A stretch of 59,431 nt of DNA, the filler included, from Xylographa opegraphella (lineage: Eukaryota): NCBI GenBank assembly GCA_022813865.1. It is 10 parts of 10 records of this genome, joined end to end, with 100 filler letters (N's around TTAATTAATTAA, not from the genome) between each part and the next. Parts side by side here need not be neighbours in the genome. Positions count along the whole stretch, not along the records: positions 18,122 to 24,048 come from JALDZX010000224.1; 9 more parts are not named here. One strand, given 5' to 3'. Positions 1 through 59,431 of this stretch are shown piece by piece. A model generated the notes under the pieces. The model had not been told where the DNA came from and did no database searches. It was given only the letters and a program-made list of their open reading frames with translations. The first letter of the stretch is position 1. The number at the start of each line of letters is the position of its first letter. Made by a program: the position numbers and the translations under genes.

Positions 1-60
1 TTGACGAATCCAACCCAGATCCCTAATCGAACTATACTAGTGAGAGGCAGGATCGTAACA
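1..60. mobile_element. LTR end fragment, family A (contig-terminal)
   Basis: Ends in ...GATCGTAACA. Near-identical copies at 30147-30209 and 53742-53802, always at contig starts where the assembly broke. Confidence 0.75.
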
Positions 61-1860
61 CTGCCTCCGTATTTATAGCAAAATAAAAAATTTTACAACC
101 TTTTCTTATATATTCGTATTTATAGCAGTTATAACATTATAATATTTTATATTTTTTTTAAAATATTTATATTTATATTTTTAATACGATTTAAATAATT
201 CGTAGTTTAATACACGATTAATTATTGCTTCGTTAATTACTTTTACGATAATTAATAAAAAAAATTTATCGCCGTTAATTACCTTTTTAAGCCAAATTAT
301 TTTAAAAAACTTTCAGGCTCGAATAAAACCTTTTATTTTTTCATAATCTTTTTTCGAAAGTTTTTTAATTTTTAATATTTAATATAATTCGAATTTTATA
401 CATTAATATAAAAAAAATTTCGACGTAAAATTCACGTGAACGCTGCGAATTTCTTAATTTATTTTTAATTTATTTTTGATTTATTTCTTATATTTATATT
501 TATCGCGTAAATTATTATATTATCGCTAAAAAAACGCCTAACAAACATTATTAACTTTTTTAAATCTTTTTATTTTCAAAATTTATAACAGTTAAATCGA
601 GTTTTTATTTTTTTATTTAACCTTTATTTTTCGCCGCCTTTATTTTTATTTTTATTATAATTTTATTTTACTTTTTTAATTAAAAAAACTTTTATTATCC
701 ATTTATTTTCTTTTTTTTCTACAATTATATTTATTTAAATACGTATTTTTAAACTTGACTGGTTTTATTAAATGCTCGAGGTTGTTAATAAAAGATTTTG
801 CTTCATTATTTCAAATAAATTAACGATTTATTTATTTATATTTTTTTTCTTAAATTGCGCGAACTCGATACTATTTTAACGTCTTATAAAATAATATTTA
901 ATAAGTATATTTTTAAAAAAAGTTTATAGAATTTATACTTATTTTTTTTATATTTTTTTAACAATATATTAATTATTTTTAAACTTATCGCGTATTTTAT
1001 ACTATTAATATAATTAAATCAACGCGTTGAAATTGAAATATTGTAAGCATTTTACGTCTTCTATCGCAAAAAGCGTAAAAAATACGTTAAAAAATTATCA
1101 CTATACGTATAATAATTAAATTCACTGTAATATGATTATATTTTAAGAATTTGCTTTATTTCTTGCGTAGTTGTTTTGATTATTTTAATAATTAATTATA
1201 TAAATTAATGATTAAATTTGCGTATAATAACTGTTATAATTATATTCGATTTAAATACTTTAATCGACTCGATAATTTATAAAAATAAAAATAACGATTA
1301 AATTAAGTAACAATAAAATTTAACAATGATTAAATTTATAATTAATTCGAGTTTATAATTTATTAAAAAATATAATAAATACTAATAACGCAGTAAATAT
1401 TTTATATAAAATTTATAAATAAATAAATAAATTATATTAATTACAAAAAATAATAAAATTATGTACCCGAGTACTAGCGTCGCCGGGTTTATAACGATTC
1501 AAATTCTCGTTTAATAATTTTCGTTATTTTGCAAATAAACAGAAACTTTATTCTCCATATTAATATTAAATTAAATATTTATATCAAAATAATTACGTAA
1601 ATACTTTACATTTTCGCCAACGCGATTTAATTAAAATAAAAAAACGATAAATACGTTTCTCGGAGACGAATTAAATACGGCGGTGATTTAAATATCGTTA
1701 AAAAATTTATCGACAAAGATTATAATAAATATAATTATTAATTATTTGCGATATAAACGCATTCGGGGGTTGCGTAATTACAATATAATAATTATTTAAA
1801 AATATATTAATAAAAGCGATTTTAATATATTAATATAAATTCAATGCGATTTAGCGCCCC
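61..1860. repeat. AT-rich, RIP-like degenerated repeat DNA
   Basis: Extremely AT-rich and TpA-rich, with residual C/G mostly in CpG. Similar blocks at about 4220-7960, 10450-11930, 18420-18800, 22960-25680, 29040-30480, 41290-43500, 48240-49290, 53420-55970 and 57890-58460. Confidence 0.85.
1361..1559 (-). mobile_element. Heavily mutated family E LTR relic
   Basis: Aligns by eye to 18235-18417 mostly through C>T/G>A changes (ACTAGCGTCGCCGGGTTTATAACGATTCAAATTCTCG vs ACTAGCGTCACCGGGCCTACGGCGGCCCGAGCTCTCG). Includes the 14-nt duplication also present in the 42355 copy. Confidence 0.75.
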
Positions 1861-2100
1861 GCTAGAGTTCAATCTTTGAATCAAAATTTATCCCTGTTTA
1901 CGCAGCGCGATTTGCTTACATGGGCGCTGAAGGTGTTTAATGCAGAAAGTGATGCGATTTTGGTTATTATTTATCTCCCTATTTACTCCTTGAACGGCCC
2001 CTTTACATTTTCTTCTCATGCGATCCCTAGACGGTCAAAACTACCGCTGCGTTTGACCTTGGCTTTCGATGACTATTTACATATAGTTCTGTCTGTGCTC

Positions 2101-3986
2101 TTAGTCTAATCCGTCAGGATCATATGCCATTTCTGTCCCATCAACGTCTGGATAATAGTCAATAATTCCGCCCGGCTTGATGATCCCTGTTCGATCATAC
2201 CACGTCCGCGCCCGCAGATATGGATCAAGCCGCCAGTAGCCTTTTCGTAACTCTTCCGCGAGCGAATTTCTCTTCTGCTCAACTCCTGTATCTGTTTGTG
2301 GCGCACTTCGTATCCACTTTTGCGTTGCATTTTCAAAGTCCTTGACGACTGTTGCCCGCTCATCTAGGAGGCGATGGCGAGTGGTATCGTCCTTCATTCT
2401 CTCATTCTCATCAGGCTGTGGCTCGGTATATGAAAAGGTCCAAGGATCGTCACCACCAAGCTCGGTGGGTATATGGTTAAGGGAGATGAAATGCGAGAGC
2501 TCATCGATGGTTTTAGTGAAGTGCACTTTGTTAGCAACGACAGGATCAAGCCAGCCTTTAATGATGGTCCAGATACCTTTGAGGATCGAACTTAGATAAT
2601 TGATTAATGGAGGATATACAAGCTAGTGGCTTACCTTGAAACACCCATGGGGATTTGTGGACAAGCACCACCCCGAGACTTTCAGGATAGTTTGCTTCAA
2701 AGCACTTGATCATAAATTTGACGGGCGCGTAGTCCTTTAGAGATTCAGCAATTGCAGAATATAAAGAGACTGCTTTCTTACCATATTTGCCATTGAAAAG
2801 CCTGTCATATCGAACACGATTGTCTGCCAAATATGTTAGTCTATAAAACTTGATGCACCAGGGAACGTACAGCAGAATCCACTGGAGGCGACAAGAGAAG
2901 CCTCGCGGTCTCAATTATGTGCACAGTAACCCTCTCTAGACTGGCTTCGCTCTGCTCCCCCGCTCTGTGCAATCTTGCGCGAACCACGCAAATTGGTCGA
3001 CCCTCCTTGTCGCATCCGTGCAGGAAACTTTTCCCCAGCCTCATTATCTTCATGAAATCCTCCCCCTCTTTCTTCAAGGGCCCTGTCGACTCCGTTGCAT
3101 CCTTGTAAGCAGCAGCTTCACCATTATACATGATATCGTCATCAACGTGCATGTCGTGGGACCGCCATTGCATCGTGGACACCATCATGACGAGTGCTTT
3201 CTCGACATCCCATTTCCTGGCTCGCAGAAAACGAAGTAACAGTCCATCCGGATGATCGTGTTTCACCATTCTCCAGAATGCTTCTCTAAGGTCTTGAGGA
3301 GACTGTGTTGCAAGAGCTTGTTGAAACTCCTTTGTCTGACCATACTTATCGTCGGGATCCGGTATGCTGCTATGTACGCTCACTTCGTCTTTATCTCCCG
3401 AGTGGCCTTTTCTCCGCCGAAACAGACCCTTTCTCTTACTCTTCTTCTCGGAATTGAGCGTGTTGGTGTGCTCCGAAGGATCATCCTCATTGTCGCCATT
3501 TATACTGCCGTCAACACATCCTCGGGCATAAACTTCGCCTAGATCAAGAACGCCAAAGACCCTAAGTGTTGCTTTCCAGAATTCTTGAAGCTTTGCTTCC
3601 TGTTCGACGGTTAAATTCCCAGGTCTACCAGGTGGTAAAGTGCCGACCATGGTCCAGCTCTCTGCCGCTTCTATAGGCTTTCTAAGCTCCTCTGCAACTG
3701 TATGATAGGATTGGTCCTGGGATCTGCGATATACAACCATCGAACCACCGAGTAGGCAGCCACAAAGGATGAAAGTGATTGCGCTCAGTCCAATGTCACT
3801 CTTTTGCGTGTAATGGAGCCTTGCTTGGGAATGACTCTGCGAACACGAGCGGGCGCCTATTAGAATCCGACAAGTAAGCTTGTGGTATGATGGCTGGTTA
3901 ATGGGCAAACTCGGATTGATTTTCACAGTAAACGGAGCAACATCGGAGGGTGGATATAAACGCCGAGCGAGGAGACGCGAGGACAT
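2101..3986 (-). CDS. CSR1: CRAL-TRIO/Sec14-family phosphatidylinositol transfer protein, CSR1-like (4 exons)
   Basis: Motifs PGRPGNLT, DHPDGLLLRFLRARKWDVEKA, FDMTGFSMANM|DYAPVKFMIKCFEANYPESLG, WLDPVVANKVHF and IPTELGG, joined across GT-AG introns near 2870-2823, 2780-2735 and 2634-2577. Alternative start at 3650. Confidence 0.88.
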
Positions 3987-4686
3987 ATATGTCGGACTGT
4001 GATAATTGTATCGACGTGCAGAACATCCAGTATACGAATCCCGGTTTTTACGAGGAGCAAGAGACGTCAGGTAACTATTGTGGTACAGGGCGAGGACACA
4101 AGCGGGTGGTTAGCGCGGTCAGCGACAGGGAAGGAAACAAGGATCACCGCCCGGTTGTATATCATATCACTACAAAAACGTCGAGAAAACTACGCCTCTT
4201 CCCCGCGATGATGTAACATTTAAATTCGATAAAAACCTGGTTTATTATTTTATTAGCCTTTGTTTTAAAATAATCAACGTTATTATTAAATATTAACAAA
4301 AAGTAGAAATGAAAATTCGATCAAAAAATGTACTTTTCGCTCGTTTAGCAGTTCAGCAGATTTGATATAAAAATTAAAATTTTAATATACTTTTCGTACG
4401 TTCAGTACGTTTAATACGTTCAATAAATATATTATTATAGTTAATACGCTTTATATATTAAAATTATTTTATTATTTAACGTATATTTTATTTTTTATTT
4501 TCATTTTATATTATAAACGCAATAATTGCGATCAATACAATATTTATATTATTTATCATTTTAAATTATTTTATAGTATATATAATTAATGTATCTACTG
4601 CGATTAATATAATTCGTATTTTAGTTATTATTTTAATTTACTTTTTATTATATAAAATTGATATATATACCGCGATCAATATGATT

Positions 4687-4877
4687 TGTTAATTGGTAGA
4701 AGCATCACTTGCTGGTAGGCATAAAGGAATACCTGAAGGCTAGTTCTATTTATGTATAGCGTAGTTCAGTACTAGCGTAGGAGGTATATGTCACGTTCTC
4801 GTGGCCTATACCGAACTTCACCGAATATACGATTACTGTTGCCCCCGCCCTGATCCAAATACACGTGCCTTTTAATA
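4687..4877. mobile_element. Solo LTR, family B (191 bp)
   Basis: TGTTAATTGG...CCTTTTAATA; near-identical to 10697-10887 (reverse complement) and 23521-23711. No matching TSD at this copy. Confidence 0.8.
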
Positions 4878-5897
4878 ATTATAAATAATTGACTTTTTAA
4901 AAATATTCGTAATAATATAAAATTACGAATTCGTCGAAGAATAAATAATAATAATAATTTTTAAATATAAAATATTTTACGTTTTATTGAACGTTAATTA
5001 ATGAATAATACGTTTATAGATTCGAGCCCGAAAGTATTTAAAGATTAATATATAATATTTATATCAATGAAAAGTTTATTAATTGTTTTATATAGCGAAT
5101 TTAACGTTTTAAAATAAATTCGAATATCGTAAATTTATTTATTATTTTAACGTTACATTTCATTCTTTTTATACACGTTTTGCTACGCAATATTATTTAC
5201 TATTATAAAAAAATGTAAAAAATAATAAAACCGAATAAGTATTAAAATAAATAATAAATAATATTATCGTTATATATATATTAGCTTAAAATATAATTGA
5301 TTAAAATCGTTTGAAAAACGAATAATATAAAATAAGTAAGAGAAAATAAAATAAAATATTTATTAAATTATTTAAACAAGTACAAAATTATATTAAATAT
5401 ATACTATGAATTTTTAAATTTATCTGTAGTTTATATATTTAATTTGATTTTAAACGATAAGAAAATTTTAAATAATCTTAAATATAATATAAATTTTATA
5501 ATTAGTTTAAATTTAAGTTTATGATATAAAATTCGATTTTATCGCGTAAAATAAATACAAATAATCAATTAATCGAGCGTACGTAAATAAATAATATTAA
5601 AATTAAAATTAAATAATAATTTACGATAAAAACGCTCTTGCATTAATTTATCGCTTTAAAAATATAAATTAACGTATTGAATAAAATTATCAATAAATTA
5701 ATAGTAATCAACGAGTCGTTTAATTATAAATTAAAAAAATTAAAATTATTTAAAAAAAATATTATTTATACTTTATATAATACATTATTAATAGTAATTA
5801 TATCATTAGCAAAAGGAATTCTTGCTACAAATTCAAAATTTTTAAATTCGGTCAAAAAGCATGTTTTTTGCGCATTTAGCACATTTAGCACGTTTAA

Positions 5898-5956
5898 TGT
5901 AACGGCGTGTTACATGGCACCTTAACAAGTGATAGACGGAACGGGACTAAAGCGCG
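5898..5956. mobile_element. LTR end fragment, family C (contig-terminal)
   Basis: Begins TGTAACGGCGTGTTACA. Same sequence at 11932-11993, 23989-24048 and, inverted, 24149-24212. Confidence 0.75.
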
Positions 5957-6056
5957 NNNNNNNNNNNNNNNNNNNNNNNNNNNNNNNNNNNNNNNNNNNN
6001 TTAATTAATTAANNNNNNNNNNNNNNNNNNNNNNNNNNNNNNNNNNNNNNNNNNNN
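5957..6056. other. Artificial contig-joining spacer (44N-TTAATTAATTAA-44N)
   Basis: Identical 100-nt spacer, with stops in all six frames, also at 11994-12093, 18022-18121, 24049-24148, 30047-30146, 35979-36078, 41898-41997, 47788-47887 and 53642-53741. Intervening contigs decrease monotonically in length. Confidence 0.98.
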
Positions 6057-6120
6057 TTATCGTCATTATTATCGTCATTATTATCGTCATTATTATCGTC
6101 ATTATTATCGTCATTATTAT
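6057..6120. repeat. 12-bp tandem repeat (TTATCGTCATTA)n
   Basis: About five direct copies at the contig start. Confidence 0.9.
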
Positions 6121-8836
6121 TGCTTAAAATCGTATCGCTAAAATCTTTATTTCAAAAAAGTTACTAAATTTTTAATTTTTAATTATTTAACGATTTGGTG
6201 AAATTATAAAAAGAATTTCGAGTTTTACTTTTTTAAGTTTTACTTATATATACTATTATTATTATTTCATCGCGACGACCCTGAAATAGACGAAAATTGG
6301 TTATATATTATTATTTTATTGAATTTAAAATGCTATTATAAAAATTTTCAATAAATTTTGCGTAAAAAATTTAAAACGTAATAAATTAAACGTAATCGTA
6401 ATAAATAAATTGATTTTAATATATTAAAAGCGAGCTCGAACGTACTTTAATAGTTAAATTTTAACGAAAGGTTTAAATAATTTCTACGGCATAAAAAACT
6501 CTTGAATATTAATAAATATAGCGATAAAGTTAAAACTTTTAAAGGCGTAAAAATTACGATTATTACAATTCGAATACTGTTTATAATTTTTTACTCCATT
6601 TTTAAAGCAAGAGATGTTTTAGATTATAATAATTTAATGACTATTATTTAAAGGAAAAATAAATAGTAAAAATTAATAAAAAGTTTTTAGTAGATACGTT
6701 TTCGTAAAACGAAAAAATAATAAAAAAAATGTGAATAAATTGAAATAATTGGCTTATTCTCTACCTTTATACGCAGAAATTTGGTAAATAATTTAAAGAT
6801 AAAACGAAGGTAATCAAATAAGGTAAACAAGAATTTAAAGTAATTAATTTAAAAAAAAGGAAGTAAAATAAACCAGGATTTCTATAATTAGTTAAAATAA
6901 TAAAACAATTCGAGAATATTTAATTAAAAATTTACGAAATATTAAATTCGAAATGGTTAATTCTTGTTGAAGCTAGTACGATAAACTTAGTACAGTAAAA
7001 TTAATACTACGATTAAAAATAAATTATAAAAAAAATATAAATATCCGATAAAAAATTCGATCGTACGGATTTATTTAAATTATAAAAACAGAGCTGTAAA
7101 AATACGAAAATAATCAACGAATTTAATAAAACATCGATTTAAAGAAATAATAATAAAGTTTTAAAAAGATTTTTATTAAATTATTTTAATATCGAGTTTG
7201 TGAAAACGAATTTTTATCGCAGCTGATACGATAAAATTAATACAAAAAAATAAATACTGTAATCAAAAATGAATTATTAAAAGTATAAAGATTTAATGAA
7301 TATTTTTATTAAATATAATTCAAATAATTTTATCGAAGAGGCTAAATCTTTATAAAATCGTATTTTGAAATAATTAATTTAGGCGGCGAAGTTTAAATTA
7401 AATTAAAGCGATTATATTAATAAACGTATTTTTAATAATTTTTAAAGGATTTTAATAATTAAATAGTATTATTATATATTACAAGTACGGCTAAAAGTAA
7501 AGTAAATATAATAAAAAATAAAACTTTATAATGTCGAAAGTTTTATTTATATATATATAAAGTTTTCTAATTCGGTAGAAAACTCTTTATTAAACAACGA
7601 AATAGGGCAAAAGCCTTGTAACCAGGCAGGCAGGCAAACAGGCAGATAAGCAGGCCAAAGCCCTGCAGATCATGACTGTAACATTTATTTATATAATTAT
7701 TGAATAAATTCCTCGATAAATCGATTAAAATCGATATTACAAAATTGTATGAATATTATTATTATATACGTAAATTATAAATTTAAAACTACGTATTAAA
7801 ATTTTCGTGTGATTATACTTTTAACGCTATTTAATAATAATATATTTATATATTTTAATCTCGAATTAATAAACGCTCGAGTGATTAAATAATTTTGTTT
7901 AATTTAATAATAATTTAATTCTAGTAAAAATAAACTAAAAATGGCTAATGCGTATATTACGTTACGAGTTAAAAATTAGGGCTATTGGTTTAAATCCTCC
8001 AGGTGTTGATTTTTTGGGGGCTCTGTGGCTACACTACGCTGTAGTTTTAGCGAGATGTCTCTTACGCTGGACTATTTTTCTATACCTATGCGTTAATCGA
8101 ACAAGAACACTACTTTGACAACCATATCTGGGGCGACTTTTGCTGCTGAAGTAGCGTCGTAGTGCATTATAAATACAATGGCACCTGTAAGTCTGCTGCT
8201 TCCTGGCCGTGGTTACAACGCACGATCACCATTGAGACATTGTCACTGTTGACGCTTTTTTATTTCCTGAACAATAACATCTTGATTGCACGAGGCGCAG
8301 GATCTGTGTATTGTGTTCCACGCGGTAATGACCTGGAAACGCGCCGCAAATGTGACACTTATTCAAGCCAAGTCATGGTTTCCAAGGGCTTTTCTGGAGG
8401 TCCATTGATCGCCGAGGACAGCAGCACTTTCAGCAGTTGGAGTATCATTTTCACATCGCCCGCAGGACATGCGACTATCCTTCGCGCTGCAAGTATGCTA
8501 CTGTCTCGGATACTCTTCGACATTCGTCACTGGTACATCTGTACCATTACGTTAGTAAATCGCTCCTATACAATAGAATGTCGATCGCCGCCCAGTGCTC
8601 GGGCAAAGTGTTTGTATGCAGATGGCTTGTCCTCGAACAGGGTTATGTATGAACAAAAATCCGCATCGCACGAAGGCCGAGGAGTTAAAATTTCCCACTA
8701 TGAGCCAACGATTCAGCGAGCTGCACTTTGATACGCGAGCCAAGTTCATACATTGGTTTTTATGTTATTTGTAATATACTGAAATAGAATATGTCGTTAT
8801 TGGTGGGAAAAGGCTGATTACGTCTGCTCCAACTAG

Positions 8837-10291
8837 TTACGAAATAACCGCGCAAGCAACCGCACAGCTCGTGGTCTAGTCGATCATGATGCTATGGAAG
8901 GGCTTCCTGTCCGTCAATGGCGGAAGATTCCCGCAGTAGTCACTACTGCCCTTCCGCGCGACAATCCAAGCATTGCAAACACGTGGAACGCAGGATGGCA
9001 GGAGTTAGCCATGCCGAGAGGGTCCGAATTATATCCTCCTATGAGTCAAGCACTTCTTCGAGCTGCGAGGATCGGCCAGGCTAATCGAACAAAGCCTACC
9101 CCATCAGAGGACGAGAAAGAACCTGGAGAAGACGACGACGCTGAAGGGGATATAGATACCGGATATGTGGCAGTCAAGTGGTCACAAGTCCCGAAGGAAC
9201 TTGAAGAACCAGAGCTGGAGTTTCTTGCAAAGAGAAGAAAAGGACTGCCATCCGTTTACGGAGGCAACATTGGACACCATGGATCCGTTAGCCAAATGCG
9301 AAAAGTGAAGGTAAGGAGGGTGGATGCAGAAGGTGATTCGTACGTCTGGGATGTGCTTGTGCCTGAGGGTATCGTTGTTGAAGGAGAAATCGTGGAAGGT
9401 GACGGAGTCACGACCGAGGCGCCAGCTCCAGGGACCGTGATCGAAGGAGTAGGTATTGCAAATACTGAAGGTGTGGTTATTGTTGGGGACCTGGTAACAC
9501 CGATACCTCCTCGAAGGCGCCCACCCCCTCCGAAACGGAAGGTAAAGGGTCCTGGCCGAGGGCGAAAGAAAAGATCCAGCAATGTTGATAATGGAGCTGC
9601 AAATAGTGTTATGTTCCAAACCTTAGGATCTACGATCGAAGGCGGAATTGGCCTGCCAGATGCAGCTAAACAATTCGACGGGGCTTACCCCGATGATCGA
9701 AACGAAGATAGTGAAATGGTCGACGAATCTGTAATGCAGGACGGCGAAGAAGGCAGCGACGAAGATGAGGACGAAGGCGACGAAGGCGACGACGTCGAGG
9801 ACAGGGATCGGGAAGAAGGAGAACTGTCTCCATCTCCCAATATCAATGATCTAGGCTTGATTGCTGGTTCTCCGCTTGAACCACCTCCATCAACTATCAT
9901 GGATCCCCACCAAACCCCTCAAGCCCTCGATACAAGCTGTCTGAGCGTTACACAATCCCAGAGCAGCAGAGAGCTCTCGAGTTCTCCTGATTTACCATTA
10001 GCATCCGAACAAGTCATCATCCTCCCAGAGGTTACTATCAGTCTGGCCTCGAAAACGCCTGTGCTCCCACGGCCATTATTATTGCTTGAGTCTGTTGGTA
10101 CTGCTGAGCCGATGGCAATAGACCAATCTGGAGCTATCTCATCCGCGACAGTCAAGTTGCCGACTGAGCACAATCAGCTGGACGGTTTGGCAACGCCACA
10201 AATTGCAGAGGTTGATCAGAAGCTTTGCAAAGGCGCCGGAGGATCCGATCTGTTTGGAAGCCTCGAGAGGCACCTGAACGAGAAAAGTTGA
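8837..10291 (+). CDS. Conserved fungal protein of unknown function (acidic/low-complexity); 5' exon not resolved
   Basis: 465-aa ORF extends in frame upstream to an acceptor-like CTAG at 8833-8836 (LRNNRASNRTARGLVDHDAMEGLPVRQWRK). Contains RRRPPPPKRKVKGPGRGRKK, an acidic tract and a C-terminal DLFGSLERHL. Confidence 0.8.
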   Translation, partial: LRNNRASNRTARGLVDHDAMEGLPVRQWRKIPAVVTTALPRDNPSIANTWNAGWQELAMPRGSELYPPMSQALLRAARIGQANRTKPTPSEDEKEPGEDDDAEGDIDTGYVAVKWSQVPKELEEPELEFLAKRRKGLPSVYGGNIGHHGSVSQMRKVKVRRVDAEGDSYVWDVLVPEGIVVEGEIVEGDGVTTEAPAPGTVIEGVGIANTEGVVIVGDLVTPIPPRRRPPPPKRKVKGPGRGRKKRSSNVDNGAANSVMFQTLGSTIEGGIGLPDAAKQFDGAYPDDRNEDSEMVDESVMQDGEEGSDEDEDEGDEGDDVEDRDREEGELSPSPNINDLGLIAGSPLEPPPSTIMDPHQTPQALDTSCLSVTQSQSSRELSSSPDLPLASEQVIILPEVTISLASKTPVLPRPLLLLESVGTAEPMAIDQSGAISSATVKLPTEHNQLDGLATPQIAEVDQKLCKGAGGSDLFGSLERHLNEKS

Positions 10292-10696
10292 GAGTTCATC
10301 CTGCAGAAAGAAACAGGTTGATATTGTAATGTGGAAAAGATTAAAGGGACTACTAGGAGAAGTGCGGCTTATGTCGAGTTCTTTACACAGACCCATGTAT
10401 GAGGCGAAGAATTTGAGTGAAAGTAAAACGGGAGTTCAGAGAAAGAGAGAGTTGAAAAAATATATTTAATATATTTTAAATATTCGTTTAATCATGAAGT
10501 TAGTAATTCATATAAAATTGTTATTCGAAACGAGCGTCTCGAACGATTTCGATAAAAATAATAAATCACGCGAGCGCAACGAATAAAAATAACATTCAAA
10601 TTCTGTTTAATAGAATCTTATATTTTTTTCAAAAGAATTTATTATATCGATATTAAAATCTTGATCAAGTGATTTAATTCGTTAATTTAAACATTA

Positions 10697-10887
10697 TATT
10701 AAAAGGCACGTGTATTTGGATCAGGGCGGGGGCAACAGTAATCGTATATTCGGTGAAGTTCGGTATAGGCCACGAGAACGTGACATATACCTCCTACGCT
10801 AGTACTGAACTACGCTATACATAAATAGAACTAGCCTTCAGGTATTCCTTTATGCCTAACAGCAAGTGATGCTTCTACCAATTAACA
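10697..10887. mobile_element. Solo LTR, family B, with 5-bp TSD CATTA
   Basis: Reverse complement of 4687-4877; CATTA at 10692-10696 and 10888-10892. Confidence 0.88.
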
Positions 10888-11519
10888 CATTAAAACATTA
10901 TTTGCAAATTATTTCGAGAAATTTATAATTATAATATAATATATTTTTCACGCGTAAATTTATTATCGTAAATCATAAAATGAGTTTTTATTATAAAATC
11001 GTAAATCGTTATAATATTATAATTTTTTATTTTAATTATAAAAAGAATTTTGTCATATAATAGTTCGTTAAAAATTAATTTGAAAATTTGAAAACTTTTA
11101 TAAAAATTTAAATAATTTTTTAACGTTTACGTTAAAGAAAACTATTATAAAATTTGTAATATTTACACTTTTAAATTGATAATTTTATTATACTTTTAAA
11201 TTGATAATTTTCATCAGCGATATTAATTTTTTATAAAAAATTTCAAATAATTATTCATATTTTACGAGTATATATATCGTTGAATTTACGTTCATTTTTT
11301 TGTAACATAAATTTATTAAACATTTTCAATAAATTAAAAGTATTTAAATTAATTGAAAATATCGATTAATAATTAAAAAGTTACGAGCGTTATATTAACG
11401 CGTTTATTAGAAATATAAATATAAACTTTTTGAATAACGAAAATTAATAATTTCGATATATATCGACGTCGTGTTTTTAAATATAATTAAAGCGTTAATA
11501 AAAAACTTGCTATTTATTA

Positions 11520-11925
11520 CATTAGCAAAAAGAATTCTAGCTTAAATTTTAAAGTTTTATAAATCGATCAAAAAGTATACTTCTTACGTATTTAACACAT
11601 TTAATACGTTTAACACGTTCAGTAAAAAAAACTATTTTTTACTTTTTTAATGAAAATATTTATATTTAAAATACGTTTTGAATACGTTTTAAATACGTTT
11701 TTAATACATTTTTAATACGTTTCTAAAATATAGCTAAAAATAACTAAAAATTAAAAATAGAATAGATTTTAAAATTTTGAATTAAGGATTATTATTCGTA
11801 AATATTTATTAATGTTAAAATTCTACGAATATTCAACGTAATTTGAAAATTTTAACGAATTTAAATTTTTGACGTACAATTAATTTAATTAGGTATTTAT
11901 ATTATTTAAATAAATTTAGTAAAGG
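11520..11925 (+). repeat. Degenerate dispersed repeat (~400 bp), possible non-autonomous DNA element
   Basis: Shares its start (ATTAGCAAAA.GAATTCT), 9-nt internal repeats (TTAGCACGT-like) and 3' part with 58134-58458. 5' parts recur at 5803-5897 and 23310-23500. Confidence 0.6.
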
Positions 11926-11931
11926 GCCTGC

Positions 11932-11993
11932 TGTAACGGCGTGTTACATGGCACCTTAACAAGTGATAGACGGAACGGGACTAAAGCGCGTCC
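11932..11993. mobile_element. LTR end fragment, family C
   Basis: Identical to 5898-5956 over their shared length. Confidence 0.75.
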
Positions 11994-12093
11994 NNNNNNN
12001 NNNNNNNNNNNNNNNNNNNNNNNNNNNNNNNNNNNNNTTAATTAATTAANNNNNNNNNNNNNNNNNNNNNNNNNNNNNNNNNNNNNNNNNNNN

Positions 12094-12153
<60 letters not shown>
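12094..12153 (+). repeat. Poly-G run at contig start
   Basis: 60 consecutive G; true length unknown. Confidence 0.8.
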
Positions 12154-12155
<2 letters not shown>

Positions 12156-12559
12156 GGATGGTTTGTGGTGGCGATGGGGAGGCGGAAGGTCGCGCTTTTT
12201 GTTTTCTAGAATACTACAATACATCTGAGATCCAGCCAAGGTGTGCAATTTCGCTAGCGTACATGTTTTCGTGCGCCGACTCTGATTTGCTCAGAAGCAG
12301 ACGGTGCACGTCGTCGCTCGGAAGTTTCTTCGCCGCTCCTGCTTTCCAGTACCTAACTTCCCCCAATCACTTTAGAAGGAGGCTAGAGGTAAGGGCGGAG
12401 CACTGATATTGAACCACACTGGCCGCGCATCGCAGCACTGCTAGAATCCATTCCCACCACCCAGCCCCACGACCAGGCCATCATTCCCGGTCACCACAGC
12501 CTCCCAAACCACCCGTCCATAACTTGTCCATCCCCAACCCCTCCCGACTCTACCGCCCC

Positions 12560-15500
12560 TCACACCATATTCTTATGCACGACCACCCCATCCTTCCGCC
12601 TCAACCCAACCTTGCCCTCGGCATCGATAAAAGTCTCATAGCCCTGCTTATCCAGCACCTCATTGGGCACGACCTTGCGCGCCTCGAGCTGCTCGACGAT
12701 CTGCTGGTTGGCCGGGCAGTTCTCGAGCAGGAAGCGCAGGCACATGATGGCGTGCTCGCGGATGTACGGGTTGTGCGCGTCGTAGCTGCAGCAGCCGAGC
12801 ACCATCTCCACCCCGCCGTACCGCCGGATCTGCTCCTGCACCGCCGGCGCCTTCCACACCAGCGACGAGAGCACGAGGACCACCAGCTTCTTGAGGTTGC
12901 GCCACTCGAATTCGGCGGGGTGCGGGTCCGCGCCGTCGGCGTCTGGCGATTCGGGGCGTGAGGAGTCGCCTTCGTAGGCGGAGGCGGGGTGCGCATCCGT
13001 GGGGACGGGGTCGTACGGCCGTTCGATGAGGAGGGGGGCCGGGGTGGTGGGGTCGGCGGGGCGGTCCGGGGGGTCGGCGGGCCCGTTCGAGGTAGCGGGG
13101 CGGGGTTGCGATGTGGGTTGGGGTGTTGCGGCGAGTGGGGCCTTGGGGATGCTGGCGTCGAGTTCGCGGAGGAGGGTCACGAGCTCGCTGACGATCTCCC
13201 AGCGGACGAGCAGCTCCTTCCACGTCTCGTTCTCGGTGAGAACGGCGAAGAACTCGAGGAACTGGTAGACGCCTTCGTAGACGCGCTCCATGTCCCAGAG
13301 CGTGAGGGGGAAGTCTTCGGGGAAGGCGACGCCGAGTCGGATCTGGCCTTGCAGGTAGATCAAGGCGCACGTCTCGGGGATGATGGATTGGCGGAAGACG
13401 GTGAATATGTAGCGGACAATGAGGAGGTCGACGCGGGTCGGGGCGTCCCGTCGCAGGGACGATCCAGGAGGGGCTTCGGCTCCGTTGACAGGAGGGAGGC
13501 CTTGCTTCTTGCGGAAGATCTGGGTAAGGATCTTGATGATGATGGATTGCGCCGGCGACACGATGTCCTTGAGCTCGCCGAAGGTCTGGTAAGCAAACGG
13601 CATCAAGCCGTTGTGGAGGATGTCTTCCAGAATGGACATCATCAGCTTGAAGTAGAATTCGTCGTCCTGAAGATCCCACGCGGCGATGAAAATGAGGAGT
13701 TCACGGAGCAGGTTCCGACCAGTATCCTGTGCCAGCAGTAGATTACACCGCACAGCTTGCATCTTATTCAAGCCGCTCGTGGTCTCGTCGGTTCGACTGG
13801 CATCTTGAGGAATCCTCATGATGCCAAGCTGGATCAGCATTGGCAGGGCTTCGATCTCCTGGGGTCCGAGAACAAGGGGTATATCGGTAAGCAAACCTCG
13901 TTCTTGGTCTGACATGCCCAAAGGCCCTTCCTCGTCCTCATCCTCCTCGTCCTCGGCGCTTCCATCAGCAGCGATGTCGGACAATTGGGTTTCAGCGTAA
14001 CTCGTATACTGTTGGCCTTCTTCGTTGACGCCCTGTTCAGACACATTGTGACGGATGGGAGGGCGGTTACGTCCAAGTGGCGCTGGCGCTGGTTCCTGAA
14101 GTCTAGCCATAAGCTGATCCTTAGCTTCACTCAGTGTCTTTGCAGCCGCCTCGGGAGTTTTGATGATTCTCATATCCTCGTCGCGAATCTCATCCGGGTG
14201 CACTGACGTGTGTATTTGACCAACCGTCCCCGCCGGGTAACCTTCGCTTGGACTTCGGCCTTGCGATGGGTGTTGGGTAGGCACAATACCGTCCGTATTG
14301 GAGATTGTATTAGGATCTGTCATTTGAAGCTGCGCATGACCTTGTAGAGTATCCGACACTTCTAATCTCAGTTGCTCTACTTTGTGCATGAGAAGCGCCG
14401 TTCCCTTATCAAACGCGTTCTCATAGTCGCCCTGAGAGTCTGTGAACGGGGGCGCCTCATCTTGTTCCAATCCATTGGTGGTTGCATGAGCATTTGCTGG
14501 ACCGGACGATCCTGAAGCGCCTAAATCATGCGTAACTTCACTCCCTGCTGTAGGTTTCTGCCCATCTGCCGTTTCAGGATTTGGTGGACCTTGGCTCACT
14601 CTCGTGAGCTGCACATCGAAGAACGGATCGGAAGACTTGGATTTTCCGAACAATTCGAGCCAGAGATGAAGCTTACGGGTTTCATTGTGCATGATAAGGT
14701 TGTGGAGGAATTGAAGACACGTGATGAGAAGTTTTTTATCTGTTGAAACCGTTAGACTCTGCATGAAATAGTGATTTACGTGGGTCGAAGTCCTGCAACA
14801 TCCAGGTTGAAATGTACTCTAGGCACCATAGACTCACAGAAACCGATGATACTCGTCCACTGCGCCTCAGCTCTCTGGTTATTATCTCCATCGTAGCCTC
14901 GAGCTGTCACTCTGACACAAAGGTCGATGTATTTGATGACTTGCTTATCAAAGGCGGATGTTGCGGCCAGATTCTGAGCCTTGTTGGTAGTTGCTAACAA
15001 GTTTCGTGCAATCATCAACAGGTCGTTTAACCTCTCAAGATCCTTGGTAAGATTCACCTGGTTCGCAAGCATGACATCGGCATTGGAGGCACCGCTCGCT
15101 TCATTGGCCGCATCGACGGAGATGAAAGACTGCCTCTCGATCTCCGGCATTGCCTGGACAAAGCACAGTTCGAGCTCTTTCCATACTTCTGGTGACTCTG
15201 CCAGAAACTGCCTGTGAGGAGTAAGCAATGCATGTAAGCATCAGAAAGATACAGGTTGGGATCTACCGAGTTTCTGGTTCTGCTTGGCTCTTCCCGAGTA
15301 CTTTCTTGCCCATTGCCAGACAGGCCACCCAAACACTGTCGTTGAGGGTACGTCGGTGACGGAACATACCTTCAGTGTACATGAGTACCATCCTGAGGCC
15401 TATATTCGTGGCTTTGACATGTCGGGGCACCCCTGGATCCGTGGCTCTCCGAGGCTCTGGATTGGCATCTCCCTGTATTTCTGGATTCATTTCGCTCGCT

Positions 15501-15757
15501 GGGCCTGCTTCAGCGGAGCTAGGTTTAAGCGGCATCTCTTGGATAAGCCTGTCGTTGGCGTGACCGGCTCCCGTTCCACTACCAATCTCTTCACCAGTAG
15601 TTCCCTCAATCAAGCCCTCTTCCACAACAGATTCTCGATGAAAAACCCCCTCAACCAAACCCTGCTCCACCACACTCCCCCGAATCAAACCCCTTCCAAA
15701 AGAATTCCCCTCACCACGACCCCCCTCAGTAGAACTTCCCTCCCCAGCCTCCGCCAC
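12560..15757 (-). CDS. Ataxin-10/Ctr86-like armadillo-type protein (3 exons)
   Basis: C-terminal ataxin-10 domain (FEWRNLKKLVVLVLSSL...HNPYIREHAIMCLRFLLENCPANQQIVEQLEA). ORFs 15263-15757, 14776-15228 and 12560-14764 are linked by GT-AG introns near 15267-15212 and 14838-14740. Confidence 0.88.
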
Positions 15758-16636
15758 GTTAGTAAGCGACCTCCCAAACCCCGCTCACCGAAAAGCCTCC
15801 TGAACCAGCGCGATCCTATGAACCAAAACCTTCGGATCCAGCCGTCCGCGACCACACGCTCTCTATAACTCCGAATATGCCTAGAGCAGTTGAACCGCGA
15901 GTGCCAACCCCAGCGGACGTGCAGAAGAAATGCGGGTCGTTCCTGAGCTTTTTCCCGACGTGCACGCTGTCGACGAATCACTTGTCGTAAGCAGCCGCTT
16001 CCAGGAGCACCTTGTCGTAGTGTTTGCGGGGTTTGGTACCAGATCTCGCTGTTGTGTCAGAATGATGCCAGGGTCACTGAGCTGCTGTTCGCAGATGATG
16101 CTGTTTACACGCGATGGCCTCGTCGTGGAGGGGGCTAATCAGATGGTGCGAGTGGTTGTTATGGTTTGGAGTCTGCTGTCGAGGACTACTAACGCGGAGG
16201 TGGTAGTTCCAGAATCCTTTTCTGATCGATCCCGGTATTGGGTCTCTCCATTACTTAGTCAGAAGTCTTCACCAATGGGCGAAATTTTTACGCGCGCGGG
16301 TGAGCGACGGAGAAAGAGGCGGGCCGTGTTGACGCAGGATCCTGGTTTCCTTTATGCTACTACGTACTTCTACAGGAATAGTGCCAACTACTTCCATGTA
16401 ACTTCTTCAACACACGGCAAATTGTCCACGCGCCAACTAATAGTACTTTTAATATCTGCTCATTCACAGAAACTCAACACTTTTCTTAGCCACAACAACA
16501 CTTTCGAGGGACCTCACTAGCTCCTAGCCTTGGCTGCTTCATACCGTCCCCATCTCACCCATCGCAACTAAATCCATCCCTCTCCGCTTCCCAAACTCCT
16601 CAAGCAACTCCTCCCCCACCCCACGCACCTCCCCAC

Positions 16637-17927
16637 CTACGCCTTCCCAACCCTACTCCCACCCACCCTCTTATACTTCCTCGCATCTACCCACCATGAG
16701 CCCCACACACTCCACACGATCCCAGGCCGCAACTCACCCTTCCGGCTCATCTTCGTCTTATCGCGCGTGCCCTTGCCTCCCTCCCAGAAGCCGCCGCCCC
16801 GCTTGCCGACCAGCACCGCGTGGCAGACGGCGCAGTCTTCGGGCCGGTAGTTTTGCTCGCGCGAGCAGAAGCCGCTGATGTGCTTGTTAGTGTGTTGACC
16901 CGCGGTGATGGGAGATGACGATTGCATGAGGGGGGGAGGGTGGAAGGAGGGTGGCCGTACCAGATCATGCGGTTCGCAAAGTCATTCGGGTGGTCGGATT
17001 GTTCGATGTGGCATCTGTTGGAGCGTGAGCCGGGCTTGTTCATCGAGTCGATATAACACTTGACTCGACAAGAAAGCCAACGTACTTGTCGCAAGGGAAG
17101 ACTTTCGCACAACAGCTGAATCTGTATCCGAGATCGAACCGGTAAGTATATGACCTCGTGTATAGTTGCCAGTTCCATCAAAGCGTGAGACGACGTACCT
17201 GAACCACCGATACGACTTCTTGTAGTGGGCACAGCTGCCTCGCCGCGGCAGTTCCTGCCCAGCTACGATGCCTAGATTCTCTTTGACCTGGCCATGTCAT
17301 CGGACCGTCAGCCCTATCGTGCTATCACCCTAAGGTAACTCGAGCGGTGTGATGCGTTGGGGTGAAGTCACTGACCCTCTTCCTTGGCGGCGGCTGATTC
17401 GCACGTGCTGCATGAAATCCGTCTTGTCAGCCCTAACGCGTCTCAAAAAGCGACCACCCGCATTTTTCATCAGCCTGTCATAAGCGGGAACCTTAAATCC
17501 CACCAGCCCCAATTGAGTTTCAGGCGAAATCATCACGTTTGCGGAGGAAATCGCGGGGTTCGATAGAGAAAGCGATTGGGGAAAACTCACCTGCCGCGCT
17601 GACGAGCAGAAACTTGACTTCCGGCAATTTGAAACCTACACAGTTTGACGTCACGACCCGGTCAGCGTCCATGATCTACCGCGATCTGCAGCGCAGCTGA
17701 TCCTGACAGATCATGGGGAAAAGAGCTTTTAGCCCCTTGCAGGGCCCGATCGCACAACCCCTGCACCTGACGGCGGGTAAAAGCGATGGGGGATCTGAAC
17801 GAGCGATGACGTACTCATCTTGTGATGGCATTCGCGGCAGATTGCCATGCTGGATTCCCCGCGCACGGAGATGACTCCGGAGTCAGGGTACGCGGTCGAG
17901 CATTCGGCGCACGTCGGACGAAAAGTG
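16637..17927 (-). CDS. CHY-type zinc finger protein, 3' part only (multi-exon, cut by contig end)
   Basis: Spliced reading: TFRPTCAECSTAYPDSGVISVRGESSMAICRECHHKM, FKLPEVKFLLVSAA, VKENLGIVAGQELPRRGSCAHYKKSYRWFR, FSCCAKVFPCDK, CHIEQSDHPNDFANRMI, GFCSREQNYRPEDCAVC...GFWEGGKGTRDKTKMSRK, DARKYKR. Confidence 0.82.
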
Positions 17928-18121
17928 CTGCAAGGGGACGAGAAGAAACACGGTTAGCGCCACAAGCTGATCTCATGACGGAGGGATGATGCGATGACGG
18001 ATAGGATAGGATAGGGGGGGGNNNNNNNNNNNNNNNNNNNNNNNNNNNNNNNNNNNNNNNNNNNNTTAATTAATTAANNNNNNNNNNNNNNNNNNNNNNN
18101 NNNNNNNNNNNNNNNNNNNNN

Positions 18122-18185
18122 TTCTTTACCCATATATTCTGCTAGAATGACCACTGCGCTTCAGTACCCATCGTACCTTTCAACA
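18122..18185 (+). mobile_element. Family E LTR, 3' fragment (contig-terminal)
   Basis: Matches the last ~64 nt of LTR 58464-58646, ending TTTCAACA. Confidence 0.8.
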
Positions 18186-18234
18186 GAGTATTCAAAAAAT
18201 TTCATTAAATTAATAAAAAATTTAAAATTTTTTG

Positions 18235-18417
18235 TGTTGAAAGGTACGATGGGTACTGAAGCGCAGTGGTCATTCTAGCAGAATATATGGGTAAAGAAGT
18301 GTGTTGTATTAGCTATGAACAACTACGAGACTATATGCTCGCGCACTAGCGTCACCGGGCCTACGGCGGCCCGAGCTCTCGCTATCCTGCAGGCAGGCCG
18401 GGACTCTATTTCTAACA
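18235..18417 (-). mobile_element. Solo LTR, family E (183 bp), TSD TTTTG
   Basis: TG...CA; reverse complement of 58464-58646. TTTTG at 18230-18234 and 18418-18422. Confidence 0.9.
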
Positions 18418-18984
18418 TTTTGAATAGTTTTAAAATTTTGTTAAATAAAATTATTAAATTTTTCAAAATAACGAAAACGTAAAGAAATCGAAAAGGGTTA
18501 TTTTTTTAATATTTATATAATTTTTAATCAATATTATATTTTAATTAAATACAAACGCTATTTTTGTTAATTTAAATATAAATTAATTTGTAAAGTTTAA
18601 AAATAATATTTTTACGAAAATCTCCTTTATTTTTTATGTGTATCGTTTTTTGTATAAAATTTTAATTGACGAAAAATTTGCGACGACGTTACGTACGTAA
18701 TTTATAATTATTTTATTTTATTTTATTTTAATATATATTTCTGCTTTATATTTATATTATTATTTGCTAAATTATAAAGACTTTATTCTATAAACTACGT
18801 ATGGTGCAAAAGTGCGAAAGTTCATGATCGGGTTATTACGGAGGATTACATTTTAGCGCCGTAATTCCATAGGTCCTAATCCTCCACCTAGCGAGGCCTT
18901 GGATATCCCTCTGGTGTTCACGAAGGGAAATGAATCAAATGATTACATTGGGCTCAAATTGATCGTCACTATCACGCAGCCTCG

Positions 18985-20012
18985 ATGGCACGTCGGCCGG
19001 TGGTCTGTACTTTCCTGTACCCATCAGCATGCCTGGCTCATATCCGTTGCTTTTCGAAAGGCGCGGTCCAGTCAGCTGGCGGGATGAGAGCTATGCCTCA
19101 AAATCGTCCTCGCGCACAGAAGAGCATGAAGGTCGCCGCTCGGGAGGCTATGAAGGGCAACGCCTTCTCAAGTGACTTTGGGCTCCTTCCAGGTACCTGG
19201 GTTGAATATGATCCCAAGTGTCACCATATCCCTAATGAGCGACAGGAACCTTCGTGATGCCAAAAGTTTCCAGGAGACCTTCGATATTCAGGAGTACTCG
19301 GCTGCGCCTGCAGCTCGAATGGCACAGACTAAAAATGCGCGTGACAGACTTTGGAGGGTGCGTCTATATCCTCTGGCCGTCACTTGAGTTAAAGTTGCGT
19401 AAGTTTTTCATGCTAACATTTCTGTGACCGTCCTAGGGTCTTGTACTACAAATGGGGCATTACTAAGAAACCGAATCAAAGGCCCAAGTTGGCGTTACGG
19501 AATACAGCACGCTTAGCACAGGCCTTACATACGCAGATGTATACTGCTTTTGCCGAGTACGTGGACTCCTCTTCGTGACGAAGCCAAGGATTTGTTGCTG
19601 CTGCTTACCCAGATCGTGGTGCGAAAGTGGTGATCTCGCAATTCTGAAGAAGACTTGCTCTGATGGCCTTTTTGCTTCATTCCAGTCCCGTATCGCGTCT
19701 CGTCCGGCAAACCAGAAACTTCGTTGGACTCTGCACCAATATATCCATAGACCTCGGGTCGTGTCGCACCGGGCTGTTGTGCTGCCCATGGCCAAAGGTG
19801 CCGCACTTCGACAGGCCGTTGTTGCACTGCACTCCCGACAGAGCCTAGCCAATGTGAAGGCGGGTGGGGAACTGACGCCAGATACCGGGGAAGTAAAAGA
19901 GATCAAGGAATATGTCGTTGTGCAGCGACGTATGTGGAAGGAACAGGAAGAGCCGTGGATGGTTTGGGGAACCATAGAAGAGAGTGATTGGCCAAGCACA
20001 TCTCCGGAGTGA
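18985..20012 (+). CDS. Mitochondrial Tim44-like domain protein (Mba1/mL45-like), multi-exon
   Basis: Arg-rich presequence-like N-terminus, then DFGLLPG|TFVMP, ALHTQMYTAFA|GDLAILKKTCSDGL, RQAVVALHSRQSL and KEYVVVQRRMWKEQEEPWMVWG. Confidence 0.75.
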
Positions 20013-20275
20013 TCAGCTGGCGTGAAGGAGACCCGAATTGTGGATAGACAATTGGAGGTCAAGGTCAAAATCAGAAGATTACGCGACATTTACCTACATT
20101 CAGTGTGGTTGAGCTAGCTAGATGTATTTAGAGAGGTTTGGCCATAGCGGTGTTCCAGTATGTACATAATTGATTCCACTACGAAGCCATTTTACCACAA
20201 CTCAGTCACTCTTCGGCCTTGACGGGGCCATCTCAACACACGCAATAGCCTGCTGCTGGCTTGAAATCCGTGGTG

Positions 20276-22811
20276 TCAGAAGAACTTGCCTTTGATGTCA
20301 GTAGTGCCTTGGGTATAGACCTGCTCGCGATCGGGGTCTAGTCCCTCAACTTCGGCGTGAGTGCCCGTGTAGAAGCTTGGACCGGCTGGAGATGGTCGAT
20401 CGAGGGCTTCGAAACGATGGCCCTTGACCTTGGCTTGGCACCACTGAAAGCAAAGCCGCAGGGCCAAAGCTCCAAAGCCCCACAACAATCCACCAACAGG
20501 TGCCGCGACAAAGGCGCCTACACAGTGTGTAAGCCAGCGTTCTTTCTTGACCTATGCAGAAAGCGAGTGGTGCATTACGTACCGAAGGCACTCCAGTCAT
20601 TCCCGTAAAGTCCATTCTCCAGCAACAACAGGTATGCACCATTTTGCGCGCTTCCATAATAGATGGTTCCAAAAATGAACACCGTCAAAAGCCCCCCCAA
20701 GCCTCCTACAACAACTTCAAATCCTCTCCACCAGTAGCACTGCTCGTTCAAGCCGATAACTAGAACGGGTATAGAACTTGCAGAAACCAGGTCAGAGATT
20801 AAATATATCTGCAGCACGCTAGGGCTTTCCAGTGCCACTACCACTACGGGTACGATGATAAGAACAACGGCAATCCGGATCCACCAGAAATTTAGCTTGT
20901 TTCGGAATAGGTCATTGCTGCCAGTGGAGACCATACCGGATTGCAGACTGTCGAAAGCCGCCGTACTGAGCGAGACCGTCATGACTAGTACGATACCGAC
21001 TACCCATGCAGGGAGCTGTCCGAGCAGCAAGAAAAATGCAATACTTCCCGACTGAGGTGGGTCCCCGGGGTATGCACCAGTCCAGGCAGCGAGCAATCCG
21101 GTGGCACCTACCAAGCCAAGAATCAAGGTTATGGCAACGGTGGCAATGGAAGTTCCAATCAGAAGATCCTGGTCTGTTTTCGAGGCAAACGTACGCATCC
21201 AGAACCCGGAGATAAAAAAGTCGTTGGTGACGACGGCCACCGGGAGAATGTAAATAAGCTGCCATCCAAGAAGCGAGGGTTCGAGAAGTCCAGAGGCAGC
21301 AACGAGCGACGTGTCGATGTGAGTTTCGACACCAACGGTAACGACGGCCAGGATTATAAGACCAACCACCATAAACCCTTGGATATTATCGGTAATAAAA
21401 GAGATTCGGAAGCCTCCCAACGCTAGTGGATGTTGCGACCTGTTAATTACCGCGATCTTGTAGAATCTAAGAGATTGCGATATTGATACATATACTGCTT
21501 ATCACGAGCAAAATGGGAGGAGTTGGAATTGGTGCAAAGAGGAGGTGCAAAATGGGTGGCACTGGGAGTGGTAGCAAGGGATGGCGAGTATCATGACACG
21601 GGTGTAGCTCAACTCACATGTATAAATCGTGGTAACAGCACACTCCACAATAACAGCAGGTAAACCATCAAGTCCGGTCAAGGCGTTGATAATTTGCTGG
21701 AGGGCAGAAAGCTCCGCTACCATGTACAGGAACAGTGTGACCAGCCTGTCAGATCTTAGCACCAGGAACACACGATGTTACCGAAGGATACCAACGTAAG
21801 AAGGCTAAGATAGGAGGCCGTTATGATGCCATATCTTTGCCTGGTCCACTCGGTCAATACAAAACCCTGTGGGCATTTTCGTCGGATGATTGGGCCTAGG
21901 AGTCCGAAAACCATGATTGGAAGCGATGATGACAGGGTATAGACCACGAGACCCTGTACACCGGCTATGGTAGATATCTGTGGGTAAGAGAATAGAATAC
22001 CGGATCCTAGTGCTATAGAGGTACAACATCTGCCGTCAGCAAACCAGGCTAGAAGACAGCGAAGGGTAAAGAAGCGGCAGCACGTTCCCCACGCAAGCAT
22101 TAACTTGATCGAGTGTTTACGGTGCATTCTCAGCTTCGTGGCGAGAATACCCTGCAGATCTCTGTCGCGTTTGGCGAACAGTTGGATACACAGAAAAATC
22201 ATCACCGCTCAGCACCCGTAGTGAAGCCGCGCAGCGCCCGAATCGAAGGTGGCTATGTCCATAGGAAGCAAAGCTCCATAACAAGCTAAGCACCATAGCA
22301 TACTGTGAGCTGGACACAGCAATCCTCGAAGCAGGAAACCGCATTGTTTCAGCTAATACGAACCTGCTCATGATGTTTATTCAGAATCGCACAGTCAAGT
22401 CTGCTTTCGACTTTACACTGTGGCCAGATGTCGGAAGCCTCAAACTGGGTGCTACCGCTTCATTCGACAATCGCTTCTACACTCACCCGATGCAATGAAG
22501 TTCAAGGCGAGAGGAAATGCTACATAGAGAGATCAGTCTCTGTGTGGAAGGACCAGACAAGTTGCGTAAGCGGTAGCTGCTCGACAACAAACACTGCTTT
22601 GCGGATCTAACCCTTCTGCGTGCGATTGCTCGCCAGAAACTCCGACTTTGACTGATGTCTCCAGTGCCATGCAACTATCAGGCCAGTGACTCTGCCCGAT
22701 ATTCGTCAGCCAGCCGTAGTCATCTCGCCGTCACTTCTAGAGGACGAACAGGAAAGCACCATAAGTAAGGTAGATGATGGCATTGGATGCTTGGTAGGAA
22801 GGGATCCCCAT
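20276..22811 (-). CDS. Sodium:solute symporter (SSS) family transporter, NCU01977/DUR31-like, probable thiamine transporter
   Basis: Spliced start MGIPSYQASNAIIYLTYGAFL|VTGLIVAWHWRHQSKSEFLASNRTQK|AFPLALNFIAS|ALGSGILFSYPQIS...FVLTEWTRQRYG...LFLYMVAELSAL...GGFRISFITDNIQG...STAAFDSLQS. Many TM helices; TPP aptamer in intron 3 (22013-22486). Confidence 0.88.
22074..22230 (-). promoter_or_regulatory. TPP (thiamine pyrophosphate) riboswitch, intronic
   Basis: Minus strand reads CAC-UACGGGUGCU-(long P3)-AGC-UGAGAAUGCA-CCGUA-AACA-CUC-GAUC-AAG-UUAAUG-CUU-GCGU-GGG-GAAC-GUG. P1, P2, UGAGA J3/2, P4/P5, the UAAU loop and GCG are all present; a branch site GCUGAC (22035-22040) follows. Confidence 0.95.
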
Positions 22812-23520
22812 AGCGCGAAGGACAGGTAATATTTGCCAAGCTGAAGCAATATTCAACGATAATCTGTGCGTGATTTATTTATCTAAACTCCGTACCCAGG
22901 TAACGGGTCACACCCTAGAAGCGGGCCACCTCAATCGTGATTCCCTCACCAAAACCTACGTTTTTTGAAAAATGATTAAAATTAAAATTGTTGATTATAA
23001 AACGCAGAGTTTCAATTTTATAATAATTTCAATATATATGTTATTGATAAATATTGGCAATATTATATTACAATTTTTATATTAAAATTAAATATATCAT
23101 TGATAAATATTGGCAATATTATATTTTAATTTTTATATTAAAATTAAATATAATATCGATCTTGTTATTGTATAAATCAATCTTTAAATTTATTTTAATT
23201 ATATATATATTATTTATATAATTATTAAAACTCAAGTCAAAGTAAAACAAATTATTTCAATACAGAAAAATTGAATATATAAATAAAATATAAATAGAAA
23301 ATGTATATATTTATTAACAAAAAGAATTCTTGCTTAAAATTTAAAATTTTACAAATCGCTCAAAAAGTATGCTTTTTGCGTATTCAATATATTTAACACG
23401 TTCAGTACGTTCAGTGAAAAAATTTGCTTTTTACATTTTTAGCAAATATTTTATATATTTAAAATACGTTTAAAATACGTTTTTAAAATTGAATTTAGAA
23501 TAACTAGAAATAAAATAAAT

Positions 23521-23711
23521 TGTTAATTGGTAGAAGCATCACTTGCTGGTAGGGATAAAGGAATACCTGAAGGCTAGTTCTATTTATGTATAGCGTAGTT
23601 CAGTACTAGCGTAGGAGGTATATGTCACGTTCACGTGGCCTATACCGAACTTCACCGAATATACGATTACTGTTGCCCCCGCCCTGATCCAAATACACGT
23701 GCCTTTTAATA
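23521..23711. mobile_element. Solo LTR, family B, TSD TAAAT
   Basis: Near-identical to 4687-4877; TAAAT at 23516-23520 and 23712-23716. Confidence 0.88.
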
Positions 23712-23988
23712 TAAATTATAATAAACAATTTTACATCGACGACATCAATTCTTGAAAAGTGTTCAAATAATTATTCGTATTTTACGAATATGTATATTGT
23801 TAAATTTACGTTAATTTCTTTCGCGTTGAAAAATCTGTTAAAGGTTTTAAATTCAGAACATTTAAGTTAATTGAATATTGATTAATAATTAAAAAATCAT
23901 AAAAGTTATATAAATATACTTATTAATAATATTAATATAACTTTTTTATTATAAATTCCTTTTTTAACAGCGAAAATTAAATAGTTTT

Positions 23989-24048
23989 TGTAACGGCGTG
24001 TTACATGGCACCTTAACAAGTGATAGACGGAACGGGACTAAAGCGCGT
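23989..24048. mobile_element. LTR end fragment, family C
   Basis: Identical to 11932-11991. Confidence 0.75.
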
Positions 24049-24148
24049 NNNNNNNNNNNNNNNNNNNNNNNNNNNNNNNNNNNNNNNNNNNNTTAATTAA
24101 TTAANNNNNNNNNNNNNNNNNNNNNNNNNNNNNNNNNNNNNNNNNNNN

Positions 24149-24212
24149 CCGGACACGCTTTAGTCCCGTTCCGTCTATCACTTGTTAAGGTGCCATGTAA
24201 CACGCCGTTACA
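24149..24212. mobile_element. LTR end fragment, family C (inverted)
   Basis: Reverse complement of the family C terminus. Confidence 0.75.
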
Positions 24213-24854
24213 ATCGTGATTTATTTAACGAACTTTTTTAAAATATAAAAAACCTATCGAACGAATTAACAATCAATTTTAAACAAAATTTCGAAACGGA
24301 AACAAACTCGAGTTATTATAATATTTTAGATAGAGAAAATTATAATAAATATAAAAATCTTTATTAGAAATAATTTTAATAATATAAATTAAAAGTATTT
24401 TCGAAGAATTAAAAACATTACGTTATTTATAACGATATAAAAAAAATTTAAACGTTGCACGATTGAAAAATAATAAATATATCAATTTAAAAAAGCATTT
24501 TCGTATTTATAAAATAAAAATTAAAGAATAATTAAAGGTTTTTTGCGAAATAATACCAAATTTAATTTATAAAATAATTACTCGCTGAAAGATTTATTTT
24601 TTAATTAATAAAATAAACGAGCTATTTTTAATATTTTAAATAATCAAATAACACCGAGAATATTATTATTTATAAAATAAACGTTTAACTACAGAATTTA
24701 TAAGCGTTTAATAATATAAAAAATTAAATTATAATTATAAAAAAAATCAGCTATATAATGGCTCGCTAAAATATGTAAACAGAATAAAAAAAGAGAAATA
24801 TAATTCAAGTTAAAATTCAAAATTAAGAACCCGTAATAAATATATTATAATTAC

Positions 24855-25037
24855 TGTGACGATTATGACATCAGTCACAAGTAATAGGGGTCGGGCTGGA
24901 TCAGGACTAGCACCTTGAGTTTATAGTCTTGCCCATGGAGCAGCCTCATCGCTTCTCCATCTTAATCTGGGTTGAAATCGTCCACCTAAAGCTTACGTTC
25001 TAGGCGTGCTTGTGTGGTGAGTTGATGAGCCGTAACA
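24855..25037. mobile_element. Solo LTR, family D (183 bp)
   Basis: TGTGAC...GTAACA. Reverse-complement copies at 29245-29427 and 48055-48237; fragments at 41998-42067 and 47888-47951. Confidence 0.82.
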
Positions 25038-26012
25038 ATACAGGCCGCAGATTTCTGCTGTGATTATGAAAAATGCAAACTCTGGCTGCAAATACTTTGA
25101 TTACTCATTAAAACTTCTACTATATATAATTAATAAAGGTTTTTTTTTCAATTAAAAAACTTCGTATATATATCAATAAAATTTTCGACTTTGTAAATAT
25201 TATTCTTTATTATTCATATAATCACCCGTTTTCAGCAATGCTTGTGATATAATAATAAATAATTACAATTAATTTTTGAAATTTTAAATATAAAATATAT
25301 AATTTTTTTATTAAAGTAAAAATAATCAATATAATTTTTATTAATAAGATATTTCGATAAATTATTTCATTTATATTAATCAATATATTGTTATTTCGAT
25401 TGAAATATATAAATTATTACGATAATTAAATAATGAAATTTACGTTTCATCAATAATTATAAAAATACGTAAAAAGGCTATTGTTTTTTTAAAAAAATTT
25501 ATATTTTATATTATTTATAAAAAAATCTGGAATTCATTTTATGAAACAACGTTATTTTTAACAATTTCTTAAATTTTAATTTTAATTTTTCAATTTTCGT
25601 ATTTCTTAATAACGAATTGATATTTTCGAATCACGATACGAGTTTTAATCATCATAATTTACCATTCGTTCTCATCGAGAAACACGAGATCGCAATTTAG
25701 GGAATTGGCGATTTTCAATAATTCAGAAACCCAGGTGGCCATGTCTCAGGTGATTCCAACGGTGACAATAAAAACAGCGACGCCTCGTTCTTGAAAGTGC
25801 CGCGAGTGCCTGCAGTAATGATTCGCATCCTCGTGCTGTGCCCTCGGATACTTGAACAGAGCTGGAACTTGGGCGATGTATGATTTACTAAGTTCAGCAT
25901 GAAGCGATTTCAATCCACGAAATCAATGAACAAAGGCTAGCCGAACTAGAACAACTGTCGAGAGGGCGCTATGCAATCCTTCACAGAGTGCAATAATCCA
26001 CTGCCATCAATT

Positions 26013-28689
26013 TTACCCTTCTGTTATTTCAGCGGCGAAGTCTTTCCCAATGCTTAGCTCCTTTAGTCCATGTTCATTACCGAGAAAAAGACCTTTCTCG
26101 TTTGCCAAATGAAGTAGACAAATGAAGCAGTAGGATGTTGATATATCAGCCATGGCCTGCTTTGGGTAAACTTTTTGTAAGCTGTTCATAATGGTAGTAA
26201 ATTTCAGGGATGTCCCCTGGTCGACGGTTGATACTAACGGTGTAAAGTTTGATTTAGTCTGTAACGAAAGTCCCTAAAACATGTCAGACATCAAACCGCA
26301 CACGAGGGTCTTGCTGAAATCAGTACCTTTTCGAAACCAATACCCCTCCACAACTCTTCCTTTAGTTTACGCACATCAACCTTCTTGGCTACTTTAGCGA
26401 ATTGAACATATTCTGGTCGAGTTCTTTTACTCTGTGTCACCAGTTGTGAGCCAAACGGCCCCTGCTGAGGAGCTGCTCCATTTGCCAGAACTTCACGGAG
26501 CGTAGGGCCAGAACCCTGTGAAGTCGTATCATGATGGCCGGGCGAAAGGGATTCTCGGGCATCCGCGAAATTATCTTCATCGTCATCCTGGGACATTATC
26601 GGTAACACTAGCCCGTCATCTTGAAAGAAATTTGCGTCGTAATTTCCTCTTGCGTGATCCTCTTTCGTGATGTCACGGTCTCCAAAGCGGTCTTGGTGAG
26701 CCCAAAAGGCTCCATCGACCTCACCGGGCTGATCTCCATTCCGGGATTTATCAGGCTTTGCAGTTGTTCCTTTGCTGCCTGCAAATGCCTTTGGCTTGAG
26801 AAACAGCTGTAAAAGCTGTCTCGAATGAAAGTGTTTATCGTCTGGCAGAAGATGTCTAGTCTTCGACGTCCATTGCGTCTTAGGCAAACCGATTGTTGAG
26901 TTGGAAACACCAGCTGTGTAGATCAGCTCAGCCAGAGCAGTATCTAACGGTGCTGCGAAATCGACCTCGAAGGATTCCCTTTCCTTGCGTCTCGAGGGAG
27001 CAAGCCGCGAAGTTTTCCTAAGATCTTTCATCCGTCTTATTCTCCAGTGCTCTGGCCCAGCCCAATTCTTCGTCAGCACGTTATCGAAATAACTGAGAAT
27101 ATTCTGATGGAGGTCACCATAACTCTTATGTTGCAGTGTAACTCCGTAGCGACCACTATATGCTTTGAATTGGCCGCTTTCCGGACAGTTGTCTGGTGTA
27201 TCTGATTCTGTGATTGCGTTTGGTAGAAAATTTTCTCCATCGCACATTTGAGTTTTTAAAGCTGCATCTTTTGCCCATACCTCACCACCATCACCGAAAC
27301 CCGTATCTGCAGGCATAACGAATTCTCCCAGGAGTCCGTCATCTTCATCGAAGCCAGCAGAGTTCTCATCATCAAGCATAATTCCTGAGCGATCGCCAAT
27401 ATTCCGCACAGGTTCATCCATATCTGCATGACATCCACCAAGAGCTCTCGGCAAAGGCATAGCTATACTTCCCGCATGATCACCAAGATCGACGTTCCTG
27501 AATGATGGACAAATATCCCGGTCAGCTAGCGCACCTATATTCGGGAAAAACATAGTCCTGAGTGTTGGCAAACTGTTCTCTTCAATGTCGGGCTCGGTGA
27601 CCACTGCTAACCGGCAGATAAGCTCTTCATGATCGCCTCCAGGCTGAGTACATCCTTCATCATGTGTCAAGCTACTGGTTCTTCTTATGTCTCCACTTTT
27701 ATCAGTGGCTGTCTCAACTTCCTCACTGCTATCAAAGACAATTCGACCTTGGACATCAATGCCGAGATGGTTCAGAAGCAGGCCTTTGGCTCCTCCCTCA
27801 TCAAAGTCCGCTGAGGCTTTCTTAAAAAGAGGATCAATGGAGAACTCTAGCTCAAACTTCTTCAGCTGGAGAGGTGTAAAAGAGGGCGCTAGAGTAGCCT
27901 CTGACGATCGTTGAGTCTGCGTCTGTCAGCTTGATCATGAGCTGATCCGGGTTCCGAGCTTACACTTTTCTTGACACGCCTCTTGGCACTATCCTCTGCT
28001 TTTTCCTCCTGATCTTCCTCCGCACCAGGATTGTCCACTTCAACGTGATTCTGTTTCCTGTTGCCGCTACCAGCCAGACCGCTCAGTAATTTGCCCGTCT
28101 CATTAGCCACGCTGTCTACTCGACTGGTGTAGATTTTTACACAGCCATCCAACGTGCAGCTTGCTTTCTGAAAGTTGACGCCATCGCCTTCTTTCAGTAA
28201 TGACATATCATGGAAGTAATCGATAAGAGCAAAATTCCAAGAATTGGTTGCATTGATTTTGTTGTCTGTCGCCATCTTCATCCACTCCTCGAAATTGGCC
28301 AGAATTGGCACGCGTTTCATGGGAGTCATGGCGCCACATCCAATTGCGATCAGAAGACCCCCGACCTCCCTTTTCTCCTTACTTTCCATTCGGTAGCCTT
28401 GTGATGTTCTCGGACTGTTGCTGGAAATCCATTCATGGCTGCTGATTCTACGTACAGGCGAGGCTGCTGCTTTGATTTGATTCATTTGCAGATCGTGTAA
28501 GGCCTGCCGGGTTTGCAATCGAACTGCTTTTTCTCTGCGGTCATCGTTTAGTGGAATCCTAAAAAGTGTATTAGTCGTAGTAAGTTTGCTCTTGGCAAAG
28601 GATCTTCTGGCTAACTTGAGGGGCGGCTGCTTCTGTGGCGATACAGCCACTGTGAGATTCGCCCGAGGGCCACTGGCGACTTTGGGCAT
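26013..28689 (-). CDS. BRN1: Condensin complex subunit 2 (kleisin Barren/Cnd2/Brn1)
   Basis: NFEEWMKMATDNKINATNSWNFALIDYFHDM, NFQKASCTLDGCVKIYTSRVDSV, DPLFKKASADFDEGGAKGLL, NWAGPEHW, AKKVDVRKLK and C-terminal ISTSYCFICLLHLANEKGL. Introns near 28615-28559, 27960-27905 and 26325-26245. Confidence 0.93.
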
Positions 28690-29244
28690 TGTGTTGGGAT
28701 TGATGAACGGTGTTGCTTTCTGGAGTACAAGGGACAAACATCGATAAACATTTCAAGCTCTCATGATATTGCTACTTCTTTCATCAAAAAGCGTTGCTCG
28801 TCTACGATGTAGTATTCACTGTTATTGATATAAGTGGTAAACAGTGAGGAAATTAAGCGAAGCCCAATCCACATAGACACGCGTTCGTGCCGAGGCACAC
28901 TTTTAGCGCGCTCCTAGCCCAAAGGGTGACCAATTCAAATCGCGGGCGAGCCAGCACTAGTCCTGAAGAGGATTATGATGTATTACTTTATGATATCCCT
29001 TGTCGGGATCGTTCTCCAACATACTTAAGGCCTTGATATATTTAAAGGCAGTTTGTTATATATTTATATAAAGTTTTTTATTATTTATATTATTTTTACG
29101 ACTCGTTTTTATTATATATAATATGTTAAAAATAATATTGTTTGATAAATTACTTTTTATATTGCTTGAAAATAATATAAACGTCAATTTATTTTTAAAG
29201 TAACGTAGTTATATATAAAAAATTATTAAAAATTATTTTACATA

Positions 29245-29427
29245 TGTTACGGCTCATCAACTCACCACACAAGCACGCCTAGAACGTAAGCTTTAGGTGG
29301 ACGATTTCAACCCAGATTAAGATGGAGAAGCGATGAGGCTGCTCCATNNNNNNNNNNNNNNACTCAAGGTGCTAGTCCTGATCCAGCCCGACCCCTATTA
29401 CTTGTGACTGATGTCATAATCGTCACA
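29245..29427. mobile_element. Solo LTR, family D (small internal N gap)
   Basis: Reverse complement of 24855-25037. Flanks ACATA/ATATA fit a 5-bp TSD with one C>T change. Confidence 0.82.
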
Positions 29428-29984
29428 ATATATATATTAATAAATAAACTAATAAAGAATTGATTTTATATTATTTATTTATTTTAATTGATTATAAACT
29501 CGAGTTTGGGTAACGATTAAAATAATTAATCGCAGAAAATAATTTATTATTTAATAATTTATTATACAAAAACTATAAAGAAATATTATTACAATTATTA
29601 ACTACACGTTTTTTATGATACAAATATATATATATATATATATATATATTATACGATTTTCACTACGCGTTTTAAAATAAATTGATAAATTATATAATTT
29701 TTTGATAAAATAAACAAATATATTTTTAACGATTTTTATTACACGTTTTTAACTTTTTTTTAAAAAAAATTACGAAACTCGCGGCAGCTAAATACGTAAA
29801 ATTTAAATTTATATATATACGAAATTATTAATTACTCAAAGTTATTATATATGTTTTTATTAATAATTAAATATTAAAATAAGTATTTCATTTTGATAAA
29901 AAAACTTTATTGCGAGTCGAATTTTATTTTATTTTAAAAAATATTTCGAGAATTTCGCAAACAGGTTTAAATTTCATAAGTAAT

Positions 29985-30046
29985 ATTATTTATTATTTAT
30001 TATTTATTATTTATTATTTATTATTTATTATTTATTATTTATTATT
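29985..30046. repeat. 7-bp tandem repeat (TATTTAT)n
   Basis: Direct copies running into the gap. Confidence 0.85.
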
Positions 30047-30146
30047 NNNNNNNNNNNNNNNNNNNNNNNNNNNNNNNNNNNNNNNNNNNNTTAATTAATT
30101 AANNNNNNNNNNNNNNNNNNNNNNNNNNNNNNNNNNNNNNNNNNNN

Positions 30147-30209
30147 TCATTGACGAATCCAACCCAGATCCTTAATCGAACTATACTAGTGAGAGGCAGG
30201 ATCGTAACA
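30147..30209. mobile_element. LTR end fragment, family A
   Basis: Matches 1-60. Confidence 0.75.
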
Positions 30210-30484
30210 CAACGCAATCGCCGAGTTAATTAATAAAAATAAATTATAAAATTTTAATTCGAAATAAAATTTATAGCAGTTCGTAATAATAACGCTTTTA
30301 AATTTAAATTTATTTTAAACGATTCAGGAGTAAATATTAAAATCGTTTCGTAATATACAATATTTTATGAATTAGTATAAAATAACGTTGTCGAACGATT
30401 ACTATAAATCTCGAAAAATTTATTACGCGTTATATTTAAAAATATAAAAAATTTCATTAAATTTTAAATAAAAATTAAATTAAT

Positions 30485-33400
30485 TGTTGAAAATCCAGGG
30501 GGTTAGCAGCCTGTGTTGTCGGCTTGTACTATAGCCAATTAGGACTAGCTTAGTACAGGACTCGAAGAGTCTTCTAAAGCTTCCGCTTCAGGAGAACTCT
30601 TCACTTTCTTAGTGATTAAGCAATGCACTGCTATCTGCTGCCAAAACCCCTGTGCCTAGTAATTAAATTTAATAGATTATAAGCCCGGCTAGCCTACAGT
30701 GTTTTAATTCACTAGTTGGTCTAGATTACGGCTGAGGAAGTTTAGGACCTAAAATATAACTAAAAAGATTTGACTTACGCGTCTGGAAGAGACTCGAAAG
30801 AAGTATAAATCGATCACGAGTTGCTAGCATAAGTCTAAAGCTACGAATTCAAAACGTGAATACGTATAAATATATGCAGCTAGAATAAGGACTAATAAAG
30901 GAAAAACTAGGGTCGAATACTCGTGGTACGGCAGCTTAATACGGGCGTAACAAGCACAGTATTTACTTAATGAAGTAAATCCTTTGGCCTCTTAAGGAAG
31001 AAGCCAGGAAATAGAGCCGGCAGCTTGCTACGGACGCAACAAGCACAAACTCTTTAAATTCTTTAACTTTTAACCTTTATTTCCTTCAATTAAGCATTAT
31101 TACGCGTTTTATTTCCTATAATTCAATTTTTAAAACAATATGGACTACGACAGCGAGAGAACCCCGGTTATTCTAACTTTATTAAGCGATATTTATACCA
31201 GATGGTTCAACCTAGTCAAGACTACCTTTAAAGTAAAAGATATCGAGTACGTCCTTACGCAAGGCCAAAATAAATACTTTTTAATCATTTAGTTTGACGA
31301 GTTGAAGATCAGTAAGGCAGGACCCAATAAAGGTAAAGGCGCCGATCTTGGTACCGAGTCGAAGGACGCTTCTCAAGCCGCCTCCCCAGCGAGCTCCGCT
31401 TCATCAGGCACAAGAAAGATCTTCAATCTTGAAAAGAATAAACAGTGGAAGAAGGACAACGCGAAAGCAAAGTTTATAGTTTTTAAAGCCCTTGGAGAGT
31501 TCGACTACGATGCAGTCTTAGAATATATTTTAATTAAAGGAATATAGGTTTATTTTTAAAAGCGCTACTATGACGATCGTGACTCCGTCGGCTTTAGCTC
31601 GCTGCAGGCGCTGGTGACCTATAAGAAATCCGCTGACATATTAATTACTAATGCCTGGATTGACATTAGAAAGATTAAAGCAAGACTAGCGCAGTCTGAC
31701 TCTACAATGGCGAAGTCGTTTGGGCAATAGCAGAAGCTTATGCTACTCCTTCAGGGCCTACCGGATGAATACATGGTTCTTATGGATACTTTTCAAGGCT
31801 CACAAATTTCGTTCGAAAACCGCTTCGCGCGTCTGTTAGACAAGGAAGATGAACTAAAACGACGTGACTCTATTGCCTTAATGGCGCGTGGTTTAAGAAA
31901 TCGCCCTTAAAAGAAGGATAGTTTTCGAAGTCGCGGTCGGCGAGGTTCCTCTGGCTCCGAAAAGGAAGAACCTAGGAGTTATGCGAAATGCCACATCTGC
32001 AAGAAATCATCACACCTTGTTCTTGACTGCCCCTTCCTGTCTAATGCGCAAGAATTTGCAAAACGCCAGCTAAGTAGGTCCCGTACATCAACACCTTCAG
32101 GAAGCTCTCGAAACCCTGCACCATCCGGCAAGCGCCAAATAAGCAGCCGATTCAACAGCAAGTCTTCGAAAGGCCGAAAGAACGGCAAAGGCAGAGCCTA
32201 CGACGCGGAATCTAACGACGAGGCCGACCTAACAAGCTCAGATAGCGACGACTCGGAGCAGGAAGTCGAAACAGCCGCAATTTCGAAAGAGGCCGCAAGT
32301 AAGATACCTAGCTCGAAATGGATAGCCGACTCCGGTGCGTCATCATATATAACTGATCAACTCAAACTTTTTAGTGGCCCCCTAGTTCACATACGGAGGC
32401 GCACAATCAAAGTTGGAGTGGGGAAGTTGTATACAGACTACGTCGGCGAAGTGTTGCTTAAGGCAGGAGGCAGGAAGGTTACGCTCTCAAACGTCTATTA
32501 CGTTCCAGGGCTTAGAGTCGATCTACTGTCAGGCAAGAAGCTATGTGAAAGCGGCCTCGAGGGTCAATTTGATGCGAAGGTTTTGCGAATGCGTTCGAAA
32601 AGCGGCAAAACAATGGTTAAAGCTACTCAGGCAGGGGGAATTTATATAGACAACTGGATCTCGGAAGACATCAACAGACAATATGCCCTGAGCGCTCATG
32701 CTGTCAAGCCAAATCAGCAGCCAAAGCTATCAAGACTAAACGAGACTGCGTTACCAGCTGCGTTGCCTCGTGAAGCGTTAGACTTAAACAAGGATAATCC
32801 ACCAAACGCCGGCCTCGAAGAAGAAGCTATATCCCTATCTGACCTTAATACCTACAAGCGGTGGCACAGACGCTTCGATCATCTAGGGCCCGGAATCCTG
32901 CGGCACATGCATAAAGTAACTACGCTGTCCAAAGCAATCCCTACTCCAAAATCAGACCAGCCATGCGAGACCTGTGCCTTGACCAAAATGCGAAACAGAA
33001 GAAACAAGCAGCTAAAAGAGCACAAGTCAGAGCTTTTGAACCTGGTCTCAATTGATGTCTGCGGTCCATTCCCTACCTCGCTAAACGGGTGCCAACACTT
33101 CCTAGAAATAGTCGACAACCACTCAAGAAAGACCTGGGCCATTCCGGTTAAAACTCGCGATCTGATACCAAACGCTCTGTCGGAATGGAAGTTAAACGTC
33201 GAGCTTCAAACGGGTAGTAAAGTTCACGCAGTACGTAGCGACAATGCGCCTGAACTTAAGGAAATACTTAACTCGTGGTGCTCTTCACAAGGCATCGCCC
33301 CTGAGTATACCGTCCTTTACATGTCAAGCCAAAACGGCGTAGCCGAGAGGGCTATTCAGACGTCAGAAAATTCGATGCGAGCTATGCTTAAAGACTCAGG

Positions 33401-35978
33401 ACTTCCGTTGGAATTCTGGGATAGGGCTGTAGTGGCCGACGCCTACCTAAGGAACAGAACTGCAACAGGGCCTGTCGCTGATGGCAAACTAACCAGCCCC
33501 GAAGAGGCATGGACAAGCGAGGTCCCCTCGATCGATCACGTCAGAATATGGGGCTGCAAGTGCTACTCCTACGTCGACCCTAAATCACTTCCTGCAAAAT
33601 CTAGGCACGACAAGCTTATAGATCGGGGGAGAATAGCAGTCCTTGTTGGATACGACGAAGGGACTACGAGCCAGTACCAAGTCTATGCGCCTGATATGCA
33701 TGCGGTGATTAAAGCCTCCGTAGTAAAATTTGACGAAGACGCTAAAGGAGGCGATCTTGAGCTGAAGCTCCCTAAGATAACAGCGGTCGGAAAGAATGCC
33801 CTTAAGATAGTTCGCCCGGGCTGGAATGGCGAATCCAATACAGTGCCCGACCGAAAGCCTCGAGGACGACCGCCGAAGGCTACTCCATCGCAGGGGGAGC
33901 CAATCACAGCAGCCCAGAAGGCCCCGGAGGCTCCAGTAATCCAGCAAGAACACCCGCCGCCCATTGTACCCGAACAGCTCACTGAGCCACCCGATACATC
34001 AATCGCCAGCGACCCTGAGCGCAAGGATGTTCAAGATCTAGTTGCAACCAAACTGTTCTCCTACGTGAAGATCCCTAAAAGACGCAGGAACGACGAGGAT
34101 AATAACGACGCAGCGGAATGCCTAATTAAACGGGTTCGAGCTCTTCTGGCCTTCTCTGCATACGAGGACGAAATTAGCTCAGACGAAAGTAATGCTGACG
34201 ATATAAACCACATCGCTAAGCATATCTGCGGTCTTATTGCTATGGCTGCCCGCGAGGACGAATTTGATCAAGATGCAGAAGTGGTAGACGTACCGCTACT
34301 TTACCGGATCCCTATACCTACGACCTATGAAGAAGCGATTTCAGACCTTATATACGGTAAATTCTGGCTGGCAGCCGCAAACCTTGAAGTGGAGGCCTTA
34401 ACAGCAAACAGGACATGGGATTTCGTTAAAGCACCTCGAGGCGTAAACCTTGTGACTAATAAGTGTGGTTTCAGCGTTAAGTATACCACCCAAGGAGCAA
34501 TTGAGCGCTACAAGGCTCGACTAGTAGCACGAGGATTTTTACAGGTCCATAGGGTAGATTATATAATAAGACCTTCGCTCCCACTATGCGGCTAGACACA
34601 CTTCGAGTCTTTATAGCTATTGTGGCTATGATGGACCTCGAATGCGAGCAAGTGGATGTAAGCAACGCTTTTACCGAAGCGGAGCTTAACGAAGAAATCT
34701 ATATGACGCCACCAAAAGGTGTTGTAGTGCCTCCTGGAATGGTCCTGCTTCTGCGCAAGAGTCTTTATGGGCTGAAACAAGCCGCACGAGACTGGAACAC
34801 GAAGATTACCAGAGCGCTGGTTAAACTAGGGTTTATTCAAAGTCACGTGGACCCTTGCTTGTTAATTCATAGGGAGCGCGGTATTATTCTACTGCTTTAC
34901 GTCGACGACATAGCAATCGCTTCAAAGGACATTAAGCAAATCAAATGGTTCAAAACTCAGCTTGCAGGTGCCTTTAAGATCAAGGATCTGGGGGAGATAA
35001 GAAAGATCCTAGGCATAGAAGTCACCCGCAATCGCAAGCTACGAACGATTAAGCTTAGCCAAGGACGTTATATTTAAAAGGTTCTGAAATCCGTTGGCAT
35101 AACGACCGACAAGCATAAATCTACTAGAGTGCCTTTTAATAGCGAAGAATATTTACGCCTAGCAAGGCCTGACGATAAAAGAGTGGACGTAAAGGAATAC
35201 CAGAAGCTTATTGGAAGTCTTATACACGCCCAAGTATACACGCGCCCAGACATCGCTTTCGCCCTTAATAAGCTAAACTAATATATAAGCGACCCAGCAG
35301 AACATTATTTAGTAGGGGCCAAATACCTGCTTAAATACATGCGAACCACTGCGGACGTTGGAATATGCTTTAGGCCAGAGCCGAAGGAGGAAAGAAATCT
35401 TTATGGGTTTACCAACGCAGCCTACGCAGACGACAAGCAAGATTGAAAATTAATGTTTAAGTACGTCTTTAAGTTGGCTGGAGGACCTATCTCCTAAGCA
35501 AGCCGCAAGCAGAAATCAGTGTCTACGTTAATCACCGAAGCTGAATACGTAGCCTTGTTAGTGGGAACCCGCCAAGCACAATAGCTGACCCAGCTCCTTC
35601 GAGAACTAGGATGCCCACAGTACCTTGGGGCGGACCCCTACTGCGAAGACCTTAGGGGGGACAATCAGGGCTCGCTAGCGCTCACCCAGAACCCATATCT
35701 TCATGAACGCTCCAAGCACATCGACGTAATGTATCATCATATTCGAGACCTGGCAAAGCAAAATCGAATCAAGGTAACGTACGTGCCTACACAGGATATA
35801 GCCGCGGACGGGCTAACTATGGTGCTAAATCCTACTAAATATAAACAGTTTACAAGGCTTCTGGGTATATCAAGCAGTAGGAGTGCTGCAGTCGTTAGGG
35901 GATGTCACAACAAAGGCTGAGTGGGAGTGTTGAAAATCCAGGGGGTTAGCAGCCTGTGTTGTCGGCTTGTACTATAGC
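30485..35978 (+). mobile_element. Ty1/copia LTR retrotransposon, nearly full length, partly RIP-mutated
   Basis: 5' LTR about 30485-30674; mutated PBS GATTATAAGCCC at 30675; purine-rich tract GAGTGGGAG before the 3' LTR. The 3' LTR starts at 35928 and its first 51 nt are identical to the 5' LTR. Domain order gag-PR-IN-RT-RH. Confidence 0.95.
31140..35920 (+). pseudogene. copia gag-pol polyprotein, disrupted
   Basis: Zn knuckle CHICKKSSHLVLDC (31989), protease WIADSGAS (32319), WHRRFDH, integrase VRSDN and QNGVAER, RT YKARLVARGF, SLYGLKQA and YVDD, RNase H ADGLT. In-frame stops in gag and RT/RH; frameshift near 34560. Confidence 0.92.
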
Positions 35979-36078
35979 NNNNNNNNNNNNNNNNNNNNNN
36001 NNNNNNNNNNNNNNNNNNNNNNTTAATTAATTAANNNNNNNNNNNNNNNNNNNNNNNNNNNNNNNNNNNNNNNNNNNN

Positions 36079-36225
36079 GATTTTTGATTTTTGATTTTTG
36101 ATTTTTGATTTTTGATTTTTGATTTTTGATTTTTGATTTTTGCTTTTTGATTTTTGATTTTTGCTTTTTGATTTTTGATTTTTGCTGTTTGCTGATTTAT
36201 GATTTTTGCTGTTTGCTGATTTATT
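36079..36225. repeat. 7-bp tandem repeat (GATTTTT)n, degenerating
   Basis: Direct copies at the contig start, with GCTTTTT/GCTGTTT variants further in. Confidence 0.9.
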
Positions 36226-36382
36226 ATTTAACTATTTTACAATTAATCATGTATATATTGAATAACACAAAAGGGTTTCGCGGTTTTTTTGTCGAACACT
36301 TGGAAACGACTTCTCTGCGTCTCTGCTCCGGTAAAACCCGCCTGAGTATTTACTACAGCTATCTTCACCAGTAGCGTTTAGA

Positions 36383-37213
36383 ATGCTCGCTCTCGGGGCT
36401 ACCCGAGGCTTCTCCGTGCTGCGAAGGCCTCCGAGGGCTTACGATTGCCACGTACCTCTTACAAATATCGAAAGATGTACCCTAGCAATAGGTGCAGCTG
36501 TTATCTCACTTATCAACCCAAGGCGCGGAGGTACTATCGCTATAAGCAAGCTCAGCAAAACTACTGACTATTAACGTATAGATCTCATTGCTACACTGGG
36601 TGAAACAACGGCCACACCCTACTTCATCTACCGTCTTCGTGACATCATGCTTTCCTCGCCTACTGGTCGGCGAATTCTCCGGGACCGACCCCGTATTACA
36701 TCGCAAACAATATCACTTTCATACCTTCGTAAGCTTCCAGATAGCAGCATTGGGCGTACCTACGCGACGTGGTTGGACCGGGAGGGAGTCACTCCAGACA
36801 CACGAGAAAGCGTCAAGTACATTGACAACGAAGAGAGCGCATATGTCATGCAACGATACAGGGAATGCCATGATTTCTACCACGCCTTGACTGGTCTTCC
36901 TGTTCTGGTTGAAGGAGAGATCTCACTTAAGGCTTTCGAATTTACGAACACGCTGCTCCCAGTGGCCGGCTTAAGCATGCTTGCCGTGACCAGGCTGAAG
37001 CCAGCTGAAAGAAGGCGGTTTTGGGAAACCTACCTTTCCTGGGCTTTACACAACGGACTCTGGTGCAAAGACATCATCAATGTGTATTGGGAGGAGGTCC
37101 TAGAGACGGATGTGGCTGACATGAGAGTGGAATTGGGCCTAGATAAACCGCCAGATCTAAGGCAGACGAGAAGCAACAGGCATATCAGAAGAAGTCGTCG
37201 AAATGAAACCTGA
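36383..37213 (+). CDS. COQ4: Ubiquinone biosynthesis protein Coq4
   Basis: [15 protein letters not shown] across intron 36531-36581, [11 protein letters not shown], and [18 protein letters not shown]...[10 protein letters not shown] (HDxxH motif). Confidence 0.95.
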
Positions 37214-37334
37214 ACTGCATTGGTGGCTTGCATGCTTTATGAATCCATAGACAGTCCTGCTGATTGTTCGGTGCAGCTGTCATAATGACCACGAAATATA
37301 CACTTGTGTATAGTGACTATCGCATGGACGTAGG

Positions 37335-37901
37335 TCATGATCTTCTATGACATCCAGCAAGGTCGTCGTCGTCATCATCCCACAACCCTTTTCGCCTGGT
37401 AACCTGGATATTGCCACCACCGTCTTTCTCCCGGCTATCGTCTGCTACCGCACCCAATAATTCTTTCAATTGAGCCTCCGAAACTTTGCTCCGTAGTTGG
37501 CCTGACTTCGCCATCATGATTAATCTGCTTTCAATATCCGTTGCCCTAGACTCCTTCACAAGACGGATTCGTCCAAGGCGATCGGCTGCTTCGGGAGTGA
37601 GAATTTGAGCTAGAATCGAGGTACGAGCATCGGCTTGTCACCATTATTTACGGCCGCTCAGCAAAGAAACTGTACAGTCACAATACCTTGATGCCTAATA
37701 TTTGTGATCAATACTTATAAAGGCAGTAGGGGACTCTACATTACTCTCGTTGCTCGGTTTGACTTCCAGATACTCCCCCGCCTCCTGACCCGCCTCCTTG
37801 CTGAAGCTGCGCCAAGCGTATTTTTCTGATCTGGTAGCCGTCAGCTATAGAGTAGCTAGTCAGATTCTATGGCTGACTTCATCAAGATCTTTGTCAGCCA
37901 T
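37335..37901 (-). CDS. PDCD5-family double-stranded-DNA-binding protein (multi-exon)
   Basis: MADKDLDE|IRKIRLAQLQQ...SILAQILTPEAADRLGRIRLVKESRATDIESRLIMMAKSGQLRSKVSEAQLKELL. Confidence 0.9.
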
Positions 37902-38996
37902 CTTGTTCTTTGTGGGGCCATAGGCTTAGGTGAAGCAAATCCTCACGTAAATTTAACAATAGTAAAAAGGCCTGGAAGAACAATAATCCAACGGAATAAC
38001 TAAACCTGTCCAGTTACATTCATAGTTCACGACGATGCCCATGAATTTGTGTCAACCTGCTTGAGCATAATAATTCTCCAGTCGAACACAGAAAGTCTTT
38101 GTACTACATAAGCTGGTCCTCTTTTCTTTATCATTTCTTCACGCTTTTCAGCGTCTGAGCTATGTAGAGATGTAATGAGCAGTGCCCATTCTATATGACC
38201 ATATAGTTAATGAACCGATGGTGAAAGGCATCTTCCACTGGCCACTGTCACTATCAAAACATGCAGCGCCATCGCCGTTGCCTCATACACTTTTAGACGG
38301 CGAACTTGGTTTTGACAGTCCTCGAACGATTTGGTGGTGGAGGTGCCTGTGTTGGTGATGAAGTTTTGGTAGAAAAGAGGACCACGAGATTGAGTATTGC
38401 AGGATCCACTTCAGCATGAGGAATGTCTCGAGCCTACGGTAATGAGTAGTGGTGAGCAGCCTGAAGAGTTTAGAAACTATGCCGAAATACAGAGTAAAAA
38501 GGACTATCTGACCTTATCCTTTCCTACCTGGTAACGTAATGGACCACTATCACCGTTGAGTCTACAAAATATTGGTCAATACAAACCAAGGTGTCCTGTG
38601 AAATCAAATGACGCGGCGAATAGGATATGTATGAAATGAAACTCAAAGATTGGTTCTGATTGGCTACGCTTTATGGCCCCCTCAAAGCAATTTTCTCCGT
38701 ATCTCCACCACAGTACCTCGCTATAAGTGTCTCGCGTTGAAAGAGGAGCCTGCCATCTCCTGCATTGCATGCTGTATATTTCGGGTGCTTCGGTTCTGAA
38801 GCTGTCGCTCCTTCTCGTGTTGCTTTTAAATCCGTCTTGGAAGTAAGCTACTTTGGGAACATCGGCCTGAACTGGAAAGACTAGCAAGATAAAATTTGAA
38901 GCCCTTCTAAGGGACACGCTTTCAAAAGGTGGGTTCCTGTCAGTACAAACTCTGTGTTTCAAGCTGGCTAAGTATGTCGAGCGCATTTATGAATTC

Positions 38997-41278
38997 TTGA
39001 GGTTTCGCAACATGAACCCTTCGCGGTACAAATATCTGCTGACTTTCGTGGGATCTAGCTCGTCCTATCCAAAGGGTGGAAGCCGCATTTTCGTCGGCTC
39101 ACCCAAAAGCCTCAATCACATGCGCTCTTCTTCTGTTTCTCCAAATTCACCCTCGACATCCCGCCGAACAGTTGCGATATCGGGGTCCACTCTAGCCCTA
39201 GCCAGAATGGCGGCGGTCTCAACTGCCCCAGGTCTGCCGTCATCGAGTATACAACATGGAGCAGAATCACTCAGTACGCTGCCGGACCCGAGAAGCCCCG
39301 ACGAATTCCCCAGTCCTGAAAGGAACCATACTCCTCTCCCTCATCCGGATTTAAACGATGAAGTGGCCACGCTAAGCAACAAGCTTATCTCTGCAATCAA
39401 TCATCAAACGAATTTGGACGACACACTGGCCGCGACACGACAGGAATTGGAGACCTCACAAAAGCGGGTGCAGGTACTTGAGCTCGAGAGCAGAAAGCAC
39501 GCAAGTCTTATCGCTTCAGGCTTCCTGGTCCGAAAGTCCGAAGCCGAGGAACAAGCCAGTAAGCTGGTAGCGAAGTTGGCGGAGGAACGTAAGCGTAGGA
39601 CTGTGGTAGAAAAGGACAAAAAAGGGATTGAGTTGGAGCTTGAAAACCTCACCACAGCACTGTTTGAAGAAGCAAATGAGGTACGCTGGCGTCTAGACCT
39701 TCTTCAGCATTGACCACTCATATGCATTAGATGGTTGCTGCCGCTCGGAAGGATCGTGAAGCTGCGGAGCGGCGAAATGACCAGATTCGAGCGCAACTCA
39801 ATGATACCGAACTCTTGCTTGCCTCACATCAAGAACAACTTGCGGAGCTCAAGGCGGTCATGCAGCATATGAATGCTGACCGCGAGGATCCCGAGACAAC
39901 AATCGAAGGCCTCACGGCTCCCTCCACACCAGCGCTACCGCAAAACGGTGAGTTGTCCAGGGCTTGTGACGCCTTGCACATTTCTCCGACGATTTCTGAT
40001 GTCGATGACATCTCGCCTGCTCCACCCATGACCTTTTCACATCTTCTTTCTCCCGTACTCCGTATTGATCTTCAATCATACGAAGACTTTCGTTCTCTCA
40101 TTCAAATATCGAGGAAGTCTGCACCAGTAAGCCGGGTGACGAGCGGATCGTACACAGGTGTGAATGTACTAGGCTTAAATAATTTGACCAATCGGGATTC
40201 TGTGCATCTTTTAGGTCACCTGCCCTCAAACGGTTCTACAGCATCACTATCAACACCGAATAGTTTCCAGCAGACATCATCGACAACCCCAAATACACCT
40301 GCATCAATCCCATCGAGTATAGTATCCCCAACAGTCCAATTAAAGGAAACTCGATTCTATAAACGAGCGTTAACGGAGGACATTGAGCCGACTCTAAGAC
40401 TTGATACTGCGCCCGGGCTTTCGTGGCTGGCAAGACGAACTGTGGTCAATAGTATGTGTGATGGTTCGTTGGTGGTCGAACCTATGCCATTTTCAAATAA
40501 AATGCATATATTTCCTTGTGCTTTGTGCGGAGAAAATAGAAAAAGCGAGGATTTCACTCGGACTCATCGTTTTCGAACAAGCGAAAATGACAATGCCCAA
40601 AGGTATCCCCTTTGCAGCTACTGTTTGAACAGGGTTCGAGCTTCATGCGACTACCTTGGATTTCTCAGGATGATCAAAGATGGTCACTGGAGAACGGATG
40701 ATGCCGAGGCGGAAAAACTCGCATGGGAGGAGAGTGTTCGCCTTAGAGAACGAATGTTCTGGGCTCGGATTGGTGGTGGTGTCGTGCCTGCTCTCATTCA
40801 TCGAGACTTACCGCGAACATCTTTAGAAGATGGAAAAGTCACGAAACTCTTTTGCGCGACATCCATTCAGGATATTGCTCATAGTAAGCACTGTTCAATA
40901 CTACCCAACGAAAACAAACACCTATTTGGTTCAAGGGTTGAAAAGTCTCCGGTACCCCGAACAGCCCTTCCTAAGGATAACACCAATGCAGGAAGCGAGA
41001 AAGTGCAGCGAACTCTAAGTGAGCCCGCAAGATGTGATGATCATCAGCCATCTCCGCAGGAGGAAGCTGGCTCACCATCAAGACAGCTTCAGTCTAGCTT
41101 GAGAGACTCTCTCAGACCAAGGCCAAGATCGCGGGCGGCCTCATACGAGAGAGAGAGAAAAATTTCTTCACGTGAAGTGAATTCGGTTCGAGTTTCAGCA
41201 AGCCAGCAGACTCTGCCTCTTCAATTGATCAACAATCAGGGTCAATCAATTAATATTCCTCATGCATACGAGCATTGA
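38997..41278 (+). CDS. SEC2: Sec2-like Rab guanine nucleotide exchange factor; true start not resolved
   Basis: Coiled coil IELELENLTTALFEEANE|MVAAARK across intron 39681-39730, then EDIEPTLRLDTAPGLSWL, CALCGE, YPLCSYCLNRVRASCD and RLRERMFWARIG. Probable upstream intron 38972-39058. Confidence 0.88.
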
Positions 41279-41835
41279 GGTATGGCAATAATATTTATAA
41301 TATTCAAATATTCATTTTTGTTAAAATTTTATTAATAAACATTAAATTTTTTAGTTCAAGCAATTAATAACCTGAGTTTTAATATAAACGATATTGAGCG
41401 ATAAAATATAAAATATTGAAATATTGAATCATATTAATTTAAATCGATTAAAATTTGAAATGAGTTTATAAAGGAAAACAACGTGATAAAATTATTTTTT
41501 ATAAAAAAAACTTGATATTGTGTCGCGGGTTAAAACTGTATAATATTAATTTTTAAATTTTAAACCAAAAATTTTCGATGTTATTATTGCGAGTTATTAT
41601 CATATAATGCCCTCGAGTTATAATAAAGTTTAGAAAACATCATTTTTTAGCAATTAATTTTAAAATAATATAATTATTGCAAAATATTTTATATTATTAT
41701 AAAACTTTAAAATTGAATTTTTTATAATTTTAATTATTTTATTTTATTTGAAATAATAATTTATTATACGTCGTAATTTTTAAACTACGACGAAAATAAA
41801 TAATTAAATAAACGATTAATTATAAAATACGATAT

Positions 41836-41897
41836 TGTTAAGGTTCAGGCCAGAACCGGGTGAGCTCGGCGCGGAGGAACCCTAACGCGGCGGCTGC
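41836..41897. mobile_element. LTR start fragment, TGTTAAGGTTC group (F)
   Basis: GC-rich, starts with TG in AT-rich DNA. Same first 11 nt at 47726 and 53580; variant at 47599. Confidence 0.6.
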
Positions 41898-41997
41898 NNN
41901 NNNNNNNNNNNNNNNNNNNNNNNNNNNNNNNNNNNNNNNNNTTAATTAATTAANNNNNNNNNNNNNNNNNNNNNNNNNNNNNNNNNNNNNNNNNNNN

Positions 41998-42067
41998 ATA
42001 TACTCAAGGTGCTAGTCCTGATCCAGCCCGACCCCTATTACTTGTGACTGATGTCATAATCATCACA
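41998..42067. mobile_element. Family D LTR fragment (contig-terminal)
   Basis: Matches the end of 48055-48237. Confidence 0.78.
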
Positions 42068-42354
42068 ATAATCAATCAAATATCGTAAAATTTGCGTAAA
42101 TTAAATTTCAAATTAACGTCGTTTAAAATTAATTTTTTTTAAATTCGATTTTTAAAATTAAAATACCGTAAACGAAAAATTTCGAATTCTGCGTTGTATT
42201 TTACAACGCAAATTTGTAATACAAATCTGCAGAATACGCGCAAACCTGCGAAATCCGCTCTTAATGAAATACGCGCAGGCCTGCGAAATGCGCGCAGGCG
42301 TAAAATTCGCGACTACTATAAAAATGGCTATAAAAATAATTTATATAAATTTTA

Positions 42355-42551
42355 TGTTAGAAATAGAGTCCCGGCCTGCCTGCAGGATAGCGAGAGCTGC
42401 TAAGCGAGAGCTCGGGCCGCNNNNNNNNNNNNNNNNNTAGTGCGCGAGCATATAGTCTCGTAGTTGTTCATAGCTAATACAACACACTTGTTTACCCATA
42501 TATTCTGCTAGAATGACCACTGCGCTTCAGTACCCATCGTACCTTTCAACA
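42355..42551 (+). mobile_element. Solo LTR, family E, TSD TTTTA
   Basis: Matches 58464-58646 plus a 14-nt internal duplication. TTTTA at 42350-42354 and 42552-42556. Confidence 0.88.
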
Positions 42552-43741
42552 TTTTATGTATAATATAAATTTTATATAATTATACGACTGGGTTAATCCA
42601 ATTTAATTTAAAATTCAACTCAGAAGATTAAATTGAATTAAAGCAATTCAATTTAAATTCAATTCAATTTATAACTCAGTGAATTAATTCAACTCATGTC
42701 GCAGTATGATTTATTACGAGTATTCGATTTATTTTCGAAGAATATTTTTTTTCGATTCTTTAAATTTTAAAACCAAAGTATATAAATTTTTACCCTTTTA
42801 TGAAATTAAAATTTAATAAATAATTCGTTATAAAAAAACTATAATTTTTAACTATTACGTTGTTATTTTTTTATTATATTTAATTTTATTTATATATTAT
42901 TAAATAAATTTACTAATATTTCGTAAATATTATTGAAAATTTTGTTTTTTATTCATTATTATATTAATATTTATAAAAATCTTTAAATTTTTATCTTCGT
43001 TTTTATTTTTATACAATTTATTATGTTTCAATTTTTATTTATAAATTTTTTAATTTTTAATTTAATTTTACGTATTTTGAATTTTAATATTATCGTTAAA
43101 ATAATCGTTAACGTTTCGTGAAACTTGATTAATAATAAATAATATTTTTAAAGTAAATACGCGAGTTTATTATAAATTGAAAACTCTCGAAATTGTTACT
43201 GCGAAATATTATCACGCAATATCCCTGAATTATATTAAAATTTAAACCCCTCCCATTTGCTTAATTTAACAATTAATTTTTATATAAATATTACTATTGC
43301 AAAGTATTTCACATTATCATAAAACTTTGAAATTAATTATTTTGAATTATAAAATTTTTAATTTTTTACACGTTTAAAATTATTTTTATTCGCTTTCTTG
43401 AAAACGATTTACGATTCATGCGATATTATTACAGAGTAAGGAATATTGAATATATATATTCAGTTTGAAATTCTGAGAAATCTCGCGTAATTAATATAGT
43501 AGTATTATAGTACGAAGTTCCTTTCAAACCGAAGGTCCACTTATTCTCAGAATGCCTCACCTGGTTTATGAGACAACTTTTATACCACGTAGCTGGAACA
43601 GGGGCTATTTACTTCTGTTTTCGTGTACAATGACGCACACAGCTCAACTTGTACGTAGAATAATTTTGCTCAGCACCCGACCTCTCACACAGCTCCTTGG
43701 TCTGTGTCCACATGAAGAAATGATGTTATTGCTCTCGAAGC

Positions 43742-46700
43742 TTACAACTGCATCCTATAAGTTGCAACCTCAAACGGCCGAAGCTCAATGTCCACTGCTC
43801 CATTCTTGATAGTAAGCTCCGTCTCGTCATCCTCGAGTAAATTTGTTTTGAAAACTTTCTTTACCTTTACCAAGCTGTCGTCAAAGCTGAGCTCTCCGCG
43901 AGATGTGCCACCCAGGGACTCATAAACTCGAAGAATTATACTTCGACCCTTTCTCTTCGGAAGCTCCCCGCGTGAAACATCCTCGTCGTCTTCTCCACGT
44001 TTGATACAATCGAGAATGAGTGAATCGGACCCATGCGTACGGATAGCATTAAGAAGTTTGGAAAAGCCTGGTGTCTTTCCAGATATTGAAGTATAAAGCT
44101 GTATTGGATGGTTGAAGTTATACGCACTTCGAACAGTTCGATGATCCAACGGCCCTGCATGTGGAAGGATTGCATACCGAATATGATGTCGACCTACAAA
44201 GCGCACGGTCAGCTATGTCTACTCATGTATACAAGAATATTAGAAGACTACCCATGTCGGCGTGTGCATCGGGGGCCTTGGGTGCGCGGAGAAGTGAGAG
44301 CCTCATCATATTGCCACATGTTGCAAATCCGTACTTGCTATCATTCAGTATCGATATACCATAGCCATTCTCTGAGAGATCGGCCCATTTGTGGCAGCAC
44401 ACTTCAAACTTCGCCATGTCCCAACTAGTATTGTAATGCGTGGGTCGCTTGATAACACCATATTGTGTTTCATACGAGGCTTCGGTACTGTAGATGTTGA
44501 CTGGAAACTCCACCTTCAAGAACTTCATATTCTCGCGCCATTCCACTTCACAGTCTACATCTATAGTCGATTGTTGTCCTTCAACTACCGCAGACATGCT
44601 GATTGTTGTTTTTGCCCAGCTGTTTTCGCTGATCCTAGTTTCGGTGATAACACTGACTTTATGTGGACCATTCTCAGCAATCTTGGTATTGCCTGCTGGA
44701 AGAACCTCTCTTGAGTCAAGATGAAATACTTCCACGTCCCAAGCTTGCCAATACAGTGGCTTATCATCGTAAATGACCAACTGATTTACCTTTTGGCCTT
44801 TGGCAACTATTTCTCGTTGCGTTCTCTTATCCATCAGCGAAACTATGTTACCGCCTTCAATATGAACATCGATATTGTCATTAGAGAGCAGGAATAGGCC
44901 AGCCTCAACCTCCTTGACAGTAGCCGATCGCTTTGCGGATTCGCCAAGGACTTTGACTTCAGCTAGGCCCTGGTTCCCGCTTACCAGAGCGTAGTAGGAC
45001 TCGCCTGGTATCTTCACTATCTCTTCTCGATGCCATGGTAAGGTATTAAGCGCAATAGGGTGAACATTTCCAGACTTATACTTGGCATAGCCAAGAACCG
45101 CCATTGCATCCTTGACCAAGTTTTCGCCAGTTTGGAAGACATCCGTATACAGCTCGTCAGAATCGTCATAGCACATCTCAATAGAGCTTCCAGGCAAGCA
45201 GTCATGGAACTGGCAGAGTAGGACATTCTCCCACATATCGTCAATCTGGTTCTTTGGATATTTGTAAGAACTGCTGGCTAAAGTTGCGTGTGTCGCCAAG
45301 TACTCTACATCATGAAGAAGAATCTCCGTCTTTCGGTTATTCCACTTGTTGTTCGCTTGCGTGGTATACGTTCCCCTGTGAAGCTCGAAGTAAAGTTCGC
45401 CATACCAGGTCACGAATTTCGTGCCACTTTCTGCTTTTTTTTCCAAAGCCAAGAAGAAATCATCCACCGAGCTTCCCATGTGCACACGAGGCAGGAGTCC
45501 CACAGTATCACTGATTCCACGACAACGTCTGAGCTTGTCCAGGTGCTGGAAAGTTGGGCCGCCGCCTCCATCACCCTTACCAAACACCAGCAGTGATGTC
45601 TTATCTTGATCCATGGACTTGTGCTGTGTGATGCTACGTTTAACGTCGCCAAAGTTAGCGTCAGCCGTGTAGGTCTCAGAAGGAGCCATATGACATAGAA
45701 CTTGGCTGCCGTCTAGGGCTACCCAGTTGAATGTAGTGTGAGGAAAGTTATTGATGTTATTCCAGCTGAGTTTTTGCGTAAAGAATCTGCTCATTCCAGC
45801 CAAACGGCACAGCTGTGGAAGCTGACTCGAATACCCAAAAGTATCTGGAAGCCAAAATGTTTGACATCTCTCCCCGAAGTGGCTCTCGAAGAATCTTTGA
45901 CCGTAAAGAAATTGCCGGACCAGGGATTCTCCACTTGGCATGTTCGTGTCATGTTCAACCCAGCTACCGCCAATTGGCTGGAAAACTCCTTTCTTAACGT
46001 GTGCTTTGACACGATCGTACAACGAAGGGTATAACTGCTCCAGCCACTTATACTGTTGTGCTTGTGAGCAAGCAAAGCGATGTTCAGGATACCGATCCAT
46101 GAGATTGCATTGGTTGGCCCAAGAACGAGCGACTTTACGCTTTGTCTCTGCCCACGGCCATAACCAACAAGTATCAATGTGACAGTGCCCAATAGCGAAG
46201 ACAATAGGCTTCTCGTCAGTTTCATAAACATCGTGGGAGTCGGCTTTGGCACCAATGTATTTTCGGGCAATTTCTCTGCCTTTCAAAATTGACTTCTGAC
46301 TGCCATGACCGGCAATGAATGCATCCATGATGGCATTGCCCACCTGCAAAGCTTCGTGCGACTCCCAGCCGTCGCCTGGAAATTCTCGGGCAGCATCTAA
46401 ATGTAGAGTCAGCCCAGCCAGAAAAAACAAGCATAAAGGGCCTAAGTCACCCCCAATCTCCCAGAAGTCCACGTATAAGGCTCTCGCTTCAACATTCACA
46501 GCCACAATATCGGCGGTGCTCAATCGAAAGTACCTTCCCGGGTTTGGTGGTTGAATGATGTCGCCCTCGGCATTACCGAACATGCCATTGCAAGCCATTT
46601 CAATATAGAAGGTATGCTCTTTGCAATCTCTGAATTCTTTGGGCAATATCCACTCGGTGCGTTCGCCACCACCTGTGAGGCCTTGGAGAGGCTCACCATT

Positions 46701-47105
46701 TTCGGACCAAATCAAACCCTCATTATTGGCGTCCCAATGAAATTCTAAGAGATCCTTCTCTGCAAGATCGGTAGGCACCTTGGCCTGTATCTTGAACCAG
46801 TGCGTGGACCAGCTCGGGCCAAAGGATTCGCCAACTTTTGTCGGCTTGAAGTCGTTCTTAGTGGCATCTTTAAACGTTGGCCGGGCGAGGTCGGGTGGAG
46901 AATAGACTGACAGTTTTACGTGTTCCTCGCCTGATGCTCGGCCTTCGTACAGAGCTCCTCGAAGATTTTGTCCCTCATATTGACCTCCGCCAGTGAATTG
47001 GCCTAGACGGTCTCTATAGATGTTGTGGATCTGCTGGCCGACAGGACCTGCTGCAAGTTTCGGGTAAGTGCTGGCCGCAGGCCGGGTATGGGTTTCACCT
47101 CCCAT
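43742..47105 (-). CDS. AMS1: Alpha-mannosidase, GH38 (Ams1)
   Basis: FGPSWSTHWF, IGHCHIDTCWLWP, FWLPDTFGYS, GELYFELHRGTYT, QFHDCLPGS and AKFEVCCHKWAD. Introns at 46397-46450 and about 44196-44249. Confidence 0.96.
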
Positions 47106-47378
47106 ATTGACAGTGAGGGCTTTTGTATCGAGAAAATTACACCAAAATAAGTAGCCTCTGTTGAACAGCACGGGCAGGCTACGAATTTAGGAGTTGTTTG
47201 ATTGCTCTACTTCAGTATGTGCATACTTGCCTCGGTACATCAGACGTGTAGAACGCTAAGCTCCAGCGGGTTAATGTCGATCGTTAAGCCCCTTCCGGTT
47301 AGTTTATTGCTAATCAACAAGTTAAAAGCAAACTTATTAATGATTCGGGTCACAATTTTTTCTTTGCGTAATATTATA

Positions 47379-47787
47379 TGTTGGAATGGGAGCCTACAAG
47401 CTCGAGTCCCCGAGGGGCGCCCCCGAAGGCCCGAAGGGAGCCCCCGCGGCGAGTGTGGCTTCCAGGTGATGAAAGTTTCTGGAAGATGGGCGAAGGCCCT
47501 GCGGGCCTTCTTTGTTTCCTTTGTTTCCTTTCGAACCTTCCAAATGTAGTTAACACAGGATATATTCAGGGCTTCGCTTTAAATATCTTTCTACTTTTTG
47601 ATAAGGTTCTGACCAATGCTGTGTGGAACAGGGGTCGGGGGAACCTTATTCCGGATGCCTCCTCTGCCTCCTCAGGAGGCATATGACCCCTTTGCCTCAG
47701 TGGCCTTTCTCGGGAGGCATGGGAGTGTTAAGGTTCTGCCCAATACCGTGTGGAACAGGGGTCGGGTAAACCTTATCCCGGTTGCCT
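47379..47787. mobile_element. Stack of LTR-like sequences: family G (from 47379) followed by two related F-type starts (47599, 47726)
   Basis: TGTTGGAAT start; a mutated reverse-complement relative ends at 54839. 47599-47660 and 47726-47787 are similar to each other (GTGTGGAACAGGGGTCGGG). Confidence 0.65.
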
Positions 47788-47887
47788 NNNNNNNNNNNNN
47801 NNNNNNNNNNNNNNNNNNNNNNNNNNNNNNNTTAATTAATTAANNNNNNNNNNNNNNNNNNNNNNNNNNNNNNNNNNNNNNNNNNNN

Positions 47888-47951
47888 GAGATCGTCCACC
47901 TAAAGCTTACGTTCTAGGCGTGCTTGTGTGGTGAGTTGATGAGCCGTAACA
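47888..47951. mobile_element. Family D LTR fragment (contig-terminal)
   Basis: Matches 24974-25037. Confidence 0.78.
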
Positions 47952-48054
47952 AGGAGCAAGAACAAGAGCAAAAATTACGGCAACAAAAGCTAATATCCGA
48001 CTTAAGCATGCTGGAGAAGCAAAAGCAAGTGCAGAGACTACGGCAACAAAAGCT

Positions 48055-48237
48055 TGTTACGGCTCATCAACTCACCACACAAGCACGCCTAGAACGTAAG
48101 CTTTAGGTGGACGATTTCAACCCAGATTAAGATGGAGAAGCGATGAGGCTGCTCCATGGGCAAGACTATATACTCAAGGTGCTAGTCCTGATCCAGCCCG
48201 ACCCCTATTACCTGTGACTGATGTCATAGCCGTCACA
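48055..48237. mobile_element. Family D LTR, full length, no TSD
   Basis: TGTTAC...GTCACA; inverted relative to 47888-47951. Confidence 0.82.
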
Positions 48238-48752
48238 TTTAATACCTTTTAATTTAAGAATGTTTTCGATTTAAATAAATTATAACGTATAATTATCGCG
48301 GGCGAGCTAAAATAGTAGCGAAAACCTGTTTTGATTATTTTAATAAACCATTGTAGAAGCAAAAAAAATAAAAAGAATCGAATGTATTAAAAAAAAATTT
48401 GTTGCGTTTATAGTAAGCTACCCTTTTTACTTATTATTTTATAAATATTAAACTACTCTTTCTGCTTATTGTCGTGTAATTATTAAACTGCTTTAGTATT
48501 CGTTGTTTTATCGATATCGAATTACCCGTTCTCCCTTTATATAAATAAATCAGTTTTTTAAGTCACTTTCCAACAGCTGCAGCACGCGTAAATCGTTTGA
48601 ATTACTGCTAAACGTTACGCTGATCTTTAAAAGGTATTTATTATTCTGCCTCGTTCGCTCGAGGGTACGGCGGCGTAAATATTAGCAGTAATAAAACCTG
48701 TTTTATTGAATTTAACGTTTATTACTATTTAAGCTAACCTGGGCTTATAATT

Positions 48753-48942
48753 TATTAAAAAATACTTATATTTAAATCAGGGCGGGGGCAACAGTAATCG
48801 TATATTCGGTGAGGTTCGATATAAATCACGAGAACGTGATATATACCTTCTGCGCTAGTACTGAACTACGCTATACCTAAATAGAACTAGCCTTAAGTAT
48901 TCCTTTATGTTTATCAGCAAGTGATACTTTTACCAATTAACA
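48753..48942. mobile_element. Solo LTR, family B, moderately mutated
   Basis: Colinear with 10697-10887 with multiple C>T/G>A changes. Confidence 0.8.
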
Positions 48943-49355
48943 AAATACATTTTTTAAGAAAACAATTAAATTAATAAATAAATTATCATAAATATATAAA
49001 ACAGCGTAATCGAGACGATAAATATATATTTATAAATTAAAAAATATTTTTTTTCCTAGAGAATTTTATTTATATAATCATTAAATAAATTTCTCGATAA
49101 ATCGATTAAAGTTAATGTCACAAAAGTGTATAAATATTATTATTATTGAAAGATTGAAATTTTAATTAAAAGTAATTTGAAATATTTAAAAACGATAAAT
49201 ATAATATAAATTTTAAAATTATAAATTAAATTTTAATATTCGTTTCGATTAAAAATCGGGTTCACTATAATATTTTGTGTATTGAGGTACGCGATTAAAG
49301 ACTTCGCGCTTCGTAGTGAAACCGAATTTCACTATTCCAAATTATACTTCGTAGT

Positions 49356-50052
49356 ATGGTGAGAATGAATAGCCCGAAAGTCAATAGCATTTCGCTAAAA
49401 GCAATCTCTCAGACCCTTCATCTTTTATATTATCGAAACAAAAACCAGCATCGCCGATCTAAATGGTGGAAATCGTTGGCAGTACTATGTCGGAGCCTCA
49501 ACAGGCTACTCGCGGAAATGGAGAAGCCAGACAAGACTCGAGTATCGGCCCAAACAGTATTTTTGACCGGACATCTACAACCCCGATGCTACAAGTTAGT
49601 ATCCTTAGACATGTTGACATATAATACTTACCAGTTATAGAAGTTTCTCCCAGGTCGTTTTTGAGCGGCAGTTCGCAGCTCTTGGAATTGTCCTACTCGG
49701 AGTTTTAGCGGAGCTCGATAGATTATTTGGAACGACGCGAACCGATCAGGTTCCTAGAGTACCAGACAAAATAGCACGAGTTGAAGCGTCTGGTGTGAGG
49801 AAAGGCGCCTCGCCGTTGGAAGATTTTGGCCAGCGTCTAGAACGTTCACTTAGAGATTCAAGGCTCGACGAGGACGGCGCCAAGGTTATTGGCACCAATA
49901 AATGCTCAGCATCAGCACTGGCATCGCTTATACCGATGGATGATTGTCATGGATTGATCTGGAATGCTACACCAAAGACAGAGTTTTTCAAGAAGGCTGC
50001 AAAGAGCCGGAACGCTATCGATGAGCTCTTTCGTGGCATCAGACAGTATTGA
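49356..50052 (+). CDS. RMP1: RNase MRP protein subunit Rmp1-like (2 exons)
   Basis: LHLLYYRNKNQHRRSKWWKSL; intron 49596-49640; then FSQVVFERQFAALGIVLLGVLA and C-terminal NAIDELF. Confidence 0.82.
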
Positions 50053-50160
50053 TGGACTTTTAATAAATACCCTGGATTGCTTTTGTATCTTTGTTCTATG
50101 AAACTCAATGCTAGCCTTCGATCACACCACACCAAGGCTGCAATGACTTTGGTTTCCATG

Positions 50161-53100
50161 CTAGCTATGTCGAGATCCCATCCAGAACAGCAAGCTCCCA
50201 ATTACTACATTGATACCTAAATGTTGTCCCAGACTCCAGGCCATGCTGTATAAATATTTTGGTGAAAAGACCGTCCAAACAAATAGATGTGTTCGCAACG
50301 TCGTACACGCAAGCATTACGAAGAAGAGACTGCTTGCAGTGAAGGTTGTCTGCAATGCCACGTGTCTGGCGAGCAAGCTTTGTTTCTCTGCCGGGTTTAT
50401 CTGCAGGAGTAGTAGATTGCTCGCCGATGCCCACCATATGGGACCTGCCCAATTGCCTACGAATGTTAGGATACCCACGGCAGCGATGTTGTATCCGCTC
50501 ATTCCATTGTATGCATTCGACAGATCGATGGAGGAGATAGCATTGGAACCACCGAAAGAGAAGAAAGCACTGTATTGGAAGATGATAGATGTCAGGGTAA
50601 TCTCATCAGATTTGAGATTTAGAGTTCTGAGCATCAGTAGCTCCACGTAGAAAAGAAGATATAGAGGAATGTTGGTCAACCTGGTTTGAGTTACCAAGAA
50701 AAGGCTCGTGAGATCGTGTAATGACCATGCAATATCTATTGCTATTAGCTACAGGAAACGTTCTGCCTACGTCTCAGGTCACTTGCCCTTAGCTGATGTC
50801 TTGGAGTATTGGTTTAGCTTGATGCTTTGGTACACATTGTATACCACAGAAATTGTTAAGCCCAGATGGACTATTCTTACTGAAGATATTAAATGAGTTC
50901 CATCAAAAGTCTTCCAGATGTATTTTGGAACTCCGGCTAGAAGTTCAGGCGCATCATTAATGGTGAACGCAACCTTGAATGCAAACGTCGATAGGCATAG
51001 AACAATCGATGCACAACCAGCCATTCGGCCTGGAGCACCTGGAAGGGCGGACAATGCCAAGCGACGAGACAAGTCCAAGAACGTTACTGCCACAGCAACC
51101 CACAGCAATATATTGTGAGCAGGTAAGAAAGTCTTAGCAATATCTGGCTGACCAGCATGCTTCTGACCAGTTTGATTCCATCGACGGAGAACCCGGTGAA
51201 TCGCGAGCAACACTAGTAAGTAGAGAGTTCGGTAAAACGGAGTTGCTGTGCTCAATAGTGGACTAGACAACAGCATTCAGCAATGGCTCTTGAACCTCTT
51301 CAAGAGAATTGTGCGCACAACTTCAAATACAGTATAATTAGCCATCCAGAAGCTATCCAATACCAGAAGTATTGCTCCTCTTCGACGTAACTGCTCGCGA
51401 ACATCATGCTACCGTAATTCAAGATAAGGACACAAGCCCAGAAATTCCCTGTACTGGGATTTAGGGCTACAAGAGCTGTAACAGCACAACAAGCAGTCAG
51501 CGCTGCCGTCGCAATACCCAGCTGGAGTTTTAACATGTCGTAGTTGCCGGCAGTACTGCTCAAGACATTCTGGGCGACTTGTGAAAACTACGTAATCAGT
51601 ACATAAATTGCACACATATGCTTAGCATACCTCTGTCAATGCGGAAAGCTGTTCCTCGGCACTAGCGTTCTCATCATCCTCTAAGGCTTTGATTATAGCC
51701 CACAGACACTGTAATTGCTCCGCATCCGAAGCTGGCTCTGCGCACCTCGTCCAGTTCACAATACCATCAAAAGCTATCTCACTGAAGGCCGCTCGCACTA
51801 TGCGTAGAATCTGCCGTGCATTTCTTGTCATGAGAACTACACTTTCTGCTGATTTCAATGTCAGCATCCTTTATTGATAAAAAACTCAAATGGCGCCGAA
51901 CCTTTCGACCAAAACCGGAGGAATTCCGGAATGAATATGCCCAGACTGTTTAACGGAATTGGAAATCCCAACAGGCCGGCGAGGGTTGCAGCAACATCGG
52001 TCTGCTGAACGACATTGTAATATTGATAGGCTGTTTTCGGGGACTCGAGAGGGCAAAGGGTACCTAGGGAGATGCTTTCTAGTTTTGGGGACATGAACAC
52101 TAGTGCAGGGGAAGTCTCCCCATGCGCAGATCCTCCATGATTTCCAGCATCATTCATTCCATGATCTCCACACAGCACAAGCAAAGTAGATTTGAGATGG
52201 TCCTTTGTTTGCAAGGCTTGGTATATTTCCTTCACTATAGAGTCCATTTCATGATGTTTGGGGATCATGTGGGGACTTCTCGTATCAGCTCACTTGCAAC
52301 ATAACTCCAGGCACTGAAGAGTACCTTTGGGGCCCCGACTTGTGGCCAATGTGATCCAACCCAAGGTAATGTATGATCATGCCATTCCAGTCGCCTTGGT
52401 CGAGCTCAAAAGGTACATGTCTTGTCACGTTTTGGTCCACTTCTGTAAAATCCTAGGGTGGAATTTTCAGCTTCAACAGCTAGTATATAGTATACATATA
52501 TGTCAGACGGAAGCACTGACCGAGACAAAAAAACTCGTTGTGCCGTCGCTACGAAAAAACGTATCAGGAAACAATTTTAGCCAAGTGTCGTCCCCGTACA
52601 TGACCAGGTTTCCTCCGGGTTTGGCCTTTAGTTGGGAAGGCCAGGTATCTTGCATTGCTAGTGTAGAGGATGTATCTGACTCTGCGAAGTTCAAGATCAC
52701 ATCAAGAAACGAAGGTACAGAACCTGTTGTAATAGCCTTGATACGAGGCAATGTTATTGTTGGAGCCGCGGCGTGGGCAGTAAATGGGATGGCAGCACCG
52801 CTCCTTATTAGGCTATAATATATATGAAGTTAGATGTACTCGGAAAATGCTGATAGTAGAATGCATACCTTTGTGTGAAGTCAAATCCAGACTGTGTGGA
52901 ATAGACGAAGTCACTGCGTCCACTGAGTATTAGCGGCTTGGGAGTGATCGGGATGGACTCTACCTGCGTAGGGCATCAACCAACATGAAGATAACCTTGT
53001 TGAATGGAGAGCTGGATACGGAATCGTCCTCGTCGCCATGATATTGAGCTCTGCCAGCAAGCAATGGCTTGTAAGGAAAGAAACCGGGGGTAAAAAGCCA

Positions 53101-53172
53101 TATGGCGGCTGGAATCAGGATATTAGCAATGACAAGCAAACAGACAGTGGCATTAGCGGGCATGGCGGGCAT
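50161..53172 (-). CDS. GPI7: GPI ethanolamine-phosphate transferase 2 (Gpi7/PIG-G), multi-exon
   Basis: FTPGFFPYKP, FNKVIFMLVDALR, PTITLPRIKAITTGSVPSFLD, HYLGLDHIGH, LCGDHGMNDAGNHGGS, RRWNQTGQK, GGSNAISSIDLSNAYNG and LRTHLFVWTVFSPKYLY. Confidence 0.93.
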
Positions 53173-53533
53173 GTATAATCTATAAGTATGGATCTTATTA
53201 CTTGTGCTCGGAGATGATCTGCATAGCTAGACATGCATTGTAACCATCGTACCTTAAGGTCAAGGGTCATAAGTCACCCCTGCCGCCTTAGGATTAATAG
53301 GTACGAAGTACGGAGCAGGTATCATGTACTTGGAAAGGATAGTGGCCCCGTATCTAGGGGGAGTCCACAGTCAGAGTCAGAACTAGGCCTAATACGGTTC
53401 TTTACATTATATATTTCGCACTATAACCTTAGCCATTTTAACACTTTTAATAATTATTTTTAATGTATCTTTTCGCTATATCGCGCTGTAATTTGTATGC
53501 AATTTATAAATAAATCTCTTTATTTATATATAT

Positions 53534-53641
53534 TGTTGAGAATAAAGTCCCGCCCTGCCTGCAGGATAGCGAAGGATACTGTTAAGGTTCTCACCTTCAC
53601 AGGGTAAGCTAGGCCCGGGAGGGGATAGCTTGGCCGGATCG
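53534..53641 (+). mobile_element. Family E-related LTR start interrupted at 53580 by an F-type LTR
   Basis: TGTTGAGAATAAAGTCCCGCCCTGCCTGCAGGATAGCGA resembles the family E start; TGTTAAGGTTC follows immediately. Confidence 0.65.
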
Positions 53642-53741
53642 NNNNNNNNNNNNNNNNNNNNNNNNNNNNNNNNNNNNNNNNNNNNTTAATTAATTAANNN
53701 NNNNNNNNNNNNNNNNNNNNNNNNNNNNNNNNNNNNNNNNN

Positions 53742-53802
53742 ATTGACGAATCCAACCCAGATCCCTAATCGAGCTATACTAGTGAGAGGCAGGATCGTAA
53801 CA
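53742..53802. mobile_element. LTR end fragment, family A
   Basis: Matches 1-60. Confidence 0.75.
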
Positions 53803-54689
53803 TTTACGTATAATCGATAAATATCGAAAACGTTATAATTACCCTTTTTTATTTTTTTTAACTTTATAATGGCCGCTTTTAATAACTCATTAATTTTATG
53901 TTTATTATATTTTCCTTAAAAAAGGCCTGGGCTTTAATAACTAAGTTTTATTATTTTCTACGATCGTTCGAAATTTATTTATAATTATAATAAAATATAC
54001 TAATTTTTTTATCAAAATCAATAATGATATTTAATATTACATAAAAATATACTGCCACGCTGGTGTTAAATAGTCGATTATATTTTTATTTTTAAAGATT
54101 ATTTTTGTTAATTATATTTATAAAACAAATTCGCTAATATAATTAAACGTTTTATTATTATATTTAATGTAAATCGAATTCCGTAATAAAGTTGATTTTA
54201 AATTATTAACGAGAATGTATTATTTTTATTATATTTAAACGTATTTAATTTTAATCGTAATTTTGAATTTAATAAATTCTGCAAAAACATTCATTTAAAA
54301 TTAAATAGAATTATATATGTATTAATTTTCGCTCGTAATATTTTATTCATATTGAATTTTATAAATAATAAAAATAATAACTTTTCCCCTGCGTTTATAT
54401 TAATACATAATATAATAATAAATAAATACCGATGTTTTGTGATTATTTATCGTAGTTATTAAAACTTTATCATTAATATTCAAATTTAAATAAAAACGTT
54501 ATTATAATATTCAAAGATAAAATTTTGTAAAATATATCAATTTAATAATAAATAAATAAAATTAACGTAATGAAAACGTAGTCGAGTTTATAATTTATTA
54601 AATATTAAAAATATAAAATGAATTTCATTGAAAATAAAAATATATTTAAAACGAAATTTTGAATATGTTTTATACTAATTATAAAGAGA

Positions 54690-54839
54690 AATTCGAAACG
54701 AAATTAAAGAATAAAGAAAACCCGCAGGGTTTTCGTTTATTTTTCAAGAACTTTTATCCCAGGGTAATTATACTCGCCTCGAGTGCCTCTTTCGTGAGTA
54801 CCCCTTGAGATCTCGAGTTTATAAACTTTTGTTCCAACA
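54690..54839 (-). mobile_element. Mutated relic of family G LTR
   Basis: Reverse complement (TGTTGGAA...CTCGAG...GGCGAGT...CCCTGCGGG) is colinear with 47379-47535, with mainly transition changes. Confidence 0.65.
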
Positions 54840-56095
54840 TGTATTATATAAATTTTAAGTATAATATAATTTTATATATTTATGCGACTGAATTAACTCA
54901 GTTCAATTTACAAAAAATTCAACTCAGGGTGAATTAAATTTTTCACTCAATAATTCAGCTCGATTCAATTCATATCGCAACATAATTCTGCTCAAAATGT
55001 AATTCGCTCGCAAACTGCGTATATATTGCGTTTTACGCATTTTAAATCGCGATTCGTAATTAAACTCTCGTTTAAAACTGATTAATTATTAATTTATTAC
55101 GCTTTATATCGTTAATATAAATTTTAATATAATTTATGCGAGTAAGAAAATTTCAAATGAATTTAAAGAAAACTCTCGCGAAAATAATACGCGAGTTTAT
55201 TATAAATTTTATTATAAATTTTATGTAATCTACGCAATTTATATAAATGGTAAAAATTTTCGCGAAAATCTTCGTATTTTAATATTTGTAATAATGCAGA
55301 TTTGCGACCCTTGATTAAAATTTTAAAAATTTTGAATACTTTGTTAAATTCTCGAGTTTATAACTTTATAGTTTTAAAACTCGAAAAAATCAAAAAGTTT
55401 CAAATGCGCGAGTATCGTTTATTTTGTATAAAAATCGTACGAATTGTATTTTACGAAAAAATAATTATAATTTTTTATAATTTTTTAATAATTTATTTTA
55501 CGTAATTATTTATTAAAAAAAATTATTAACACGAATTATTATATTTCATTTTTATTAACATAATTTTTATTAATTTTTTTTATAAATAATGATATTTTTG
55601 TAATTATTAATTTTTTTTATAATTATTTATTTTTTAAAATTATAATTATTCAAGTTTTTTATCACAATTTTATTTTAAGTTTTAAATTTATTAATTATAT
55701 AAAAAACGCTGAAATTTATAATTTAATCGAATTTAAAAAGTTTATCAATTTCTTTTTAAAACGAAAATTTCGATAAAATTATTATTAAAATCGAAATCGA
55801 AATCGAAATTCGTTAATTTATCGTTATTCAATTAATTTTCAATATTATATTTATTCATAAATTCTTTTGTTTTTAAAATAATTATATTTCAAAAGTTTTT
55901 ATCACATTATTTAAACTATATTTACAAAAGAAAAAAATACTCATTATTTTATACTTAAACGAAATTGCATTTCGCTGACAGCCCTCGTTAAATGAGGAAA
56001 ACTGAGGACTTTTTAAGTACTATATGCATGCATCAAAGACTATTCGACATTTGATGCCGCGGAGTATTTGCTCAACCAGTTGTATCTATTGATAC

Positions 56096-57525
56096 TCAAA
56101 GAAAAACCTTCGTTGCATCGCGCGGATGTGATTCCCCAGGACAGTACGGACACTTAAACCTACCGCATTTGCTCAACCTCAATAATGACTCGTGGGCAAT
56201 GACATGACCGCATGGCATCATCATGGGAGGATTGAGATCGGTTGTCTGTTCCTTCGAGACCGGGCATACGAATATCGAATGGAACTGGTATGATGGTGGT
56301 AGCGGTATCTCGACCTTTTCACGATCAGCCTCGTGGCTGAGATTAAACTTGATACTTCACTTACTGGAAGTTCATGCTGGGTCGTCCATTCAGTATGTTT
56401 CTCTTTTATGATGGTTTGCAATTTCAAAAGTGTGGGCAGAGCAATCGCGCCCGCCGTGGACGCGATGTAGAGGGGAGAATCTGCCGATAGTCCAAGTAAA
56501 GAACAGAACTCCCTGGTAAAGGACGTGGCTAGGTTTTCCCAGCCTTCGTCGTTATGGAATATATGTCGATATGGAGACTCCATCAGATTTGGGCAGAAGG
56601 CCATGGCTCCCATCAATTGTTGTATTTCCCGTAAATATCTGCCCTGAAAGTTCCCAAATTCCTCTCGAGCGTATGTAAGGGCTGCCTGTTGGCCCTCCAT
56701 TGAATTCAAATGATCGCCTCCAAAAGGCCCTCCTGTGAAAAGCCAGACGAACTGCAACACCCCTAACTCAAACTCGAGATTGCTACCACGTGCTTCAAGG
56801 CTAGTGCTATTGAATCTAGCCCACGTCATAGCTGGTAGAAGGTTTTTCTTATTTCTCATTTCGTCGAGGATATAGTACATGTCGGCAAATTGCTTCCGAA
56901 GTCCTTCGGAACTTAACGTGTCCATTCCCACACCTGCTGCTCTAAGATGTTCAAGTCTTGCCTTTTGCATGGATACTGAAGTTTGAAGCGGGTTGGATGA
57001 GGCTTCAGTAAGAAAGGCAGAAGCAACAGAGAATTGTCCCTCTCGCAGGAGGTGCATACCAATAGCTCGATTTATCAGTGAAGGCTGGGACGAAAGAGCG
57101 TCGTAATTGGTCGTCGGAAGAGGTTTCCCTTTAAATTTCTATCCTCGATATGTCAGAAAGTGTAATCCTTTCCAAGAGTGGTAACAATTCTGACCTTGTC
57201 TAAGGCCTTAGACCACAAGCCTAAACCCTTATAGACTTCTCCTAGATCATTTTTGACAACATCGAATGATGCTTTCACTGGATTCTGAAGCTTGGCCAGC
57301 GTGATCGGAGCAGATGATGGATCTGTAAGTAAGCAGTATCGTTAGAACTATCCCAAGAGAGCCGCTATATAAAGAATTCGATATGACCATTGCCAATCGC
57401 TTACTGTCACTTATCGAGTTTCGCGCTTTTATGAGTATATCGATTGTTTGTTGCACATCTTGCAGACCTTTAGAGAGAGGAGCTCTCTTTGATAACTTCT
57501 CATGCTCATCCAGCAGTGAATCCAT
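56096..57525 (-). CDS. RMD5: GID/CTLH complex RING subunit Rmd5/Gid2 (4 exons)
   Basis: Lis[39 protein letters not shown] and [50 protein letters not shown]...FKCPYCP. Confidence 0.93.
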
Positions 57526-58463
57526 CTTGGTGGCCACAGAGTGAGCAGCGCTGGCGTGGAGAATAAGAGGGGATTCTATTGGAGTATGTTTGTTCGTTCG
57601 ATGGAGCTTTGAATATCTTGATGGGCTACCGATAGTTCTTGCAGTCCTTTGACGAACCCTCAAAAAGCAAGATCAGGGTCCGAGAGACTGCTAAGATCAA
57701 AGACATTATTTGATACGGGTTAAATCTCAAAGATAGGGAAGGCGTGATACCTGCGTTTGAAATTCTATGTCAATTTACTTTAAATAGTCGTCTCCGTGAC
57801 CGGGTAACGGGCCACTGTAGGAATTGTGCTTATGGAATGGGTCACGTGGTCACGCTAGCGGTTTGTATATAATATAGCTTCGTAGTGGAATAAAAAATTT
57901 GATTTATATAACAAAATTATACATATTTCGCAGTAATATTTTATAGTAAAAACGAAAAACAATTATTAAATAAATGAAAAATTATATAAAGATATTTTAA
58001 ACATGATTGAAATACTCAAATTTACTTTTTTTATTTAAACATATTTTCATTATATATATTTTGATCAAAGATATTTTTATCGTATTATTTCGTCGTCGCT
58101 GCCTCGCTGTCGTTATTTTATTATCGTTATCGTTCATTAGCGAAAAAAGTTCTGGCTTAAAATTTAAAGTTTTACGAGTCGCTTTTTTTTCTATATTTTT
58201 GCGCATTTAATATATTTAACACGTTTAGCAAAAATTTTAACTTTTAACATTTTGTTAAATATTTTTTAAAAACATAATTAAAAATAAATAAAAATAAAAT
58301 TCAACTATAATGTTATAAATTAATGAATATTATTCGTAAATATTCGTTAACGCTGTGATTTTATGAATATTTAATATAATATAAAATTTTTAACGAATTT
58401 AAATTTTTACGTAAAACTAATTTAATTACGTATTTATATTATTTATATAAATATAGTGGAAAA

Positions 58464-59431
58464 TGTTAGAAATAGAGTCCCGGCCTGCCTGTAGGATAGC
58501 GAGAGCTCGGGCCGCCGTAGGCCCGGTGACGCTAGTGCGCGAGCATATAGTCTCGTAGTTGTTCATAGCTAATACAACACACTTGTTTACCCATATATTC
58601 TGCTAGAATGACCACTGCGCTTCAGTACCCATCGTACCTTTCAACAGGTTATGAGCCCGGGTTAGCCACAGACTTGATTGTCACCAGACTTTACTGTCAA
58701 CCGACCTAACCGTCAACCTCGATATTTGACCTCTTCGCTGAGCCAGTCAAATTCCTACCTTCATAGACCATCGAGTCGATCAGAGCATTCAAGTAGAATA
58801 TAGCTACGAAAGCTACTATACGCAGATCTAACGATCAACCTGTATAGGCACTGAAATAGCCTTATTCCAGATCTATCGCACGATTATCCATGGAGTCCCA
58901 TGCTTCCTCTGGAAGCCCTTTCAAAAGTTCATCATCAACACAGAAGAATCAGCATCAATGCCGACGATGCAGCAAGTACTTTACATCAAAGAAGCTTCTG
59001 CTTGACCACGTACGCACCAGACCTCGCTGCACCAGAGACAAAGCATTTATCAGTGAGCAACGAGCAAAAGCAGACAGTACAGCAACACGTCCCATTTCGC
59101 GTCGATTATTGCCAACCAAATCATCCAAGGCTTCAACACATACGACATCAATAACACCTGTGTTTACGCACCTTCAAAACACTACTTCGTCAACAGCCCA
59201 AAATGACAGCAATGATCACTCTTCCTCGTCGTCTTCCTACGAATCAGATTCAGACACCACCTCTTCCTCTTCCTCTGGAGTACCTATTAATACAGAGACA
59301 TCGACATCAATTCAACAAGAGGAATCCTACGATTCTGAAGTACATCAACCACAAGACGACACCAACGATGAACACGACAGCAGCAGAAACTTCTCACCCG
59401 ACGTTAGCAGTAACAGCGATTCCTACGATTC
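58464..59431 (+). mobile_element. 5' end of an unmutated copia-type LTR element, family E (LTR 58464-58646, PBS 58647-58658)
   Basis: 183-bp TG...CA LTR directly followed by GGTTATGAGCCC; internal sequence of normal GC content. Confidence 0.88.
58890..59431 (+). CDS. Element-internal ORF, open to window end: N-terminal C2H2/C2HC-type zinc finger plus Ser/Thr/Asp-rich tract
   Basis: Manual translation of 180 stop-free codons: MESHASSGSPFKSSSSTQKNQHQCRRCSKYFTSKKLLLDHVRTRPRCTRDK...SSSSSSYESDSD...; not in the ORF track, presumably because no stop is reached. Confidence 0.7.
   Translation, partial: MESHASSGSPFKSSSSTQKNQHQCRRCSKYFTSKKLLLDHVRTRPRCTRDKAFISEQRAKADSTATRPISRRLLPTKSSKASTHTTSITPVFTHLQNTTSSTAQNDSNDHSSSSSSYESDSDTTSSSSSGVPINTETSTSIQQEESYDSEVHQPQDDTNDEHDSSRNFSPDVSSNSDSYD

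Follow-up and report, generated by a model that had tools for sequence, protein, structure and literature searches.

A probable TPP riboswitch of the NCU01977/DUR31 type in the third intron of a symporter gene from a lichen-fungus-like ascomycete

The symporter gene and its long third intron

The window analysed here, a stretch of 59,431 bases from the Xylographa opegraphella assembly, carries on its minus strand a seven-exon gene with an unusually long third intron.

20276..22811, minus strand: host gene, seven exons, encoding a 533-aa sodium:solute symporter of the NCU01977/DUR31 type
22811-22750, 22691-22612, 22519-22487 and 22012-21796, minus strand: exons 1-4
21745-21618, 21422-20583 and 20517-20276, minus strand: exons 5-7
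22013..22486, minus strand: intron 3, 474 nt, phase 1, GUGAGU...CUGAC...UAUAG, holding the probable riboswitch
22035..22039, minus strand: CUGAC, candidate branch point, 21 nt 5' of the AG (22014-22013) that ends the intron, conserved in the intron alignment

The junctions of this splice model were set by reading frame and by alignment to homologs, and the model yields an open coding sequence of 1602 nt. The predicted protein is 81.4% identical to the 532-aa ortholog P0001 over 532 aligned residues, 68-78% identical to further orthologs, and 66-81% identical to proteins annotated as 'urea transporter', with a Sordaria protein at 68.5%. Exon 6 alone recovered 371 homologs, with PF00474 present in most of the 120 listed, and the listed homologs include proteins of Microsporum canis, M. 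gypseum, Coccidioides posadasii and Paracoccidioides brasiliensis, all of which are riboswitch carriers according to Li & Breaker (PMC3597705). The N. crassa protein was absent among the 120 exon-6 matches listed; among the matches listed, the closest proteins come from Teloschistaceae metagenome bins. Searched against Pfam one by one, the window's exons returned no family at E <= 0.01, and the full-length orthologs P0001, P0017 and P0077 are above the PF00474 gathering threshold (34.4, 43.2 and 25.5 versus 22.8 bits).

Intron 3 lies within the coding region and its removal preserves the reading frame. The initial annotation had described it as far longer than the other introns of the gene, and this is borne out by the gene model, in which the remaining five measure 58, 92, 50, 195 and 65 nt. 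The junction NFIASA|LGSGILF is identical in annotated orthologs, and the same codon position is interrupted by an intron in 63 metagenome loci. For one of the introns, that of L075, the 5' boundary was mis-set by the regular expression and the sequence starts GCAGCG. In three annotated orthologs the gene callers extend into the riboswitch intron. The fungal branch-point consensus is CURAY, and from this the conserved CUGAC is likely to be the branch point.

The aptamer and its orthologs

The aptamer lies within intron 3 and is composed of the following elements.

22074..22230, minus strand: TPP aptamer, complete, with P1-P5, CUGAGA, GCG, a UUAAUG loop and a long P3
22230-22221 / 22083-22074, minus strand: P1, GCGGC-UU-CAC / GUG-CU-GCCGC
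22220-22216 / 22122-22118, minus strand: P2, UACGG / CCGUA
22213-22133, minus strand: P3, 81 nt, with a tip hairpin UCGC-CAAAC-GCGA at 22177-22165
22133-22128, minus strand: J3/2, CUGAGA
22113-22110 / 22091-22088, minus strand: P4, CUCG / UGGG
22107-22104 / 22097-22094, minus strand: P5, CAAG / CUUG
22103-22098, minus strand: L5 loop, UUAAUG
22094-22092, minus strand: J4/5, GCG

All of the aptamer hallmarks that the initial annotation had listed on the minus strand were found in their places, including the P3 extension with its UCGC-CAAAC-GCGA hairpin, and the limits it had drawn (22230, 22074) coincide exactly with the ends of P1. In alignment to RF00059, the pyrophosphate arm and CUGAGA contain every consensus letter with correct spacing. 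RF00059 is matched by the window in its two-arm architecture, in CUGAGA, in the P4/P5 arm and in the letters of L5, but the window lacks the P3a hairpin and has a P3 of 81 nt. The architecture (a P2-P3 pyrimidine sensor and a P4-P5 pyrophosphate sensor, closed by P1) was found by end-to-end alignment to the covariance model R1 described below, and in this alignment the P1, P2, P4 and P5 pairs of the window are all standard. The ligand-contacting motifs given in PMC5882874 are GAGAU of J3/2 for pyrimidine recognition, GCG of J4/5, two Gs 18 nt apart, and UAAU in L5. The window has GAGA in J3/2, GCG in J4/5 and UAAU in L5, and the G pair stands at the required 18-nt spacing (22110 and 22092). 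GAGA is followed by A in the window and by U, A or G in orthologs, and therefore only GAGA is invariant in the aptamers of the orthologous class.

When the letters of the Rfam consensus were used as a core pattern, the window gave one match and 100 shuffles gave none. The check proposed by the initial annotation, a significant match to RF00059, failed at the curated threshold, though its riboswitch call was right: there is no match in the window at gathering (54.3 bits), the best score being 31.7 bits (E = 2.9e-4 when 701 nt are searched, 0.025 for the whole window). In the cmscan alignment to RF00059 the 5' half of the aptamer is in the wrong register. Among orthologous loci, 0/20 reach gathering and all 18 tested score 31.4-49.1 bits. 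The long P3 insert and the absent P3a are both penalised by the model. The RF00059 gathering score is an operational cut-off rather than a biological feature, and the whole orthologous class is excluded by it.

The model R1 was built from 26 orthologous aptamers with the window left out. These were the sequences, out of 49 distinct metagenome introns, in which the anchors were cleanly found by regular expressions; L058 was left out of the alignment because MAFFT had misplaced its 5' half. The structure was set by hand from one reference row, since RNAalifold on the raw MAFFT alignment recovered P2-P5 and missed P1. R1 gives a single match in the window, at 22233-22068 on the minus strand, with 138.9 bits and an E-value of 7.9e-39, and together with the core pattern this upholds the identification as a eukaryotic TPP riboswitch. 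No column that is invariant in the ortholog alignment is changed in the window copy. R1 detects the aptamer in 68 of 80 orthologous loci, and 10 of the 12 loci that it misses are truncated, with under 410 nt of sequence before the exon-6 match.

Across 50 distinct aligned aptamers, in an alignment (A4) itself fitted to the model structure, 91.5% of cells are paired, compared with 82.2% in shuffles (0/500 reach 91.5%), and this falls to 29-43% when the partners are slid. Changes on both sides were seen at 17 pairs, 15 of them in P3. P1, P2, P4 and P5 are near-invariant, so their support is conservation and not covariation. As an isolated 171-nt RNA the aptamer has ordinary stability (z = -1.5; 17 of 200 shuffles are equally stable), and its plain minimum free energy (MFE) structure has CUGAGA in a local hairpin, not in the TPP fold.

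Long-range pairing and the proposed splicing switch

Three further elements of the intron, one of them overlapping P1, would bear on the choice of splice site.

22449..22461, minus strand: alpha, GAAGCGGUAGCAC, beginning 25 nt past the 5' splice site
22071..22083, minus strand: alpha', GUGCUGCCGCUUC, the P1 3' strand plus 3 nt, with either the P1 5' strand or alpha as partner
22356..22365, minus strand: conserved block AGGUUCGUAU, a candidate alternative donor inside the intron, cag|GUUCGU, whose GU begins at 22363

Alpha includes AGCGGUAGC, which fits RGCGGYRRY, and has an in-frame stop, TAG, at 22454-22452. It forms 13/13 pairs with alpha', one of them G-U, and is the sole 13/13 complement to alpha' on the RNA-sense strand of the window; such a complement was reached by 10 of 20,000 shuffles of the intron's first 110 nt. 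In the ensemble predicted for the whole intron without ligand, alpha-alpha' has a probability of 0.96-1.0 and P1 one of about 0. Of 48 distinct introns, 36 have 9 or more contiguous bp between alpha and alpha' and 45 have 6 or more, and 3' of P1 the orthologs covary, with several pair types (for example CG 30 / UA 7 / AU 2 at one position). The window's duplex energy of -28.1 kcal/mol is unexceptional: shuffles average -21.4 kcal/mol, and 2 of 30 match it. This RNAduplex control, which used mononucleotide shuffles, has poor discrimination for GC-rich 30-mers, shuffles equalling several loci as well as the window, and it was therefore replaced by a contiguous-complement count and anchored pair tables.

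In the published platform, alpha (RGCGGYRRY) lies <60 nt from the first donor and forms at least 11 contiguous bp with the P1 3' shoulder, and alpha' lies <60 nt from the acceptor (PMC3597705). The window is within these limits, with alpha at 25 nt and 13 bp, and with 58 nt between the end of alpha' (22071) and the 3' splice site; the initial annotation had put the aptamer about 60 nt before that site. By published description, N. crassa NCU01977 (Li & Breaker 2013, PMC3597705; Type II, Mukherjee et al. 2018, PMC5882874) shares with the window a long coding-region intron, a host symporter annotated as 'urea transporter', an alpha near the first donor, an alpha' near the acceptor, a long P3, and premature stops from downstream donors, which in the window are read from the sequence. 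The two differ in intron length (474 nt in the window versus 684 nt), in the separation of alpha and alpha' (about 365 nt versus about 530) and in the place of the riboswitch intron, third in the window gene and second in NCU01977; the in-frame stop within alpha itself is another feature in which the window differs. The intron length given for the long-range mechanism is 550-650 nt (PMC3597705) or 650-900 nt (PMC5882874), and the window intron is shorter than both ranges. Since the aptamer-bearing orthologous introns measure 370-648 nt, the published ranges look too narrow, rather than the mechanism absent. In Candida DUR31 the intron has 351 nt and a long-range interaction was thought unlikely by the authors, whereas the window has a clear alpha-alpha' pair.

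Following these comparisons, we are confident, though short of certain, that the locus holds a TPP riboswitch of the NCU01977/DUR31 type in the third coding-region intron of a sodium:solute-symporter gene from a lichen-fungus-like ascomycete. By analogy with the publications on N. crassa and Candida, the aptamer would bind TPP and the choice of splice site would depend on thiamin. The substrate of the transporter is suggested in the same way: DUR31 of Candida (C. parapsilosis / C. albicans) is a demonstrated thiamin transporter, with a functional isoform repressed by thiamin (Donovan et al. 2018, PMC5997356), and on the basis of that work the window protein may be called a putative thiamin importer.

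At low TPP, P1 would be open and alpha' (22083-22071) would pair with alpha (22461-22449) just past the true 5' splice site, looping out about 365 nt and bringing donor 22486 beside acceptor 22013, so that the whole intron would be removed and the 533-aa transporter produced. At high TPP, the ligand would lock P1-P5 and alpha' would be absorbed into P1. We propose that the distal donor would then lose its advantage, and consequently internal donors would be used or the intron retained, with cag|GUUCGU at 22363 as the prime candidate among the internal donors. All of these high-TPP products would keep the TAG within alpha, and therefore translation would end after 69 residues and less transporter would be made.

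The description of the locus as a hidden, intronic, splice-steering sensor held: the placement is right and the alpha-alpha' platform is present, but 'hidden' overstates the novelty because the arrangement has already been described in many fungi (PMC3597705, PMC5997356, PMC5882874). Three features go beyond the initial annotation, namely the position in the coding region of an NCU01977/DUR31-type symporter, the alpha-alpha' pairing, and this prior description in fungi.

The internal donor and alternative readings

Between alpha and the aptamer, an alignment of 47 introns shows no conserved block other than AGGUUCGUAU. GGTTCGT was found in 45 of 50 distinct introns, and AGGTTCGT in 57 of 63 metagenome introns, with 7 occurrences per 468,111 nt elsewhere in the loci. 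When donor 22363 is joined to the 3' site at 22013 a stop is reached at codon 69, as is the case for all donors downstream of 22452. Among distinct introns with an intact aptamer the donor block is kept in 45 of 46, the exception (L045) having GUCCGU, which changes a U-G to a C-G pair; it is missing from all 4 introns in which the aptamer is decayed or missing. By-eye inspection found no conserved pairing of the decoy-donor region with P4/P5 in the manner of NMT1. Among the papers listed by our search, none was relevant to the donor motif; the intron alignments in PMC3597705 Figs S6-S7 may already show a conserved donor.

Perhaps this block is a second, undescribed arm of the expression platform, in which GUUCGUA mimics the P2 3' strand, an idea that we put forward tentatively and consider rather doubtful. 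With the aptamer empty, the decoy donor would be concealed by pairing of GUUCGUA to UACGGG(Y), the 5' strand of P2; closure of P2 on TPP binding would free the donor for U1. The pairing, of up to 7 pairs, appears in the window MFE and is not robust in predicted ensembles, and because GUUCGUA and the P2 strand are both invariant no covariation test is possible. Single donor mutations in N. crassa had little effect, which we count against this second arm. If it were true, it would account for the unusual UC at donor +3/+4 that is fixed across fungal classes.

In a rival reading the locus is a genuine TPP riboswitch whose mode of action is mainly that of NMT1/THI4 (Types I and III in Mukherjee et al.): without ligand, a section of the aptamer would mask donor 22363 and TPP would unmask it, leaving alpha-alpha' secondary or irrelevant in an intron of this shorter length. 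We regard this as unlikely. The N. crassa NMT1/THI4 genes resemble the window in having a TPP aptamer within an intron of a fungal gene, with expression decided by alternative 5' splice sites, as is proposed for the window. However, NMT1/THI4 as summarised from Cheah et al. (2007) in PMC3597705 and PMC5997356 have 5'-UTR introns, a proximal donor masked by P4/P5, and uORFs, whereas the window has a coding-region intron with a P1 strand pairing at long range. The length of 474 nt, falling between the ranges of Type III (200-400) and Type II (650-900), would suit such a mechanism, as would the fact that the internal donor block is the most conserved element outside the aptamer, but alpha-alpha' is intact, positioned as published, and covarying. 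The 7 pairs of GUUCGUA:UACGGG(Y) are formed in the window MFE, and holo-constrained ensembles, compared with free ones, show greater exposure of the donor in 27 of 46 introns and lower exposure in 2; yet donor:P2 has an ensemble probability of only about 0.2 in the window, with 11 of 46 introns at 0.25 or more and 25 of 46 at <0.02. A residual TPP response without alpha was reported by Li & Breaker (PMC3597705), although N. crassa had no single critical alternative donor.

Less probable again is an evolutionary relic, aptamer-shaped, which has lost TPP binding or splice control and whose intron is removed constitutively. Such loss does occur in the family, as L061 and L068 have an intron of 233-234 nt without the aptamer, and L030-L032 have a decayed aptamer with CUGAAG and a shortened L5. 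The decayed copies, however, are without the donor, have an alpha-alpha' of 4-5 bp and rank lowest in R1 score among the full-length matches (79 bits), whereas in the window no invariant column is lost, and alpha, the internal donor and the branch site are all retained. A chance origin, with short TPP-like motifs falling together in a long intron, which the score under Rfam gathering and the unremarkable isolated fold might suggest, deserves practically no credence, being refuted by the core pattern (0/100 shuffles), the R1 score of 138.9 bits and the conservation of the same aptamer at the same intron position in 68 loci.

The preferred reading, a riboswitch of the NCU01977/DUR31 type, is a correct finding, yet it is another copy of the best-studied eukaryotic riboswitch arrangement. 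The conserved donor AGGUUCGUAU is the one element beyond the published model, and it offers a handle on the unexplained part of the N. crassa mechanism. No paper on TPP riboswitches in lichen fungi was found by title or abstract. Because the curated Rfam threshold misses the orthologous class (0/20 loci, and the window), automatic annotation of fungal and lichen genomes would omit these switches. The finding has little weight for biology at large; for this fungus it implies, by analogy, that thiamin uptake would be under feedback control by TPP.

Aptamer anatomy and the Rfam score

Reading the sequence directly, we found every part of a TPP aptamer on the minus strand at 22230-22074, and the coordinates of the initial annotation, which had proposed a TPP riboswitch here, coincide with the exact ends of P1.

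Elements of the aptamer
22230-22221 / 22083-22074, minus: P1, GCGGC-UU-CAC / GUG-CU-GCCGC
22220-22216 / 22122-22118, minus: P2, UACGG / CCGUA, with G and U next, before P3
22213-22133, minus: P3, long, with the tip UCGC-CAAAC-GCGA at 22177-22165
22133-22128, minus: CUGAGA
minus: P4, CUCG/UGGG; P5, CAAG/CUUG; loop UUAAUG
22094-22092, minus: GCG

A core pattern made of the capital (conserved) letters and the spacing of the consensus of RF00059, the Rfam TPP riboswitch family, and of nothing else, matched the window once and 0 of 100 shuffles. At the curated threshold, no window match to any of 4227 Rfam families was found. With E-value reporting, RF00059 scored 31.7 bits at 22163-22069(-), where gathering requires 54.3 (E = 2.9e-4 in a 701-nt search, 0.025 for the whole window). 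This alignment is correct at CUGAGA, the P2 3' strand, P4, P5 and the P1 3' strand; with a true P3 of 81 nt and no P3a hairpin, it has to fit its 5' half to the 3' portion of P3. A significant RF00059 match had been suggested as a check, with its absence counting as refutation; the check failed at the gathering score, and such a refutation would therefore be a false negative. The gathering threshold misses the whole orthologous riboswitch class, as it is passed neither by the window nor by any of 20 orthologous loci. In E-value mode RF00059 gave 31.4-49.1 bits in 18 of 18 orthologous loci, and several of these alignments had the right register, with 47-65 nt inserted in P3.

Host gene and orthologous aptamers

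A gene model built from the reading frame and splice signals has seven exons on the minus strand, a CDS of 1602 nt (533 aa) and introns of 58, 92, 474, 50, 195 and 65 nt. The model protein aligned end to end with the orthologous protein P0001 (81.4% identity, 532 residues), and removal of 22486-22013 gives the junction NFIASA/LGSGILF, as in annotated orthologs. Exon 6 alone as a query found 371 homologs; the 120 listed are fungal and mostly about 530 aa long, and many of them carry the name 'urea transporter' together with PF00474. Among the matches listed, the nearest (80-85%) come from Teloschistaceae lichen-fungus metagenome bins. Single window exons as queries found nothing in Pfam, and full-length orthologs passed the SSF threshold weakly (25.5-43.2 bits versus 22.8), which fits the divergent DUR31 clade of PMC5997356. 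In three annotated orthologs (P0027, P0064 and P0077) insertions sit exactly at the riboswitch-intron junction NFIAS/LGSG; gene callers evidently ran on into intron sequence. AA(T/S)LR(V/A)L, the translated P1-P2 5' strand in the window's frame, occurs in two of the three insertions. These three proteins are from Microsporum canis, Paracoccidioides brasiliensis and a Sordaria species.

Nine linkers (N-run / TTAATTAATTAA / N-run), about 5.9 kb apart, split the window into ten pieces.

Linkers
6001, 12038, 18066, 24093, 30091, 36023, 41942, 47832, 53686: nine matches, with 0 of 100 shuffles reaching nine

Neighbouring pieces need not be linked, and the genomic context of the riboswitch gene is therefore limited to its own piece, 18122-24048, within which it has AT-rich flanks on both sides. 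GC content across the window as a whole switches, on a 2-kb scale, between blocks of about 19-28% and blocks of about 45-59%. The piece opens with a perfect 64-nt inverted repeat (18122-18185 / 18235-18298, 49-nt spacer). It gives sub-threshold matches to eight unrelated miRNA-precursor families, three of them on both strands, and is therefore a generic hairpin. By eye, 23990-24048 resembles in large part the reverse complement of the start of the next piece, 24149-24212; this likeness and the inverted repeat have the appearance of artefacts of assembly fold-back or of the assembly graph.

Metagenome contigs were scanned once with the exon-6 alignment, giving 80 loci; for 63 of these the two exon ends could be located, with an intron at the same codon position. 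The 50 distinct introns, the window's included, are 370-648 nt long, save two of 233-234 nt. A covariance model (R1), with P1-P5 and three P3 helices set by hand on 26 orthologous aptamers, window excluded, found one site in the window, 22233-22068(-), with 138.9 bits and E 7.9e-39, and detected 68 of the 80 loci. In ten of the 12 missed loci the DNA is cut before the aptamer, leaving less than 410 nt on the upstream side of the exon-6 match, and the other two (L061 and L068) have a short intron with no aptamer. Standard pairs fill 91.5% of cells over 50 distinct rows of the resulting alignment (A4), a figure favoured by its having been fitted to the structure; shuffles gave 82.2% (0/500 reach the observed value) and a slid-partner control 29-43%. 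Both sides change in 17 of 38 pairs, 15 of them in P3, and P1, P2, P4 and P5, being nearly invariant, are supported by conservation.

The distal P3 (window 22187-22157; A4 columns 73-83 / 177-186) reads as a helix-loop-helix, AUC-CAA-CUxx / xxAG-AG-GAU. Compensatory changes were found in all eight pairs of its helices 6 and 7. Published work calls P3 variable and reports that its truncation is tolerated in N. crassa (PMC3597705, PMC5882874), whereas in the window's gene family the helix-loop-helix is kept and the distal P3 is not free-form.

Pairing of alpha with alpha' and a conserved candidate internal donor

The NCU01977 riboswitch of N. crassa lies in a long intron inside the coding region (Li & Breaker 2013, PMC3597705). 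In that account, without TPP, alpha' (the P1 3' shoulder) pairs with a distal alpha near the first donor, which promotes complete intron removal; with thiamin, the downstream donors S2-S4 are chosen and stop codons truncate the protein. The alpha consensus is RGCGGYRRY, alpha commonly lies less than 60 nt from the first donor (S1) and alpha' less than 60 nt from the acceptor, and 16 of the 18 species that bear the riboswitch retain the pairing, in most cases as 11 or more contiguous bp (PMC3597705). Only five blocks of the window's intron are conserved when 47 distinct introns with an aptamer are aligned by MAFFT.

Conserved intron blocks, with alpha'
minus: donor
22461-22449, minus: alpha, GAAGCGGUAGCAC, starting 25 nt past the donor
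22365-22356, minus: AGGUUCGUAU
minus: aptamer
22083-22071, minus: alpha', GUGCUGCCGCUUC, the P1 3' strand plus three nt, ending 58 nt before the acceptor
22039-22035, minus: CUGAC

Alpha contains AGCGGUAGC, an exact match to the published consensus, and is complementary to alpha' at 13 of 13 positions (one G-U). No other 13/13 site exists on the RNA-sense strand anywhere in the 59-kb window, and shuffling the first 110 intron nt 20,000 times gave such a complement in 10 cases. When the whole intron is folded without ligand, the 13 alpha-alpha' pairs have probabilities of 0.96-1.0 and the P1 pairs 0.0. An in-frame TAG within alpha (22454-22452) ends translation of unspliced or partly spliced RNA at codon 69.

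Using RNAduplex placements anchored on UGCCGC in 48 distinct introns, we found that the contiguous alpha-alpha' helix reaches at least 9 bp in 36 and at least 6 bp in 45, the exceptions being L065 and the decayed copies L030 and L032. The three positions 3' of P1 vary in pair type (first, UA 21 and CG 6; second, CG 30, UA 7 and AU 2; third, UA 18, GC 9, CG 3 and AU 2), which P1 itself cannot explain. This variation independently supports the long-range helix in a wider, partly lichen-derived sample. Introns of 370-500 nt also carry it, so the published length ranges of 550-650 or 650-900 nt are too narrow.

The conserved block AGGUUCGUAU reads as a predicted 5' splice site, cag/GUUCGU, and its use with the acceptor at 22013 gives a predicted 69-aa product. 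Of 50 distinct introns, 45 contain GGTTCGT; L045 reads GGTCCGT instead, and the motif is absent from L030 and L032, whose aptamer is decayed, and from L061 and L068, which have no aptamer. Of 63 metagenome introns, 57 contain AGGTTCGT, versus 7 occurrences in 468,111 nt elsewhere on the same strand; its distance is 108-255 nt to the donor and 59-220 nt to the aptamer that follows. The main-text Results of PMC3597705 do not mention a conserved alternative donor. GUUCGUA looks like the 3' strand of P2, and seven pairs, two of them G-U, are possible between it and UACGGG(Y), the P2 5' strand. The window's MFE includes this pairing. In ensembles it has a probability of about 0.2 for the window; of 46 introns, 11 reach at least 0.25 and 25 stay under 0.02. 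With the aptamer helices enforced, the donor's mean unpaired value is 0.35 versus 0.22, exposure being higher in 27 of the 46 introns, lower in 2 and unchanged in 17. Speculatively, the donor-P2 pairing might be a second arm of the platform, and we keep it apart from the main explanation.

Loss, decay and the proposed control of splicing

The two short introns (L061:528-760 and L068:421-654, 233-234 nt), at the same position, have neither the aptamer nor the GGUUCGU donor. They retain an alpha-like AGAGCGGTAGC near the 5' end, as if the riboswitch had been lost and a trace of its platform left behind. In L030, L031 and L032 (3305-3467), CUGAAG replaces CUGAGA, L5 is shortened and the P2 5' strand has a G-to-C change; alpha-alpha' has just 4-5 bp, the GGUUCGU donor is absent, and the full-length R1 scores are the lowest (79.2 bits). 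The aptamer in these three loci is decayed.

The reading of this intron as a TPP riboswitch was thus borne out as an observation and is supported as an interpretation. The NCU01977 arrangement has been named 'Type II' in a study that also lists the ligand-contacting motifs (Mukherjee et al. 2018, PMC5882874), and DUR31, the ortholog in Candida, is a thiamin transporter (Donovan et al. 2018, PMC5997356). The evidence supports an NCU01977/DUR31-type TPP riboswitch, of a kind already known, with 5' splice-site choice under alpha-alpha' control; by analogy with published work on relatives, it would bind TPP, splicing would depend on thiamin and the encoded protein would transport thiamin.

Follow-up and report, generated by a model that had tools for sequence, protein, structure and literature searches.

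We analysed a 59,431-nucleotide stretch of Xylographa opegraphella DNA (assembly GCA_022813865.1; hereafter the window), in which a part derived from JALDZX010000224.1 carries, on the minus strand, a transporter gene with an intronic TPP aptamer (Table 1). Judged by homology, this gene is an orthologue of NCU01977/DUR31, an SSF transporter described as a thiamine transporter in PMC5997356. For its 307-amino-acid exon, 107 homologues were found at E ≤ 1e-3; the closest are 80-81% identical, and many of the 107 are named urea transporter or sodium/solute symporter. PF00474 is present in homologues of the gene. No Pfam family was found at E ≤ 0.01 in three single-exon translations of the gene itself, so that its identity rests on the homologues. 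The riboswitch intron is the third of the coding region and separates exons 3 and 4, with exon 3 directly upstream. Its GT and AG ends are invariant in an alignment of 45 orthologous introns, and its length falls inside the range of 364-742 nt seen for the window together with the 56 loci whose two splice sites could both be located. Within a conserved [GA]CU[GA]AC block of the same alignment, UGCUGAC is a candidate branch site.

Table 1. Coordinates of the host-gene exons, splice signals and RNA elements, counted along the window
Feature	Position	Strand	Description and basis
Exon 3	22487..22519	-	33 nt, ..FPLALNFIAS + 1 nt; tblastn of homologues P0004, P0005, P0012; translation
Exon 4	21792..22012	-	..LGSGILFSYPQ...CPQGFVLTEWTRQRYG...; homology mapping
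Riboswitch intron	22013..22486	-	474 nt, GUGAGU...UAUAG; exon mapping by homology
Productive 5' splice site S1	22481..22486	-	GUGAGU, directly after exon 3
Alpha element GAAGCGGUAGCAC	22449..22461	-	core AGCGGUAGC fits consensus RGCGGYRRY
In-frame UAG	22452..22454	-	inside alpha; read-through from exon 3 (..IAS GECRSDCRMKR*)
Octamer AGGUUCGU, alternative 5' splice site AG/GUUCGU	22358..22365	-	conservation; N. crassa S3; contig L070
Structured hairpin domain, S3 to P1	22231..22354 (approximate limits)	-	z-scores, fold geometry
GUAUGC, second donor of the first-pass annotation	22298..22303	-	not conserved; predicted apical loop of hairpin
P1 5' strand GCGGCUUCAC	22221..22230	-	distal GCGGC, 2-nt loop, proximal CAC
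TPP aptamer P1-P5	22068..22229	-	RF00059 40.1 bits, E 6.9e-07; pair counts on 45 introns
Alpha' GUGCUGCCGCUUC	22071..22083	-	P1 3' strand + 3-nt extension; partner is alpha or P1 5' strand
Candidate branch site UGCUGAC	22035..22041	-	conserved [GA]CU[GA]AC block in intron alignment
3' splice site AG	22013..22014	-	58 nt past last alpha' base; homology mapping, intron alignment

The aptamer and a competing long-range helix

The aptamer contains GCUGAGA, ACCGU and CGAUCAAGUUAAUGCUUGCG and has the P1-P2-P3/P4-P5 architecture with the conserved CUGAGA junction. When 22055-22245 alone is searched, the RF00059 alignment spans the entire model, at 22229-22068, with a score that stays below the gathering score of 54.3 bits; another score for the region, 31.7 bits, came with a wrong 5' half. 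A scan of the whole window returned no RF00059 match at the gathering threshold, and none of 20 orthologous loci reaches it either. The low score in the window is due to a 75-nt insertion in P3 (22136-22210), which the Rfam model leaves unaligned, and to the missing P3a. Matches to C/D-box snoRNA-like families inside P3 (SNORD11, 13.5 bits, E 8.9; sR35, E 0.38) were treated as chance. Across 45 distinct introns, 94.6% of the P1-P5 cells are paired, compared with 21-40% in slid controls; by helix, the values are 99.6% for P2, 100% for P4/P5, 94.2% for distal P1 and 95.6% for proximal P1. The orthologous aptamer of N. crassa NCU01977 is reported to bind TPP (PMC3597705), and the window RNA probably does the same.

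The 3' strand of P1 has a second potential partner close to the start of the intron. The minus-strand letters at 22461-22449 (GAAGCGGTAGCAC, alpha) and 22083-22071 (GTGCTGCCGCTTC, alpha') pair at all 13 positions with a single G-U, exactly in the strings and at the coordinates that the first-pass annotation had given. Alpha begins 25 nt into the intron and lies about 365 nt from alpha'. The helix is present in both the MFE and centroid folds of the intron, with pair probabilities of 0.96-1.0, and as an isolated duplex it is predicted to be more stable than P1 (-23.7 vs -13.6 kcal/mol); the full-intron MFE is -160.7, and -150.4 with the aptamer enforced. The annotation had also proposed that alpha' alternatively forms an extended P1 with 22230-22221 (GCGGCTTCAC). 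This pairing is real, but it is not continuous: 5 bp (GCGGC/GCCGC) and 3 bp (CAC/GUG) flank a 2x2 internal loop. When alpha is blocked, the predicted fold takes up all eight P1 pairs, and in these folding models the alpha-alpha' helix and P1 are mutually exclusive. A further suggestion, that a strand overlapping alpha could pair with P2/P3, is correct as far as complementarity goes, since UAGCACCC and GGGUGCUG can form 8 bp, one of them U-G, but among 38 introns the 8-bp pairing occurs in the window only.

To gauge chance, we compared the 474-nt intron with dinucleotide-shuffled versions of itself. Of 200 shuffles, 2 contained, at any location, a helix of 13 bp or more in which no more than one pair was G-U; none of the 200 had such a helix spanning 200 nt or more, and none had one joining the first 60 nt to the last 110. 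With unlimited G-U pairs, helices of at least 13 bp are common (97 of 300 shuffles anywhere, 9 of 300 in the first-60/last-110 geometry), and a loose duplex-energy measure is matched by 13 of 200 shuffles. As neither of these two measures discriminates, the single-sequence statistic hinges on how close the pairing is to pure Watson-Crick, and the decisive evidence for alpha-alpha' comes from sequence comparison.

Conservation among orthologous introns

The aptamer occurs in 74 of 80 related metagenome loci (73 identified by an aptamer-core pattern and one more that the pattern missed). In the 38 distinct introns that could be anchored, the contiguous alpha-alpha' helix measures 7-16 bp with a mode of 11. 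Covariation in orthologous introns had been named by the first-pass annotation as a check on the pairing, and outer pairs of the helix do show compensatory changes, with 15 GC, 13 AU and 3 GU combinations for one pair and 17 GC, 13 AU and 2 GU for the other. Outward extension in register averages 2.87 bp for cognate strands compared with 1.82 bp for non-cognate ones, and none of 5000 permutations gave a value as high. Neither the shuffle nor the permutation controls allow for kinship among the sequences. The larger part of the helix core is invariant, which leaves two or three outer positions to carry the covariation; at these, 13-14 of the 45 rows have no pair in the MAFFT alignment. In seven of the 45 distinct introns, GCGG/CCGC gave no anchor; their helices are interrupted or weaker. 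One locus, L064, seems to have no alpha'. The register in the window extends one pair deeper into proximal P1 than that of N. crassa (p=+9, C-G), a pair found in only 2 of the 38 introns. We also considered a separate helix further out than alpha-alpha', which would be AGCGA/UCGCU in the window and GAGGGG/CCCCUC in other introns. It is not supported: tested as free duplexes, the 30-nt flanks gave -8.04 (cognate) vs -7.75 kcal/mol (non-cognate), with 1034 of 5000 permutations reaching an energy at least that low, and only the in-register extension covaries.

Decayed copies do occur: in three relatives (L008, L012 and L015), CUGAGA is replaced by CUGAAG and the P5 loop is gone. Their existence lends some plausibility to the idea that the riboswitch of the window has itself decayed and no longer regulates, or that its long-range helix is incidental. 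We regard this as highly improbable: the window retains all invariant aptamer columns of the 45-intron alignment, the alpha consensus and the S3 octamer, and an incidental helix fits poorly with the shuffle controls described above, in which none of 200 gave such a helix at long span or in the first-60/last-110 geometry.

Internal donors and the proposed splicing switch

Two internal donors had been proposed in the part of the intron that the helix would loop out, GTTCGT beginning at 22363 and GTATGC beginning at 22303, and they fared very differently. The first is strongly supported. It belongs to the octamer AGGUUCGU, of which 44 of 45 distinct introns carry a single copy; the remaining intron, L023, reads GUAAGU at the corresponding alignment position. 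On sequence, AG/GUUCGU at 22363 corresponds to the alternative site S3 of N. crassa, which the legend of supplementary Fig. S8 of PMC3597705 places at nts 495-496. A transcript-like contig of another species (L070) is spliced exactly at the octamer, and in another contig exons 1-3 are joined while the riboswitch intron is retained. S3 use is thus seen in relatives, and is likely for the window gene. The second proposed donor is not supported; it lies in an unalignable stretch. Read-through from exon 3 meets the UAG at 22454-22452, so that any isoform retaining the start of the intron would encode a truncated protein. A text search found no paper joining "TPP riboswitch" and "GUUCGU", although figures of PMC3597705 might mark S3 conservation.

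We consider it very likely that the element serves as expression platform for a TPP (vitamin B1) riboswitch in the third intron of a filamentous-ascomycete NCU01977/DUR31 orthologue, operating through a two-state switch. At its centre would be alpha' (22083-22071), a shared strand able to hold one of two partners at a time. At low TPP, alpha' would pair with alpha (22461-22449) to form the 13-bp helix 25 nt past donor S1, closing a loop of about 360 nt that holds the internal donor or donors and the aptamer. This would draw S1 near the branch site and acceptor, and removal of the whole intron would allow the transporter to be made. With TPP bound, the P1 5' strand (GCGGC..CAC, 22230-22221) would hold alpha' in P1 and free alpha, and S1 would lose its advantage. 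Splicing would then move to AG/GUUCGU at 22363, or the intron would be retained; both products would reach the UAG and give truncated protein. Such a two-state switch had been put forward by the first-pass annotation, and at the level of sequence it is consistent with the N. crassa NCU01977 model, with a conserved helix and compensatory changes. The annotation's statement that long-distance pairing is established for NCU01977 is likewise borne out, as the N. crassa model is backed by deletion, disruptive and compensatory mutants and the causal role of alpha-alpha' and the TPP response were demonstrated there (Li & Breaker 2013, PMC3597705). In the same work, deletion of alpha left a residual TPP response, which implies that alpha-alpha' is not the whole mechanism.

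How the helix would favour S1 in X. opegraphella is a separate matter, and proximity is one of two effects that could be operative. Li & Breaker themselves raise the alternative that alpha-alpha' mainly shuts the internal donors in a closed loop and makes them poor substrates, the proximity of S1 being secondary (PMC3597705). In the window, the helix does enclose both candidate internal donors in its loop, but the short, conserved spacings (25 nt from S1 to alpha and 58 nt from alpha' to the acceptor, both <60 nt) are expected under proximity and are not required by looping out, and we hold this alternative to be possible but rather doubtful.

Another way in which the ligand could act concerns the region between S3 and P1, where a hairpin domain is conserved among orthologues in predicted structure but not in sequence. 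The z-scores of this segment average -4.46 and fall below -2 in 43 of 44 introns; between alpha and S3, the stretch used as control, they average -0.36, and 2 of 44 fall below -2. The window's own S3-to-P1 value of -1.96 is the weakest of the 44. In MFE predictions, the hairpin has a median span of 98 nt and 37 pairs, with median gaps of 11 nt to the octamer and 3 nt to the CAC of P1, and in the aptamer-enforced fold of the window its 3' base abuts the P1 5' strand. The hairpin is unalignable across clades, and its support therefore consists of z-scores and MFE geometry, not of column-wise covariation. The literature consulted describes neither S3 invariance nor an S3-to-P1 hairpin in its text, although a hairpin may be drawn in the figures of PMC3597705. 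These features could extend, without replacing, the switch set out above: a hairpin of about 100 nt would shrink the distance from S3 to the P1 5' strand, such that TPP-stabilised P1 brings S3 up to the acceptor and branch site much as alpha-alpha' does for S1, and the ligand would pick which donor sits by the acceptor instead of merely releasing S1. The near-invariance of AGGUUCGU, its identity with N. crassa S3 and the structured, closely spaced segment all point in this direction. Against it, the window z is weak, the spacings come from MFE predictions and the proximity effect is itself conjectural; moreover, PMC3597705 reports that a GU-to-GA mutation of S3 left regulation in N. crassa unaltered and that Del 4 and Del 6, apparently without S2 and S3, were still robustly regulated. 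We therefore put this extension forward only tentatively.

S3 might instead be hidden in the absence of ligand, as in NMT1, by pairing of UUCGUA with UACGGG (J1/2-P2), and become exposed once TPP folds P2. The six pairs are present in the MFE of the window, and each of them is compatible in no fewer than 41 of 45 introns, but both strands are nearly invariant and do not covary, the helix appears in the MFE of 3 of 44 introns only (mean probability 0.05; 0.18 in the window), and, by our estimate, finding six pairs (two of them G-U) somewhere in a conserved aptamer is close to chance level. Such masking thus seems improbable. An NMT1/THI4-type (Type I) assignment of the whole element was rejected, given that the intron lies inside the coding region and that this weak J1/2-P2 match was the sole aptamer pairing found for the internal donor.

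Relation to known riboswitches

The preferred switch, in which alpha-alpha' competes with P1, has its closest counterpart in N. crassa NCU01977, referred to as "Type II" by Mukherjee et al. 2018 (PMC5882874). Li & Breaker list as criteria an alpha core RGCGGYRRY, at least 11 contiguous bp and both spacings <60 nt (PMC3597705); the window has the core, 13 bp and spacings of 25 nt (S1-alpha) and 58 nt (alpha'-acceptor). As far as the N. crassa system is described there, the two share an orthologous host gene, an aptamer at the 3' end of a coding-region intron, alpha near S1, alpha' as the 3' shoulder of P1 near the acceptor, the internal donor AG/GUUCGU (S3, a candidate donor in the window) and premature stops, predicted for the window, in the alternative products. 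They differ in that the separation is about 365 nt here vs about 530 in N. crassa, in an intron of 474 nt vs 684, also shorter than the 550-650 nt termed frequent by Li & Breaker; S2 and S4 have no obvious counterpart here. The DUR31 riboswitch of Candida parapsilosis (Donovan et al. 2018, PMC5997356) belongs to the same thiamine-transporter family; compared by description only, its intron differs in having a non-consensus second donor, GTTGGA, and, by contrast with the window, the account consulted describes no alpha-alpha' helix. The fungal NMT1/THI4 switches (Cheah et al. 2007, as summarised in PMC3597705 and PMC5997356) likewise have an intronic TPP aptamer and two 5' sites and are OFF at high TPP. 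According to those summaries, however, their intron is in the 5' UTR, P4-P5 masks the proximal donor without TPP and interference comes from uORFs, whereas in the window the P1 3' strand would pair with a distal element and activate the far donor. Use of the P1 3' strand as switching strand, common to aptamer and alternative helix, is shared with bacterial TPP platforms, in which the competing helix is local (a terminator/antiterminator or an RBS-sequestering stem) and not a splicing helix about 365 nt away.

The alpha-alpha' element here is the one known from N. crassa, and the window adds one more orthologue. By itself it changes little, given that the mechanism is already proven for N. crassa and has been catalogued in fungi more widely, but it does show that the register of such a switch can be recovered correctly from sequence alone, without tools. 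Of wider consequence is that the Rfam gathering threshold misses the NCU01977-type class, with the window and 20 orthologous loci all below it, so that annotation relying on the threshold leaves such transporter genes looking unregulated. Finally, the S3 octamer, conserved in 44 of 45 introns, together with the hairpin next to P1, may help explain the residual TPP response left unaccounted for by Li & Breaker.

Host gene and TPP aptamer

The minus strand of the window encodes a sodium/solute-symporter-type transporter. Its 307-aa exon (21498-20575, -) matches 107 homologues at E<=1e-3, the top ones being 80-81% identical, and the named homologues, from many Pezizomycotina at ~70-75% identity, are annotated as urea transporters or sodium/solute symporters. 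Scanned against Pfam, the exon translation (20575-21498, -) returned no family at E<=0.01; most of the homologues carry a precomputed PF00474 match. The host gene belongs to the DUR31/NCU01977 family, shown in Candida to be a thiamine transporter (PMC5997356). We mapped the 5' gene structure by tblastn of three homologues. The region immediately upstream of the gene (~23000-24400) is very AT-rich and its reading frames are of low complexity, and paired 44-base N runs recur roughly each 6 kb in the window.

Positions of the 5' gene structure and of the conserved candidate internal donor
Feature	Position	Strand	Basis
Start codon ATG	22811	-	tblastn of three homologues
Exon 1	from ATG 22811 to 22750	-	tblastn of three homologues
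Intron 1	22749-22692	-	tblastn of three homologues
Exon 2	22691-22612	-	tblastn of three homologues
Intron 2	22611-22520	-	tblastn of three homologues
Exon 3, 33 nt	22519-22487	-	tblastn of three homologues
Riboswitch intron, 474 nt	22486-22013	-	tblastn of three homologues
Exon 4	starts 22012	-	tblastn of three homologues
Octamer AGGUUCGU, candidate alternative donor S3	22358-22365	-	44/45 distinct orthologous introns

At gathering threshold, RF00059 has no match in the whole window. A permissive search first aligned the wrong 5' half (31.7 bits), and a search limited to 22055-22245 gave a full-length alignment at 22229-22068 (-) with 40.1 bits (E 6.9e-07), which skips a 75-nt P3 insertion and has no P3a. 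The long insertion and the missing P3a cause the misses at gathering score, and since none of 20 orthologous loci reaches this threshold either, the low score is a property of the class. Across an alignment of 45 distinct introns (the window plus 56 loci where both splice sites could be placed), 94.6% of cells can pair as the P1-P5 structure requires, vs. 21-40% when slid, and P4/P5 pairing is 100%. The P3 insertion (22162-22212, -) includes a GUGAUGA and has a weak C/D-box snoRNA likeness (SNORD11, E 8.9; sR35, E 0.38), which is probably due to chance.

Long-range pairing and the alternative P1

Deletions and disruptive and compensatory mutants of N. crassa NCU01977 established that alpha, a GC-rich element close to the productive donor S1, forms a helix with the 3' shoulder of P1, termed alpha'; the pairing strongly boosts S1 use and raises expression, whereas TPP binding locks alpha' in P1 and moves splicing to the alternative donors S2-S4 or to retention, all of whose products have premature stops (Li & Breaker 2013, PMC3597705). 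The criteria given there are a core RGCGGYRRY, at least 11 contiguous pairs, and S1-alpha and alpha'-acceptor spacings of <60 nt each; the corresponding values in the window are core AGCGGUAGC, 13 pairs, and spacings of 25 and 58 nt.

The strings and coordinates of the first-pass annotation all proved exact on a sequence check, including the proposed 13/13 pairing, with one G-U, of GAAGCGGUAGCAC (22461-22449), which starts 25 nt past the GUGAGU donor, with GUGCUGCCGCUUC (22083-22071). Its alternative P1 partner GCGGCUUCAC (22230-22221) does pair, as a broken helix of 5 + 3 bp flanking a 2x2 internal loop rather than as a continuous one. Helices of 13 bp or longer with no more than one G-U occur anywhere in 2/200 dinucleotide shuffles of the intron, and in 0/200 at long range or in the geometry seen here; they are common once G-U is unlimited, so that the single-sequence argument is moderate on its own.

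The alpha-alpha' helix is present in both the MFE and centroid folds of the intron, with pair probabilities of 0.96-1.0 vs. 0.0 for P1, and the isolated duplexes have energies of -23.7 and -13.6 kcal/mol, respectively. With alpha blocked, the optimal fold contains 8/8 P1 and 5/5 P2 pairs, in line with the proposed mutual exclusivity, and for this reason the intron RNA is predicted to be bistable, with a gap of ~10 kcal/mol between the MFE (-160.7 kcal/mol) and the aptamer-enforced fold (-150.4 kcal/mol) that TPP binding could cover.

Conservation among metagenome relatives

Scanning metagenome contigs with an exon 4 peptide alignment matched 228 stretches, 166 of which code for a relative; 80 loci were retained. 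The aptamer-core pattern was found in 73, ~75-100 nt upstream of exon 4. Among the seven misses, L035 does contain an aptamer, overlooked by the pattern, L071 and L073 have almost no sequence upstream of exon 4, and the seventh, L070, is discussed below. The remaining three (L008, L012 and L015) are identical loci with a decayed aptamer ~260 nt upstream of exon 4 (CUGAAG for CUGAGA, deletion of the P5 loop, and ACCGGCGC for ACGGGCGC), and represent a second copy of the gene or else a lineage losing the switch.

Helix statistics cover the 38 of the 45 distinct introns that could be anchored on GCGG/CCGC; the other seven have interrupted or divergent helices, and alpha' seems to be absent in L064. 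The contiguous helix spans 7-16 bp, most often 11 (12 introns), 12 (eight) or 15 bp (seven), followed by 13 and 10 bp (three each), 7 bp (two) and 9, 14 and 16 bp (one each). Ten core pairs are almost invariant and hence neutral as covariation evidence. The outer pairs, beyond P1, do covary, as the first-pass annotation had proposed checking (GC 15/AU 13/GU 3 and GC 17/AU 13/GU 2, with 13-14 of 45 rows unpaired there in the MAFFT alignment). Cognate strands extend the helix outward in register by 2.87 bp on average and non-cognate strands by 1.82 bp, with 0/5000 permutations as high, a control that, like the other helix permutations, takes no account of sequence relatedness. A further outer helix joining the flanks of alpha and alpha' was rejected (1034/5000 permutations). 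An additional pairing of alpha with P2/P3, suggested earlier, did not hold up: it reaches 8 bp in the window only (1/38 introns), 7 bp in one other and at most 6 bp in the 36 others, whose registers differ.

Given that the window fits the sequence criteria of the N. crassa model, which is catalogued across many fungi as 'Type II' regulation of genes in the urea transporter family (Mukherjee et al. 2018, PMC5882874), the switch mechanism put forward for it is the published one, here on an orthologue. Orthology, conservation and covariation support the interpretation of the element as an orthologue of this already known switch class.

The candidate internal donor S3

Two internal donors had been proposed. 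GUAUGC (22303, -) is not conserved in orthologous introns. GUUCGU (22363, -) lies inside the octamer, which occurs exactly once in each of the 45 distinct introns except that of L023, where GUAAGU is at the aligned position. N. crassa S3 (nts 495-496) falls within the same octamer (supplementary Fig. S8), and its use was confirmed by sequencing of RT-PCR product III (PMC3597705). The octamer is conserved far beyond what a weak decoy donor would require.

Two related loci resemble transcripts. Aligned to its genomic relative L057 (L070:1-700, L057:560-1560), L070 is missing introns 1 and 2 as well as precisely the segment that runs from CAG|GUUCGU up to the acceptor, and keeps the S1-to-S3 part; this alignment identifies it as a processed transcript representing the S3-spliced, non-productive isoform, recovered in an environmental assembly. 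L080 (1-700) has a 5' leader, joined exons 1-3 and a complete 441-nt riboswitch intron, and is probably a retention isoform; its lineage may instead have lost introns 1 and 2. In the window, read-through past exon 3 into the riboswitch intron adds GECRSDCRMKR and ends at a UAG (22454-22452, -) within alpha.

The segment from S3 to P1 is strongly structured (mean z -4.46; 43/44 introns below -2; window -1.96), and the alpha-to-S3 control is not (mean z -0.36; 2/44 below -2). The predicted hairpin (median span 98 nt, 37 pairs) starts 11 nt (median) past the octamer and stops 3 nt (median) short of the P1 CAC; across the 44 introns its structure is conserved and its sequence is unalignable between clades. 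This suggests a second proximity device, in which the hairpin would act on S3 once P1 forms. However, an N. crassa S3 GU-to-GA mutant was still regulated, and Del 4 and Del 6, as we read them, removed S2 and S3 yet regulation persisted (PMC3597705). Alternatively, though improbably, S3 could be masked by pairing with UACGGG of P2, a helix present in the window MFE but in that of just 3/44 introns (mean probability 0.05). The literature text covered, figures of PMC3597705 excluded, contains no mention of S3 conservation or the S3-to-P1 hairpin, and a literature search joining 'TPP riboswitch' with 'GUUCGU' gave no match.

Intron 1 of this gene, by homology, likewise has GUUCGU as its donor (22749-22744, -). 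If the mapping of intron 1 is right, the organism uses this hexamer as a constitutive donor.
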